Source: Bigelowiella natans CCMP2755
Lineage: Eukaryota; Protista; Cercozoa
Assembly: GCA_000320545.1 (NCBI GenBank)
Contig: ADNK01001741.1
Span: forward strand, 1-52,537
DNA: 52,537 nt
Direction of reading: 5' to 3'
In this document: positions 1 through 52,537 of the stretch, in pieces
Layout of the letters: every line of letters begins with the position of its first letter
Position numbering within the stretch: the stretch's first letter is position 1
Position numbers and translations under genes: made by a program
The notes under the pieces: generated by a model
What the model was told of the DNA's origin: nothing
The model's input: the letters and a program-made list of their open reading frames with translations, nothing else
Database searches by the model: none

Positions 1-36
1 ATGACGGGAGTTTAACCTCCCGTGACCTTGCCTTTT

Positions 37-112
37 GTGTGAGTGGTTTTTGCCTTTGAACCACTCGTAGTTCGCGAACTACGAGTGGTTCAAAGGCAAA
101 AACCACTCACAC
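37..112. repeat. Perfect 76-bp spacer-less palindrome (centre TTCG|CGAA), each arm containing a nested GAGTGGTT...AACCACTC inverted repeat
   Basis: Base-by-base pairing of position i with 149-i holds from 37 to 112; a small ACGGGAG/CTCCCGT hairpin lies at 4-23. Confidence 0.95.
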
Positions 113-119
113 CAACACG

Positions 120-1640
120 CCATCTGAACCCATGTGACATCGTGTGGAAACCCCCATGCCACGCACGCAACGTGCACACCTTTGCATGCCAACGCGCACC
201 CACACAATCAGGCCCACGTGTGCCCACAAACTTGCACACAAAAGAAATCATGATAAATGCTGAACACACGCATGCCACCCAATGTGTGCATGACTTGGAA
301 AGCCTGTCGCACTGCCCAAGGCAAATGCGAAAGCATGCATGCATTGCACATGCAAACGCATGTGTCCAACGTGCTGCTGCTGAAACTGAACCAGAACAAA
401 ACTGCATGCCTGGCATGCTGCCTGGTGCAAGCACGCGCTTGGTGGTCATGGCCGACCACACCAGAAACACGTGGGAATGCGCGTTCCGCGAAGCTAGCTG
501 GGAATGCGCATCCCCGCATTCCACATCTTGGACTGAGATGGACCCGTCATTTTCCGTGGTGCGGCATTGATGTTTCGCAAGGGGTGAGCAAGCTAGCAAG
601 CATGGAAGTTGCCAGTTCAGAAATTTTGATGACCCTAGCTGTTCCATTGGCCAACTGACTTCGTTCACCCAACTTTGGGTCAAGTGGATGAGTGGGGCAC
701 GCTTTTGTCGATGCTTTCAGCCACGCTGTTGCGCGCAGCGTGCTTGGAATGCAAGTGGTTGATGGACGTGTGGCTGCGGTCAGCTGAAGAATGGTTTCAT
801 CATTTCAATCAAGTTTGACAGCGTGCACCAGTGCACTGGTGCATGATGCCACAATTGATTGATTGACAGACCTTCCCAGAGGCCTTTCCCAGTTTCCATG
901 GTCTGATCTTGCACACGCACGGAGTTTTCCTGTCGCGACCTCCGACAGTTTGGGGGCGAGTGAGACAATCCCTGCCTCATTCTGGGCAACTTCGCAATGC
1001 ATCACCTTGCGTGCCATGCCCGTTCAGCGCCGGACTAGCGGATGCCATGCGGATGCGACAAAACTGGACGCGCTCATTCACTCTGGCATTGCCTGCCGCG
1101 CCAAGATGACAGCACTTGCGTCTGAACGCACAATGGACGTGCAAACGTTCCAACAGCGTGTGAACAAACAATCTGTGTTGCACACAGCGCTGCATGCATG
1201 CTTTGCGCTTTGGGCGGGCAATTGAATCTGTTCGATCACTTCATTGCACCCGCTAGCCCGTCTCATCACACAATGGACCAACAAGAAGTACGCTGCATGC
1301 ATGAAACTTGTGGATGCAATGAGTGAGTGATCAGATCTTTCAATGGTCATCCCAAAGTGGCTGCCATGGCGCTGCGCATGACATGCATCATTCATTCAGA
1401 CACCGTAGGAACACTCAGACGCGCAAAGTCCATCACGGTGATCGACAAGCAACAACGTGCGCTGTTCCACCACCCCCAGCTGCAAACATCATGCACGTTT
1501 CACGCAGCCAGATGCATTTTCACATCACAGGATGAAAAATGAAAAACTGCAATGATTTCATCACTGCATCCTCCTCACGTGCAAAATGTGCGCATTGTTG
1601 TGTGCACGATGTGTTTGCTGTGACAACACATGTTTTTCAG
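120..1640. other. TpA-depleted, TG/CA-rich island downstream of the caspase-like gene
   Basis: By my count only 11 TpA in 1-1640 (about 100 expected at even base composition), 7 of them in TAG; ORFs here are His/Cys/Ala-rich with almost no Tyr. Confidence 0.85.
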
Positions 1641-1643
1641 GAA

Positions 1644-4457
1644 CTAAAAGTGAAGAGAATGTTTCCGTGGCCTTCCTTCAGCGTCATCAGAGATGAATGT
1701 GGAAGGCTGTTTCACTGTGGCAGAGTGCTTGTGACTTCTCAGGTACGTACTTTCATACCAGTCCGTGAAGAGGGTTCCATCGATGCAAATCTCAATGCCA
1801 TTGCCCGTGTGCGGAATTTCAACAGCAGGGTCTTGGTTTTGCATTCTCATCACTTTCCCAGCTTCTGTGACGAGATCGAAGAATCTTAGACAATGTCTCT
1901 TTTTCCTCTGACTTTTGAAGACTGACAACAATGATTCGGTGAAGAGTCCGTTCTGATTGTCTCCATTGTAGGCTGCATGGCCTTGACATGTGCACAGCAC
2001 ACACAAGTCAAAAACATCCTTCCACCCCAAGAATCTTATGTGTTGCTTGAGATCAATTCACCTGGCTGACAAGCGTAGAGTGTCATGCATCCTTTTAACT
2101 CTTCTTTTGCAATCTTCAAACCACTTCTCGTCAATGAACGATTCTCACTTGGCACTGAGCGTAGCAGTTCTGACACAATGGCAGATCATGGTTGTGCTGT
2201 TTGAGAGGTGGTTGATGATTTATGGATCGAAATACCTGAAGCATTAACACGACAACAATCTAGCAACAGAATCTTCACGTTCGCTTTATCCAAGCCTTGA
2301 ATTATGCTTCTTGTACTTAGTTCACTCCTTTCCAACTCCCTGAAACAAGAAAATGGAGTCATTTGAATGATGATCGAAAAGGCAATACACTCCACACCTG
2401 ACATGCTTGTAGTCATTATCAATACCCAGTAGATAGTTATCGAACGCGGTCTGATTCTTATTTGGTATTTGGACACCATGGCCGGCGAAAAATACAACTG
2501 CCAAAGATTCGCCTTTGTGGTGTAGGAGAGCATCTTCAAATTCATTGAGAGCTTTCTTCATACCTTCGCTTGAAAGGTTTTCATGATAGAAGACCTTGTA
2601 GCCGTACTCAGATCCAAACTTTTCCTCAATGGCTTTTGCATCGTTGATAGGATTTGATCCCAATCGGCCATAACTGTAGTTTCCATTACCGATGATCAAT
2701 GCAAACTTGTGTGTAATGACAGGCTTCGGCTTCTTGCTCGGCCTCACCACGGTGGCCTGTTTTGTTTCCTTGATCGCCTTTTCGAACCTTCTACGGTGCG
2801 GTTTTTTCGGAAAGTAATTCTCAATTTCGTCACTCTCCTAAGATGTTACAACAATAGAAATAATGCTAAATATTGTATCCAGAACTAACCTACATACTCA
2901 GACAATGAATGTTACCATGTCGATTAAGTCCTGGAGGAGCTCATAACCATCGCAACGCAACGTTTGGGAGTATTTAGAGAGATGGACTCTTTTTAGAAAC
3001 TGTTCAAATTCGTCATTTTCCGGCCCCCTGCTTTCCTTATCTTGCTTTGTCAATTCGGATTTTATCTGTAAAAAGAGCAGCATATTTGTGATTCTGATTA
3101 GTTGCAGTTTTTGAAGGTAACGAAATAATGACCTTCTTACTGAGACTAGAAGTGGGAGGATCTTCAACCGTAGGTGCTTTTGATCTCTTTCGATTAAACT
3201 TTGGTGGTATTGGCTTAGAAGCAGCAGCTTTCTTGGCATCCTGATCCACTTCCATCTCGTTTTCTTTCCCAGTCTGTGCTATTTTAGACTTTCAAAAAGG
3301 AACAAATTATTGTACCTCTGACATGAACACGGACAGAGGTCGTCTACCTTTTCAGCTTCGTCTTTTGTAGCATCCAATACATTCTTCTCCTCTTTAACGA
3401 TAACTTTCTCATCCTTCACCTTTTTTTTCAGAGCACTACCCTTTTGTACAGACTGCTTTTGATCATCATCGTCATCTTGATGTGTAGTGTGATCTCCACT
3501 GGCTTGATCGGGCTCGCCATCCTCCTTAACGTACTTCTCCAAGAATGCAGGCAAGATTTCTTTCACTATGTTCCTACAGGTTGCATTGAAGGTTTTAACG
3601 AACATGAAGGGTGGAGTGGAGTGGAGTGATGTGAAATTTAGATTATCATCAAATGCCTGAATTCTTTCGTTGACTTCAGGTTGTTCTCTTTGCACAGAAG
3701 ATTCCTTATCTGCAGAACATCACATCATTTCTCAGGGGAATGCGACCTACAGGTCTATGAATAATCACATACTCCTTTTTTTGTGAATTCGTTTTTTTCC
3801 ATAAGCTCGTCTCTGCGATTCTTGAATATATCCTCCATCTTCTCTTCAATCAATGCTCTCAGCTCCTCGCCAGTGGGCTGCCCCATAACTTCTTCCCGAG
3901 TAGTCTTTGTTAGATTGGACTTCAGAAAAAAAAAAACTCCGTGTTATGCTTGTACATTATTATCATAAGAGATCTTTCTCCACCTCCTTGCTCTCAGCAT
4001 ATTTGTGATTCTGATTAGTTGCAGTTTCTGAAGGTAACGTAATAATGACCTTCTTACTGAGACTAGAAGTGGGAGGATCTTCAACTGTAGGTGCTTTCGC
4101 TCTCTTTCGATTAGACTTTGGTGGCATTGACTTTGTTGTAAGTACGACCTCCTTTTTAGAGTTTTGCTTGAATGAACACTTGGGCCTTGTTTTCCCCATC
4201 GGTTCGTCTTTGTCATCGGAAGAATCCAATTCCATTGGTGCACATTTAGACTGTCGGATCAAACATTGATGGTCTTAGATTTGCATTGAAAATCGACGGT
4301 TACAACGATTCTTGAAGCAACATATAATAATATCTAACACCATAGCACGATGACTTATTTAGATTCAGACATGCACCTTTCCTTGGGAAGAAGATGCTGC
4401 ATTATCCAAAATCATTTGTCCAAGTTCTCCTTTCTTCTTTCCAGAGTATCCCTTAAT
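1644..4457 (-). CDS. Multi-exon SAM-domain + caspase-like (peptidase C14) protein, C-terminal part of the ankyrin locus
   Basis: Spliced reading gives SAM-like FEQFLKRVHLSKYSQTLRCDGYELLQDLIDM...PKKPHRRRFEKAI, then KFALIIGNGNY..NPINDAKAI..VFFAGHG (catalytic His) ..KILLLDCCR (catalytic Cys) ..GCMTLYACQPG/HAAYNGDNQNGLFTESLL; short GT-AG introns. The 5' end is truncated or rearranged at 4457. Confidence 0.88.
3078..3210. repeat. Internal duplication (~130 bp) of 3996-4125 encoding PPK(F/S)NRKR(S/A)KAPTVEDPPTSSLSKKVII(S/T)LPS(K/E)TATNQNHKYA
   Basis: Near-identical DNA and peptide in ORFs 3037..3255 and 3963..4262. Confidence 0.9.
4203..4457. repeat. ~255-bp direct duplication of 7107-7360 (exon end + intron + exon start)
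   Basis: Direct alignment by eye, roughly 90% identical; similarity ends abruptly mid-exon at both ends. Confidence 0.9.
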
Positions 4458-4740
4458 ACAAATACCAAGTAACACAAGAAAACAAACGAAGAAACTTAAG
4501 CAGTCTTTTCGATTCGGAAAAATATCATTAATGTAATGCTGTGTTATTTACGAGTGAATGTGGGAGTCTCGATCAAAATTTATTATCCCCGAATTCATAT
4601 GCATTTAAACAGCTACATTTGCGTATACTTGCAACTGCTCCGACGAGCAAAATAATCATTTTATAAAAATTTCTTCAATACTCCATGTGGAGAACATCTA
4701 CCAAATTATATTGAATTTAAATACCAAATACGTGAATACT

Positions 4741-4782
<42 letters not shown>

Positions 4783-4931
4783 TTCCTATAATATTCGCAT
4801 GCTGCTGAATGCAATGTAAAAATATAAATATGAATTGTTAATTATATCTCCCAAAAACATAGATGCGTACCATTGAAGCATATGATATAAATCTCTATGT
4901 TGATTAAGATAAATGTATCACTCATACACAC

Positions 4932-4969
<38 letters not shown>

Positions 4970-5195
4970 GACACATGTGTGTGTGTATTAACATCACCGT
5001 CACACCAGCTTATTCAACAGAAACCACAAAAATTCGAAAAATATATTCTAACAAAATATGAATTTTTGAAAATTCTGCTGTCTACAGAAAGCAGGATTTT
5101 TAGAAAAAACTTCTGTTCCCTTTTCAACCTCTGCTAATCTCAAATTCCGGTTCTAACTAATTATGTTTTTTTAGAATTCGTCAAATACGCATACA

Positions 5196-5230
<35 letters not shown>

Positions 5231-5455
5231 CGTAAATATGTATTTGCACAAGTTATGCGGGTGTGAGTCTAAACAGAACAAATACGATGATTCAAACATA
5301 AATAACTTTGTAGAGCTTAGATACATTAGGAGAAGGATATAGAGAAAGATAGTGCTTGTGTGTGTGCTTGTGTTTGTGTTTGTGTGGTTATGAGAAAAAT
5401 AATGTGCTTATGAAACGGCTACTTCTAAGCCTTAAACGGTTCTATTCGGGCCTAC

Positions 5456-5563
5456 CTGCTTCTGTGCGCATTTCAACTCCTCTTGTCTAACGAATCACGA
5501 TGTGATCATTTACACACACACACACACACAGACACACACACACACACACACACAAACACATAA

Positions 5564-5599
<36 letters not shown>

Positions 5600-6871
5600 G
5601 TATTATATCCAGACATGCATGTGTGATTGAGTGCGCGTCACAAAAATAAAGTAACATAAACGAAATGTCTTTTTCGTCTTGTCCAACTTCTTGCCTGGCA
5701 TTTCCCACAGCTTCTTGCCTGGCCTTCTTCTCAACCTCATCACTAATTTTCTGAACCTCTTCATCATTGCGGAGAAAACGAACGATATCGTTATGAGCGT
5801 TTTTGTTTGCCCAGTACAATGCGGTGTCGCCTAGTGCAAAAAATTGAACAAACGATTGCGTGGCAAAACAACAGCAGTGTCAACCACAATCAACTAGCCA
5901 ACAAATCAAGCCAAAAACATCAAAATTTTGCAACCACAAAACGCTCAAACAAACTGCTAGCAATCCGAAATAACATTGTGTATTACTTCTGCTACAACTA
6001 CATCTACTACCTCTACTACTCAAAACTATTACTAATACCAATATCACTACTGCTACCAACTACAATTACCATCACCCACCCAAAACTAAAACTAATGCCT
6101 AAATGCTAGCAGTACTGCAGCTGCTACCTACCGTTATTGTCCTTTGCCTCGATGTTTGCCTTCATACCAACCAGGTACTTGACGGTCTCAAATTGACCAT
6201 TATAAGAACCCGAAATCAACGGCGTATCACCTGGTGGTATTCGATACTATGTTAGACGCAAAAACAAAAATGACACATGTATGCAATATCAACAACCATC
6301 CTCAAACCAACATCTTATTAATTTTTGTAAAGCTAATATTACCATCTCTACTAATATCAATGCTCACTTTATCGTCCCTGCTACTCATTGCTCAATACTG
6401 TTACAACTACTACTCGTCATACTCACTACTCAAAACTATTACTAATGCTACTATCACTACTGCTACCAACTACAATTACCATCACCCACCCAACATTGCA
6501 AATACTGCCTAAAGCTAGCAATACTGCAGCTGCTACCTACCGTGTTTGTTCTTCGCCTCGATGTTTGCCTTCATACCAACCAGGTTCTTGACGATCTCCA
6601 AATGGCCATGATAAGATCCCAAAGTCAACGGCGTATCACCTGGTGGTATTCGATCCCATTATAGATGCAAAACTAATCTCAATATCACTACTGCTGCCAA
6701 CAACAATAACCAACATCCACCCAACAATGCAACTAATGCCTATGTACTAGCAATACTGCAGCTGCTACCTACCGTTATTGTCCTTTGCCTCGATGTTTGC
6801 CTTCATACCAACCAGGGACTTGACGGTCTCCAAATGGCCATTATAAGATGCCGAAATCAACTGCGTATCCC
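5456..6871 (-). CDS. Second ankyrin module: three 99-nt ankyrin exons (6773-6871, 6541-6639, 6132-6230), capping exon B from 5830 (GDTALYWANKNAHNDIVRFLRNDEEVQK...), coiled-coil-like tail; possibly a partial gene or pseudogene
   Basis: Exons are flanked by cag/gtagg and translate GDTQLISASYNGHLETVKSLVGMKANIEAKDNN, GDTPLTLGSYHGHLEIVKNLVGMKANIEAKNKH and GDTPLISGSYNGQFETVKYLVGMKANIEAKDNN. No start exon of its own was seen. Confidence 0.75.
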
Positions 6872-9800
6872 CTGGTGGTATTCGATCCCATTTTAGACGC
6901 AAAAACAAAAATGACACATGTATGCAGTATCAACAACCATCCCCAAACGAACTTCTAGTTAATATTTGTTAAACTAATATTACTACCTCTACTAATATCA
7001 ATGCTCAGTGTATCAGTCCCTGCTACTAAGTACTCAATACTGATACAACTACTACCCCTCTTTTTAACTACTCAAAACTATTACTAATGCTACTATCACT
7101 ACTGCTTTCGTCTTCATCATCGGAGGAATCCGACTCCATTGATGCACAGTCAGACTGTCAGATCAAACATTGATGGTCTTAGATTTGCATTGAAAATCGA
7201 TGGTTACAACGATTCTTGAAGCAAGATATATTGATATGTAACACCCAGCACGATGACTTATTTAGATTCAGACATGCACCTTTCCTGGGGAAGAAGATGC
7301 TGCTTTATCAAAAATCATTTGTCCAAGTTCTCCCTTCTTCTTTCTAGAGTATCCCTTAATCTTATGTTTACTGCAGCAATCATTCAGGGAAGGAACCGTT
7401 ACCGCACGCATTGCCTCTTTCTTCAAAGCCTGCACCAATTCATCTCTTTTCTCAATCATGTGAAAGGAGAGATCTCGAAATCGTTTATTAGCAAAGTCTT
7501 TGATCTCAGCAATACTTCCTTTGGAGCACAACCTTGCAAAAGTCCAAAATACTTCGCTCGAAAACGCTTGGGAAGTGTTGGTTTTTTTGGTTTTTTTGTT
7601 TTCGGCATTCATCTTTGCCGAAGCTATCTTTTTAGATGCGATCTTTTTGACACGAAGATACTGCATTATACTCTCATGACCACAATTTTCTGCCACGTCT
7701 ATTGGCGTTTGACCTGGGAGACGAACCAAAATGCAACAAACAAACAGAAACACTCATCACCACAACCATCCTTCGTACTACCAATAAACTAATATTGCTA
7801 CCTCTAATAATATCAATACTCAGTTTACCAGTCCCTGCTACTCACTACTCAATAAAGATACAACTACTACTCCTCTGATGCGATTCACTACTCAAAACTA
7901 TCACTAATACCAATATCACTACTGCTACCGACAACAATTACAATCACCGACCCAACACTGCACTGCCTAAACTCTAGCATGCTACCTACCGTCATTGTCC
8001 TTAGCCTCGATGTTTGCCTTCATACCAACCAGGTATTTGACGATCCTCCATTGGCCATTCCTAGATCCCAAATATAAAGGCGTCCGACCTGGTGTATGCG
8101 ATCCCATTTAGACACAAAAACAAAAATTACACATGTATTCATTATCAACAACCATCCTCAAACCAACATCGAATTGTTTTTTGTAAAGCTAATATTACTA
8201 CCTCTACTAATATCAGTGCTCAATGTACCAGTCCCTGCTACTCACTACCCATTACTGATACAACTACTACTCTCACTCACTACTCACACCTATAAGCAAT
8301 ACGGATATCGCTACTGTTGCTAACAACAGTAACCGACATCCCTCCCAACACTGCAACTACTGCCTGATGTGCTAGCAATGCTGCTGCTGCCTAACTACCG
8401 TTATGGTCTGATCCTCGATGTTTGCCTTCATACCAACCAGGTACTTGACGATCTCCAAATGGCCATTGTAAGATCCCGAAATCAACGCAGTCCAACCTGG
8501 TGGTATACGATCCCATTTTTGACGCATAAACAGAAATGACGCATGTATGCAATATCAACTACCATCGTTAAACCAAAATCGAATTAATTTTTGTAAAAGC
8601 AACATTACTACCTCTACTCATAGCAATGCTAAGTGCACCAGTCCCTGCTACTCACTACTTAATACTGATACAACTACTACTCCTGTTACTCACTACTCAA
8701 AACTATTACTAATACCAATATCACTACTGCTACCAACAACAATTACCATCACCCACCCAACACTGCAACTACTGCCTAAACGCTAGCAATACTGCAGCTG
8801 CTACCTACCGTTCATGTCCTTCGCCTCGATGTTTGCCTTCATACCAACCAGGTACTTGACAATCTCCAATTGGCCATTATAAGATCCCAAAATCAACGGC
8901 GTATTACCTGGTGGTATTCGATCCCATTTTAGACGCAAGAATAACAATGACACATGTATGCAATATCAACAACCATCCACACACCTACATCGAATTAATT
9001 GTTGTAAAGCTAATATTACTACCTCTACTAATATCACATGCCAAAGTGTACCAGTCCCTACTACTCACTACTCAATACTGATACAACTACTACTCCTCTT
9101 ACTAACTACTCAATGCTGTTATTAATACCAATATCACTACTGCTACCCACAACAATTACTATTACTCACCCAACATTGCAACTACTGCCTAAACGCTAGC
9201 AATGCTGCAGCTGCTATCTACCGTATTTGTTATTCGCCTCGATGTTTGCCTTCATACCAACCAGGTACTTGACGATCTCCAAATGGCCATTACAAGATCC
9301 CAAAGTCAACGGCGCATTACCTGGTGGTATTCGATCCCGTTTTAGCCGCAAAATGTCAATGACGCATGTATGCAATATCAACTACCATCGTTAAACCAAC
9401 ATCGAATTGTTTTTTGTAAAGCTAATATTACTACCTCTACTAATATCAATGCTAAGTGTACCATTCCCTGCTACTCACTACCCAATACTAACACAACTAC
9501 TACTCCTCTTACTCACTACTCAAACCTGTTACGAATACCAATATCGCTACTGCTGCCAACAACAATAACCAACATCCACCCAACACTGCAACTGCTGCCT
9601 GAACGCTAGCAATACTGCAGTAGCTAACTACCGTTTTTGTTCTTCGCCTCGATGTTTGCCTTCATACCAACCAGGTACTTGACGATCTCCAAATGGCTAT
9701 TCGAAGAACCCGAAATCAACGCCGTCCAACCTGGTGGTACACGATCCCATTTTTGACGCATGAACAGAAATGACACATGTATGCAATATATTCAACCATC

Positions 9801-10415
9801 CTCAAACCAAAATCGAATTAATTTTTGTAAAACCAATATTAATCTATCTACTCATAGCATGCTACTCACTACTCAATGCTGATACAACTACTACTCCTCT
9901 TACTCACTGTTCAAAACTATTACTGATACCAGTATCACTACTGCTACCGGCAACAATTACCAACATCCACCCAATACTGCAACTGCTGCCTGAACGCTAG
10001 CAATACTTCAGCTGTTACCCACCGTTATTGTCCTTCGCCTCGATGTTTGCCTTCATACCAATCAAGTACTTGACGGTCTCTAATTGTCCATCATGAGATC
10101 CCGAAATCAACGGCGTCCGACCTGGTGGTATGCGATCCCATGTCAGACGCAAAAACAGCAATGACACATGCACGCAACATCAACAACCATCCACACACCT
10201 ACATCTAACTGATGTTTGTAAAACCAATATCAATGCATCTACTCATGTCACATGCCAAGTGTACCAGTCCCTGCTACTCACTACTCAACACTGATACAAC
10301 TACTACTCCTCTTACTCACTACTCAAACCCATTGCTAATACCAATATCACTACTGCTGCCAACAACAATTACCATCACCCACCCAACACTACAACTACTG
10401 TCTAAATGCTAGCAA
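5960..10415. repeat. Tandem array of ~410-bp intron+ankyrin-exon cassettes (9 units in two blocks)
   Basis: Exon starts at 6132, 6541, 6773, 7990, 8399, 8809, 9222, 9632, 10023 (spacing mostly 391-413; one 232). The 24-mer CCTCGATGTTTGCCTTCATACCAA is identical in all nine and the introns are homologous. Confidence 0.95.
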
Positions 10416-10568
10416 TGAACAATCTTAAATGCTTCTGATGGGAATGCTACTTACGACTGCTGCTTACTCACCCTGCTTGTTCCTCGCCTCAATATTTGCC
10501 TTTTCCTCTATTAAACGTTTCAAAAGAGGAAGCCCATTTGGGTCCACTGCGGCGTCGAAGATGTCCAT
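7068..10568 (-). CDS. Ankyrin-repeat protein: start exon 10568-10472, six single-repeat exons, capping exon A 7713-7280 with a HeH/SAP-like motif, then a truncated exon from 7154
   Basis: ATG at 10568 gives MDIFDAAVDPNGLPLLKRLIEEKANIEARNKQG|gtgagt. Repeat exons: 10023-10121, 9632-9730, 9222-9320, 8809-8907, 8399-8496 (98 nt), 7990-8088, consensus GxTPLxxGSxxGHLEIVKYLVGMKANIEAK(D/N)xx. Cap GQTPIDVAENCGHESIMQYLR is followed by VTVPSLNDCCSKHKIKGYSRKKKGELGQMIF. Confidence 0.88.
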
Positions 10569-11009
10569 AATTATGAGAGCTGTAGGAAGAAAGCAACGAA
10601 GGTGGCGATGGTGAGCTAGTTGTAGTGATGACTTGTCTCGATAAGCTTGCGATTACTAGATTATACTGCAGGTTTATGCTTGTCGCATCTTGGTTTTCAC
10701 CTACTTTCCAAAGTATTTTAGAAGCATGCCATCGAAACGGTGGACGAAGATTCGGGAAAAAGTGGGTGAAACATCGGCCGAGCAACACTAGATCTACCTG
10801 CATTTTCCCTAAATCTTCGGACACATTTTCGGACACATCGGACACTTTCATCATCTCCAATTGATTGGAAATGCCCTCAATTTCTCGATAAAATGTCGCC
10901 CAAAATAAGATTCGGAAACGCATGTCAAAATGTCAGACCGTCCATCTTCCGAGCAGAGACCTTCTCAGCCATACTCAAAAGTCTTCATCATTCGCTCCCT
11001 CGAGACTAA

Positions 11010-11936
11010 ATGACAAACAAGTTGAATGAAAAAACATGTGAGGAAGGTATATTCCTAAGAGTAGGCGTTGGTAGAGAGTTCGCAGCTGCTGATGATTATG
11101 TTGGATGTGTCTGATGAGCGTCGCCCTACACACTAGGCGTTCAAGTGCGGCAAAGACAAACAATATGCGATCCTGGTGAAAAGGGATGAGGGCATGAATC
11201 AAAGTCGCCCAAGCCCTTCTGTTTCAGACGAGAAAGGTGCAAATTTATGAAAATAGATCACAAAGATTATCACATAAACCGAAGTTAACTAACTTTCAGA
11301 TGCTTACGGGCGTCACGTTGTCTCCCTAGCCGACGACACTGACTTCTTCATCGAAATTCGAAATGAACACAAGGAGCGATGGTGTGATGTCGTAGTTGAA
11401 ATGGCAGGAAAGTACGTGACTATTTCTGAACTAACGTGAATTTTCGAGTCCTACCATCTAATGTAGATTGCTTTGTTTTAATCCAGTTTACCTTCTACCC
11501 CGAGTGGTATGAGCCAAATTTCAACCCGCGCAAGATTCCTGCTAACTTCAAGATTCATGCTCCAACGGATAAACACTGCGCTTATAGCGTGAAGAACAGA
11601 AAGAAATATGTTCCCGAGCGCCTGACAAGAGGGGTTGCACATTAATTTCCTTTCTATCAACTCGTCCTTTGGAGTTGTTACTTCTTTTCGTTCTCCTCAC
11701 AATTATCTTCCTAACAATGGACAAAAACGTGTGGAGCACGCACTGAGTGAAGTGTCCACAGTCCTTCTGACAGCCTATGCTTGTTTCGGTAGTTGTTCAT
11801 GTCAAACGTGGTCTCCAAGCAAATTCTTGAGAAGGAGGATCACGGCATGATGGTTGATTGTGATAAGTCTGATAGTAGTCTACGCGTCGTCATTAAGGTT
11901 TTTCATCCGCCACTTCGCAAGTTAGAGCCTCTGTGA
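11010..11936 (+). CDS. Multi-exon hypothetical protein
   Basis: GT-AG-bounded open segments AFKCGKDKQYAILVKRDEG.., DAYGRHVVSLADDTDFFIEIRNEHKERWCDVVVEMAGK, ..IQFTFYPEWYEP.., LFMSNVVSKQILEKEDHG...KLEPL*; exon phasing not fully resolved. Confidence 0.5.
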
Positions 11937-12089
11937 TTCAAGTCCACACATAGACATATAGTTCTGTGTTTGTGTACTAGTGTATGTAGTTTTAGCACAA
12001 GTAAATGAAAAAACATCAGATATTTCATATGTTGGTTAGGTATATGTGTGGTATATATGACTAGATAAGACGGATGTAATGAAAGGATT

Positions 12090-12580
12090 GAATAGCTTGC
12101 TTGCATGCGCGCAACACTCTAGCACTATTGCTCGCGCAACACTGCTATGCGCTAGATACACTGGCTATAGCTAGAGCTAGAGAGCCGAGACAAGCCTAGC
12201 TAGCTAGGCGATGCCATCACGTTAGCATGCTATCGATGATATCGATCATGCATCGATCAGTGACGACGCTACGCTACGATCGCACATTGTCATTGTTGTG
12301 TCGCACTCGCGTGTTCTTCTAGTATATACTAGTGTTCATGCACTCCACATTGCACATTCTATCATTGTGATAAATTTGCAGGTGACAGAACGTGCTAAGA
12401 ATCCAGCTACTACTATATGCATGTACATTCGCGTGAGGATTGCTAGCTAGATCGGAGTGCATTGTATGACGACATGCGTGCAACGCGTCGCAGCCTGTTA
12501 GCCTGCGTGCGATGCTTGCAGCATTTTAGCATTGCTAGATTGCTAGATTGCTTGCGCTTCTAACGTTGCAACATGTCGAA
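12090..12580. other. RY-alternating, palindrome-rich island between convergent genes
   Basis: Dense GCTAGC, TAGCTA, GCATGC, ATCGAT and TGCA; few homopolymer runs. Confidence 0.8.
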
Positions 12581-12950
12581 TGGTCTAAATGAGCGTCTTT
12601 AGGTTTCCAAAAAAATGAGAATGGATCATAGATCATCGGCATGTGACAACATATATGTTATCGGACAATGTACCGTCGATGTTTAAAAAAACTTTTGCAG
12701 TCCTATTGCAACGCCATTAAATATCAATAGATATGCCTTAATTATGCGACTTGCATGCTTGAAACTAATACCATGCCTCTCTTCGAGTCTAGGAGCTGGC
12801 GCACTGCTCAGAGAATTGAAACTTTGTCTGCAGCAGGTTTTCTGTATAAAGGCTAACGCTAATGTATCAAGTTTATGGATTCTATGAAAAAGGCTGATCA
12901 ATGCATATCTGGCAGATTAAAAGCTCTTCGCCCCTTCATATCCCAGAGAA

Positions 12951-14723
12951 CTACAAATACAGGAAAAATGTGAGTTTAAAATGTGAGTTTACATCAATTA
13001 AGCGCTTATATTGGTAATACCCTTCGTCTTCGAGAGCATTGGTCCGAGGGGCAATGTTCTCAGTGTTTGAAGAGAAGCTTATTTCTGAATCCCCATGTTT
13101 GTCATGCTCGTCGTCCATCATATCAATCAGATTTCTTCCCTTATGACCTAGAGGCGTAATTGGAGGACATGGGCTTGAAAGTGTTGATGGAAGAAATCCT
13201 TTATAATCCGGGGTTCTTGGGTGTGGAGAGGCAGACATTGACATCTCCAATGCTGTCTTTGGAGGAGGAGAAGTTATGGACTGGGACAGTGTTGGAGTTT
13301 TCGGTGGAGGAGTATAACCTAAAATAGAACCAATTGGACTCCTTGAAATGCTGATAGGGGTGGGTGGGCCCGGGGATCCTAGAGGGTACATCTGGTTCCA
13401 ACGGAAATTTGCACCGAAGGGAGAGTCGCGCGTGTGGGAGCTCGAAAATGATGTGTTGAAAGATGTATTAGGAGAGTCCTTAGAACTTGGGAAAGGATTG
13501 AAGATCAGGTCTTTGCTGTGTCGTACTTTCAGCATTGGACTAAAGCTTTGACGTCTTTTCACAGGTGGTGTCTCGGGTGCCAGAGGGATTGAGAAGTCTG
13601 CTGGCGTTTTCAAAAAGGCATTCGTGCTTGAGGCCTGGGCACCGGAAATTGCATTCTCAATACTAAATTGATTTCCTCTCCCTTTCAAAGTTCTTAAGCA
13701 TTCAGCTGCTTCTCTGACTAGATTGTCAGAAACTGGAACACAGACTGGAAGCTTGGTGACAACCTTTTTGCCTAGATCAACTAGGAAATTCACAAACTAA
13801 TCAGAAATTGCCACGATGATCGGTTTTTAATTAGGTTTACACTCACTTTTTCGTTTTTTGCTTGATGTAGAAGCCTTTATCTTCGGTTTATTCGCATGAG
13901 CTTTCTTTGGGGCTTGAACAGTCACATGCCGCCGTAAATGCGAGTAGAATCGGTTCTTAATGGCGTTGTCCGTTCGACCTAAACCAAGACATGTTTAAAG
14001 TCTGCATGCCATGCTATAAGAACACATATACCGGGAAGATATTTTCTGATCTGGGTCCACTTTGTTCCAAACTTTGCATAAAGTTCGATGATTCTTTTAT
14101 CTTCATGTTCCGTGAAGGGAGTCTTAAGAATCGTGGGATCAAGATGGTTTATCCAGCGTTCTCTGCATTGCTTTCCAAGTCTGAAATCACTTGATTTAGA
14201 GTGTGGCGGTGAAGATATGTTGTTTGCGTAACGTACCTTCCAGGGACATATTTAGCTATGTCCGACCACTTCCCTTCCCCAAACACTTTTATGTAGTGTA
14301 AAATGAGAGCATCCTCGTGCTCTGTCCATGGCCCCTTCTTGATATTTGGGTCTAACACCTTTCTCCATCTATGTAGGCACTGTACGTCCGATTTAGCGGT
14401 TCCAAAAGCATCTCGCGCAATTGCTTTCCAGTTCTTTTCGTCGTGTTTAATAACAGATCGCTGTAATCAACAGTTATTTATTGAGTGAAAATCACCGTCA
14501 TATTCCAAAATGTTGAAAGTACCCTCAACTTATCGTCGTCATCCTGAGTCCACTTTGCAACTTTATTCCTATTGGTGTGGACTCTTGCTTTCGATTTCTT
14601 TGGTGCCGATTTCACAGGTTTGCTCTTAGGTGTTCGTAACAACTTATTTGTCTTCGATGTTGCTATGACTGTGCTATGATACAATGCAGCTGGCATTGCA
14701 ACTGGAACAGAATGAGATGTCAT
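12951..14723 (-). CDS. Three-repeat (R1R2R3) MYB transcription factor
   Basis: KWTQDDDDKLR|RSVIKHDEKNWKAIA..SDVQCLHRWRKVLDPNIKKGPWTEHED..KWSDIAKYVPGR|LGKQCRERWINHLDPTILKTPFTEHED..KWTQIRKYLPG|RTDNAIKNRFYSHLRR, followed by an S/T-P-rich C-terminus; exact 3' end uncertain. Confidence 0.92.
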
Positions 14724-15760
14724 CTCGGTGAGCTTTCTTTGCTCAAGGGCCCGAGAGGACGAGACAACCTTCGTTTAGGTCAGAACAGTCCCTGCTTTCC
14801 TGAGAAAATGTTTGGGATTCCACTCGTTATGCAACATTTAGAAAAATATAGGAAGAGAACGTTGGCGAAAATAGTTTATTGAAAAGATGCTTAAAAATAC
14901 AGTATGTGGTTATGAATGTAGCTTTTGTGAGCATGGAGTCATACACAATCCGGGGGGGGTTCGCTGTACCAATGGTGTCCAGGAAGGATCCTTCGATGTA
15001 AGTTTTCCACAAACATTCAACAATTCCAGGTGATTTCCTTCATTTTCCTGCATCATATGATGGATCTTATTTAAAATCCCGATCTTCGGAATGAAAGATA
15101 ATAATTATGGTCTTAATTATCCGTGTGAGGAAATAAATATTTTCGTAGGCAATCTAGGACATAAGACTAATTCTAAATCAATAATCTAGATGAAATCGCT
15201 GGTTCTGCATGTTCTGAGAAAGCGAAAGCGTCGTTATAAACAAACAGTTTCGCGCCATTTTAGCCGATTTAATACGTGCATAAATGTCAAAAATATAAAG
15301 CGCTCTTTATATGTGCCGTTTCTCGCCGAAAGTTTTGATTCTGACTTTCTTCCCACTAAATTTAATACAAATTCCCGGCAATCAAGATAATATCGAATGA
15401 TATCTGACAGTGACACAACTGTCCTGCCCGAGACTAAGGTTTGCGAGCAAAAACGGTTGATAAGCCTTACTTTTTAATGACATGAAAGTACATGGTTACA
15501 TTGGTTTTTACATAAAACAAATCTTATTCAACAAAATCATGTATTATCGCGGGATATTAATTTCATACAACTGTACAAAATTAGTATCCGCATCTTTAAC
15601 TAATCTGAAAAATTAGAGATGATTTTTATAGCTACGACAAATGAATTTACTTGTCGTCATACATTAACAAAGCTGAAAAAGTAAAAGGCACAGTCTCTAA
15701 CTGCCACGTCTGCCCTACCTCTGCCCTACCCGCGCCCGGCCTCGAGCCGACTCTGCTCAA

Positions 15761-16777
15761 ATGAAGTTTGGGAAGATCCTTCGCGAAAATAGCAAGGAAG
15801 GATGGTTGTACTTAGATTACGATAACCTTAAGAAAATCATCAAGGATGGAGACTCATCTTCAAAGAGTTTTAAGAAGTTACTCTTGACTGACATTGTACA
15901 CGTCAATCAATTCTTTGAGAAGGCGAAGATGAAAATCGTTGACGAGGCCAGCAAGGACAAGAATTATCCTGAATTTTCTAAGCTAAAGGAACTTCACCAA
16001 TATGCTGTCTTGAACTACCTGGCTGTATTGAAAATTCTTAAAAAGCATGACAAGCACTACTTTCCGGCTATAAGGGAAGAGGTTCTAGAGGGGTTCATGC
16101 AAATGCCATTATATAAAGCCGTGAATTCACCCATACTATTCCAAAGCCTGGAAAAATCGGGATCTCTTCCCACGGGCCCCGACTGTCCGATCTGCCTTGA
16201 GCCTTCCATTACCCCTGTTACTCTAGAATGTGGTCATCAGTTTTGCTGGACATGTCTGTGGAACGGGGATATGGAGAATCACGTTGCTTGCCCGTTGTGC
16301 CGAAAATCACAAACTCTGAACCCTTCAGAAATCAACATCAACGACATTCTCGGGAAATTTTCAAAGAAGTATTTTCCCCGTTCCGTGGAAAAGAAGGAGC
16401 CCATGCCGGAAGGGAGCAGGGATTCTATGACTAAAGCTAACAATGAATCATTCCTTGCGGTTTCAAACGATATGCAAAAGATAACAAACGATATGCAAGA
16501 TATAAGTCTAGATGTCCGCACGAGGGAATCCAAAATCAAGATTGATTACAATCCACGAAAGTCGCGCAAGCCTAATCATGTTGGATCGCTTAATGAGCTG
16601 CGATATGAACTACACAAGGATCTATGTGCAAGGACAATGCTGGAAACGAGTATGGTTCCTGTAAAACAAGAAGTTCGTTCAGTCCGATCAATGACATGGA
16701 CGGCCCCTTCCTCACCATTAATGTCCACATTCAGTGAACAAGAGGATGACGACTGTATATTCGACCTAGAAATGTAA
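15761..16777 (+). CDS. SPX-RING E3 ubiquitin ligase (NLA/BAH1-like), single exon
   Basis: SPX motifs MKFGK..YLDYDNLKKII and LNYLAVLKILKKHDK; C3HC4 RING CPICLEP..ECGHQFCWTC..CPLCR. Confidence 0.92.
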   Translation: MKFGKILRENSKEGWLYLDYDNLKKIIKDGDSSSKSFKKLLLTDIVHVNQFFEKAKMKIVDEASKDKNYPEFSKLKELHQYAVLNYLAVLKILKKHDKHYFPAIREEVLEGFMQMPLYKAVNSPILFQSLEKSGSLPTGPDCPICLEPSITPVTLECGHQFCWTCLWNGDMENHVACPLCRKSQTLNPSEININDILGKFSKKYFPRSVEKKEPMPEGSRDSMTKANNESFLAVSNDMQKITNDMQDISLDVRTRESKIKIDYNPRKSRKPNHVGSLNELRYELHKDLCARTMLETSMVPVKQEVRSVRSMTWTAPSSPLMSTFSEQEDDDCIFDLEM

Positions 16778-17044
16778 ACCACATTAAGTGGCTCCCCTCC
16801 TTTTTGTGAAGAAATCGTTAAAATTTTACCCGGTTCAGCAGGAGGTCTTTAAGACCTGCTATCTTCATGTACAGCTCTATCCCGATTGAAGATAATTGTA
16901 AAAAAACAATGAAAAACTGTCAATAAAAATTTAAAACACCGTTGAAGTAAATTGTTAAATTTCGAGTACCATTTTGCTAATCAATATGGTTAGCTTGGCT
17001 GTCAGCGCAAAAAAAATATGAACTTCATATTGAGCGTTGAATTT

Positions 17045-17480
17045 CATGCGCTAGCATGTGCAAGCTAGGCTAGTAGGGTTTCTTGTCTTCATCGCAATCC
17101 CGGGCCCAGCACCATCTAGCCATATGATTATTTGTAGCGCGCGCGCTAGGCAACGGATCGACACAACTAGCAGACAACATGAATGGCGACATTGTTGTGC
17201 ATGCATGGTGCAGGCTAGCTAGCTAGCAGGGCGCAGTTATTAGCATTCGATCGATTCATAGCTGCTAGAGCTAGTGAGACATCACATTGCGCGCCATTAT
17301 AGGCCCAAGCGCATAGCAACTTGCAGCCTACACACGCAAGTACGATGCGATGTGCAGGCTTGCCACTTGCTAGCTTGCACGCGTACATAGCTACACAATT
17401 TGCTTTTGTGTGTGCTAGAAATGTGATCACGTTAGCGACCACATCTGCACATGCATGACACATCTCATCATCGATATACC
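17045..17480. other. RY-alternating, palindrome-rich island between convergent genes
   Basis: Repeated GCTAGC, GCATGC, GCGCGC and TCGATCGA between the SPX-RING stop and the aminotransferase stop. Confidence 0.8.
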
Positions 17481-17840
17481 GGTCTCAAAGCACTACTAGA
17501 GCAATGAATTGCGTTTGATTGGACAACACCAAACAGCAATTTGACGAAAACATCTTTAAAGACACGCAGAGGGAATGGTTGAATGAGAGCAACACTTACT
17601 CTAGTTACTGCTTCTGCAGCGACTCAATTGCTTTTCAGCTTCCGGAGCACTTTGCTTATAAGTGCCACCCCCGCCTCCAGATCCTCATTCTTAGCAAAAC
17701 TAGGTTGTTGTGCATTAGAAACAAAAGTAACACTATTTTAGTGAGATGGTAGACGATCATGCTGCACTTCCGACGTGCGTGAAATGCATGGAAAATAACA
17801 ATTCCATATCGACGTACTACTAATCTCACAGTTCAGCTAC

Positions 17841-18556
17841 TTAACGGGTGCACCATCCATTCTCCCATGCATACCCGAAAAGAACAAACAAAGAGTCTCT
17901 CAGCATATTCTCCATTTGAAGATCTAAGCTCTTTGCGTTGAAGGCAGACCTGAAAGAGAGTCGTAGCCATTGCGACGGATGGCTGTCTTCGTTGGCCTTG
18001 AAGAATTCTCCAGGAGCCAGCAATACCTTTTGGCACAACGAATTGTAAAAAAATTGAGTGCGGAGATTAGAGACCCCTATTTCAAGGGAAAATCAAAGAT
18101 CTCTGTCTATATCTCAGCCAAATATGTAAACGTTCCCCATGCAGGCATTTCTTCATAATCCTTTTTACTGGTCTGTATCATGTACTATGGAGGATCCACA
18201 AATGCATCTTTCACTTCTTAACCCATATGTAATGGGGGAGGGGGAGGGGGAAGGGGGGCGGGGGGGAGAGCTGTCCAAAGACTAATGAAGCGCATTTCAG
18301 ATTTTCTAGTAACAGCACCATCCATTGGGAATCTATTGGGAAATGCCAATCCCTTCGATGTTGTAACGTAAATAATTGCGGTGGACACAAATGACCTTGT
18401 TTTTCAAGAGCAGCTGCACAACTTCAACGCTCTTGATGCTCTGAGGGAGGGGGGTGATATGAGTGTACGCGTGTGTGAGCCCACACTGGATATAATGTTT
18501 GTTTAGTTTCTTGCCTCTTCAAGTATCAACATGCTTATTGTTGGATCTACACACGC

Positions 18557-18592
<36 letters not shown>

Positions 18593-18841
18593 CTATATTT
18601 ATATGTATTACACATATACATGTAACACAAGGCGCATATCTGTCGCTTGAAATAGCAATTCTCTTTCTCCTCACAAATCGTTACTATCATCAATCATCAT
18701 CATCGTCGTTTAATTTTCTTTCCCCTCTCCATCGCCACACACACCGTGACGGGCTTGAACCAGAAAAACATGCCTGAGAAGCAGCAGCGACATCAGCAGT
18801 AGCAGTGCATCATAGCAAGAATACCCAAAGCACAACGCGCG

Positions 18842-18921
<80 letters not shown>

Positions 18922-19730
18922 GAGAGAACCAAGAACACCAGCACTATATTCATTCATATATGGCAGAAGGAAGCATTTAGGTTGGTCTTCAGTCACGTCG
19001 TCATGTTTGAAAAACAGGGGGGGGGGGAAGGAGGTGTAGCTTCACTAATGTCTAAATTGTATTGAAAAAGACGCTGCGAGTGACTTCACCATCATCATCG
19101 GCTTCGTGAAATAAAGCCAACATCAAACTATACAATGTACGAAATCGCTAATTTGTCCTCTCAGTTTTGAGTTTTTCTTATCATAAGCAGCAAACATGAC
19201 CCGCGGTAGGCACTCTCCATTCACACAGCCCTTTCATTTCCTGGAGAATCAGTTTTGGGAAAAATAAAAGCGCAGCCAAGATGACCCACCACCAATCACA
19301 ACAACACAGCAGCATTAGCACAAAGTCTCGCTAATCTCACGGAACGATCACAAGGCTTAACACTATGCGTGCAAGGTAACACGATGATGCTGATATTGTT
19401 CTCGAGCCGGCATAAAGATCTCATTAATCTATACATCACGTCCTTCTACTATGGCTATTGCAACCACCCTTTCAAACGCGCGCGCTACGATGTTTCGCCG
19501 TTCTTGATACACTTTCTGTATCTTCTCAACCTTGGAGGTTACCGCAGCAGTAGAGAGAGAGAGACAAAACAACAACGCCAACAACAACCACAACCAGTTA
19601 GCATCTTTCAAGGGAAGTGCGTAAAAAAAGGCCTTCGCATGTACGTGTGTCGCGATGGTGTCGATCAGATTCAAGCTTTGACTCATTTTTAAATCATATC
19701 CAATATATTATACACACACACACACACACG

Positions 19731-19796
<66 letters not shown>

Positions 19797-21247
19797 ATAG
19801 TTTGCAGCATCCTGACTACGAACTGCCTCATGTGCTCACACAGTCATCACGATGTTGTCATCACATGCGCTTTGAGGCCTTTCCGGCCCCACTTGTCGAG
19901 AAGGCCAACCACCAGGCTCTGGCCAAACCAATCGTATCAAAACACGCACACTCAATAGTAGCTATTGTAATAATATTACCATCATTTTCACCGCCGCCAT
20001 CACCATCCCCGTCATCATCATCATCATGATCATCATAATCATAATTATCATAATCATCACAATCATCATCATCAAAACCAGCATCGAAGTCATCATCAGA
20101 ATGATCCCATTCACTGAAATCACTGCGATCGATCATGCGCTGGTTTGTCACCTGCGAAACGGCTGATCCTGTCTGTGTGCTTAATGCACTTGCCTGGTGA
20201 ATTGAAGCAAACATCCACATCGATTCCAACGACGACGCAAAACGAGCAAGGAGCATATCAAACATATACTCTCTTCCCCCCCCCATACTTTGTATTGAGA
20301 TTACTTTGAAAGAAAATCTGATAGAGCCATCTCCACGTCTTCCCTCCCTCCCTCCCTCCCTCCTCCCCCCCCCCCCCCCCCCCCCTTCTTACTACTTTTG
20401 TCATATGAACAACTAAATCTTTGGGCGCCGTAAACTGAGAAAATAACGAGGAAAGGGGGGGAAGGGGAGAGGGCGCTCTATAATTCTCATCGGAAAGAAA
20501 ACCAGCAATACATCTATCTACTATCAACTACATAATCGAGGGCAAAAAAATTAAAAGTTTCTTTAGAAGAATAAGTTAAAGGCGGTGGACGTTTCGCCGT
20601 TTAACGTCAAACAACGCACAGGCTCTGCGACAGCATGATGCTCGAGACCGAGATAATGACCCAAAATCAGCGCATCAAAACTTCACTAGGAACTTCGGTC
20701 ATCATGGGGGGAGGAAACGCTTCTTGATGCCGAAAACTAGCTTCATCACGATCAATGCTATCATATCTGAACACGCGGTCACTCTCACCCATCCCGTTCT
20801 AAGGCCAGGAGCGAGGAACTTGCTCACGGTGTCAATCCTTCCGCATCACACACCAAACAAGAAGCAGCAATACACCGCAGCCAAGGGTGACATATCAAAG
20901 GAAGTTTCAGCACCATTGCGTCGTATGCATATGCGCCGAGAGATATATGATTAGCAGGACAATCATTTTTCCCCCCTCGCAAAACTAGAAGAGAGCTATG
21001 TGGACTCTATCAGCGTTTTGGAGGAAAATAGTAGCAAGTATCATCTGTATACACATCGCTCTTGTGACGAGGCAAAGCGAAACATAGGGCGAAGCGAATT
21101 GCAAAGGCCGAATTCTGTGGTGATTGTTGTACATACAGAACAACGGCCTGGTGAGATGGCCACTGACCTCATAGCCCTGCCTTGTGTATCGATGCTCTGA
21201 AAACCACCGAACCGTAGTCCTGCGAGTTGCAATCAAGTAGGACACCG

Positions 21248-21286
<39 letters not shown>

Positions 21287-21343
21287 GCATGATGCGTTTT
21301 ATGCGTAATGGTGGCAGGGAAAGAGAGACAAAGAGAGAAAGAG

Positions 21344-21382
<39 letters not shown>

Positions 21383-21818
21383 GCACATTACATCTTGTAC
21401 ACTATCGCAAAAATACATACTCGTATCTACACACACACATATATGCACCCACACGCACACACGGCGCAATTAGCACCTGGAATGTCCGTAGATTTGACAT
21501 CGTGATTGTACCTAACACACATCAACGACGCACACCACCATAAGCTCAGGGCAGAATCTTCTCTAGAACCCGAAATATACACTCTCCCAAGAGCTACTAC
21601 AGCAAAGCGCTCGTTCCAGTAAAAACAAAGGCCCCAATGGCTCTTGGCAGTATTTATGCGGCGAGGCAAAGGTAGGTGAAGGCAAATCCCTCCATTTTCC
21701 CAAGGTCTCTTCCATAGGGTACTGAAATGCGTGCTGTTTGTTCTTCTTCGCAATGGGTGGTATAACCAATGATGGCTTATCATGATCATGATCATCATCA
21801 TCATCATCACCATCATCA

Positions 21819-21849
<31 letters not shown>

Positions 21850-22113
21850 GCTACCTCAGCCAGTCGTAGGCACAATCTTCCATAATCCAAAGATCATACC
21901 TTTTTCGAGGAGGGGAATATGAAAGGGGTTGGGAGAGGCGGAGGAGGAGGAGGAGGAGGAGGAGGAGGAGGAGGAGAGAAAACGATAAGGAATAAGTGCA
22001 GCATAGCGAAGAGTCGTTAGCAGCCTACACTTGCTGCGTGTTTCTGTATTTGGAATGTACGCTCTGCTATTCATGAAGCATAATATATGCTGTTTGGACT
22101 GACCCAGCTGTAA

Positions 22114-22153
<40 letters not shown>

Positions 22154-22845
22154 TCATACTATTATAGTATATACATAGCCAAAAAAGACTCATTGCAGAT
22201 ACTTCCGCTTAAAAGCATGCAAAGTCATCAGCGTGCACCTCTCTCCCAACATTAACAAAAACTACTATATGATGTTGTTATTGTCTTTACTAATTACTTA
22301 GGAGCAATATCGTAGATTTGCTTGATTCGCTCTTCGCTCATCACCGCCCCGCTCGGATTTGCTGGTTGGATTTCCAGTCATCGTGAGAGAGGGGAAGGGT
22401 AAGAAGGGAGCCGAGAATAAGGGTGAAGGGAGGGGGGGGGGGGGGGGGGGGGTGGCATCGATGGTCAGGGGCGATAGACTTTGAAGAGGGGGGAGAAAGG
22501 CCAGGGAAGGGAGAGAAGTATATAACAACAAACAGCCATACAAAAGCGCTGTACCGACAGATGCTCTCCCTCATCACTAATACGCGCGAACGCGTTGAAG
22601 TCATCATCATCGTCAATACTATCATCACCATAATCATCATCATCATCGTCGTCATTGCATCATCACCTCCAACAGGGATGAGGTAGATCCCAACGAAGGA
22701 CGCTTTCTTCTCTGCAAGGGCCTGGCACTTCTCCTCCAGCTTTTCAGGAATAATTCCCTAAGTAAATTGCGACGTCAAAATTGCACATTAGATCGATGAA
22801 TTATAAAAGATATACACACAACATACAAAATGAATATTCGTGTAA

Positions 22846-22888
<43 letters not shown>

Positions 22889-23879
22889 GTCACACACACA
22901 CACACAAACACACACACACGCAGAATTGTAATTGTATATCGAGATAGAGTTTCGTACAAAAATGAGTTAACAAGCCCCGAGGCGATGAATCTCCGTAACA
23001 AACCGAGTGCATACCTACCAGCTCATCAGCAGCTACCCCACACGCTTTAGCACCAACCCTACATCGCATCGCCCACGTGCAAGACCCCAACAATTTGCAG
23101 AACAGAACATTTACAAAATGAAATCAATTTTTCTGTTTATGGCTTTTAATGGCCTCGCACTGCGGTGGGAGCTCAGCCGTTGTGCAAACGCGTACGCAAA
23201 GAACTCTCTATCTAACAACATCCGTCGAGCCAACGATGATAGCACGGAAGGTCGGTGTGCAATTTACATTATATGCACGATGGTTTTGGTCTATCCGCTT
23301 ATGCTCGTCATCGTAAGGAGCTCAGACTTACCCTCTGATATTGGACAATGCCGCAGAGTACGTGTGATCTTCTGTCAGCACCACGTCGCCCTAGTGCGGA
23401 CATTGAGCGTCATCCACATAGACGAGAAGGAGAGGGGGAGGGATGGGGATGTGAAAGGCCTCTCAAGATGACCATTTATTTTCAAGGAAGCATGAAGAAC
23501 ATAAAGTCGAAGGATAGCATAAGATACTGCTCTGCAGCAAAGACACTATCAGCGTGGCTTACTGGGTTGAGTAGGAGGCCGCACAGCTTTTCAATCGCAT
23601 CGCTACTTCCTGCTGTTGGCACTACATCCCAGCCCTTGCTAGCCTACGATGGGTTGATGGCGACGGAGAAGGATTGCGGAAGTTATTTCCGTGCCAACAC
23701 GCTGAAAGTGTAGCAGTGATGAATCTGGAGGAGACAATCCTCGTGTTTCTTCTATTCGTTCTTCAGAAGGAAAAAGAAGCAGGGAAAAGTAGTAGCACTC
23801 GGCGTGCCGTGAGTGTGTGGGACAGCAAGATACAAGATCTATTCACCGGTTTCACGTATTCCTCCATAAAGTCCCTGTA

Positions 23880-23918
<39 letters not shown>

Positions 23919-25300
23919 TGTGTGTGTGTGTGTGTGTGTATGGATATATATGTCATTAAGAGAGGTGGTAGAATGGGGAGGATATGGTGAGATGTGCGCC
24001 AAATACTAGCGATGCAACGATGTTTTGCCCGCCTAAAATGGCTAGTCACTCTTCAACGTGTCGTGAATAAAGACGGCACACACAATTCAGCATGGTCAAA
24101 ATTCTATCATTCGAGTGCCAATATTTTGGATTTTTCCAGGAAATAATTTATTTCGGCCGAGTAGGTATCGCCGATATTAACTGCTCTTGTAATACCTGCA
24201 CCATGCTGTCAAGCTCTTCACCCCTGCGCCGTTGTACTTTTTAAAGGTATTTTTATCAGGCTGGAACCAGGAAACCCGCTACTCGCGAGATGTCGCAATT
24301 CGAAACCCAAAAGATGCATTTCTTGCATTCTTTTGCATCGTGTTGTGTAGGTCAGCCTTATGGGACTGCCATACAGGAGGAAACAATGCAGAAACATTCT
24401 ACTCTATCATAAGCACACCCCCTCCCCCATCGTAATCAAATTTGTATATTTTCTATTTTTCATCTTCTTCGCACCTGCAGAGCAAGGCGGAGACCTGCGA
24501 AAACAGAGAGAGGTTATGAGGCACTTTTGATCACCGTTGTTGTTACTGCTTAACCCAATTTTACGTGGGTATCTAAGTATCAGGACTCACCATTTCCTTC
24601 CGTAACCTTGACCTCTTCGCCCCCAGTTATTTTCGCTCTGTGGTGGTGGCAGAATTACATATTAAAGCACGTTTTGCAGGAAGAAGGTATATTGTTACTC
24701 AAAGCTGACGAAGGGAAACGCTTGTGCATTCGGCAATCCGCCCCCTAAGAGTACCATGTCTACGTGGGCATACAAGATTCTCAGAGCATTGTCCCAACAT
24801 CGGCTTTTTTTTTAGAGATTATTACCATCCTTTCCAAGGAATGGAGAACATAGTTTCTTCAGTTGGTTATCTGGACGAATTTTAGCCCTGTTTGACACCT
24901 GGAATTGCATAGGAGGATACCCAATTTGTAGCTTTTCACAATTCTCCCAGAATCATTGGTCGGAGCTGACCTTGTCATCCCATCGAAACGTAGATCTGCT
25001 CATCGGCTCAGAGGAGGGAGGGGAGGTGCTCAAGCAGCCTGAGAGCACGAGTATTTTAGATCAATTTCTCAACGGGGAAAATCCTATAAATATACAAAAA
25101 CAAAGGCGGATTTTTCAAAACGTCAACGGAAAGATTTCCAGTAAAAAAAGCCAGAAATATCCACAGAAATGCACACGTGTCTTCGGTTCGTCGAAAATTT
25201 CCTGGCGTAAGCCTGCCAGTCGGAGGAGGAAAACCATTCTTTTGCATGCCGTTTCACATCTGCGACTGTCATTTTTTTCAAGTAAAATTTAGGGCATTTT
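17841..25300 (-). CDS. Class I/II PLP-dependent aminotransferase (2-aminoadipate/kynurenine, Aro8-like), many small exons; start not located precisely
   Basis: Exon peptides in order: GGLPNAQAFPF (~24740), TAGSSDAIEKL (~23600), GDVVLTEDHTYSAAL, GIIPEKLE..IYLIPVGG, ANPSGAVMSEERIKQIYDIA, YDLWIMEDCAY, RIDTVSKFLAPGLRTGW (PLP Lys, ~20810), YQERRNIVARAF, PTAG|MFFW, VLLAPGEFF..WLRLSF. Confidence 0.85.
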
Positions 25301-25482
25301 TACTTTACGTCATGTACAAACACTGAAAAACGTGAGACTTCGCTGCACAGTGGCTTCCGAGAGGTGGCGGGAAGAAGCAAGTGCAAGCAAGATCCCCCCC
25401 CCCCCTCCCTCGCTGATCCCTGGCAAAACATTCTCAAATCTGACCGGAAAGGAAACTCCTTGAAAGGGAGACACGGTTTCCG

Positions 25483-26672
25483 ATGAGGAATGCATTGATA
25501 CTGATCGTCCTAGCGGATGTTCTGCTAGCGCACTTCATCACCCTTCCCAACCATGGAAGTAGAATTATGTGTAGTAAGAAAGGGCACCGAGCAACTGGTA
25601 GCAGGCTATTTCAAGGTGCCATGCCATACAGTATGAGATGGGGGAGGGCTTGGATAAGGCAGCCACCAGTGGCAGCTGCAGCGTCATTAGGTGACGATGA
25701 ATTCTCTCTGACGGCTCTCCAAGATGAAACCGAAGAACAGGAAAAGGAGACGGCCCCAAGTGAAGAGGGGGAGGCTAAGAATGTCGAAGCTGATGCATCA
25801 GTTGTTGATAATATAGAAAACATCGCGAAACACGCGTCTGGGTCCAGTGAGGGCGAGGATTCTAACTTGATCGCACAATCATCATCATTATCATCATCAT
25901 CACCATCACCATCCTCCTCCTCATCATCATCACCACTAGCAGAGGCAACGTCTTCCTCACCCATCCCCGCAGAAACTACCAAAGGCATTACAAACCCGGA
26001 CAGCCCACCCTCATTGTTTGATGAGGGACTTTCGGCCTCAGCGCCGAAATTCAATTTCAAACGGTTTCCCTCTGCCCCCCCCCCCAAATCCTCTTCACCT
26101 CAAAAATCGCCAGGACACAGCAGCAGCAGACAGTCTTGGTCTCCACAGTCGCCGAATAGCATGCAGCAACGCCCCTCCACCACACAGGCTCGGGCACAGC
26201 GCTATGCCAAGCACTTCTCCCCCCCCCCAAATGGAATGACAGTGCCACCTGAGGCAAGGCAGTATGGCGGGGTACAACAACGGTTCAACGGCAGACGCCA
26301 ATCGATGCCAACGCACACCTACTCTAGCCAGGGAGCGAGCAGTGCTACTCTTGCCTCGAAGAGAAGGAAAAACGGGGGTGTTTATGCCAGCTGGAAAGTC
26401 TTCAAGGGGAAGGTCAGCCTCCATTGCTGCTCAACCGTAGATTTCGAAAAATAAGACGCACTCGCCGCCGTACTCAGTACTAACGATTTAGTACTACTAC
26501 TGCATGTGGCGTGCTGCAGAGCATCAGTTTTTCTGAATTTGTTATTGACACGTTATCAATTCGTATAGTGTGTATTAGAAAAGGGTTGTCAGAGGTAAAA
26601 CTGTGCTGACCTTCATATATATATATATATATATATAATATAATATTTATGATACGGATGTGTTTATATCTA

Positions 26673-26724
<52 letters not shown>

Positions 26725-27105
26725 TTAATGTATTCTCTTGTCGCATGATACGGAATAGGGGGCAATGAATGTAGTCTTGCGGCCACCGGCATGGGAAGGT
26801 ACTGATGCTGATGTTTTTGGACTTTGCACTTGCGGATTATGATGCGGATATGCATGTGCAAATAATATAATGCATACAACATAAATTTGCTTTAACACAC
26901 AAATTCAGCGGGCGTTGGTAGTGCGGTCTTCATGGAAAAGGAAGGGGGGCTGCTCTTAGAGTTTGCTCCTTCCGTGTCTCAGCGGTAGCAGTAGCAGTTC
27001 TAGTAGTAGTAGTAGTAGAAGTAGTTAGTAGTAATTAACTACTGCTGATACAGAGAAAGGAAACGAGGGAGATAAACAAAGAGGGAAAAGAAGAGATAGA
27101 TCGAT

Positions 27106-27156
<51 letters not shown>

Positions 27157-27341
27157 AAAATACTTAAAAAACACACGCACTCGTCTAGGGTCTACGACTG
27201 GCAAAGCAAGTCGTCATTTTGCTTGAATGTGGGAGAGATGGGCAGCATCCTCGCTCTGCCCGCTGGGGACTCAGCGGAGTTCTTCCATGACCCTAATAAA
27301 GGAAAGGGGGCGACGGCACAGGAAGGACAAGTAACACTTGT

Positions 27342-27372
<31 letters not shown>

Positions 27373-27486
27373 AAGGAATAGGAGTAATAATAGTAGTATT
27401 CGCTCCTATGGTTGTCGATGTTGTTTCTTATACGATTTAAGAGTCAGTATAATGGGCAGTGAAGAACATATATGAATATATGCATA

Positions 27487-27552
<66 letters not shown>

Positions 27553-27969
27553 TCATACATATGTGTCTTCTATATACACCGTCGACTCAATCCACCCCCA
27601 TCGGCCTCCATCATGCAGGTTTCAAAGATCCTCCGACTGCAACCTGCCAATGCACAAAGTAACGGGAACCCCCCTCCCTGACAAAAACGACTCTTCCCCC
27701 GCCTTCTTTCCGAAAACAATGATCTCGCTACAAAGCTGCAGTCTCAACCATCAATTAGCCGAGAGACGTCTATTATATAATAACGTTGTTATACGTGTGT
27801 CACCAGATTCCCGGGACGTGTTTATGTCACTGGATATACGACAACAAGGGCAAAGCTCAAGTCGGGTGATGGTTCCCCTTAGCCCAGGTAGTATTCACAA
27901 AGTCCACCATGCATCGATGTGCTGCGGATGATTAAAGAAATGCCGCAGTTGATATGAAATATATAAATT

Positions 27970-28008
<39 letters not shown>

Positions 28009-28546
28009 TATACATATCCTTCTGGTGGGCCTTGAATGATGTCATGCAATTTGATGAGAAGGCATAGTGTGGCGCTTAATTTGCCGACCACATTTTCCCA
28101 TGAAAATCGTGCTGCATGCTAGTTGTATTCTTGTGATGAAAGCACACCCTCCCCCAATATAATAGGCGAATTTGCTGTATTGAAAGAAATAATAAGGTTG
28201 GAAGCTTCGTCATTCTATCGGGGGGGGGGGGGGGGCGACGATAAGAAATATACACTCACTTGCTGATCCTGATGTTGGGATGTATTTTAAAATCCATCAA
28301 AGACCAAACTACCAAGTTGCTTATGATCCTATGATTAGTCCTGATCAATGGCGGTTGGATATCACCAGCTCGCTGTACACGTTTCATTCTAAAACACATG
28401 TTCTGCTCGTTTCTCTTCTCCTTCTCCTTCTTCTTCTTCTTCTTCTTCTTCTTCTTCTTCTTCTTCCAATTCTTTCCAGATACAGCATACCAAGGTCACT
28501 AGGATGTGATCAAGTCATGGAGGCAGCGTTCTTCCAGTCAGGCTGA
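25483..28546 (+). CDS. Whirly-family ssDNA-binding protein with N-terminal signal peptide + transit-peptide-like leader
   Basis: Exons: VYASWKVFKGK|GAMNVVLRPPAW|..EKEGGLLLEFAPSVSQR|VYDWQSKSSFCLNVGEMGSILAL..AEFFHDPNKGK..|VSKILRLQP|..VPLSPG|EFAVLKEIIR|YSIPRSLG..*; these match plant WHY motifs (KGKAAL, YDW, FFHDP). Confidence 0.9.
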
Positions 28547-28649
28547 TGCAGCGACATCGGAAACTCAAGACATCGACAAAGCCTTATTATTGCATTGCGG
28601 TGCGAGTGAGCGAATGGATGAGTACTGGGCAGAGATCATCTTCAATGCA

Positions 28650-29215
28650 CAGAAGCTACATGCATGTGTGTGCTCATGTGTGTGCATTTGAGTCACATTC
28701 AAAAGGGCCTACGCTAGCATGCCAGAGCATGCAAGCTGCTATATGGTATATATGTGATTGCCGTGCTAGCGTGCTGTGACTGTATTTAGAGCGATGACGC
28801 TTTCTATAATAGCTTTGTCTAGTTGTTTGAACACGTGACGCTAGAGAGCATGCTAGCTAGCTAGCATACTGCTGTTAAGTGCACATGCTATAGCATGGCC
28901 AAAATGCACATCACAATACTAGAATAGCATATGTGCTATTACTGTGTTTATAATTAGCACATTGTTATTGCGGTGATAAAATGCCACAATATGCACAATG
29001 CCTATGTAGACATAAAGTCTCTATAGCGTACCGGTATACCATATGTAGCGAAGAACATATGGTGTGAATTACACATGTTCCCACGTGCGTACGCTATATA
29101 TATAGACAAAAAGTCTCTATCTAGCTATGTGCCATCTATGGCAAACGAGCCATGTCGCACATGTGCACGTACAAGGGCGCATACTGGCATGTGCCGTGTG
29201 TTTACATTGCTAGCT
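28650..29215. other. RY-alternating, palindrome-rich island between convergent genes
   Basis: GCTAGCTAGCTAGC, GCATGC, GTGCAC and CACGTG clusters between the Whirly and NSF-like stops. Confidence 0.75.
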
Positions 29216-29411
29216 GAAAAATGGAACGAAATACCACCGACATCAAATGTTCAAACGATTTGTTTGCATGGTGTGTATAATTGCAATGCAACAATAAATG
29301 CATACTGTTCTAGTGTTGATCGCAGATTGGAAATTTCACTGAAATAAAAATTGCTTTCACCGCATCCTAGGCAAGCGCGTTAATAATTTTTTTTTTGCCC
29401 CGGTGCACCCG

Positions 29412-31585
29412 CTATGCGGTAGTGTGTGCATCAATCTCAAGTAAAGCAGCCTCTAGATCTCCCACTGTTATCATTACCTTTATACAATGCACAAGCAAAC
29501 GCCATTGATGGGGGGGGAACAGTAGCTGGTCACAGCATTCACACCTGCCAGCTCTCAAAAATACTGCTGCTTGCACTAGGAATTTGTAACACGTTGTCGC
29601 CGTCGCAACGCTATATTATTTACACGAACTACCTCGTCTTCGTCTGGATATTTGCTTTCTGTAGCGTCCAACGCTCGCTGAAAAGCAAAAGAAACCATGC
29701 TTCGCACCAGCCCGGCGATGTCAGCTCCAGAGTACCTATTTGACACATCAAGAGTAACTGCTTGTTGGCTAATGTTGGCTGGGATTTGGGGGGGGGGTGG
29801 TGCTCATTATTACCCTTCGGTGCGTCTTGCAAGCCACCCTGAATCAAGGCGACCGCGGAGCATGGACACCTCCTCGAATTCGCCTACAAAATGACATGAC
29901 AATAATGAAGAAATCACAACTAGCATGCCCCACAGAGACCCTCGGCTCGAAAGCTGAATTATACACATCCGGCGACATCTGTATGTTCAGATGCATGTGC
30001 GGATTTCACGGGTACTCACGGCAACAAACACAAGGCACTATACAGTGACGTATTTGTGCAAACCAACCGTTGTCCAGTATCGGTCTTAGGTGGATATTGA
30101 GAATTTCTTGCCGCGCTTCATAGTCAGGCCGTTCAACCTTTATCTGCACCTGATTACCACCACCACAAGGTTCGACTTAGCTGACAAATCGCGCTTATTA
30201 GCTCCCCAAACAGTGGAAGATCTCGGCATGTGGGGCATTTCGAGCATCATCGTCATCATCAAAGTCATCACCATTCTCATTCAAAAACCTTCTAATTTCA
30301 TATTCGCATGAAAACATATCACCGACACCGTATCGTAAGTCATTTTCGAGAAAGCTCCAATATAATCATACAGAACAGTCACCACCACTTCTACCGCCAT
30401 CACCACCACCTCGAAGCGCCCTGGGCGCAGCAGTGCAGGGTCAATCAACTCAGGCCTATTTGTCAATCTGACCAAAAAGCGAAGGATAAGTTCGTTGGCG
30501 CTGCAACCAGCTAGCGGATTCAGGCTATTGCTTTATGAAAGTCATGCTAGAACTTCTGCTAGGAGATAACAAAAAAAGAAAAAAGTACCCTATCACGAGA
30601 ATATTGTCTAGCTGCTGAACGCCGTCCATCTTGGCCTGCACATCCCACGCAAACATACAAGAGCAAAGCAGCATCTGTAAACATCGACCCACAACCTAAT
30701 ATTCGTGCATTTTTGTTCGTCTAAGGGCCCTCCACATGGACTGAGAAAGGTTTTGTCAAGCACACGACACGCACACTTCTAGAAAAGGCGTTTCAGACGA
30801 AGGCAAATGCAAAACAGCATCTTTTTAGCATTCTGTGGACCAAGAGCTGGTTGCAGACTGAATCGCGAACTCCGCCATCCTCGACAACTCCGCGACGCTG
30901 TGCGCAATACAGATGGAAGAGGGCACACGAGAGAAAGACGAAAAAGAAGAAGAAGACGAAGAAAAAGAAGAAGTTGCGATCTGTGATGAAGAGAAACGAG
31001 GAGAATCGAGGAAAAACCGACAAACGGCAGAGGACGAAGAACGATCCCAAAAACGACTTTATGACTCTTGAATAAACAGCACCTTGAAAACTGAATCAAA
31101 CTCATCCATGATGATCACATGCAGTCCGGTCCTGCGAGGAATGGGGACAATAATTGCGTGATTTCTTGGTGAGAGAAGTGTGGCATGGTATGCTACTTCA
31201 TCAGCGCATATATAAAAATGTTTCAGTCTCCCACCAAAGCTCGAAACTACGGTGGTGAGGGCACGCAACAAAAGTAGAGGAAGAATGTAGGGGCTATAGA
31301 TAAGGTAATTAGCTGATTGACCCTTGAACATTGTTTCCATGATTCTGCTGGTCAACCTCCGCTGGGTAAAAGAGCCCTCTATGTGCAAGGGAAAAGGACA
31401 ATGGCCACAACACCGATGACGAAGGTTGCACGCACAAACAAACGCACGCGAAAGCTCACACAGCGACGTCAAATATATTCGAGGCCCCTTCTTCTTATTG
31501 AGGCTCTGCTGCCGCTGCTATTGGCGGTGTGTATGTGTGTGTATGTGGGGGTATGCGGTTGCCTGTGTTGGAATGAAAAGGGAGT

Positions 31586-31624
<39 letters not shown>

Positions 31625-32680
31625 TCGTGTGCGGAGCATCGAACCTGACAGTCTTTTCCGCATCACCGACGTATTTGCTCAGGATCTCTGGCCCGCTCAC
31701 TATGCTAACTGACCTATGATACGAAGATATGTACATGCAATACATGAGAGATAGAGAGAGAGTGCCCTCCTCGCGCCCACAGGGAGGCAGAGTGGTAGCA
31801 GGAGAAGAAGATGCTTTTGTGACAAAACATGGGGAAAACAGGACGAATGCTACTACTTTGAGTTGAGAGATCTGGCGATTTCTCTCGCCAGCAACGTCTT
31901 GCCACAGCCTGGGGGACCGTGCTGTTTTTATGCAGCATTGCTGTCAATTCGCTCCTTAAGTTTGAAAACAGCACCTGTACCGCTACAGCACCAAGTAGAG
32001 AACATACAAGTGCAAAGGTTGCCGCTAATGGTTCTACTGCTATAACTACCAAGAGCAGTCCCCTGACGTGACCGATGCCTTGGATTTATATCATTGTCCG
32101 TGCAACGACGATTTCGTATGCGACATAGAAAAGCACCAAACGTCCGTTAATATTCACATGCCAAACCCAATGAGCTAACTTCATCTAAAATCCCATATCT
32201 CCTCTCCCACCTCAAGACCTACCCAGCTCTCTCGCTAGATCTGGAAGCAGGACTCTGCAGCAGGGAGGGGGCAAATCGAAAAAGCATCAACACATTAAAC
32301 AACATCATTCTCGGGTTCGTGAGCATGCTGGCTCGTCTGCTCTATTTCCTCCGTTTATTTACTAACAGCAACGATCAGTGCTGACTACAACAATAACAAC
32401 AACTACTACTACTACTACCACTACTAATTACTACTGCAAGACATACCTCGACATAAGAATCCTCCTAGTGATGTTTTGCAGCGTTGAACTATGGCCGCCA
32501 ACACGTAGAGATATCTGGTGCAGGAACACAACTTATCCTTAATGACATATAGTACACTGATACACTGAACCAAAGGCCATGTAAGGCAAATGCCCAGCGA
32601 ACAGCGCTGCAAAAGAAAGGAAAGGCGAAAAGCGACTCTGGTGCTTGGTTGGAGCTCTGCCGGCGTACAATGCACATGTT

Positions 32681-32742
<62 letters not shown>

Positions 32743-33554
32743 GTGTGTGTGTGTGTGTATTGCCTTGTCGATATCGATCTGGGGAGATTGGGGAGATCGG
32801 TTGCTCCATGATGCATTCCGATGTTTTTCGTTCGTTTCTTCGTCTTTCAGGATCAAAGGTTGCGCAAGCTCTGCTCCCCCAAAAGCCAAGCCCTCCCCTC
32901 TCCACTTCGGGTTTTTTTTGCCTAAGTCCAGGAAATCAGCGGGGGTTCTCTCACTGCGCCGCAAGCTGCCGCAACTGTGGCCATGGCAAACGTCTATATC
33001 CTTCTCATTCATTGGCTCTTGTGCTTGTTGGTTGCTCTGCTTGGAGTCGGCTGGGGGATCCACCATCGTCATCATCGTCATCATCCTCTCCATGTCTAGT
33101 GTAAGAGACTTTGTGTGGTTTGGAGATAGAGTCACAGGCCTAAAAACAGCCAAACAAACGACGAGTGAAAATCCCAATGAGAGCGCGATGTATGAACCGT
33201 AGCAAACATCGGCATTTTATATACGCATGGCTGCACTATGTCTGTGTGTGTGCGTGCGTGTTTGTGTGTTTGTGTGTGTGTGTGTGTGATCGAAAGAGGC
33301 TCTATTTCCAAACCTGCCAGGGGGCGTGATCAACACTTCCAGCAAGACAATGGGACCCTGAGAGCCAAAGGCACCCGTGTTGGTCAAAATGGCGGAATGA
33401 CATGGATGTTTCGGGCTCCAAGAGATATGGAGAGCGATGAGAAAGAGAGAGGAGAGCATACAGTCGCGCAGTTGTTGTTAGATAGACACCGTTGAGTCAG
33501 ATTCGGTTGATATTTCCCTTAAAACACACATACACAAACACACACAAACACACA

Positions 33555-33589
<35 letters not shown>

Positions 33590-33652
33590 TTAGATCTAAT
33601 GTTAACAGACGCAAATGAAGTTGAGACATGAATCATTGGTCCCCCCTCTGGT

Positions 33653-33691
<39 letters not shown>

Positions 33692-33843
33692 TATTTCTTA
33701 TCTGCTACCTCATCGGTCCCCCATAAAATACCCAAGGTACAGGATTTGCCTCCAAGCTTCGTCGTGAAACCTTCGTGATTGCCATTTGATATGCTGTTTA
33801 TTTGTCTTCTTGTGATCAAATTTCGCTCGCGCTCCCCCCCCCA

Positions 33844-33886
<43 letters not shown>

Positions 33887-35394
33887 ATGTGTCATTTTGG
33901 CGCGAAATGTACCTCGGTCGTTATGCCTCCTGCCATCTATCAACATCACGCAATTAGCCATGTTGTAAAAGATGAAAGAGATGAAAATTAATGATCGATA
34001 TAGACTGTTTGCGACAGAGAGGGCGCCATCATTGGAAAATACTCAAATCATCTATTACGCATCCGTGGGCCCAATGCTTTCTCAGCACGAGTAAATCATT
34101 CCTTAACACTACCCGCATCTACAACTACCCGAGAATAGATAAGCGACCGCACACGCGCTCTTGTGCCGGCGCCACTGACCATCTTCTGCATAAGAAACGA
34201 GCCTGAATAAATGGTTATTATGAAAAAAAAAAAGCAGCCATTGGAGCTGTGCAATCATATCCCTATAGAGTGTGGTAATGAGACACGGCATCACTGATTA
34301 GTCATGAATGCTTCGACAGCTGTGTGGTTATCACCATCGCCATCATCATCATTATCCTCATCATCATTGTCGCGGTCGTCGTTATATGCACTAGCACAGA
34401 TAAACCTGGGGGATAATGCCGAATGACCGTTGTTGCGATAGGAACAACGAGGGCCTGCACTTTGAGATTCTCATTAGATATGAGCTGCATAAAATAGGTT
34501 CGTTTCAACTCTTATTTAGCATCCTCCCCAAGTCGCACCTCGCATGTCAGTCACCGAAGATGGTAAAGACGGCGAACAACAAGAGATAAGGAACAAAATC
34601 GCCATAATCATAAACTCACAAATATAGCCCTCGGGTTCCTACAAATCTAGGCTGGTGCCAATTTGCACTTACTACCTCGATCGTTGCGGGCTCTGGAGAA
34701 GACAAGCAAAACTTCCAGAAAGGGTGCTCAAGATTCAGTCTAACGTCTTGGAGCCGATTCTGCAACTTTGCCGTTTCGTTTCCATCCTAAATTGCGCGTG
34801 GGTGCGGTCAAATACGCATATTCAGCAGCTAAATTAGCAAATATTACATCGCCGTGCATGCACGATGTTGTCACGAGAAAATGACCCCATAGTTTCATTA
34901 CCATCCAATCAACTTTCCCCCCCACGAGAGCTTCGACGGCCTGTGTAAATATTCAAGAATTCTCCTTTTAAATTGTTTGGAACAACTCTGAACCGACCAC
35001 ACGCGGTAATTTTTTACCCTTTTATTGCTCGCATCCTTGGTTGTTACAGCTTGGGTTACGAGCCGTGCGTAGACGCTTTCTTCGCCCTCCCCCTATATAT
35101 AGAGCGAGAGGGTGATTATATGAGCATTTTGACTCACGGACACACGAAAAGCAAGCTTACATATGATGAAGGGGCCGGCAGAATTTGATTTGAAGCAATG
35201 GATTTGCATCGTCGCCTACTACGCATCGGCTGTGCGCCACGTCCCAAGCTTTCCATGCCACGCTGCCAATACCCCTTGACCGCACGCTTGGTGACCGACC
35301 TCCCACCAAGTAGGCGACGATGCAAATTGCGGTGTGAGAGCGCCGCCGTAGACGCTATCATGGCCATGATCACCAACATGTGAGAGAGGGGCAT
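29412..35394 (-). CDS. NSF/Sec18-like single-AAA-domain ATPase with signal peptide + transit-peptide-like leader
   Basis: Walker A GPPGCGKTLLAREIA (~31900), IVSGPEILSKYVGDAEKTVR, Walker B GLHVIIMDEFDSVFK, SVCNQLL|AKMDGVQQLDNILVIG|LTNRPELIDPALLRPGRFEV, YSGADIAGLVRS, stop 29412-29414. Leader MPLSHMLVIMAMIASTAALSHRNLHRRLLGGRS.. Confidence 0.85.
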
Positions 35395-35599
35395 GGCGGC
35401 GACGGACGGCGACCAGCGCCGTCCTGAGTACTGATGGAACCAACGTACGAAGAATGCCCTCTGTTTCCGACGTTTTCCGACAAATAATCATTGTCGCAAG
35501 ACCAAAATCCCACGGTGTGCAGCCGTCATGCTGAGCGGTCGGTCGGATGATCAAGATGCTCATTTCCAGCTGCACCCACCATTGACTGCTTCAGTGATT

Positions 35600-36120
35600 T
35601 GTTCTTTCATTCGCAACATTGCAATCTGGACCATGGGTTCCAAGTTTTGCTAGTTTTTCTTTGTTCAACCGCCAGCGGAGGTGTGAGGTGAGACGACCTG
35701 ACGACCTCAGAAAGTGCGTTCTAGCTACTTGGCCAGCTAGCCAGCTAGCCAGGCCCAGAGGCTGGCAGGTGGCACACTGCAGCTTGCACGCTGCTCTCGC
35801 ACAGCTAGACAGTAAATGATCACAATTTCGAAAGCTTGCAACTGTGCATGCTAGCATGGCAGCTGTGTGTGCGCATGCTGCCTCGTCAATGCTCGCTTTG
35901 CATGCCATTGTTGCAGTTTCAACACGCACGTGTGCACGTGCAGCACACACGTGCACATCAACGGCATTGGCGATGTTGACTAGCTGAGCATCGTGCCGCC
36001 ACGCTATGGCGCTGGCATGCATGCACGATCACTGTGATTATAGACACAGTTATTGTGCGTGCCCGTTTGTGCTAGTAGCGCACACCCGGGCAGCAAAATT
36101 GACATGATGCCATGCGCTAG
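35600..36120. other. RY-alternating, palindrome-rich island downstream of the 36529-41725 gene (weaker continuation ~36330-36480)
   Basis: GCTAGC, GCATGC, TGCACGTG and CACGTG clusters; low TpA outside CTAG. Confidence 0.75.
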
Positions 36121-36173
36121 CTAACCTTGCTGTTCCTTACATGCCGAAACGATCATGATAGACATGCAATATG

Positions 36174-36223
<50 letters not shown>

Positions 36224-36528
36224 CCATGTTGCTGTATAGCTGTGTCTATCATGATCGAAGAGAGCTTCCAATGAACGTGCACATGCCACCCAATGAATTG
36301 CTGAATGAAAATCTCAATACCCATAGCAGTAGACATTTTGCAGTTGTCATGTTCACGCTTGTGCAGTTCATGGGTAGATGTAATGTGCGCTGCAGGGCAT
36401 CATTGCACGTTTGTCGCACAAACCAATCTCGACATTGTGGCGTAGCACGCGTGGCGCTTGCTCCGTGTGTCCGTGTGCAAAAACAATTAATTTTTCTGAC
36501 CACTACATTTAGGGTGAGTAGGGTAAGT

Positions 36529-36752
36529 TTAGTCATCATCTTCTTCTAATTCTTCAATCATCTCAAGCTTTACGGCTTTCTCTATGATGTAGTCAAGAAA
36601 TTTTTTTAACGCCTCCTAACATATATTAACACAGCCAAGTCAAACACTACATCCGATCCAAATGACTTAGTTTTTTGAATTAATGGTGATGTGAATGTAA
36701 CGCAAACACGCACATATATACGCGAATATGTACTATTATATGTTTGTATTAT

Positions 36753-36788
<36 letters not shown>

Positions 36789-38138
36789 GTGTAAGCTCTA
36801 CAACATGTCTCACAAAAATACAAACGGCATCAAATATGGGTCGCCAAACTAATCCAGCGATCAGCAATTCCAAAACTTCTTCTTGGATTGGAAGTACAAG
36901 CTTACTTCTTTCGAATCTTCGGGGTGACAGGCAAAGGCTAGCCTAGCCAAGAGTTCCAAGTACTCCGGATAATCCGTGATGTATCTGAGCGAAGAAACAA
37001 TCAAAATGAATGCAAGACATACTTATCCTGCCTTTCTGTCGTATCACGTTCTGTGTACAACCCGTGTCAAAATAAACCCCTCGTACTATATTCTAATTCC
37101 ACGTTAAAACACACGCGTGTGCGCACACGCATTGGCAGTACCCTCGATCATCCTCTAAACTTCGTGCCTGGGAATACGCTAGGGCCTGCAAATATTTACG
37201 GTGCATGGAGTATTATGAGATAGAGAGGCGAAGGATGAGCAGGTTTTCAAAGCGACGACTCTTTTACCTGGTTGATGTTCCTTCTTATTATCCCGAGTGT
37301 GCCAATAGCCATGGTCTTTTTGCATTCAAAGCAACCAAAAACAACTTATTGGTATCTTTCCGCGGAAGATCCATCGATATCGACAGTCACCATGTTTTGT
37401 TTATTGCATACAACAATGCTAGAGAACAACAGTGTAGTCTATTCATGCGTCGGGGAATCTTTTCAACTACATATATTTTAGAACACAGTCCACGGCAACG
37501 ATAGAACATGAGCGAAAGATATTCGTCGATAACTTCCGGAAAGAAATCCTCTCATAACCACAGGTTCTTGGCCTTTTTTTAAAAAATATAACTAGCAACA
37601 AGCTGTGCCCCTCACCGAGATGAAGTTCCAGTATTCTTCGATTTGCATATACCTCGAGGACCCCATCTACACAAGAATGCACAGGATTCTGATGCTTTTG
37701 TTTTGGCTATGGATTTCAACATTCTCCATTCACTACTTCGTCACACATCGATAATTTCTACAACTTAGAGACACTACTGTTCGTTGCGGGTACAACCGTC
37801 TTATCCATATGAGCAAAACGCTCAAAGATGCTGTATACCCGTTCCAAGTAAGGTCCGTAAACCTAGGCAATTGCAAATTAACCCGGGGCTCACTGCTACG
37901 TGCTTCTTTCGTCCTACTCTCTGTCAATTCTCACCTTTTTAGTAGATTCCTTCTTCATGAACTCCCGTGTTTTGTCATCCTTTACTATTCGCGTATGCTT
38001 TTTGAGACACAGATCTAGCACTTTCTTGAACTTTTCCGACATTGTCTTCGAAAGGTTGTAGTAGTTTGCTGTTTTATACGAAACGGTGGCGGACGCAACA
38101 GTAGCAGTAGTTAACCACCATGCTCGAGAGTTTGGCTC

Positions 38139-38177
<39 letters not shown>

Positions 38178-40868
38178 TTACTACTACAACAACTGCTGCT
38201 TTGTGCACAACCTATTCTGACCATGGACTCTATCCATTCGGAACGCGTGAATAGGTGCTCTGGGTTTGTCGGATCCTTCGCAAGTAAGAATCGTAAGAAC
38301 ACCAGCAAAAACACCGAAGAACTCTACCCAAAATAGCAGCAACAAAAGGATGCTGTGCTGCAAATACACATGCGTTCCTAGGCCTGGGACCTACCTCGTA
38401 GAGGACGAAGCCCTTCCCACGATTTTCTTCTGATTGGATTTCCATAATGTTGACCCGCTTGAAGACGATGGGGACGAAGGTCACAGTAAAGCCGTGTCGG
38501 AAAAACCCAGTTTCCTACAAAAAGCAACACAGACACTCCGTCTTTCGAGAATCTAGGTGGCATAGTGATATCAAGGTCCGGATGGGGAAAAGGGGGAAGG
38601 GAAGGGGGGGGAGGCTTCTACGCTCCAAGCCATACGAAGCCCCCATCCATGCAAATAGCATCGTGTGCGTTCTCTGCCGCGGGAAACTCGGGAAGGGTGT
38701 CATTTTTCGAAAGAAAACTTCAACGGATGAACGAAATCTCCCATCGTGATGAGTGAAGTCGGATGTTGGTACTTTGCAAAACGCCAGGAAGTCGTTCGCG
38801 CCCATGTACTCTACTGGCAGCTCTTTTCCCGCTAGCCTCTGGAAAATGGCTCTGGGAGGTTGGAAAACAACGAACAAAAGTTTCAAGCAGGTCAAAAGCT
38901 GGGAGCTAATCACCCACCGTAGCTCTTCGAAGTTGTCCTTGATCATGGCTCTAATTTTCTTGCGTTCTTCGGGCTTCCGAACGACGTCTCTGTTATTATA
39001 GGTATGTTTGTTATCCGCGTTGGAGGGAGTTAAGGGAAACGGAAGGGATACGAAAGTGCTAAAAAGAGAAATCTTGGGAGCAGCAGGGCCAGATATGCTG
39101 GTACGTCTGCAGTTACAGAAAACCATTGGGAAAACTTGCTCCGAGACTTTTGCAAATCAGGTTGTAAGCGAAGCTGTTATCTTCAGCGCATATGAGTATG
39201 AAATTGTCTCGCGAGGTGCTCTTCAGCGACTTCGCAAGACAACAATTACTCTCGAAGCTAGCTTCCTTCCCGTATAAGCAAAAGAGGATTTCCTCTTTGG
39301 TGGTGACACCATTTGTCGTGTATATGATAACGGCTCAGTTGACTCACAAAATTTGCATCTCTTTCCAGTCAGCCTCGAAACACTCCTCGGATTCTTCCGC
39401 TGAGGGAGGCTGGACTAATCTGTTGGGCGTTCAAAGTTAGACAACTATTGAAATGTTGGCATCAGGTTACGAAGAATCTATCCTTACTGGTATAAGAATG
39501 GAGGGATTTCAGGCTCTTTCTCTTCCTCGAGCTCCTCTTCCTCCTCCTCCTCCTCCTCCTCTGTAGCAAACGATGTTCTCATTGATAACGGAAGAGATGA
39601 ACACCAAAAGGGCCTAGTTTGCTTCAATGTCGAGAAAACAGCAACAACTCTCATGGGAATCTAAAAAAAAAGGTTTGTCTCTTTGCTATACTCGCAAGAG
39701 AGGTTGTTATAAAAGAGCCCTCAATATCGTTGTTTTCGAATGGTATTCCGATTCGGACACTTTGTTGAAACCACATATCGAAAGGGAACGAGAACTTACC
39801 GGATTCCTCTTTGGGCTTTTCATCGCCCAAGGTCGGGAGATAGGGCTTTAGCTCGTAGTAGTTGACATGTACATTCTTCCTCCCAATAAGGACCTGAAAA
39901 AGCAACGCATATGTATAATATCTCTTATATTTGAGTGGGGTGTGTATTTGTGTCTGTCTGTCTGTGTGTGTGTGTGTGTGTGTGTGTTTGTACATCCAAT
40001 TTGAAAAAATATGTTGTCGAAGAGTGGAGAGTTATGTACACGCACACTCTTGTCAGTTGTAAACGATTCATCGTAGCTCAGAGGTTACCTTTTTCTTTTT
40101 ATAGTTCTTCGCAAGATGCTTTTCGCCATCAACTACGAAGTAAAACTGGAGCTCACTGCCAGGAGGGACAAGTACTCGAGACTGGAGTCGGTTAGAGAAT
40201 CGCATAAGGAAGAACAATAGATATTCATGAGGGAGGAGGAAGCGGGAAGTGCCGGCAGGAACTACATCATATTGGCGATAGAAACAAGCGAACCTCGGCT
40301 TTGAAAGTAAACTTTTTCTCTTTGATTTCCATCACTTGGGGCTCGAGCCACCCGTCCAGGTTGCTCCAGTATTTCACCTGATTATCATAACGATGCGTGT
40401 CAGCCATGCTGAAGAGAGATGGGAGAGGCGGGGGAGGGGTGGGGAGCGCGGGCCACGCACGCTAATTAACATACAAATACACTCACCACTGGCGCCTTTT
40501 TCTCTTCCTCGTCATCTTCCTCGAGAGCTGCTAAAATCTGTTTAAACCACGAACATCAAACATTAGAACCGAAGAGAATATTTGCTTCAAAGCGGATGCG
40601 TGGACAATACATCGTCTTCTTCCTCTCCGTCCGTCGGGCTCTTTTTCTCTGGTTTTTTCATGGGGTCAGGCTGGAACTTGGGAGCGAGGGTAATGAATAT
40701 CCAACGATTCAAGGGGATATATGCTACAGCTTCCCAGATGGTCAATCGGCCATTCCTTTTGCGGCTCGCCTATCGAAGCATAATAGGGTATTGCATGTGC
40801 GTGGTGCGTGGGGATGTCGTCGAATGATCACACAGATGAACACATATGCATAGGCGTGAATATTTATA

Positions 40869-40947
<79 letters not shown>

Positions 40948-41725
40948 ATCTGTGTATGTGTGATATGGAAGCATTGTTTGTGGGCAAAATGAGCAACATG
41001 CGTATACCAATGTGTGCAAGCGTATCTGTGTGGTTTGTTCAGAGTTGACCTTTGTTGCCAATGTGACGGAAACGGTGTCCTTGTCATTGACTCTATCTTT
41101 GATTATTTGTCCTGGCATAAGATTGTCGTTTGTTCGTTCGTTGCGAACATCAACAACCACATACCTTCGGGAACACACATTATGGTTCACAACACACACA
41201 CACACACACACACACAAAACAGTCAGACACAAAACAGGCACACACAAAACAGTCACAATCCCGATACGCACTGCCTGGATGCACAACGTTGGCAAGATAA
41301 AGTGCTATAAAGCAGGAAATAAAACGGGCAACTCTTCTTACAAAGGTGTGATTACTTGTCGGGATGATCCTTAAACTTATGGTGCTTCGAATACCAGAAT
41401 TTACTGGTGAAGGCAAGCCATTTGAAGTTCTGCAAACCTCCGCGGACGGATATTGACTGGCAAAAACAAAACCGTGCTTTGAATTCGACTCGTGAAATTC
41501 TATAGGAAAAGTGGGATGTACCTTGTTCATCTCTCGACAACTGATGTTTAGAGAATTCACTAACTGGTCAAATCGTTGATGCTTCACGATTCTTGTATTC
41601 CGACGTCCATCGTCCTCCGCTGCTGCGTCTTCCTGTTCAACTTCGATGACCTTCTGCTCTTTTTCCTCCTCAGTGTTCACTTGGAGCTCGGGTTTAGTCT
41701 TATTCTCATCCATCTCGTCTGCCAT
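36529..41725 (-). CDS. Large multi-exon hypothetical protein, acidic N-terminus, possibly EF-hand-like helical C-terminal region
   Basis: ATG 41725 (MADEMDENKTKPE..); exons ..RKKIRAMIKDNFEELR|AIFQRLAGKELPVEYMGANDFLAFCK|..FTRSEWIESMVRIG..EYLELLARLAF..|KKFLDYIIEKAVKLEMIEELEEDDD*. Confidence 0.65.
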
Positions 41726-42424
41726 TGCTCCGTTTCACAGTAACGAGTACCGCTGCCACAGGAGATCTGTAGATAAAAATTTTATCATAATATATCTAAA
41801 GTAAATTTTTGCAGTTTAACTTTAAGCTAGTTACTTTTAGGTCGTAAATTAAAATTGGATAGTTTTTTAATGGATATATGTAGCTTAAAATATAGACTAA
41901 TCGTGAACAAGCTGCCTACGTGTAGGACGTACTGTAACTGCGGATGAAACTGAAAGCACTGATCGATGCCCGGGTTAGACGGAAAGGCAGGGCGTTTTTG
42001 CCAAATTATATTCTACGCAGGCAGAAGCCTCGTCGCCGCCCTCGGACCTAGCGCTTAATTTTATTGAATGACAACAAATATTGCATGTCGTTCATTCAAA
42101 ACAGGTTCTAATTTTCGAAGTATACACGAAATTATTGCGGGAGCGTGATCATTGAATATCAATATTCATTAAGGTGGAAGAATTCTCCACCTCCCCCCGA
42201 TTCGTGTGTAGCACATCACATCGTCGTTTTGCACCATTACCCATAGACCTCTTAATACGTCTTCCTCTAACACCTAGGAGGATAAGGAATCTAGCAAAAA
42301 TCAAACTTACCAGAACAGGTTTTAGCGCCATCGAGCAGAAATCGAATTTGCTTCTTCACATATCACACCTGTAATATTCTCATGCATCTGCTGATGTCTT
42401 TAGATTCAGACCCAAATTGCAAAA

Positions 42425-43755
42425 ATGGCATCAAAGGAAGCACAAGTGGCAGAGTTCCAATCTCTGTTTGTGAAGGCGTACCAGATTTACATGAAGAGCC
42501 CAGGTGGACGCTCGCTACTCGACGTCTTTGCGAATGTTGCCTACGGAGGAGTTCCTCAAGTGGAAGAACCAACGCCCGCTGCTGCAGTCGAAGAAAAGGA
42601 AGCAGAGGCCGATCTAACTACTAAAGAAGCTGTAGAGGAGACTCCGGAAGCGGAAGAGGTTAAAGAAGGGCAGATGACTCCGCAAAAGAGCCCTCAAAAA
42701 TCTCCGCGAAGAAGTCCTCGCGTGTCACCAGGTATGCTGAATGAATATGCAAGGACTTTTCAATGTGTTAACAAATACTCCGTACTGTGGCCATAAAAAG
42801 GTGGAGATAGCTCGATCAACTTCGGCGATGATTCTATAGCGAGCGTGCGATCATCTACGCGAGTGCGCCAGCCTGCTGGGGGAGCTTCCTCCATCGTGTT
42901 CGGTGGTGGGGAGGCGGAGGCTGCAAAGCCTTCCACGCGAGTACGCGTTGCGCCAGGGGGACACTCTTCAGTTCAGCTTGGAGGGCCACACCTTGCAAAG
43001 GATCAAACCCGTAAAAAGAAGAAGCCAGAGGTGCCAACACTGAACCACAAGGAACTCCCAACTCCTCGTCAAATGGCAGCAAGCGAGCAAAAGAGTTCAG
43101 TCTTCGAGGCGCATAAGTAATAAAACTTCGTGCATCCCCCTGTCGGACTCGTTTCTAATATATTTCTCATACTCAGAACATCGCCCACCGACAACGCACT
43201 TTCTCCGGATGTGAATGACGTCTTAGTCAAAGCTATTCGCAAGTTCCCTAAATTGAAAGAGGCGTATCAGGAATTTGTTGGCGATAGGTGCTGGAAAGCA
43301 AAATATTCTAACATATATTTCACGGAAGCCTGGCGCACGCGGAAAGCACACATAGACACACACAAATACACACAGACAGACACACACGTGTGCGCGCGCA
43401 TACGCAAACGCCGCCTACGCACTACCATGAGAAAATGGCATGAAATTTTGATAAATTTTGTAAAATAACATGGCCATCTTCAGCTCTGGAAAGTTGGTCA
43501 CTGAAGACTCTTTTAAGAATGCCTGCAGCCGTCTTGGAGTCACGGTTTCTGACGAGTACGTTGACGCGGTAAGATTTATAGAATAGTAACATGTTGACGC
43601 GGTGAGATTTATAGAATAGTAAAGTAAGCTTTCGCGTTATATCTAATTCAATAGCCCTGAAAATTTGATTTCTGAAGGTATTCGCTGAGTTCCAAAAGAA
43701 GGGAAATTTTGGATTCTCCAGCTTTGTGCGTTTTACCAGTAAGATCTCAAACTGA
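42425..43755 (+). CDS. SPIRAL1-like PGG-motif (putative microtubule-associated) protein with EF-hand-like C-terminus
   Basis: Repeats SPGGDSSINFG, SSTRVRQPAGGASSIVFG and PSTRVRVAPGGHSSVQLG; C-terminal VTEDSFKNACSRLGVTVSDEYVDA|VFAEFQKKGNFGFSSFVRF; stop 43753-43755. Confidence 0.7.
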
Positions 43756-44039
43756 TTGGCTTAGATATCGATTGAAAACTCAAGACTTAGCTAGGTTAGA
43801 GGAGTAAATAGCTGAATTTTAGGAGAAGACTAGTTTTTATTCATCCGGAACAAGAATGTTTCAAGGAGAGAGTCAATATCACAATTAAGTATCGATATGA
43901 ACCGTAGATGTCAAGGATGGTAGTAGAGTTGTGATTCAATACATTTAAAATACGATGCCGGAATAATGCTGAGACTGCAATCAGTAGCAATACTAATTAC
44001 GTTTCACAAAAAATAAGATAAAGTTTCATGAGTTCTGAT

Positions 44040-44780
44040 TCGCGGTGTGCAGTTAATGCTATGATGTAATGGTGCCTACGCGATGTAGGATGTCGTAGCA
44101 TTCATGCAGCTAGCTAGTACACTTGTGCTCTGTCTATGCTACGTGCATGCGCGAGTATGTGCCTATCTAGCTATGTCACAGCGGACGTGCTATACATGTG
44201 GCGGGCATAGTCTGCGTATCGTACAGCACTTGTGCACGCGTGTAGCAAGCAGCCATCGATCGTAGCTAACATCCCATGCAGTAGCACCAATATAGCTATC
44301 TATAGCGATCAGCCGATATCTAGCTATGCAATTCACTCGTTCACATTGTAGCCTATAATCAAATTACTTGTGCACCGCATGTTTATTAGCAGTAGAGCAA
44401 TCTAGCAAATACCAGTCAGACGCAATGCGCTAGTGCGATGTTTGCGTGGTGTGCACTCATGTTGTCAGTAGCCGGTGAGATCTAAAACAAGTGCGGTGCG
44501 GTGAAACAAACAGGTCGCAACAGCAGCATTAGAACAATTAAACAATGCTAAAATGATAGAGCTGCTATCTAGCTATCCCAGGACCATCTGCAATGGGCAG
44601 CACTAGAGCACAGGTTGGCGATCCCATTTTCTGACTTCGACATTTTTTGATGCCAGGCCGGAACAATGCATGTGGTTGATTGACGGATCCTTGCATTGCG
44701 CGCGCTACATACCCATACTAAGGAGATGTGGGGAGCAACATAGTAAGCAAGGCGTATTTGGTAGCTTTAGCTATGTCTAG
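44040..44780. other. RY-alternating, palindrome-rich island between convergent genes
   Basis: GCTAGCTAG, TAGCTA, GCATGC, ATCGAT and GTGCAC clusters. Confidence 0.75.
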
Positions 44781-44868
44781 ATGTTGGCTACTACACCGCC
44801 AAGAGTTATATTTTTCTACAATAAATAACAAGACAGCATTGTATCGCAACAACTGCTAATTACCACTG

Positions 44869-45889
44869 TTAGGCAAATTTTCGCTTAGAGTCTCTATATC
44901 TAAATGTGTGCATGAGGATGTAGTATTGTGTCGAATCTTGAGTATTTTTGTCAGGATTTCTTTCCAGGACAAAATGCTGATGGAACGCTTTCTTCACCTT
45001 CATTCCTGCATTTACACATTCGATGTAAGTATCCTTACGCATCGTAAAAGATTTGGCAATGCTACTATAAAATGATTGACCGACTAATTTAGATTGCATT
45101 TATCACCGTATTTTATTGTCCCCGTACATGTCACCTAATGTCATACAACAATTTATGCCAAAGATTATTAAAATGCGAAGCACCTCAAACCGAAAAACAG
45201 TGAACATGATTTCCACGAATAGCATTGTTGCGTATATGTATTAAGAGAAAGATATAACACTCATCAAGGTTGCTATTCAATCAAATGCTGACGTACTCAA
45301 TTACCACAAAACTTGTATGCGGGAATGTGTTGGGTCGGATGATGGGCTGTGCATCGAGCGTTTCGATAGTGTGCTTGGTTCCTGGCAATTTCTGAGGATA
45401 GAGAGCATCATCGTGAGCAAAAAGACCTAGCTTGGGCAATGGTGCAAGCCTCTCGAAATCTTATTTTTTGGATTTACATCATTATTAGAAACTTCTATAG
45501 CTTATCGCCATATCAAAAGCAGATTTGTCACGCGATCTAGATGGTGCGAGGAAAAAATGTCGGTGCAGTTTTGTTCCGCCTCTCTGCCCTTCTCCAAACC
45601 ATAATTGCGTCTGCGTGCCTGACCTTAAGTCCGGCTGCTATATGCTCGCGCCCTTTGAGTGCAATCCCGTTCCATAGCAAAGCTGCAGATATTTCGAGGT
45701 TGCACGCATGAATCAGCTTTTACAACTTGTTAATATGTCGCAGTAAGGGGGGGTTAGGTCGGTTCTACTACTGGAGTTAGGCCGATAAAAGTTGTGAACA
45801 GACTGCCGTTGGGTGTCCGCTATGGTCACGAAAATCTCCTGTTTACAAAGGGATCGATGAATAAGCATATGTGCCAAATACACAAACGA

Positions 45890-45932
<43 letters not shown>

Positions 45933-46253
45933 ACACACACCAGAGCACAGAGAGCGAGAGAAAGGGAGATAGTGGGAGGGGGAGAAACCCACACAAACGG
46001 GGTCGTGCAACACGTGTGCGTGTGAATGCATGTGTGCGTGTGTCCGTGTGTGCGTCTGCGTTGGTTGTTGTTGTTAATACGGACAATAAATTTCTTCGCC
46101 TGCATCGAAGCCAGCATGGCCTTTAGATATTCACATTCGTAGGAGTTAATTAAGTTGTTTAAATCTGGCGAAGTCTTCCGTGAGAAAAATCTAGTTCTCT
46201 CAAGTCATACTCACCAGTTGCGTATCAGGCCTGGTAATTTGTTTAGTCTCCAT
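44869..46253 (-). CDS. NTF2-related export protein (NXT1/p15-like)
   Basis: METKQITRPDTQL|AMLASMQAKKFI|EIFVTIADTQRQSVHNFYRPNS|ALLWNGIALKGREHIAAGLK|KLPGTKHTIETLDAQPI..|VTCTGTIKYG|..KAFHQHFVLE...YYILMHTFRY*; this follows the NXT1 pattern (LIWNG, LDCQP, FxQxF, FR). Confidence 0.8.
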
Positions 46254-46643
46254 CGCTTTCGACTGGCAGCACCCTTATGAGTTAAATCTTCGGACTGGAA
46301 CACCGGGTCTGAGGGAGGAGAGGAGAGAATGGAGAGGAATTCTGCTCGCACGCAAAATTGGACAGAAAAATGCAGATATTTGACCGACAATTACTACGTT
46401 TTCTTCTGCAATACGAAGCCGCGCTTCCTCCAAATCCACAATACCCTCGAATCCTGGTCACACATGTGATATCTTCGACGAAGTTTCCGGATAGAATGGT
46501 CGCAACTTTTGCGGTACCGTGACTCATCCGAGAAAGCGTGCGACAAGACGACGTCAGTGATGAAATATAGGCGGTTTCCGAAAGTAATTGTAAATACCGG
46601 TACTGACAGGTGTTGAGGCTCCGAAGGGGAGCACCGATCAAGT

Positions 46644-48022
46644 ATGGAGGAAGACTATTTCGCCGACACCTACCAAGAGGCACGAGAGAAGTTCCTGAAG
46701 GCCGCCAAAGCTGCAGGTGCAAAGATCGAATCACTTGAACTGAAAGGGCAAAAGGGCCCGGAGGGGGAGACGCTTGCAATTGACATCGCAGTTCTTGGGG
46801 ATGTTAATAACTCCAACCCGGAATCATTACTTCTGCATACTTCCGGTGTTCATGGTAAAACAAACCACATCCCACGCCCAATTTTTTCGGTATCAACGCT
46901 ACATTCGAATCAGGCCCGGAGGGATTTGCGGGGTCGGCCATCCAAACATGGTTTCTGACTCAACTCGCGAAGAACGATGAGTTGAGGAACGAGCTCGGAC
47001 GAAAGAAGGGGACCAAGATCGCGCTTGTTCATGCTGTCAACCCATACGGGTACTTACCATGACTGCTCCATCTTGAAACTGTACAAAGTTACATTTCATT
47101 GTTTTCTTACTACGGTTTCCTATTTGTTGAAAGAATGGCGTGGATTCGACGATATAACGAGAACAACGTTGACTTGAATCGCAACTTCCTCCTCGATCCG
47201 AAGCAGAGCCATGCAGACATCCAAAACGTTGATTATCCCCTCGTGCACGAGATATTCAAACCCTCGAGCTATGGATACTTTGGAAATGCGCACTTCATGC
47301 TCCGCTTATGCAAAGTTGTGGCCGGGTTCTCTTTCAACTTCAAGCGCTTCAAGCAGGCGGTTGCTGGGGGGCAGTACGACTTCAAGGATGGGTTTTTCTA
47401 CGGCGGGGATCGCCTTCAGCCAGGGCCACAGATGCTGGTCGATGCCTTCAAGACGATAGGACTCAACAAGGACAATAAGCAGCTGGATACGGTTCTACTG
47501 CTCGATATTCACACGGGGCTGGGCAAGAATGGGGTTGACATCTTGATCACGATGGACGAGAAGATCTGCGGCCGTCTCGGTGATATCTACGGAAAGTCCC
47601 ACATACAGCCGCCAACCGGAGATATGTATAAGGTCCTGGGAAGCACACTGGACATTGTGGAGAGTCTTGCTCCAACGACGGCAAAGAATCTTCTCAGCGT
47701 TTGTCAGGAGTTCGGAACCATTCCCATGCTTGGATTGAACCTGGGGTGGATGCTTCCAACCTCGCTCAAGAGCATGATCGTCAGGCTGCCTGTATTGAAT
47801 GCGCTTCTCTGCGACGGCGTGCTCAACGCTATGCTGGAAGAGTTGGTAGCGTGGTGCAAAAATCCGAAAACCTCCCTCGCGCACAAGTGCAAAGATCGAC
47901 TAAAAGCAGCGTTCTATGATCAGTCTACTTCGTGGAAGAGACGCATCTTGCACCGTGGAAGGACCGTCCTTTGCCAGAGCCTCAGTCATATTGGAATAAC
48001 AAAGCACGGTGGCCTTTGTTGA
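46644..48022 (+). CDS. DUF2817 / M14-type zinc carboxypeptidase-like protein (2 short introns)
   Basis: YFADTYQEAREKFL, TSGVHG|PEGFAGSAIQ, HAVNPYG|MAWIRRYNENNVDLNRNF, LDIHTGLG, QEFGT. Confidence 0.88.
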
Positions 48023-48139
48023 AACCCGTAGGTATCCACGAAACGCTCAGTGATTCAAGAAGGTGTTGTATTCATGTCGTAAGTATTATTCTGGGAATGT
48101 TAGTAAGGTAGCATCTGTGTTTGTGCATCTTTTATCTAA

Positions 48140-48730
48140 TAATGACAATGCATGCTTTGGGATCGTTCATGTGCCAGAAAAGGCTTGAAGGCGACAAACG
48201 AGCCCACACGGCGCTATGGCATTGTGCAGTTCTAGTGCTACACAGAGAGGCACAAGTGGTCGCAAGATGTCATGTCTCGCTAGTTCGCTACGATGCATTT
48301 ACGCGCTACAATGGCACATCGCAATTTGCATTCTACCCATGTACTCTTCTAGTCTTACTGATGCGGGACAAAATGGGGATCTCTAGATCTAGATGGGAGC
48401 TAGCTAGCTGGACGCGTGCATGCATGTTGGCTAGCTAGCTAGTTGAGAGCGCACTGCCGTTGTTTCGATTGCAGTAGCACAGCTAGATGGTCTCGCACGA
48501 TCGATGTGCGTTGTGGACAGCATCGAGCATGGCAATTGCAAATGCATGGCCTGTAGTTTTTCTGCCAACGTGCATTGCTAGATTGCTAGATTGTGCTAAG
48601 CGCGCCTGTGGACCCAACACAATGCAACATGCATCTGTCAGATGTGCACTTCTGGCTTTCTCTAGTCCTTGTCTAGGCAACCAACGAAGTCTAAAAAAGT
48701 ACTGTGAGCATCATGTACGGCATGAAACAA
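48140..48730. other. RY-alternating, palindrome-rich island between convergent genes
   Basis: GCTAGCTAGC, TGCATGCATG and CGATCG clusters after the DUF2817 stop. Confidence 0.75.
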
Positions 48731-48849
48731 CTTGAATGATGACGTTGACCATCTCTAGATCTGGGCTAAAACGACGACGATCAATGCGTTCAACAACCAT
48801 GTTCCGCGTAATCGAAGCACACAATGACCAGATTGGCGAGTCCAGAAGT

Positions 48850-49770
48850 AGCTCAGTCAGCTTTCGTCATCATCCAAATCCCCCCATGATCTTTGGAGGC
48901 GAGCCATTCGTAGAGAACTGCGTGTGGGGGTACCGAGCAATCCTGGCATCATATTCCTCAGCGGGAGGGCTGCGAAGATGTTGACGTCCGCCTTTGCAAA
49001 GCAACACACCAACACAGAATTCTTTCAGTTTTCGAATGCAGATGCGAACGCTTCGTGCTACGCTCAAAATGCCCCCTGCCAATGGCCTCGGACCATGGCG
49101 CATGAGCCCTGCTCATCGTGGGCTTTGCTAAATTTTTGAACGAATCCCCGTCACCCCGGAGCATGGGCAAAACAACAAACGTGATCGGAGTGCTATTCTC
49201 GTTCTCAGTACCGGTCACCGTCGTATTCCGCTCGTCGTGCTCCTCCCACGGAGTGCTACTGCGGCTGGCACATGTTAGGAGGGGAGGGGAGGGGAGGGGA
49301 GGGGAGGGGAGGGGAGGGGCGGAGGGGGGGGCGGGGCGTGGAAATGAAGGCTAACTGAGCTCGCTTACAATAAAAACAACAATCTGCGCGCACTACACGA
49401 ATCGCACCTTTGCGCTGATGTCGACGATCTCGAATGATCCGTGTTTGTTCCATCAGCACCGCCCCCCCTTGTCTTTCCGCCGCCCAAAGGTGTATGCACA
49501 GGGCGAGGGGGGGGTGAGTAGCTCCGCCGGCGGCGGCGATCGCGGCTTAACGCGTTGTAGCTATGGCGAGGAGGGACGCGTAATCGGCTGCCTCGCCTTT
49601 CCCGTTGTGCTGCCGGATGTGGTTACGAGAAAGAATAAAGAGGCAGACCGCACTGATATCATCTCGCTACGAATGTAATGAGAAGGGAAGGAAATCCTGC
49701 GCTGAAAAATGAACCGTCGGCGGCTAACACTTGCGCTTGGGAGACCAAAATTAATACACATATTAAGTAA

Positions 49771-49814
<44 letters not shown>

Positions 49815-49817
49815 TTG

Positions 49818-49852
<35 letters not shown>

Positions 49853-51159
49853 TATATTTGTATATAGAATTTCAGCAGCAGAAAGCAAGATGATGGCTGT
49901 TGATCTCTCGACGCAAGCTTCCTACCAAGATGTCCTCCTCGACGTTTGTCATCCCAAGATGTGTCCCGCCCTTCAGGCGGCGTTGCCGCGCGTCGTCCTG
50001 GGAAGGAGGCAGCTCTCCTATACCCCCCCCCCATTCCTCTCCTGCTGCTCCGTACCCGGCTCTCACTCTCTTTCCACCGACGCCTCGCCTCATAGACAAA
50101 CGCACGTTTCCTCCTGTTGTTGTTGTTTCTGTTTTTGTTGTAGTAGTAGTTGTTGTCGCCGTTCCCATACCGCCTACAATGGAGAGAAAGAAGGGGGCAG
50201 ATGTTTAGCTTGCATTTACTGTGCCGATATGCGGTGGTCACATGGGAATTGGAGAGGAAGTAAGGAAGGTGGAAAAACGCGTGGCAAATTAGGCTCCGAG
50301 GGATGCAATCTCGCCCGACAATCTCCCAAAGCTCTCACGCCATTTCCCCGTGAATCGCTGCTTACGAATCCCCTCTACTCTCCCAACAGACACGCAAGAA
50401 AACGCCGACACACAGCATTCCTCGCTGCGAGAGGTTTGACGCCATGCTCGCTGTGATGTTTTGCCATCAAAAACCGGCCTAAAATCGACGCTACTTTTTG
50501 CGGTGCGTTACTTGTTCGAGTAGTACGGCTGCAATGGAGGCCGCCCCCGCCTTGGAGATGGCATTCGTCCGTCGTTTCGCCGTCGATATACTGTCCGTGT
50601 GCTACCAGCAGCCCTCACGCGCCTCTCCCCCATTGTCTTGGCTACTCGGAGGTGATGCCGAGCATTACTGTGGTCATCATTGCTGTTGTTGTTGTTGTTG
50701 TTGTCCGCAATGCCTGCGCTTTGCGCTGATGAGGGTTGAGGGGGAGGGGGAGGGAGAGCGGAGGGGTGGGGGGGGAAGGCCACCAAGATATTGGAAAGAG
50801 AGTTAGATATCACGCCAGGTACAAGGTATGCGAAACTTCGGCGGCCAAAAACATGCTTTGGTTAGGTTCTCATCCACATATGATCTTGGTCGCTGGTAAC
50901 GTGCCGAGGCAGATGGAAGTGGAGAAGGAGGGGAGGGGGGGGGAAAGGGGGGGAGGGGAGATAGAGGATGGGGAGGCGATGGAGGTTGGTCATTGGGGAA
51001 GAGTGGGAGAGTGGTGTTTGCTGGTGGTGGTATTGGTAGTGCAATGGATGTTCTTCACCATTCCAGCAGCTCATACCGGCAATGGAAGTACGTGGACGAC
51101 AAGAAGATTGCGTTGGAAGAAGAGATAGACGGAAGGGAGAAAGTGGGAGGGAGACAGAC

Positions 51160-51204
<45 letters not shown>

Positions 51205-51640
51205 CTGAGGCTATTGGGGGCGAGTGAGGGCGGTGAATACTTGCTTGTTTCAATGCTTCGTTGTCGCGCCAATATCATCGATTACACGATCATTCCCTCC
51301 CGTTTAAGACAGATTTGTTACATTCTTTTTCACGCCTCCTCCTCCTCCTTAGTACTATCCTCTTTCATATACTGTTCCTTTCACCGCCGTGTTTTCTTGT
51401 TTATCTGCCCCTTTCATCATGTTACTGCCCCTTGCTCGGGGAATTTTCGTCTGCTTAAGCTTTTCTCTCTACCTCTGAAGGAAGGGAGGGGCGATTGAGT
51501 TTATAAGGTGGTGGTTTGTAGATCAAAGGCGCCTCTCCTTCTTCATTTGTCCCCCCTCTCTTGGCGGGCCTCTGTTGTTTCCGGGAAGTTCCTCTTGATG
51601 GTTGAAATGGTCTTCCCTTCTCTGCGATGACGTGCAGCAT
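48850..51640 (-). CDS. Further minus-strand exons of unknown function (C-terminal extension of the pseudouridine synthase or a separate gene)
   Basis: GC-rich segments bounded by ag/gt between microsatellite introns, e.g. HTDSISTAKRRTNAISKAGAASIAAVLLEQ|gt (~50510-50600); no family recognised. Confidence 0.4.
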
Positions 51641-51652
51641 ACAAGCAAATAC

Positions 51653-51694
<42 letters not shown>

Positions 51695-51770
51695 TATGTA
51701 CTATGTGTGCGTGTGTGTAATAAATGACATCTCAACGCAACTCTATCTCTCCTCCTCCTCCTCCTCTTCA

Positions 51771-52537
51771 CTAGACAACAATCCACATTCTGCGCACCGC
51801 ACCACTAACCAGGGACAACATCAGCCGGCGGATCTCAGTGCAGTTTAGCTCGCGAACAGCGCCCACGGGCAGATCCAGTTCCCCGCCCCCCCCTCTCCCC
51901 AGTGTGACTGGGCCTACCCTCACCCTCTGCAACCGCCTCACATCGGGAAATCGAATGAGTGCAAGCATGCGACGAATTTGCCTGAATCTTCCTTCGTGCA
52001 GCGTGACCTGTGCGGGCGGAGAAGGAGGAGGAGGAGGAGGAGGAGGAGGAGGAGGAGGAGGAAAGGGGGAAATGAGCACCGGGGGGGGGTGGTGGTGGGG
52101 GGGGGGGAGGGGAGCCAGCTATGTGGGTTGGGGCTCATATAGTCACCTCCAGCGTCGGGTCTGAAGTCGTCTATGCTTCCACAACCGGGGAGCGGGGTAA
52201 TGAGCTTTACGAACTGTATGGTTTTCTGCGTAACTTCGCTTTTCTTTCTCAAGAGCTCCAAGGTAACCCACCTTGTTCCTTCATGTACGAATATTACGAA
52301 ATACTTGTAAACCATCCATGCTGTTAGGCATGGTCTTTACATCATAGTGAATTTCTATTCCACATCCGGTTTTTTCTTGTGGATATCAGGGTACACATTT
52401 TTGCTTCTTTTTGACAGGCATCGTCCTCAATCTTTGCTTTATTCCGATGCTGTGTTCATCCCTTTCTTGGGCGCTTGGGATCAAAGATCGGAGATCTTTT
52501 TGTTTTGGGCTACATTCACAGGGCCTTGGCAAAAGAT
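51771..52537 (-). CDS. RsuA/RluB-family pseudouridine synthase (partial; begins beyond the window)
   Basis: VTLHEGRFRQIRRMLALIRFPDVRRLQRVRVGPVTLG..LPVGAVRELN is the typical C-terminal motif set (EGxxRQIRRM, LxRxxxGxxxL). Confidence 0.75.

What the first reader, a model, noticed from the sequence alone, without database searches (positions are those of the whole stretch)
1644..10568. Ankyrin sensor - HeH/SAP - SAM - caspase architecture with intact catalytic dyad
Seen: the ankyrin gene's capping exon A and following exon (7107-7360) are homologous to the 5' end of the SAM-caspase gene (4203-4457), implying the ancestral or spliced gene was ANK(n)-HeH-like-linker-SAM-caspase. The protease retains AGHG and DCCR and the YA.PG / NG.FT C-terminal motifs of peptidase C14. 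Known: SAM domains oligomerise and caspase-fold proteases are often proximity-activated death/immune effectors. Inference: a variable sensor coupled to an oligomerisation module and a protease, functionally like an NLR/inflammasome but without a STAND NTPase.
Basis: partly seen in the sequence, partly recalled or inferred. Interest (0 to 1): 0.8.

Follow-up and report, generated by a model that had tools for sequence, protein, structure and literature searches.

The report
Ankyrin–SAM–paracaspase-like gene, rearranged copy
This stretch of the alga Bigelowiella natans holds a rearranged copy of a lineage-specific gene family that joins a variable ankyrin-repeat array, a SAM oligomerisation domain and an intact MALT1-like (caspase-fold) protease, a combination not described for algal caspase relatives.

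Summary
The 255-bp duplication is real at about 93% identity. PF00656 matches strongly, and His (FFAGHG), Cys (LLDCCR), YACQPG and NGLFT are all present.

The window is nuclear DNA of Bigelowiella natans. At least three paralogs elsewhere in the genome (C891, C1331, C3197) carry ANK–(HeH-like)–linker–SAM–protease contiguously with clean splice sites. A public intronless cDNA contig (L022/P0153) reads the C1331 copy as one ORF running from ankyrin repeats to the protease.

SAM is confirmed by sequence (SAMSN1, E=3e-5) and by fold. The HeH motif is only weakly supported. The protease is closest to MALT1 paracaspase and to bacterial-type C14, not to true caspases or metacaspases.

The window copy is a recombinant. 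The 3' part of an ANK-only gene (three ANK exons, another cap, 1.2 kb of flank) sits inside the former HeH/linker region. A second cDNA (L023) follows the route ANK → cap 5830 → mini-exon → truncated HeH exon 4451 → 4250 → SAM → protease, not the proposed 7280→4250 splice. Its 5' half is only 92–98.6% identical to the window.

The NLR-like sensor function remains inference. The scan had already noted paralogs of this family on other pieces of this genome.

The parts
10472..10568 (-). Start exon (ATG at 10568): N-terminal ankyrin cap MDIFDAAVDPNGLPLLKRLIEEKANIEARNKQ, ends in phase 1 with donor GTGAGT
   Evidence: Sequence read. Homologous exon in C891 at 90% DNA identity.
7990..10121 (-). Ankyrin cassette array A. 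Intact 99-nt phase 1-1 exons at 10121-10023, 9730-9632, 9320-9222, 8907-8809 and 8088-7990, in a 410-bp tandem exon+intron unit
   Evidence: TRF period 410, 6.5 copies, 81% matches. Exon scan with AG/GT flanks.
8391..8488 (-). Defective ankyrin exon: 98 nt (1-nt deletion before the donor), which would break the frame if included
   Evidence: Sequence read.
7280..7713 (-). C-terminal ankyrin cap (GQTPIDVAENCGHESIMQYLR), K-rich stretch, helical region and HeH-like (Rho_N/LEM/SAP-like) motif; 434 nt, phase 1 to 0
   Evidence: Pfam Rho_N E=0.0025, below cut-off. AF2 model mean pLDDT 75. VIA Z 4.3 to Rho N-terminal domain, 3.5 SAP, 3.3 LEM, all over residues 98-144. Paralogs at C891 (85%) and C1331 (56%).
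7068..7154 (-). Exon after the HeH exon. It starts like the linker exon (SDCASMESDSSDDEDE), then runs into ankyrin-intron-like DNA and stops (TAG 7070-7068). The upstream ORF therefore ends as ANK-HeH without SAM or protease
   Evidence: Sequence read. Breakpoint at about 7107. Homology of 7106-5999 to the ANK array of C2949.
7107..7360 (-). Copy 1 of the 255-bp direct repeat (end of HeH exon, intron, start of linker exon)
   Evidence: Alignment A1.
4203..4457 (-). Copy 2 of the 255-bp direct repeat
   Evidence: Alignment A1.
4458..7106 (-). Inserted block homologous to the 3' part of ANK-only family genes (e.g. C2949): ANK exons 6871-6773, 6639-6541 and 6230-6132, alternative cap exon, and 1.2 kb of microsatellite-rich flank. 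Homology ends at 4455-4458
   Evidence: blastn to C2949 at 80-91% identity, ending at window 4455.
5695..5830 (-). Alternative C-terminal ankyrin cap exon (GDTALYWANKNAHNDIVRFLRNDEE...). In the cDNA it is spliced on from an internal site that reads GC in the window
   Evidence: cDNA L023 nt 142-291, 96% identity.
5456..5486 (-). 31-nt mini-exon (QEELKCAQKQ) in what is 3' flank in ANK-only paralogs; AG acceptor, GT donor
   Evidence: cDNA L023 nt 277-310, 97% identity.
4377..4451 (-). Truncated HeH exon (GYSGKKKGELGQMILDNAASSSQGK). It uses an AG (4453-4452) that is internal coding sequence in the full exon, 4 nt inside the duplication breakpoint
   Evidence: cDNA L023 nt 307-384, 97% identity.
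4050..4250 (-). Linker exon 1 (SKCAPMELDSSDDKDEP...KSMPPKSNRKRAKAPTVEDPPTSSLSKK), 201 nt, phase 0-0, open in the window
   Evidence: cDNA L023 nt 380-586, 98.6% identity, with a 1-nt insertion in the cDNA.
3133..3886 (-). Optional or alternative 5' exons of public model Bigna1 88961 (3886-3769, 3709-3348, 3288-3133). The first two are foreign to the family (92% copy at C3254:12163-12576). The third is a second copy of the linker. All are skipped in cDNA L023
   Evidence: P0151 sequence, copy at C3254, linker duplication.
2916..3065 (-). SAM domain, first half (helices 1-3): ...NDEFEQFLKRVHLSKYSQTLRCDGYELLQDLIDM
   Evidence: SAMSN1 SAM (1v38) E=3.3e-5. AF2 pLDDT 85-96 over five helices. Foldseek top 50 all SAM domains, rmsd 1.2-2 A.
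2398..2837 (-). SAM second half (ESDEIENYFPKKPHRRRFEKAIKE), K/P-rich spacer and p20 part of the C14 protease with catalytic His (codon 2480-2478)
   Evidence: Pfam PF00656 E=5e-19. Family profile against PDB gives MALT1 E=1.2e-5.
2236..2339 (-). Protease exon with LLDCCR. The catalytic Cys codon 2254-2252 aligns with MALT1 LLDMCR
2062..2169 (-). Protease exon ending in YACQPG
1644..1981 (-). Last protease exon (NGLFTESL...), stop at 1646-1644
   Evidence: Pfam PF00656 positions 162-210.

Best explanation
The region is one locus of a Bigelowiella natans-specific multigene family. Its full-length products read: N-cap, ankyrin repeats (in this subfamily one repeat per 99-nt symmetric exon), C-cap plus helical/HeH-like region, acidic/basic linker, SAM domain, and a paracaspase-like C14 protease with an intact His-Cys dyad. 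That much is shown.

The window copy has been rearranged. The 3' part of an ANK-only family gene (intron, three ANK exons, a different cap, 1.2 kb of flank) was inserted into the HeH/linker region with a 255-bp duplication. The result is (A) an upstream ORF, ANK-HeH, that stops at 7068, and (B) a downstream chain of ANK exons: cap 5830, mini-exon 5486, truncated HeH exon 4451, linker 4250, SAM, protease. Chain B is open in all phases in the window, and a cDNA contig has exactly these junctions.

The mechanism is inferred. The hypervariable concave face of the ankyrin array binds a ligand or substrate. The SAM domain self-associates. The protease domains brought together become active, as MALT1 and initiator caspases do on induced proximity. 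They then cleave after a basic residue, because two of the three acidic S1 residues of MALT1 are conserved. The likely context is defence or regulated cell death.
For: Organism and public models: (eukprot Bigelowiella natans, jgi/Bigna1 88961, 90136, 69701, 79088).

Paralogs: the HeH exon and protease lie 0.8-1 kb apart on the same strand in C891, C1331 and C2135. In C891 every exon has AG/GT and compatible phases from the start exon to the stop. In C3197 a single 601-aa open frame holds about 15 ANK repeats plus the linker, followed by SAM and protease exons.

Transcripts: L022 (2625 bp, intronless, 99-100% identical to C1331/C1332 exons) encodes P0153. P0153 is one 692-aa ORF with Ank_2 E=1.5e-28 and Peptidase_C14 E=2e-23. 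L023 is collinear with window exons 6583...1533.

SAM. Protease type: MALT1 is the best solved match, with a DxCR motif.

ANK variability is concentrated at exon positions 2, 6, 7, 10, 11, 32 and 33, which correspond to DARPin binding positions. In window exons, surface positions show 173 non-synonymous against 11 synonymous codon differences; framework positions show 82 against 69.

Insertion origin. Catalytic residues are conserved in all paralog products.
Against: No experiment bears on function. Ligand, oligomerisation, activity and P1 preference are all inferred.

The 5' 586 nt of cDNA L023 is only 92-98.6% identical to the window, whereas its 3' part is 99-100% identical. Another contig of the same sample (L024) matches the genome at 99-100%. 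The 5' half may therefore come from an unassembled twin locus or allele, or the contig may be a de Bruijn chimera. L025 shares the same 5' 867 nt but continues into the C1432 fragment.

That cDNA also carries a 1-nt insertion in the linker that breaks the ORF. The public EST-extended model starts at 3886 without ANK. No transcript shows which start exon feeds chain B.

The surface positions for the dN/dS-like count were chosen after seeing the data. HeH support is weak: Pfam is below cut-off, Z is 3.3-4.3, and only one of five AF2 models was confident.
Confidence: 0.6

Rival explanations
1. Tankyrase-like regulatory enzyme rather than an immune sensor. The ankyrin array recruits cellular substrates, SAM polymerisation boosts catalysis, and the protease carries out limited proteolysis in ordinary signalling or protein turnover.
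For: The order ANK-SAM-catalytic domain is that of tankyrase. Tankyrase SAM and SAM-PARP filament structures are among the fold matches of the SAM model (8w23, 8aly, 5jti, 5jrt). MALT1 itself is a signalling protease, not a death executioner.
Against: Housekeeping recruiters are usually conserved. Here the family is confined to one lineage in a search of 1.84 billion representatives. The putative binding positions are the most variable. Copies are rearranged, truncated or fragmented.
Confidence: 0.25
2. At this locus there is no joined product. The rearrangement split the gene into a truncated ANK-HeH gene (10568-7068) and an ANK-less SAM-protease gene that starts at 3886, as in the public model. 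The ANK exons 6871-6132 and the cap are dead remnants.
For: The stop at 7068 follows the breakpoint directly. EST-extended model Bigna1 88961 starts at 3886. One ANK exon is frame-broken. The only cDNA with ANK attached differs by 1.4-8% in that part and has a frameshift.
Against: The junctions cap->mini-exon->truncated HeH exon->4250 exist in a cDNA. They can only come from a locus with this very rearrangement. In the window all these exons are open and in compatible phases, and all flanks are AG/GT apart from one GC donor.
Confidence: 0.3
3. The chimeric arrangement is an assembly artefact of repeated ANK/HeH sequence in a fragmented draft (3736 contigs).
For: The region is repeat-rich. Near-identical SAM exon copies exist on C1432 and C1688. 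The cDNA 5' half does not match perfectly.
Against: The two 255-bp copies differ by about 7%, so they are not one sequence placed twice. The right-hand junction is crossed by spliced cDNA. The inserted block is collinear with C2949 over 2.6 kb right up to the breakpoint.
Confidence: 0.08

Closest known systems
MALT1 / paracaspases (MEROPS C14B), especially 'type 2' paracaspases and eukaryotic 'metacaspase-like proteases'
   Same: Best solved-structure match of the family profile (E=1.2e-5, p20 region). The H-G and LLD-x-C-R motifs are shared. The Asp aligned with MALT1 PLVD and the Asp two residues before the Cys are conserved. Activation by oligomerisation is the known mode for MALT1.
   Different: There is no death domain and no Ig domains; ANK, HeH-like and SAM domains lie N-terminal instead. 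Identity is only about 25-30%. Phylogenetic placement was not tested. Reviews state that algal p20-only homologues carry no extra domains (PMC5756287).
Bacterial orthocaspases with repeat domains (TPR, Sel1, WD40, MORN)
   Same: The nearest sequence relatives outside B. natans are bacterial-type C14 proteins (35-50% identity in p20, LDACR motif) that carry repeat or other accessory domains. The logic is the same: a repeat module joined to a C14 protease.
   Different: In bacteria the accessory domains are usually C-terminal. None of the 145 nearest representatives has SAM or ANK by family HMMs. The gene here is an intron-rich eukaryotic gene.
Tankyrase (ANK repeat clusters - SAM - PARP)
   Same: The domain order is the same: ankyrin array, SAM, C-terminal enzyme. 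The SAM model superposes on tankyrase SAM.
   Different: The catalytic domain is a cysteine protease, not a PARP. The ANK repeats are unrelated in detail. No homology is implied.
NLR / inflammasome-type receptors
   Same: As a concept: a variable repeat sensor, an oligomerisation module and a caspase-fold effector.
   Different: No STAND NTPase (NACHT/NB-ARC) is found in any product scanned. There are no death-fold adaptors. The sensor is N-terminal ANK rather than C-terminal LRR. It is not a member.

Membership tests
Peptidase C14 (caspase/hemoglobinase fold) | Match to PF00656 above the gathering score | tested here: met
   P0151 scores 109.4 bits against a cut-off of 21.4, positions 2-210 of 233. 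Exon 2837-2398 alone scores 69.3 bits.
Peptidase C14 (caspase/hemoglobinase fold) | Catalytic His-Cys dyad in the conserved motifs | tested here: met
   FFAGHG and LLDCCR are present in the window and in all paralog products. Both align with MALT1 H415/C464 motifs.
Paracaspase-like / DxCR group | DxCR around the catalytic Cys, rather than DxCH (metacaspase) or QACxG (caspase) | tested here: met
   LLDCCR aligned to MALT1 LLDMCR. Motif rule from PMC5756287, which also warns that many prokaryotic homologues share it.
Paracaspase-like / DxCR group | Phylogenetic grouping with paracaspases rather than with bacterial orthocaspases | not tested
   No tree was built. The nearest sequences by HMMER are bacterial-type C14 proteins.
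Paracaspase-like / DxCR group | Acidic S1 pocket (MALT1 D365, D462, E500) giving Arg/Lys specificity | tested here: inconclusive
   The first two Asp are conserved by alignment. The E500 equivalent is not conserved in the window product (YACQPGHAAY) but is Glu in the C3197 product. The residue numbering comes from my own knowledge.
Metacaspase types I-III | DxCH(S)G motif and a p10 domain with the Ca-binding 280-loop | tested here: not met
   The motif is DCCR. Choi & Berges report no type I or type III metacaspase in B. natans (PMC3734836).
SAM domain | Sequence match to SAM models or SAM proteins | tested here: met
   PDB 1v38 (SAMSN1 SAM) E=3.3e-5 with P0151 and 4.5e-5 with the family profile. 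Pfam SAM_1, SAM_2 and SAM_TNK hit at E about 1e-3 in paralog products, just below cut-off.
SAM domain | Five-helix SAM fold | tested here: met
   AF2 model of P0008 has pLDDT 85-96 over residues 21-89 with five helices. All 50 best Foldseek matches are SAM domains, rmsd 1.2-2 A over 55-67 residues.
SAM domain | Head-to-tail polymerisation | not testable with these tools
   Needs SEC-MALS or EM of the recombinant domain.
Ankyrin repeats | Match to the Pfam Ank families | tested here: met
   P0153 Ank_2 E=1.5e-28. L023 upstream ORF Ank_4 E=1.8e-13. C3197 ORF has 15 repeats.
HeH superfold (SAP / LEM / Rho_N) | Helix-extended-helix motif recognised by model or by fold | tested here: inconclusive
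   Rho_N E=3.5e-4 to 0.15 in four paralogs, always below the 24.9-bit cut-off. VIA Z 4.3 (Rho 1a62 residues 1-47), 3.5 (SAP 2do1) and 3.3 (LEM 2odc), all on model residues 98-144. Foldseek found nothing significant.
NLR / STAND receptors | Central NACHT or NB-ARC NTPase | tested here: not met
   No such Pfam hit in P0151, P0153, P0003 or the exon ORFs.

The most novel reading that the evidence does not exclude
The one-exon-per-repeat ankyrin arrays are a diversifying receptor repertoire of a unicellular alga. Symmetric 99-nt cassettes can be duplicated, skipped or recombined without breaking the frame. Whole arrays are moved between effector tails by recombination, as caught in the act in this window. 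SAM-driven polymerisation then fires a paracaspase-like protease as an NTPase-free innate-immune or cell-death switch, for example against the giant viruses and virophages known from this genome.
Probability: 0.2. Interest if true: 0.85.

Novelty: new variant of a known kind. Interest (0 to 1): 0.6.

Why it matters
Caspase-fold proteases of algae are described as bare p20 domains with unknown regulation (PMC5756287). B. natans was reported to lack type I and type III metacaspases (PMC3734836).

This genome instead holds an expressed family in which such a protease is tied to a variable binding array and an oligomerisation domain. That gives a concrete, testable model for how a protist controls a death or signalling protease. 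It is also a rare eukaryotic counterpart of the bacterial pairing of a repeat domain with an orthocaspase.

The window adds an evolutionary snapshot. It shows domain shuffling by recombination, with a cryptic acceptor inside a former exon and new introns carved out of a former terminal exon and its flank.

Public gene models split all these genes, so the architecture is invisible in current annotations.

Tried and rejected
Searches that found nothing or little:
- Word search with the C3197 linker region found nothing.
- Word search with the HeH region of P0153, for proteins of 380-1211 aa, found only the C1331 cluster. No public long model of C891 or of the window's upstream ORF exists there.
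- A scan of metagenome contigs with the HeH alignment found no relative.
- Pfam on separate exon halves cannot see SAM. This was solved with public spliced products and cDNA loci.
- Foldseek on the HeH-exon model gave nothing significant.
I replaced it with local family HMMs.
- An Atlas search with P0153 was unavailable. With P0003 it gave only C14 clusters, none with ANK or SAM.

Ideas considered and rejected:
- Strain divergence as the reason for the imperfect 5' match of L023. This fails because L024 of the same sample is 99-100% identical to the genome.
- C1432 as the source of that 5' part. This fails because 8.4 kb upstream of its SAM exon holds no match.
- Fusion of the ANK-only gene on C2949 to the kinase gene downstream of it. 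The public paralog model P0155 starts after the ANK gene and has no ANK.

Step left out: I did not build, search or fold a joined spliced model of the window's own gene. Joined sequence came only from public cDNA contigs and public models, given by reference.
Full report
**What the DNA is.** The window is eukaryotic, with short GT-AG introns and (AC)n/(AT)n microsatellites. It belongs to a 91.4-Mb assembly. Exact-sequence look-up of the public products of this locus and its paralogs names the organism as Bigelowiella natans. The models are jgi/Bigna1 88961, 90136, 69701 and 79088. Everything discussed lies on the minus strand.

**Check of the observation.**
- Window 7360-7107 and 4457-4203 are about 93% identical, with sharp ends.
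- The segment covers the last 78 nt of the HeH-like exon, its intron and the first ~48 nt of the linker exon.
- The protease is real and intact. PF00656 scores 109 bits on public product P0151.
- The motifs FFAGHG, LLDCCR, YACQPG and NGLFT are present.
- Four protease exons have canonical splice sites that a 100%-identical cDNA confirms.
- The ankyrin exons are 99 nt, phase 1-1, one repeat each, in a 410-bp exon+intron tandem unit.
- The start exon begins at 10568.

**Is the joined architecture real? Paralogs.** A six-frame search of the genome with PF00656 and with the HeH exon finds paralogs in which the HeH exon lies 0.8-1 kb upstream of the protease on the same strand (C891, C1331, C2135).
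- On C891 the whole chain is contiguous within 5.3 kb: start exon, six ANK cassettes, cap/HeH exon, linker, SAM (two exons), and four protease exons. Every boundary is AG/GT, the phases are compatible and there are no stops.
- On C3197 a single 601-aa open frame holds about 15 ankyrin repeats of another subtype and runs straight into the linker. SAM and protease exons follow, and there is no HeH exon.
- C2601 has a protease preceded by a different N-terminal region, with a 691-aa ANK frame further upstream.
- Fragments of the SAM exons lie on C1432 and C1688.

**Is the joined architecture real? Transcripts.** Two JGI/IMG contigs lack the genomic introns and are therefore cDNA-derived.
- L022 (2625 bp) matches C1331/C1332 exons at 99-100%. 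It encodes P0153, a single 692-aa ORF with at least four ankyrin repeats, cap, HeH-like region, acidic repeat, SAM and protease. Its Pfam hits are Ank_2 1.5e-28 and Peptidase_C14 2e-23.
- The public JGI models cut these genes into pieces: P0003 starts inside the HeH exon and P0002 starts inside SAM.
Both a transcript and paralogs join them.

**Domains.**
- SAM is split by a phase-0 intron, so exon-wise Pfam scans miss it.
  - The public products give SAMSN1 SAM (1v38) at E=3.3e-5, and 4.5e-5 with the family profile.
  - Pfam SAM_1, SAM_2 and SAM_TNK hit at about 1e-3.
  - An AF2 model of P0008 has five helices at pLDDT 85-96. Its 50 best Foldseek matches are all SAM domains, tankyrase and SARM1 among them.
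- The protease profile's best solved match is the MALT1 paracaspase domain (E=1.2e-5). HG aligns with HG and LLDCCR with LLDMCR.
  - It has DxCR, not the metacaspase DxCH or the caspase QACxG.
  - Two of the three acidic S1 residues of MALT1 are conserved by alignment, so a basic P1 is the likelier specificity. This is inference.
- The HeH-like motif is weak but consistent.
  - Pfam Rho_N hits are always below cut-off (E=3.5e-4 to 0.15).
  - On one confident AF2 model out of five, VIA matches of Z 4.3, 3.5 and 3.3 to Rho N-terminal, SAP and LEM domains all fall on the same residues 98-144.
  - Foldseek found nothing.

**Anatomy of this locus.** I set the window against C891 and against the ANK-only gene on C2949.
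- The window carries an insertion from 7106 to 4458. It consists of ankyrin-intron sequence, three intact ANK exons (6871, 6639, 6230), a different C-terminal cap exon (5830) and 1.2 kb of microsatellite-rich flank.
- This block is 80-91% identical to C2949 and several other ANK-only loci. The homology ends at 4455-4458, exactly at the edge of the 255-bp repeat.
- On C2949 that point is followed, after about 75 bp, by an unrelated coiled-coil/kinase gene. In its home context the block is therefore the 3' end of a gene.
- Upstream of the insertion, the ORF reads start exon, five good ANK exons (plus one 98-nt frame-breaking exon at 8488-8391) and the full cap/HeH exon 7713-7280. It then enters exon 7154-7068. 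That exon begins like the linker but runs into intron-like DNA and stops.
- Downstream, a second, smaller rearrangement duplicated the linker (4166-3996 against 3243-3079). It also inserted two exons whose larger one has a 92% copy on C3254. The EST-extended public model 88961 (P0151) starts there, at 3886.

**The cDNA that crosses the junction.** L023 (1838 bp) is collinear with the window: 6583-6546, 6230-6132, 5830-5695, 5486-5456, 4451-4377, 4250-4050, 3065-2916, 2837-2398, 2339-2236, 2169-2062 and 1981 onwards.
- The route leaves the alternative cap exon at an internal site (GC in the window) and uses a 31-nt mini-exon in former 3' flank.
- It then enters the truncated HeH exon at an AG that is ordinary coding sequence (ATT AAG|GGA) in the full exon, 4 nt inside the breakpoint. 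It skips 3995-3256.
- In the window every exon of this chain is open and the phases fit, by my exon-by-exon phase count.
That step is left out on purpose.

**Caveats on L023.**
- Its 3' 1250 nt are 99-100% identical to the window, but the first 586 nt are only 92-98.6% identical.
- This is not strain divergence, because L024 from the same sample matches C2135 at 99-100%.
- A sister contig, L025, shares the first 867 nt and then follows the C1432 fragment. C1432 has no matching upstream exons.
- L023 also has a 1-nt insertion in the linker that breaks its ORF, so the gene caller split it.
- The likeliest reading is a very recent twin or allele of this rearranged locus that is absent from the assembly, partly merged with the window's transcript by the assembler.
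- The junctions prove that a locus with this exact rearrangement is transcribed and spliced in this way. They do not prove that the window's own copy yields a full ANK-SAM-protease protein. I put that at about 0.6.

**Variability of the sensor part.** I compared 20 cassettes from the window, C891 and C1331.
- Entropy peaks at exon positions 2, 6, 7, 10, 11, 32 and 33. These correspond to positions 5, 9, 10, 13, 14, 2 and 3 of the canonical repeat, which form the target-binding face randomised in DARPins.
- The framework (VKYLVGMKANIEAK) is nearly invariant.
- Among window exons, surface positions show 173 non-synonymous against 11 synonymous codon differences. Framework positions show 82 against 69.
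- The position classes were set after inspection, so this is indicative only.

**Distribution.** HMMER of exon 2837-2398 against 1.84 billion cluster representatives gives five close clusters, all from B. natans. The score then drops to E=1e-18 (35-50% identity), to bacterial-type C14 proteins with SPOR, TPR, Fib_succ and similar domains.
- None of the next 145 representatives has the family's SAM or ANK by local HMMs.
- Atlas neighbours are C14 clusters with Sel1, TPR, MORN, NHL or FGE-sulfatase domains, none with ANK or SAM.
- Some 6,500 weaker hits were not examined, so ANK-C14 fusions elsewhere are not excluded.

**Literature.**
- Choi & Berges found no type I or type III metacaspases in B. 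natans (PMC3734836).
- Klemenčič & Funk state that only prokaryotic orthocaspases carry additional domains and that algal metacaspase-like proteases consist of the p20 domain only (PMC5756287).
- I found no paper describing ANK-SAM-C14.
- Two earlier follow-ups of this scan reached the same architecture on other pieces of this genome. I checked those paralogs myself (C1331, C3197).

**Mechanism and verdict.**
- Shown: the architecture, its expression in at least one paralog, intact catalytic residues, the SAM fold, a variable ANK face, and the recombinant nature of this copy.
- Inferred: binding by the ANK face, SAM self-association, proximity activation of the protease, basic P1, and a role in defence or cell death.
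- The tankyrase-like reading (substrate recruitment, regulatory proteolysis) is the main functional rival. It cannot be separated from the sensor reading by sequence alone.
- It is not an NLR, since it has no STAND NTPase. It should not be called a caspase in the strict sense.
- Novelty: a new variant of a known kind, namely a C14 protease with a new eukaryotic N-terminal architecture. As a window-specific bonus, it is a clear case of domain shuffling with newly recruited splice sites.

Noticed in passing
G000:C2135 about 31,800-34,200 (L013 local 4813-7164): Upstream of the C2135 HeH-SAM-protease paralog lies a run of intronless ORFs of viral flavour. One resembles a GIY-YIG-like protein (MTTRKVYFYRLTCLNTRETYVGST...). 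Others are coiled-coil or basic proteins. This may be an integrated virus- or virophage-like element. I only observed it.
   Followed up: no
G000:C2949:16000-31373 (L029, L030): An ANK-only cassette gene ends in a cap exon with a hydrophobic tail (...DLSFMLLYFCDM...). A coiled-coil plus protein-kinase gene follows (637-aa frame, Pkinase E=1e-26; paralog model Bigna1 144035, 1042 aa). The window's inserted block is homologous to this ANK gene's 3' end.
   Followed up: partly
window 3282-3695 and G000:C3254:12163-12576: The large optional exon in front of the SAM exon has a 92% identical copy in another contig and no Pfam family. It is a piece of another gene captured in the linker region.
   Followed up: partly
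G000:C1432:28483-29029 and G000:C1688:9310-10107: These are orphan copies of the SAM exons. On C1432 the copy is 99% identical and diverges after ...KPKPVITH (public model 79088). On C1688 there are several tandem partial copies.
   Followed up: partly
window 8391-8488: One ankyrin cassette is 98 nt instead of 99. It would shift the frame unless it is skipped.
   Followed up: yes
window 15761-16777 (+): A 338-aa intronless ORF has an SPX-like N-terminus (MKFGKILRENSKEGW...) and a RING-type C3HC4 motif (CPICLE...CGHQFCWTC...CPLC). It looks like an ordinary SPX-RING protein.
   Followed up: no
L022 nt 1-388 and G000:C1332:6011-6664: The 5' end of the C1331 cDNA maps to the end of contig C1332 and contains stops, perhaps from a retained intron. 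It places C1332 directly upstream of C1331. The cDNA has fewer ANK repeats than the genome has cassettes, which could mean either exon skipping or assembler collapse.
   Followed up: partly

What the first reader, a model, noticed from the sequence alone, without database searches (positions are those of the whole stretch)
5830..10568. One-exon-one-ankyrin cassette array with DARPin-like hypervariable positions: candidate exon-shuffled receptor
Seen: nine ~410-bp cassettes, each a homologous intron plus a 99-nt phase-1/phase-1 exon encoding exactly one 33-aa ankyrin repeat, so any unit can be added, deleted, skipped or swapped without changing frame. The core (KYLVGMKANIEA) is near-invariant even at synonymous sites, with a 24-nt stretch identical in all nine. 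Variation clusters at G-x (R/W/N/D), TPL-xx (IS/TL/YL/IL), S-xx-G (YN/YH/RN/CN/SN/HD) and the beta-turn (DNN/NKH/DND/DMN/NKY/NKN). Known: most of these are the concave-face positions randomised in designed ankyrin repeat proteins. Repeat-per-exon shuffling is described for Ectocarpus LRR-ROCO/NB-ARC-TPR genes, and concerted repeat evolution for fungal HET-E/NLR WD40 arrays. Inference: a recombination- or splicing-diversified binding surface, i.e. an innate-immune-like receptor in a protist alga.
Basis: partly seen in the sequence, partly recalled or inferred. Interest (0 to 1): 0.9.

Follow-up and report, generated by a model that had tools for sequence, protein, structure and literature searches.

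The report
Hypervariable ankyrin exon-cassette array, caspase-linked
In the alga Bigelowiella natans, a gene builds its ankyrin binding domain from copied exon-plus-intron units whose predicted binding-face residues change faster than silent DNA. This copy is spliced to a caspase-like protease, like fast-evolving immune sensors of fungi and brown algae, but one unit is broken and no immune role or splicing-based shuffling is shown.

Summary
The array is real, on the minus strand. It has nine one-repeat ankyrin exons with phase-1 borders, homologous introns and a shared 24-nt core. The fifth exon is 98 nt, so it shifts the frame. One intron is 133 nt. The array is split 6+3 by two unrelated exons.

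RNA contigs splice both halves into one transcript. A JGI transcript contig, probably from another strain, carries the second half on into a SAM-like plus caspase-like (Peptidase_C14) region. Without the 98-nt exon the window has one 985-aa reading frame.

The locus is a chimera. Paralog C891 keeps the simpler form: six ankyrin units, linker, caspase. The window gained a 2.9-kb piece of another family member.

At least 14 loci carry this 410-bp cassette, with 2 to 9 units each. Introns are homogenised within loci. In 19 independent cassette pairs, replacement change at the positions randomised in designed ankyrin binders is 0.33. Silent exon change is 0.14 and intron change 0.08.

I read this as germline diversification by unequal crossing-over, gene conversion and positive selection. 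Nothing shows exon skipping or an immune function.

This scan has already reported the same family on other DNA of this genome.

The parts
10472..10568 (-). Exon 1: start codon plus N-terminal ankyrin cap half-repeat; ends in phase 1 at G|GTGAGT
   Evidence: The loose end at 10122 in run X1 continues with exon-1 sequence.
10023..10121 (-). Ankyrin cassette exon A1 (99 nt, phase 1/1)
9632..9730 (-). Ankyrin cassette exon A2 (99 nt)
9222..9320 (-). Ankyrin cassette exon A3 (99 nt)
8809..8907 (-). Ankyrin cassette exon A4 (99 nt)
   Evidence: A4-to-A5 joint seen in RNA contigs.
8399..8496 (-). Ankyrin cassette exon A5: 98 nt, with a 1-nt loss in a degenerate 3' end. Inclusion shifts the frame and gives a stop in A6 near 8022.
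   Evidence: Its 5' end is spliced to A4 in run X1.
7990..8088 (-). Ankyrin cassette exon A6 (99 nt)
   Evidence: A6-to-cap1 joint in three runs.
7280..7713 (-). Cap1 exon: C-terminal ankyrin cap, basic linker and a weak HeH/SAP-like motif; donor AAG|GTGCAT
   Evidence: RNA contig 7280-7711 with 0 differences and joints on both sides. Rho_N E=0.0033, below threshold. 75% identical to paralog C891 in a translated (out-of-frame) comparison.
7103..7154 (-). Mini exon (acidic, contains an ATG). Its donor lies at the breakpoint where cassette-intron sequence begins.
   Evidence: Joints 7280/7154 and 7102/6870; frame check
6773..6871 (-). Ankyrin cassette exon A7 (99 nt), first unit of the inserted second module
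6541..6639 (-). Ankyrin cassette exon A8 (99 nt), preceded by a 133-nt deletion form of the cassette intron
   Evidence: Joint 6771/6637.
6132..6230 (-). Ankyrin cassette exon A9 (99 nt)
5695..5830 (-). Cap2 exon (second C-terminal cap plus charged coil). In the fused form it ends at a GC donor; unspliced contigs run on downstream.
   Evidence: Contig 5714-5829 joined to an ankyrin exon. Transcript L044. Homologous to the C-caps of sister genes.
5456..5486 (-). 31-nt micro exon linking cap2 to the caspase part
   Evidence: L044 mapping and AG/GT borders
4377..4451 (-). Exon e3: the duplicated copy of the end of the cap1 exon
   Evidence: Joint 4377/4250 in three runs; L044; duplication
4050..4250 (-). 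Exon E2: acidic and basic linker
   Evidence: joint; L044 99% identical
2916..3065 (-). First exon of a SAM-like region (weak match)
   Evidence: L044 100% identical. SAM_2 E=0.04-0.08 in P0010 and P0001, below threshold.
1644..2837 (-). Four exons (2398-2837, 2236-2339, 2062-2169, 1644-1981) encoding a caspase-like Peptidase_C14 domain with His (AGHG) and Cys (DCCR) motifs
   Evidence: Pfam E=2.8e-31 on P0010
7107..7360 (.). Upstream copy of a 255-bp duplication; the partner copy is at 4203-4457 (90-96% identical). Together they flank the 2.9-kb inserted second ankyrin module.
   Evidence: The single-copy arrangement is kept in paralog C891.
5831..10022 (-). Span holding the cassette introns, homologous to one another. 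Six are 292-314 nt and one is a 133-nt deletion form; partial copies of 301, 276 and 231 nt flank the caps.

Best explanation
The stretch is the ankyrin part of one long minus-strand gene of Bigelowiella natans, running from 10568 to about 1644.

The repeat domain is built from exon-plus-intron cassettes. Each exon is 99 nt with phase 1 on both sides. Unequal crossing-over between the roughly 410-bp units therefore adds or removes exactly one repeat.

The gene belongs to a family of at least 14 loci. In this family gene conversion and recent duplication keep the introns and the structural core alike. Selection keeps about eight codons on the predicted concave binding face different.

This copy is a chimera. 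The ancestral gene had six ankyrin units, a linker, a SAM-like region and a caspase-like protease. It took up a 2.9-kb piece of another family member: three units, a second cap and a coil.

Shown here: the cassette anatomy, the splicing, the family, the homogenised introns, and the excess of replacement change at binding positions.

Inferred: the ankyrin face binds a fast-changing partner and thereby controls the protease, as a conflict or non-self sensor would.

The fifth unit's frameshift means the full protein is made only if that exon is skipped or the assembly is wrong there. Otherwise the first module is decaying.
For: Anatomy and splicing:
- Nine cassette exons with conserved splice sites.
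- RNA joints A4-A5, A6-cap1, cap1-mini, mini-A7, A7-A8 and ankyrin-cap2.
- JGI transcript L044 links an ankyrin exon to cap2, the micro exon, e3, E2, the SAM-like exon and the caspase exons.
- The window has one continuous 985-aa frame over 19 exons.

Origin as a chimera:
- Paralog C891 has six units, cap1, a SAM-like region and a caspase, without the second module.
- A 255-bp duplication flanks the insert.

Family and evolution:
- 61 cassettes in 14 loci, with 2-9 units per locus.
- Intron divergence is 0.095 within loci against 0.180 between loci, and as low as 0.013 in C891.
- In 19 independent pairs, replacement change at hypervariable codons is 0.355 and at the a-priori DARPin set 0.332. 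Silent exon change is 0.140, intron change 0.083 and framework replacement change 0.037. The binding-face value exceeds the silent value in 17 of 19 pairs.
- Four-gamete pairs number 13 of 21.
- L044's ankyrin exon is 92% identical to A9 and has no exact copy in this genome, while the downstream exons are 99-100% identical.
Against: - Exon A5 is 98 nt and is spliced to A4 in RNA contigs, so the standard mRNA stops at codon 220.
- Window cassettes carry about twice the framework deviations of sister arrays (1.89 against 0.85, P=0.0016), which suggests relaxed constraint here.
- The fused ankyrin-caspase transcript rests on one assembled contig from another sample, plus a 30-nt overhang in run X6. 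Unspliced contigs over 4377-4717 and 5235-5484 also exist.
- Within the window alone the test has little power. Hypervariable codons show 18 replacement changes against 1 silent change, and framework codons 14 against 12 (Fisher P=0.003).
- No NTPase domain, ligand or phenotype is known.
- Raw RNA reads were few: 17 in run X21.
Confidence: 0.7

Rival explanations
1. Splicing-based diversification. The cell skips or chooses cassette exons to make many receptor isoforms from one gene. Skipping of the 98-nt unit is one such choice.
For: - All intact cassette exons are symmetric (phase 1/1, 99 nt), so any skip keeps the frame.
- Only a transcript lacking A5 has the long open frame.
- High exon skipping was once reported for B. 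natans (cited in PMC6142364).
Against: - Every canonical joint recovered links neighbouring exons. The one apparent skip (5829 to 6772) is explained by the identical 3' ends of A7 and A9.
- A5 is seen spliced to A4.
- Later data sets gave much lower exon-skipping rates for this alga (PMC6142364).
- Logan contigs break at shared 31-mers and cannot resolve isoforms.
Confidence: 0.1
2. Neutral repeat turnover. This is an ordinary ankyrin scaffold gene that grew by tandem duplication. Surface positions are merely unconstrained, and there is no adaptive diversification or receptor role.
For: - An earlier follow-up on a sister array with a 412-bp unit (s1-742865) reached this view.
- Most sister genes end only in a charged coil.
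- Within the window alone the excess over neutral is modest.
Against: - Replacement change at a-priori binding positions is 2.4 times the silent change and 4 times the intron change, in 17 of 19 independent pairs. Relaxed constraint alone cannot push the ratio above 1.
- Cassette pairs whose introns differ by 2.4% still differ at 31% of replacement sites in the hypervariable codons.
Confidence: 0.12
3. Decaying chimera. This particular locus is a transcribed pseudogene, or only its second half still works. It was left over from a rearrangement that disrupted an ankyrin-caspase gene.
For: - Frameshift in A5, with a stop in A6.
- A5's 3' end is degenerate.
- Twice as many framework substitutions as in sister arrays.
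- Introns are 11-22% diverged, so homogenisation has stopped here.
- Expression in raw reads is low.
Against: - The other 19 exons keep one open frame of 985 aa with intact splice sites.
- The caspase exons are 99-100% identical between two sources.
- A 638-aa frame starts at the mini-exon ATG.
- The single missing base could be an assembly error.
Confidence: 0.3

Closest known systems
Fungal NLR repeat domains with high internal conservation (HET-E/HNWD WD40; ANK and TPR NLRs of Podospora; Dyrka 2014 PMC4986451, Chevanne 2010 PMC2873952)
   Same: - Near-identical tandem repeats.
- Unit number varies.
- Concerted evolution within and between loci.
- Positive selection at positions on the concave binding face of ANK repeats.
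   Different: - Here every repeat is its own exon, and the intron is part of the copied unit.
- No NACHT or NB-ARC domain was seen.
- The attached domains are a caspase-like protease or, possibly, a kinase.
- The window's own repeats are only 72% identical in protein, below the 85% used to define the fungal class.
[quoted passage not shown]
   Same: - One repeat per symmetric exon of fixed length.
- Inactivated exons occur.
- Variable repeat number.
- Positive selection is claimed on exposed residues, and an algal candidate receptor is proposed.
   Different: - The repeat type is ANK (99 nt, phase 1) rather than LRR (72 nt) or TPR.
- The window has no cassette on the opposite strand and none hidden inside introns.
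- No ROCO or NB-ARC domain.
- The introns themselves are homogenised copies.
Designed ankyrin repeat proteins and consensus ANK designs (PDB 4qfv, 4o60, 1n0r, 4gpm)
   Same: The exon aligns in register with the designs, E=3.5e-16 to 6e-11. Hypervariable positions 2, 10, 11, 32 and 33 correspond to five of the six randomised DARPin positions.
   Different: - Positions 6 and 7 (after TPL) and 31 also vary here.
- The sixth DARPin position (our 30) is conserved Lys.
- The DARPin numbering is from memory.
Vertebrate ankyrin genes (ANK1-3), where most 33-residue repeats are encoded by single 99-nt exons (from memory, not checked here)
   Same: One 99-nt exon per ankyrin repeat.
   Different: As I recall, the vertebrate repeats and introns are old and diverged. 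They show no homogenised introns, no hypervariable face and no multi-locus family of recent cassettes.

Membership tests
Ankyrin repeat (Pfam Ank/Ank_2) | 33-residue repeats matching the ANK profile (TPL...G-H-LE-VK-L helix pair plus beta-turn) | tested here: met
   Pfam Ank_4 1.8e-13, Ank_2 1.8e-12 and Ank 1.1e-10 on the L044 product. One window exon matches designed ANK proteins at 3.5e-16.
Repeat-per-exon shuffled receptor genes (Ectocarpus type) | Each repeat is encoded by one symmetric exon of fixed length | tested here: met
   Eight exons of 99 nt and one of 98 nt, all with phase-1 borders.
Repeat-per-exon shuffled receptor genes (Ectocarpus type) | Intact or inactivated repeat exons inside introns or on the non-coding strand | tested here: not met
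   No core match on the plus strand and none outside the nine exons. The only inactivated unit is A5, which sits in series.
Repeat-per-exon shuffled receptor genes (Ectocarpus type) | ROCO or NB-ARC signalling domain in the same gene | tested here: not met
   Only Peptidase_C14, with weak SAM_2 and Rho_N, was found in the pieces searched. The gene's other exons and ORFs gave no Pfam hit.
Fungal NLR-type highly conserved repeats | Repeat-number variation and concerted evolution within and between loci | tested here: met
   2-9 units in 14 loci. Intron divergence 0.095 within loci against 0.180 between. Variation between strains could not be tested.
Fungal NLR-type highly conserved repeats | Positive selection at binding-face codons | tested here: met
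   At family level, replacement change 0.332 against silent change 0.140, in 17 of 19 independent pairs. These are simple counting methods; no recombination-aware codon model was run.
Fungal NLR-type highly conserved repeats | Central NACHT or NB-ARC NTPase | tested here: not met
   No such domain in the pieces searched with Pfam.
Fungal NLR-type highly conserved repeats | At least 85% protein identity between repeats | tested here: not met
   The window mean is 72%, range 61-85%. Some sister arrays reach 88-97%.
Caspase-like peptidase (Peptidase_C14) | C14 domain with a catalytic His-Cys pair, in the same transcript as the array | tested here: met
   Pfam 2.8e-31. AGHG and DCCR motifs are in the sequence. 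The link to the array comes from L044 and the open frame. Activity was not tested.
Somatic or splicing diversity generator | Several isoforms differing in cassette content | tested here: inconclusive
   All canonical joints fit neighbour-to-neighbour splicing. Contigs cannot resolve isoforms, and raw reads were too few.

The most novel reading that the evidence does not exclude
Bigelowiella has an innate-immune-like sensor family that lacks an NLR-type NTPase. Interchangeable, positively selected ankyrin cassette arrays are coupled to different effectors: a caspase-like protease here and in C891, and possibly kinases elsewhere. Productive isoforms are chosen by skipping cassettes such as the frameshifted fifth unit. 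The family would detect viruses or other non-self and trigger protease-driven cell death.
Probability: 0.2. Interest if true: 0.85.

Novelty: new variant of a known kind. Interest (0 to 1): 0.58.

Why it matters
I know of no innate-immune receptor system described in Rhizaria, and my paper searches found no account of this family.

A multi-locus family of fast-evolving ankyrin binding faces is a concrete candidate. At two loci it is tied to a caspase-like protease.

The family also shows exon-plus-intron cassettes acting as the unit of duplication. It includes a module insertion caught in the act, which kept the reading frame by using a new donor inside former intron sequence.

Giant viruses that infect chlorarachniophytes are now in culture (bioRxiv 10.1101/2025.11.19.688996; I saw only the title and abstract). 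Infection experiments are therefore possible.

Tried and rejected
- **Metagenome scan:** the 24-nt core gave no match in JGI metagenome contigs.
- **Cap1 and cap2 relatives:** protein searches gave only JGI models P0001 and P0008 and one partial transcript product, P0020. No strain series could be built.
- **P0001:** it has no exact record in the contig collection.
- **Sister loci:** What lies downstream is therefore known for only some of them.
- **Core constraint:** I considered that the invariant core reflects a special silent-site constraint and rejected it. Its silent divergence equals that of the introns.
- **Apparent exon skip:** the joint 5829/6772 is explained by identical exon ends, so I rejected it as a skip.
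- **Non-canonical joints:** those with extra letters between the two sides come from paralog contigs laid at 95% likeness, and I ignored them.
- **Mobile intron:** I saw no copy of the cassette intron outside ankyrin arrays in the listed matches; 95 matches were not listed.
- **Joined model:** the spliced protein model was not sent to any search or fold tool. Exons were searched by reference, and frames were checked only inside scripts.
Full report
**1. The observation**

The region is coded on the minus strand. A 19-nt core motif occurs nine times there and never on the plus strand. Each copy sits in an exon with a CACCAG|G acceptor and an ACG|GTAG donor. Each exon carries one 33-residue ankyrin repeat and has phase 1 on both sides.

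Tandem Repeats Finder reports a 410-bp period with 81% matches over 7785-10417. A 24-nt stretch is identical in all nine exons.

- Exon A5 (8399-8496) is 98 nt. One base is missing in a degenerate 3' end.
- The intron between A7 and A8 is 133 nt, a deletion form of the usual intron of about 310 nt.
- A6 and A7 are 1118 nt apart, and that gap holds two unrelated exons.

**2. The gene**

The organism is Bigelowiella natans. Paralogous proteins carry JGI Bigna1 names, and earlier scan notes say the same.

I laid RNA contigs of three studies on 4190-10189. They gave canonical minus-strand joints for:
- A4 to A5
- A6 to the cap1 exon (7280-7713)
- cap1 to a 52-nt mini exon (7103-7154)
- the mini exon to A7
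- A7 to A8
- an ankyrin exon to the cap2 exon at 5830

Both ankyrin modules are therefore on one transcript. The joint laid as 5829/6772 is ambiguous, because A7 and A9 end identically for at least 37 nt.

A JGI transcript contig (L044, 1838 nt) continues the path. It runs from an ankyrin exon through cap2 (ending at a GC donor at 5695), a 31-nt micro exon (5456-5486), 4377-4451 and 4050-4250. It then reaches a SAM-like exon (2916-3065) and four exons of a Peptidase_C14 domain.

In the window these 19 exons, with A5 left out, form one open frame of 985 residues. With A5 included the frame stops at codon 220, inside A6. From the ATG in the mini exon there is a 638-residue frame.

Unspliced contigs over 4377-4717 and 5235-5484 also exist. 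Shorter ankyrin-only and caspase-only messages are therefore likely as well. Raw reads were too few (17) to say more.

The joined model was used only inside scripts to check frames. It was sent to no search or fold tool.

**3. A chimeric locus**

Following a first-reader note (s1-749455), I confirmed that 7107-7360 is repeated at 4203-4457 with 90-96% identity.

Paralog contig C891 has, in one compact run, an N-cap, six cassettes, cap1, the acidic exon, a SAM-like region and a caspase. It has no second ankyrin module. JGI model Bigna1/81648 joins its cap1 exon to the caspase.

The window's second module (A7-A9, cap2, charged coil, microsatellites) resembles the 3' half of ordinary family members such as the one on C2926.

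So a 2.9-kb piece of another member was inserted between the duplicated copies. The new mini-exon donor lies exactly where cassette-intron sequence begins. It happens to give phase 1, which keeps the frame.

**4. The family**

One cassette used as a DNA query gave 245 matches in this genome. Full exon-plus-intron units occur on 13 other contigs. I extracted 61 cassettes from 14 loci, with 2 to 9 units per locus.

The 24-nt core has 48 exact matches and 120 with up to two mismatches. The reversed control has none.

Intron divergence averages 0.095 within loci and 0.180 between them, and falls to 0.013 in C891. The window's own introns differ by 0.11-0.22, so this array is among the least homogenised.

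**5. Selection**

Across the 61 cassettes, entropy is high at repeat positions 2, 6, 7, 10, 11 and 31-33 and near zero in helix 2. Alignment to designed ankyrin proteins fixes the register. Positions 2, 10, 11, 32 and 33 match five of the six DARPin-randomised sites; that numbering is from memory.

I took 19 independent nearest-neighbour cassette pairs:

| Class of site | Divergence |
|---|---|
| Replacement, eight variable codons | 0.355 |
| Replacement, a-priori DARPin set | 0.332 |
| Silent, whole exon | 0.140 |
| Intron | 0.083 |
| Replacement, framework codons | 0.037 |

The binding-face value exceeds the silent value in 17 of 19 pairs. Pairs whose introns differ by only 2.4% still differ at 31% of replacement sites in the variable codons.

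Silent divergence is 0.061 in the core codons, which is like the introns. It is 0.172 in the rest of the exon. This fits conversion homogenising the core and introns, while selection keeps the variable codons and their close neighbours apart.

All four gametes occur in 13 of 21 informative site pairs within 84 nt of the window's exons.

Within the window alone the signal is weaker. Variable codons show 18 replacement changes against 1 silent change, and framework codons 14 against 12 (Fisher P=0.003). Window cassettes also carry twice the framework deviations of sister arrays (1.89 against 0.85, P=0.0016).

**6. Between strains**

L044 is 99-100% identical to the window in the SAM-like and caspase exons and 97% identical in cap2. 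Its ankyrin exon is only 92% identical to A9, and the protein differences include positions 2 and 10. No exact copy of that exon exists anywhere in this genome.

This hints at allelic cassette change. It rests on one assembled contig, though, and transcriptome assemblers can join paralogs at shared words.

**7. Effectors elsewhere**

- Three sister arrays (C2926, C858, C2949) have a protein-kinase ORF a few kb downstream on the same strand. I did not show that array and kinase share a transcript.
- Other sister genes end in a charged coil.
- One partial transcript product (P0020) shows a cap and coil followed directly by a new N-cap. Two-module proteins therefore recur in the family.
- SAM-like plus caspase paralogs without detected cassettes exist on at least six other contigs.

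**8. Comparison and verdict**

The behaviour matches fungal NLR repeat domains (PMC4986451) and the exon-per-repeat receptor candidates of Ectocarpus (PMC3341825). It is not a member of either group:
- No NACHT, NB-ARC or ROCO domain was found in the pieces searched.
- There are no reversed or intronic spare exons.

My paper searches found no description of this family in B. natans. Reports of exon skipping in this alga conflict (PMC6142364).

The scan has already reported the family from other windows (s1-724764, s1-738969, s1-724863, s1-742865, s1-724766). New here are:
- the count of loci carrying the 410-bp cassette
- the caspase link backed by transcripts
- the module insertion
- the broken fifth unit

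My reading is germline diversification of a binding face, with a possible sensor-protease function. Splicing-based shuffling and an immune role are untested.

Noticed in passing
G000 contigs C970:14184-14506, C1827:13843-14042, C2038:1529-2054: Ankyrin cassettes of the same family lie head to tail with a period of about 99 nt, that is, without introns. These may be processed copies or an older intron-free form.
   Followed up: no
L035 (C2926) 5806-7824; C858 about 4599-5084; C2949 about 21052-21543: A large ORF with a protein-kinase domain (Pkinase 8e-13) lies a few kb downstream of three sister ankyrin arrays on the same strand. It may be part of the same genes.
   Followed up: partly
window 3078-3216 and 3995-4133: A second internal duplication (139 nt, 94% identical, 917 bp apart) in the linker before the SAM-like exon. 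In transcript L044 the donor of the first copy is spliced to the acceptor of the second, so the sequence between them is an intron.
   Followed up: partly
window 5689-5695: The cap2 exon uses a GC-AG intron (CAG|GCAAGA) in the fused transcript form.
   Followed up: partly
window 4740-5610: Long (TA)n and (AC)n microsatellites lie inside the 1-kb intron or alternative 3' end after cap2. The sister gene on C2926 has a (TA)n run at the matching place, and a plain ORF reads straight through it.
   Followed up: no
window 6000-10000 (cassette introns): The cassette introns are strongly C-poor on the coding strand (GC skew -0.34 to -0.40 on the plus strand). By eye they are rich in GTA/GTAG motifs that look like spare donor sites.
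   Followed up: no
L044 383-586 against window 4252-4050: The JGI transcript contig has one extra base relative to the window here, which splits its product into two called ORFs (174 and 372 aa). The window's frame is continuous at this point.
   Followed up: yes
G000 contigs C1331, C3197, C2601, C2135, C1432, C1688: Further SAM-like plus caspase paralogs. C1331 is JGI model Bigna1/90136, which starts after the ankyrin cap. No cassettes were seen on these contigs in the listed matches.
   Followed up: partly
window 15761-16777 (+): An intron-free 338-aa ORF that by eye looks like an SPX-type N-terminus followed by a RING-finger-like Cys/His motif. Not searched.
   Followed up: no
window 1-1640: A first-reader note (s1-749419) says this stretch is nearly devoid of TpA. 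I did not examine it.
   Followed up: no
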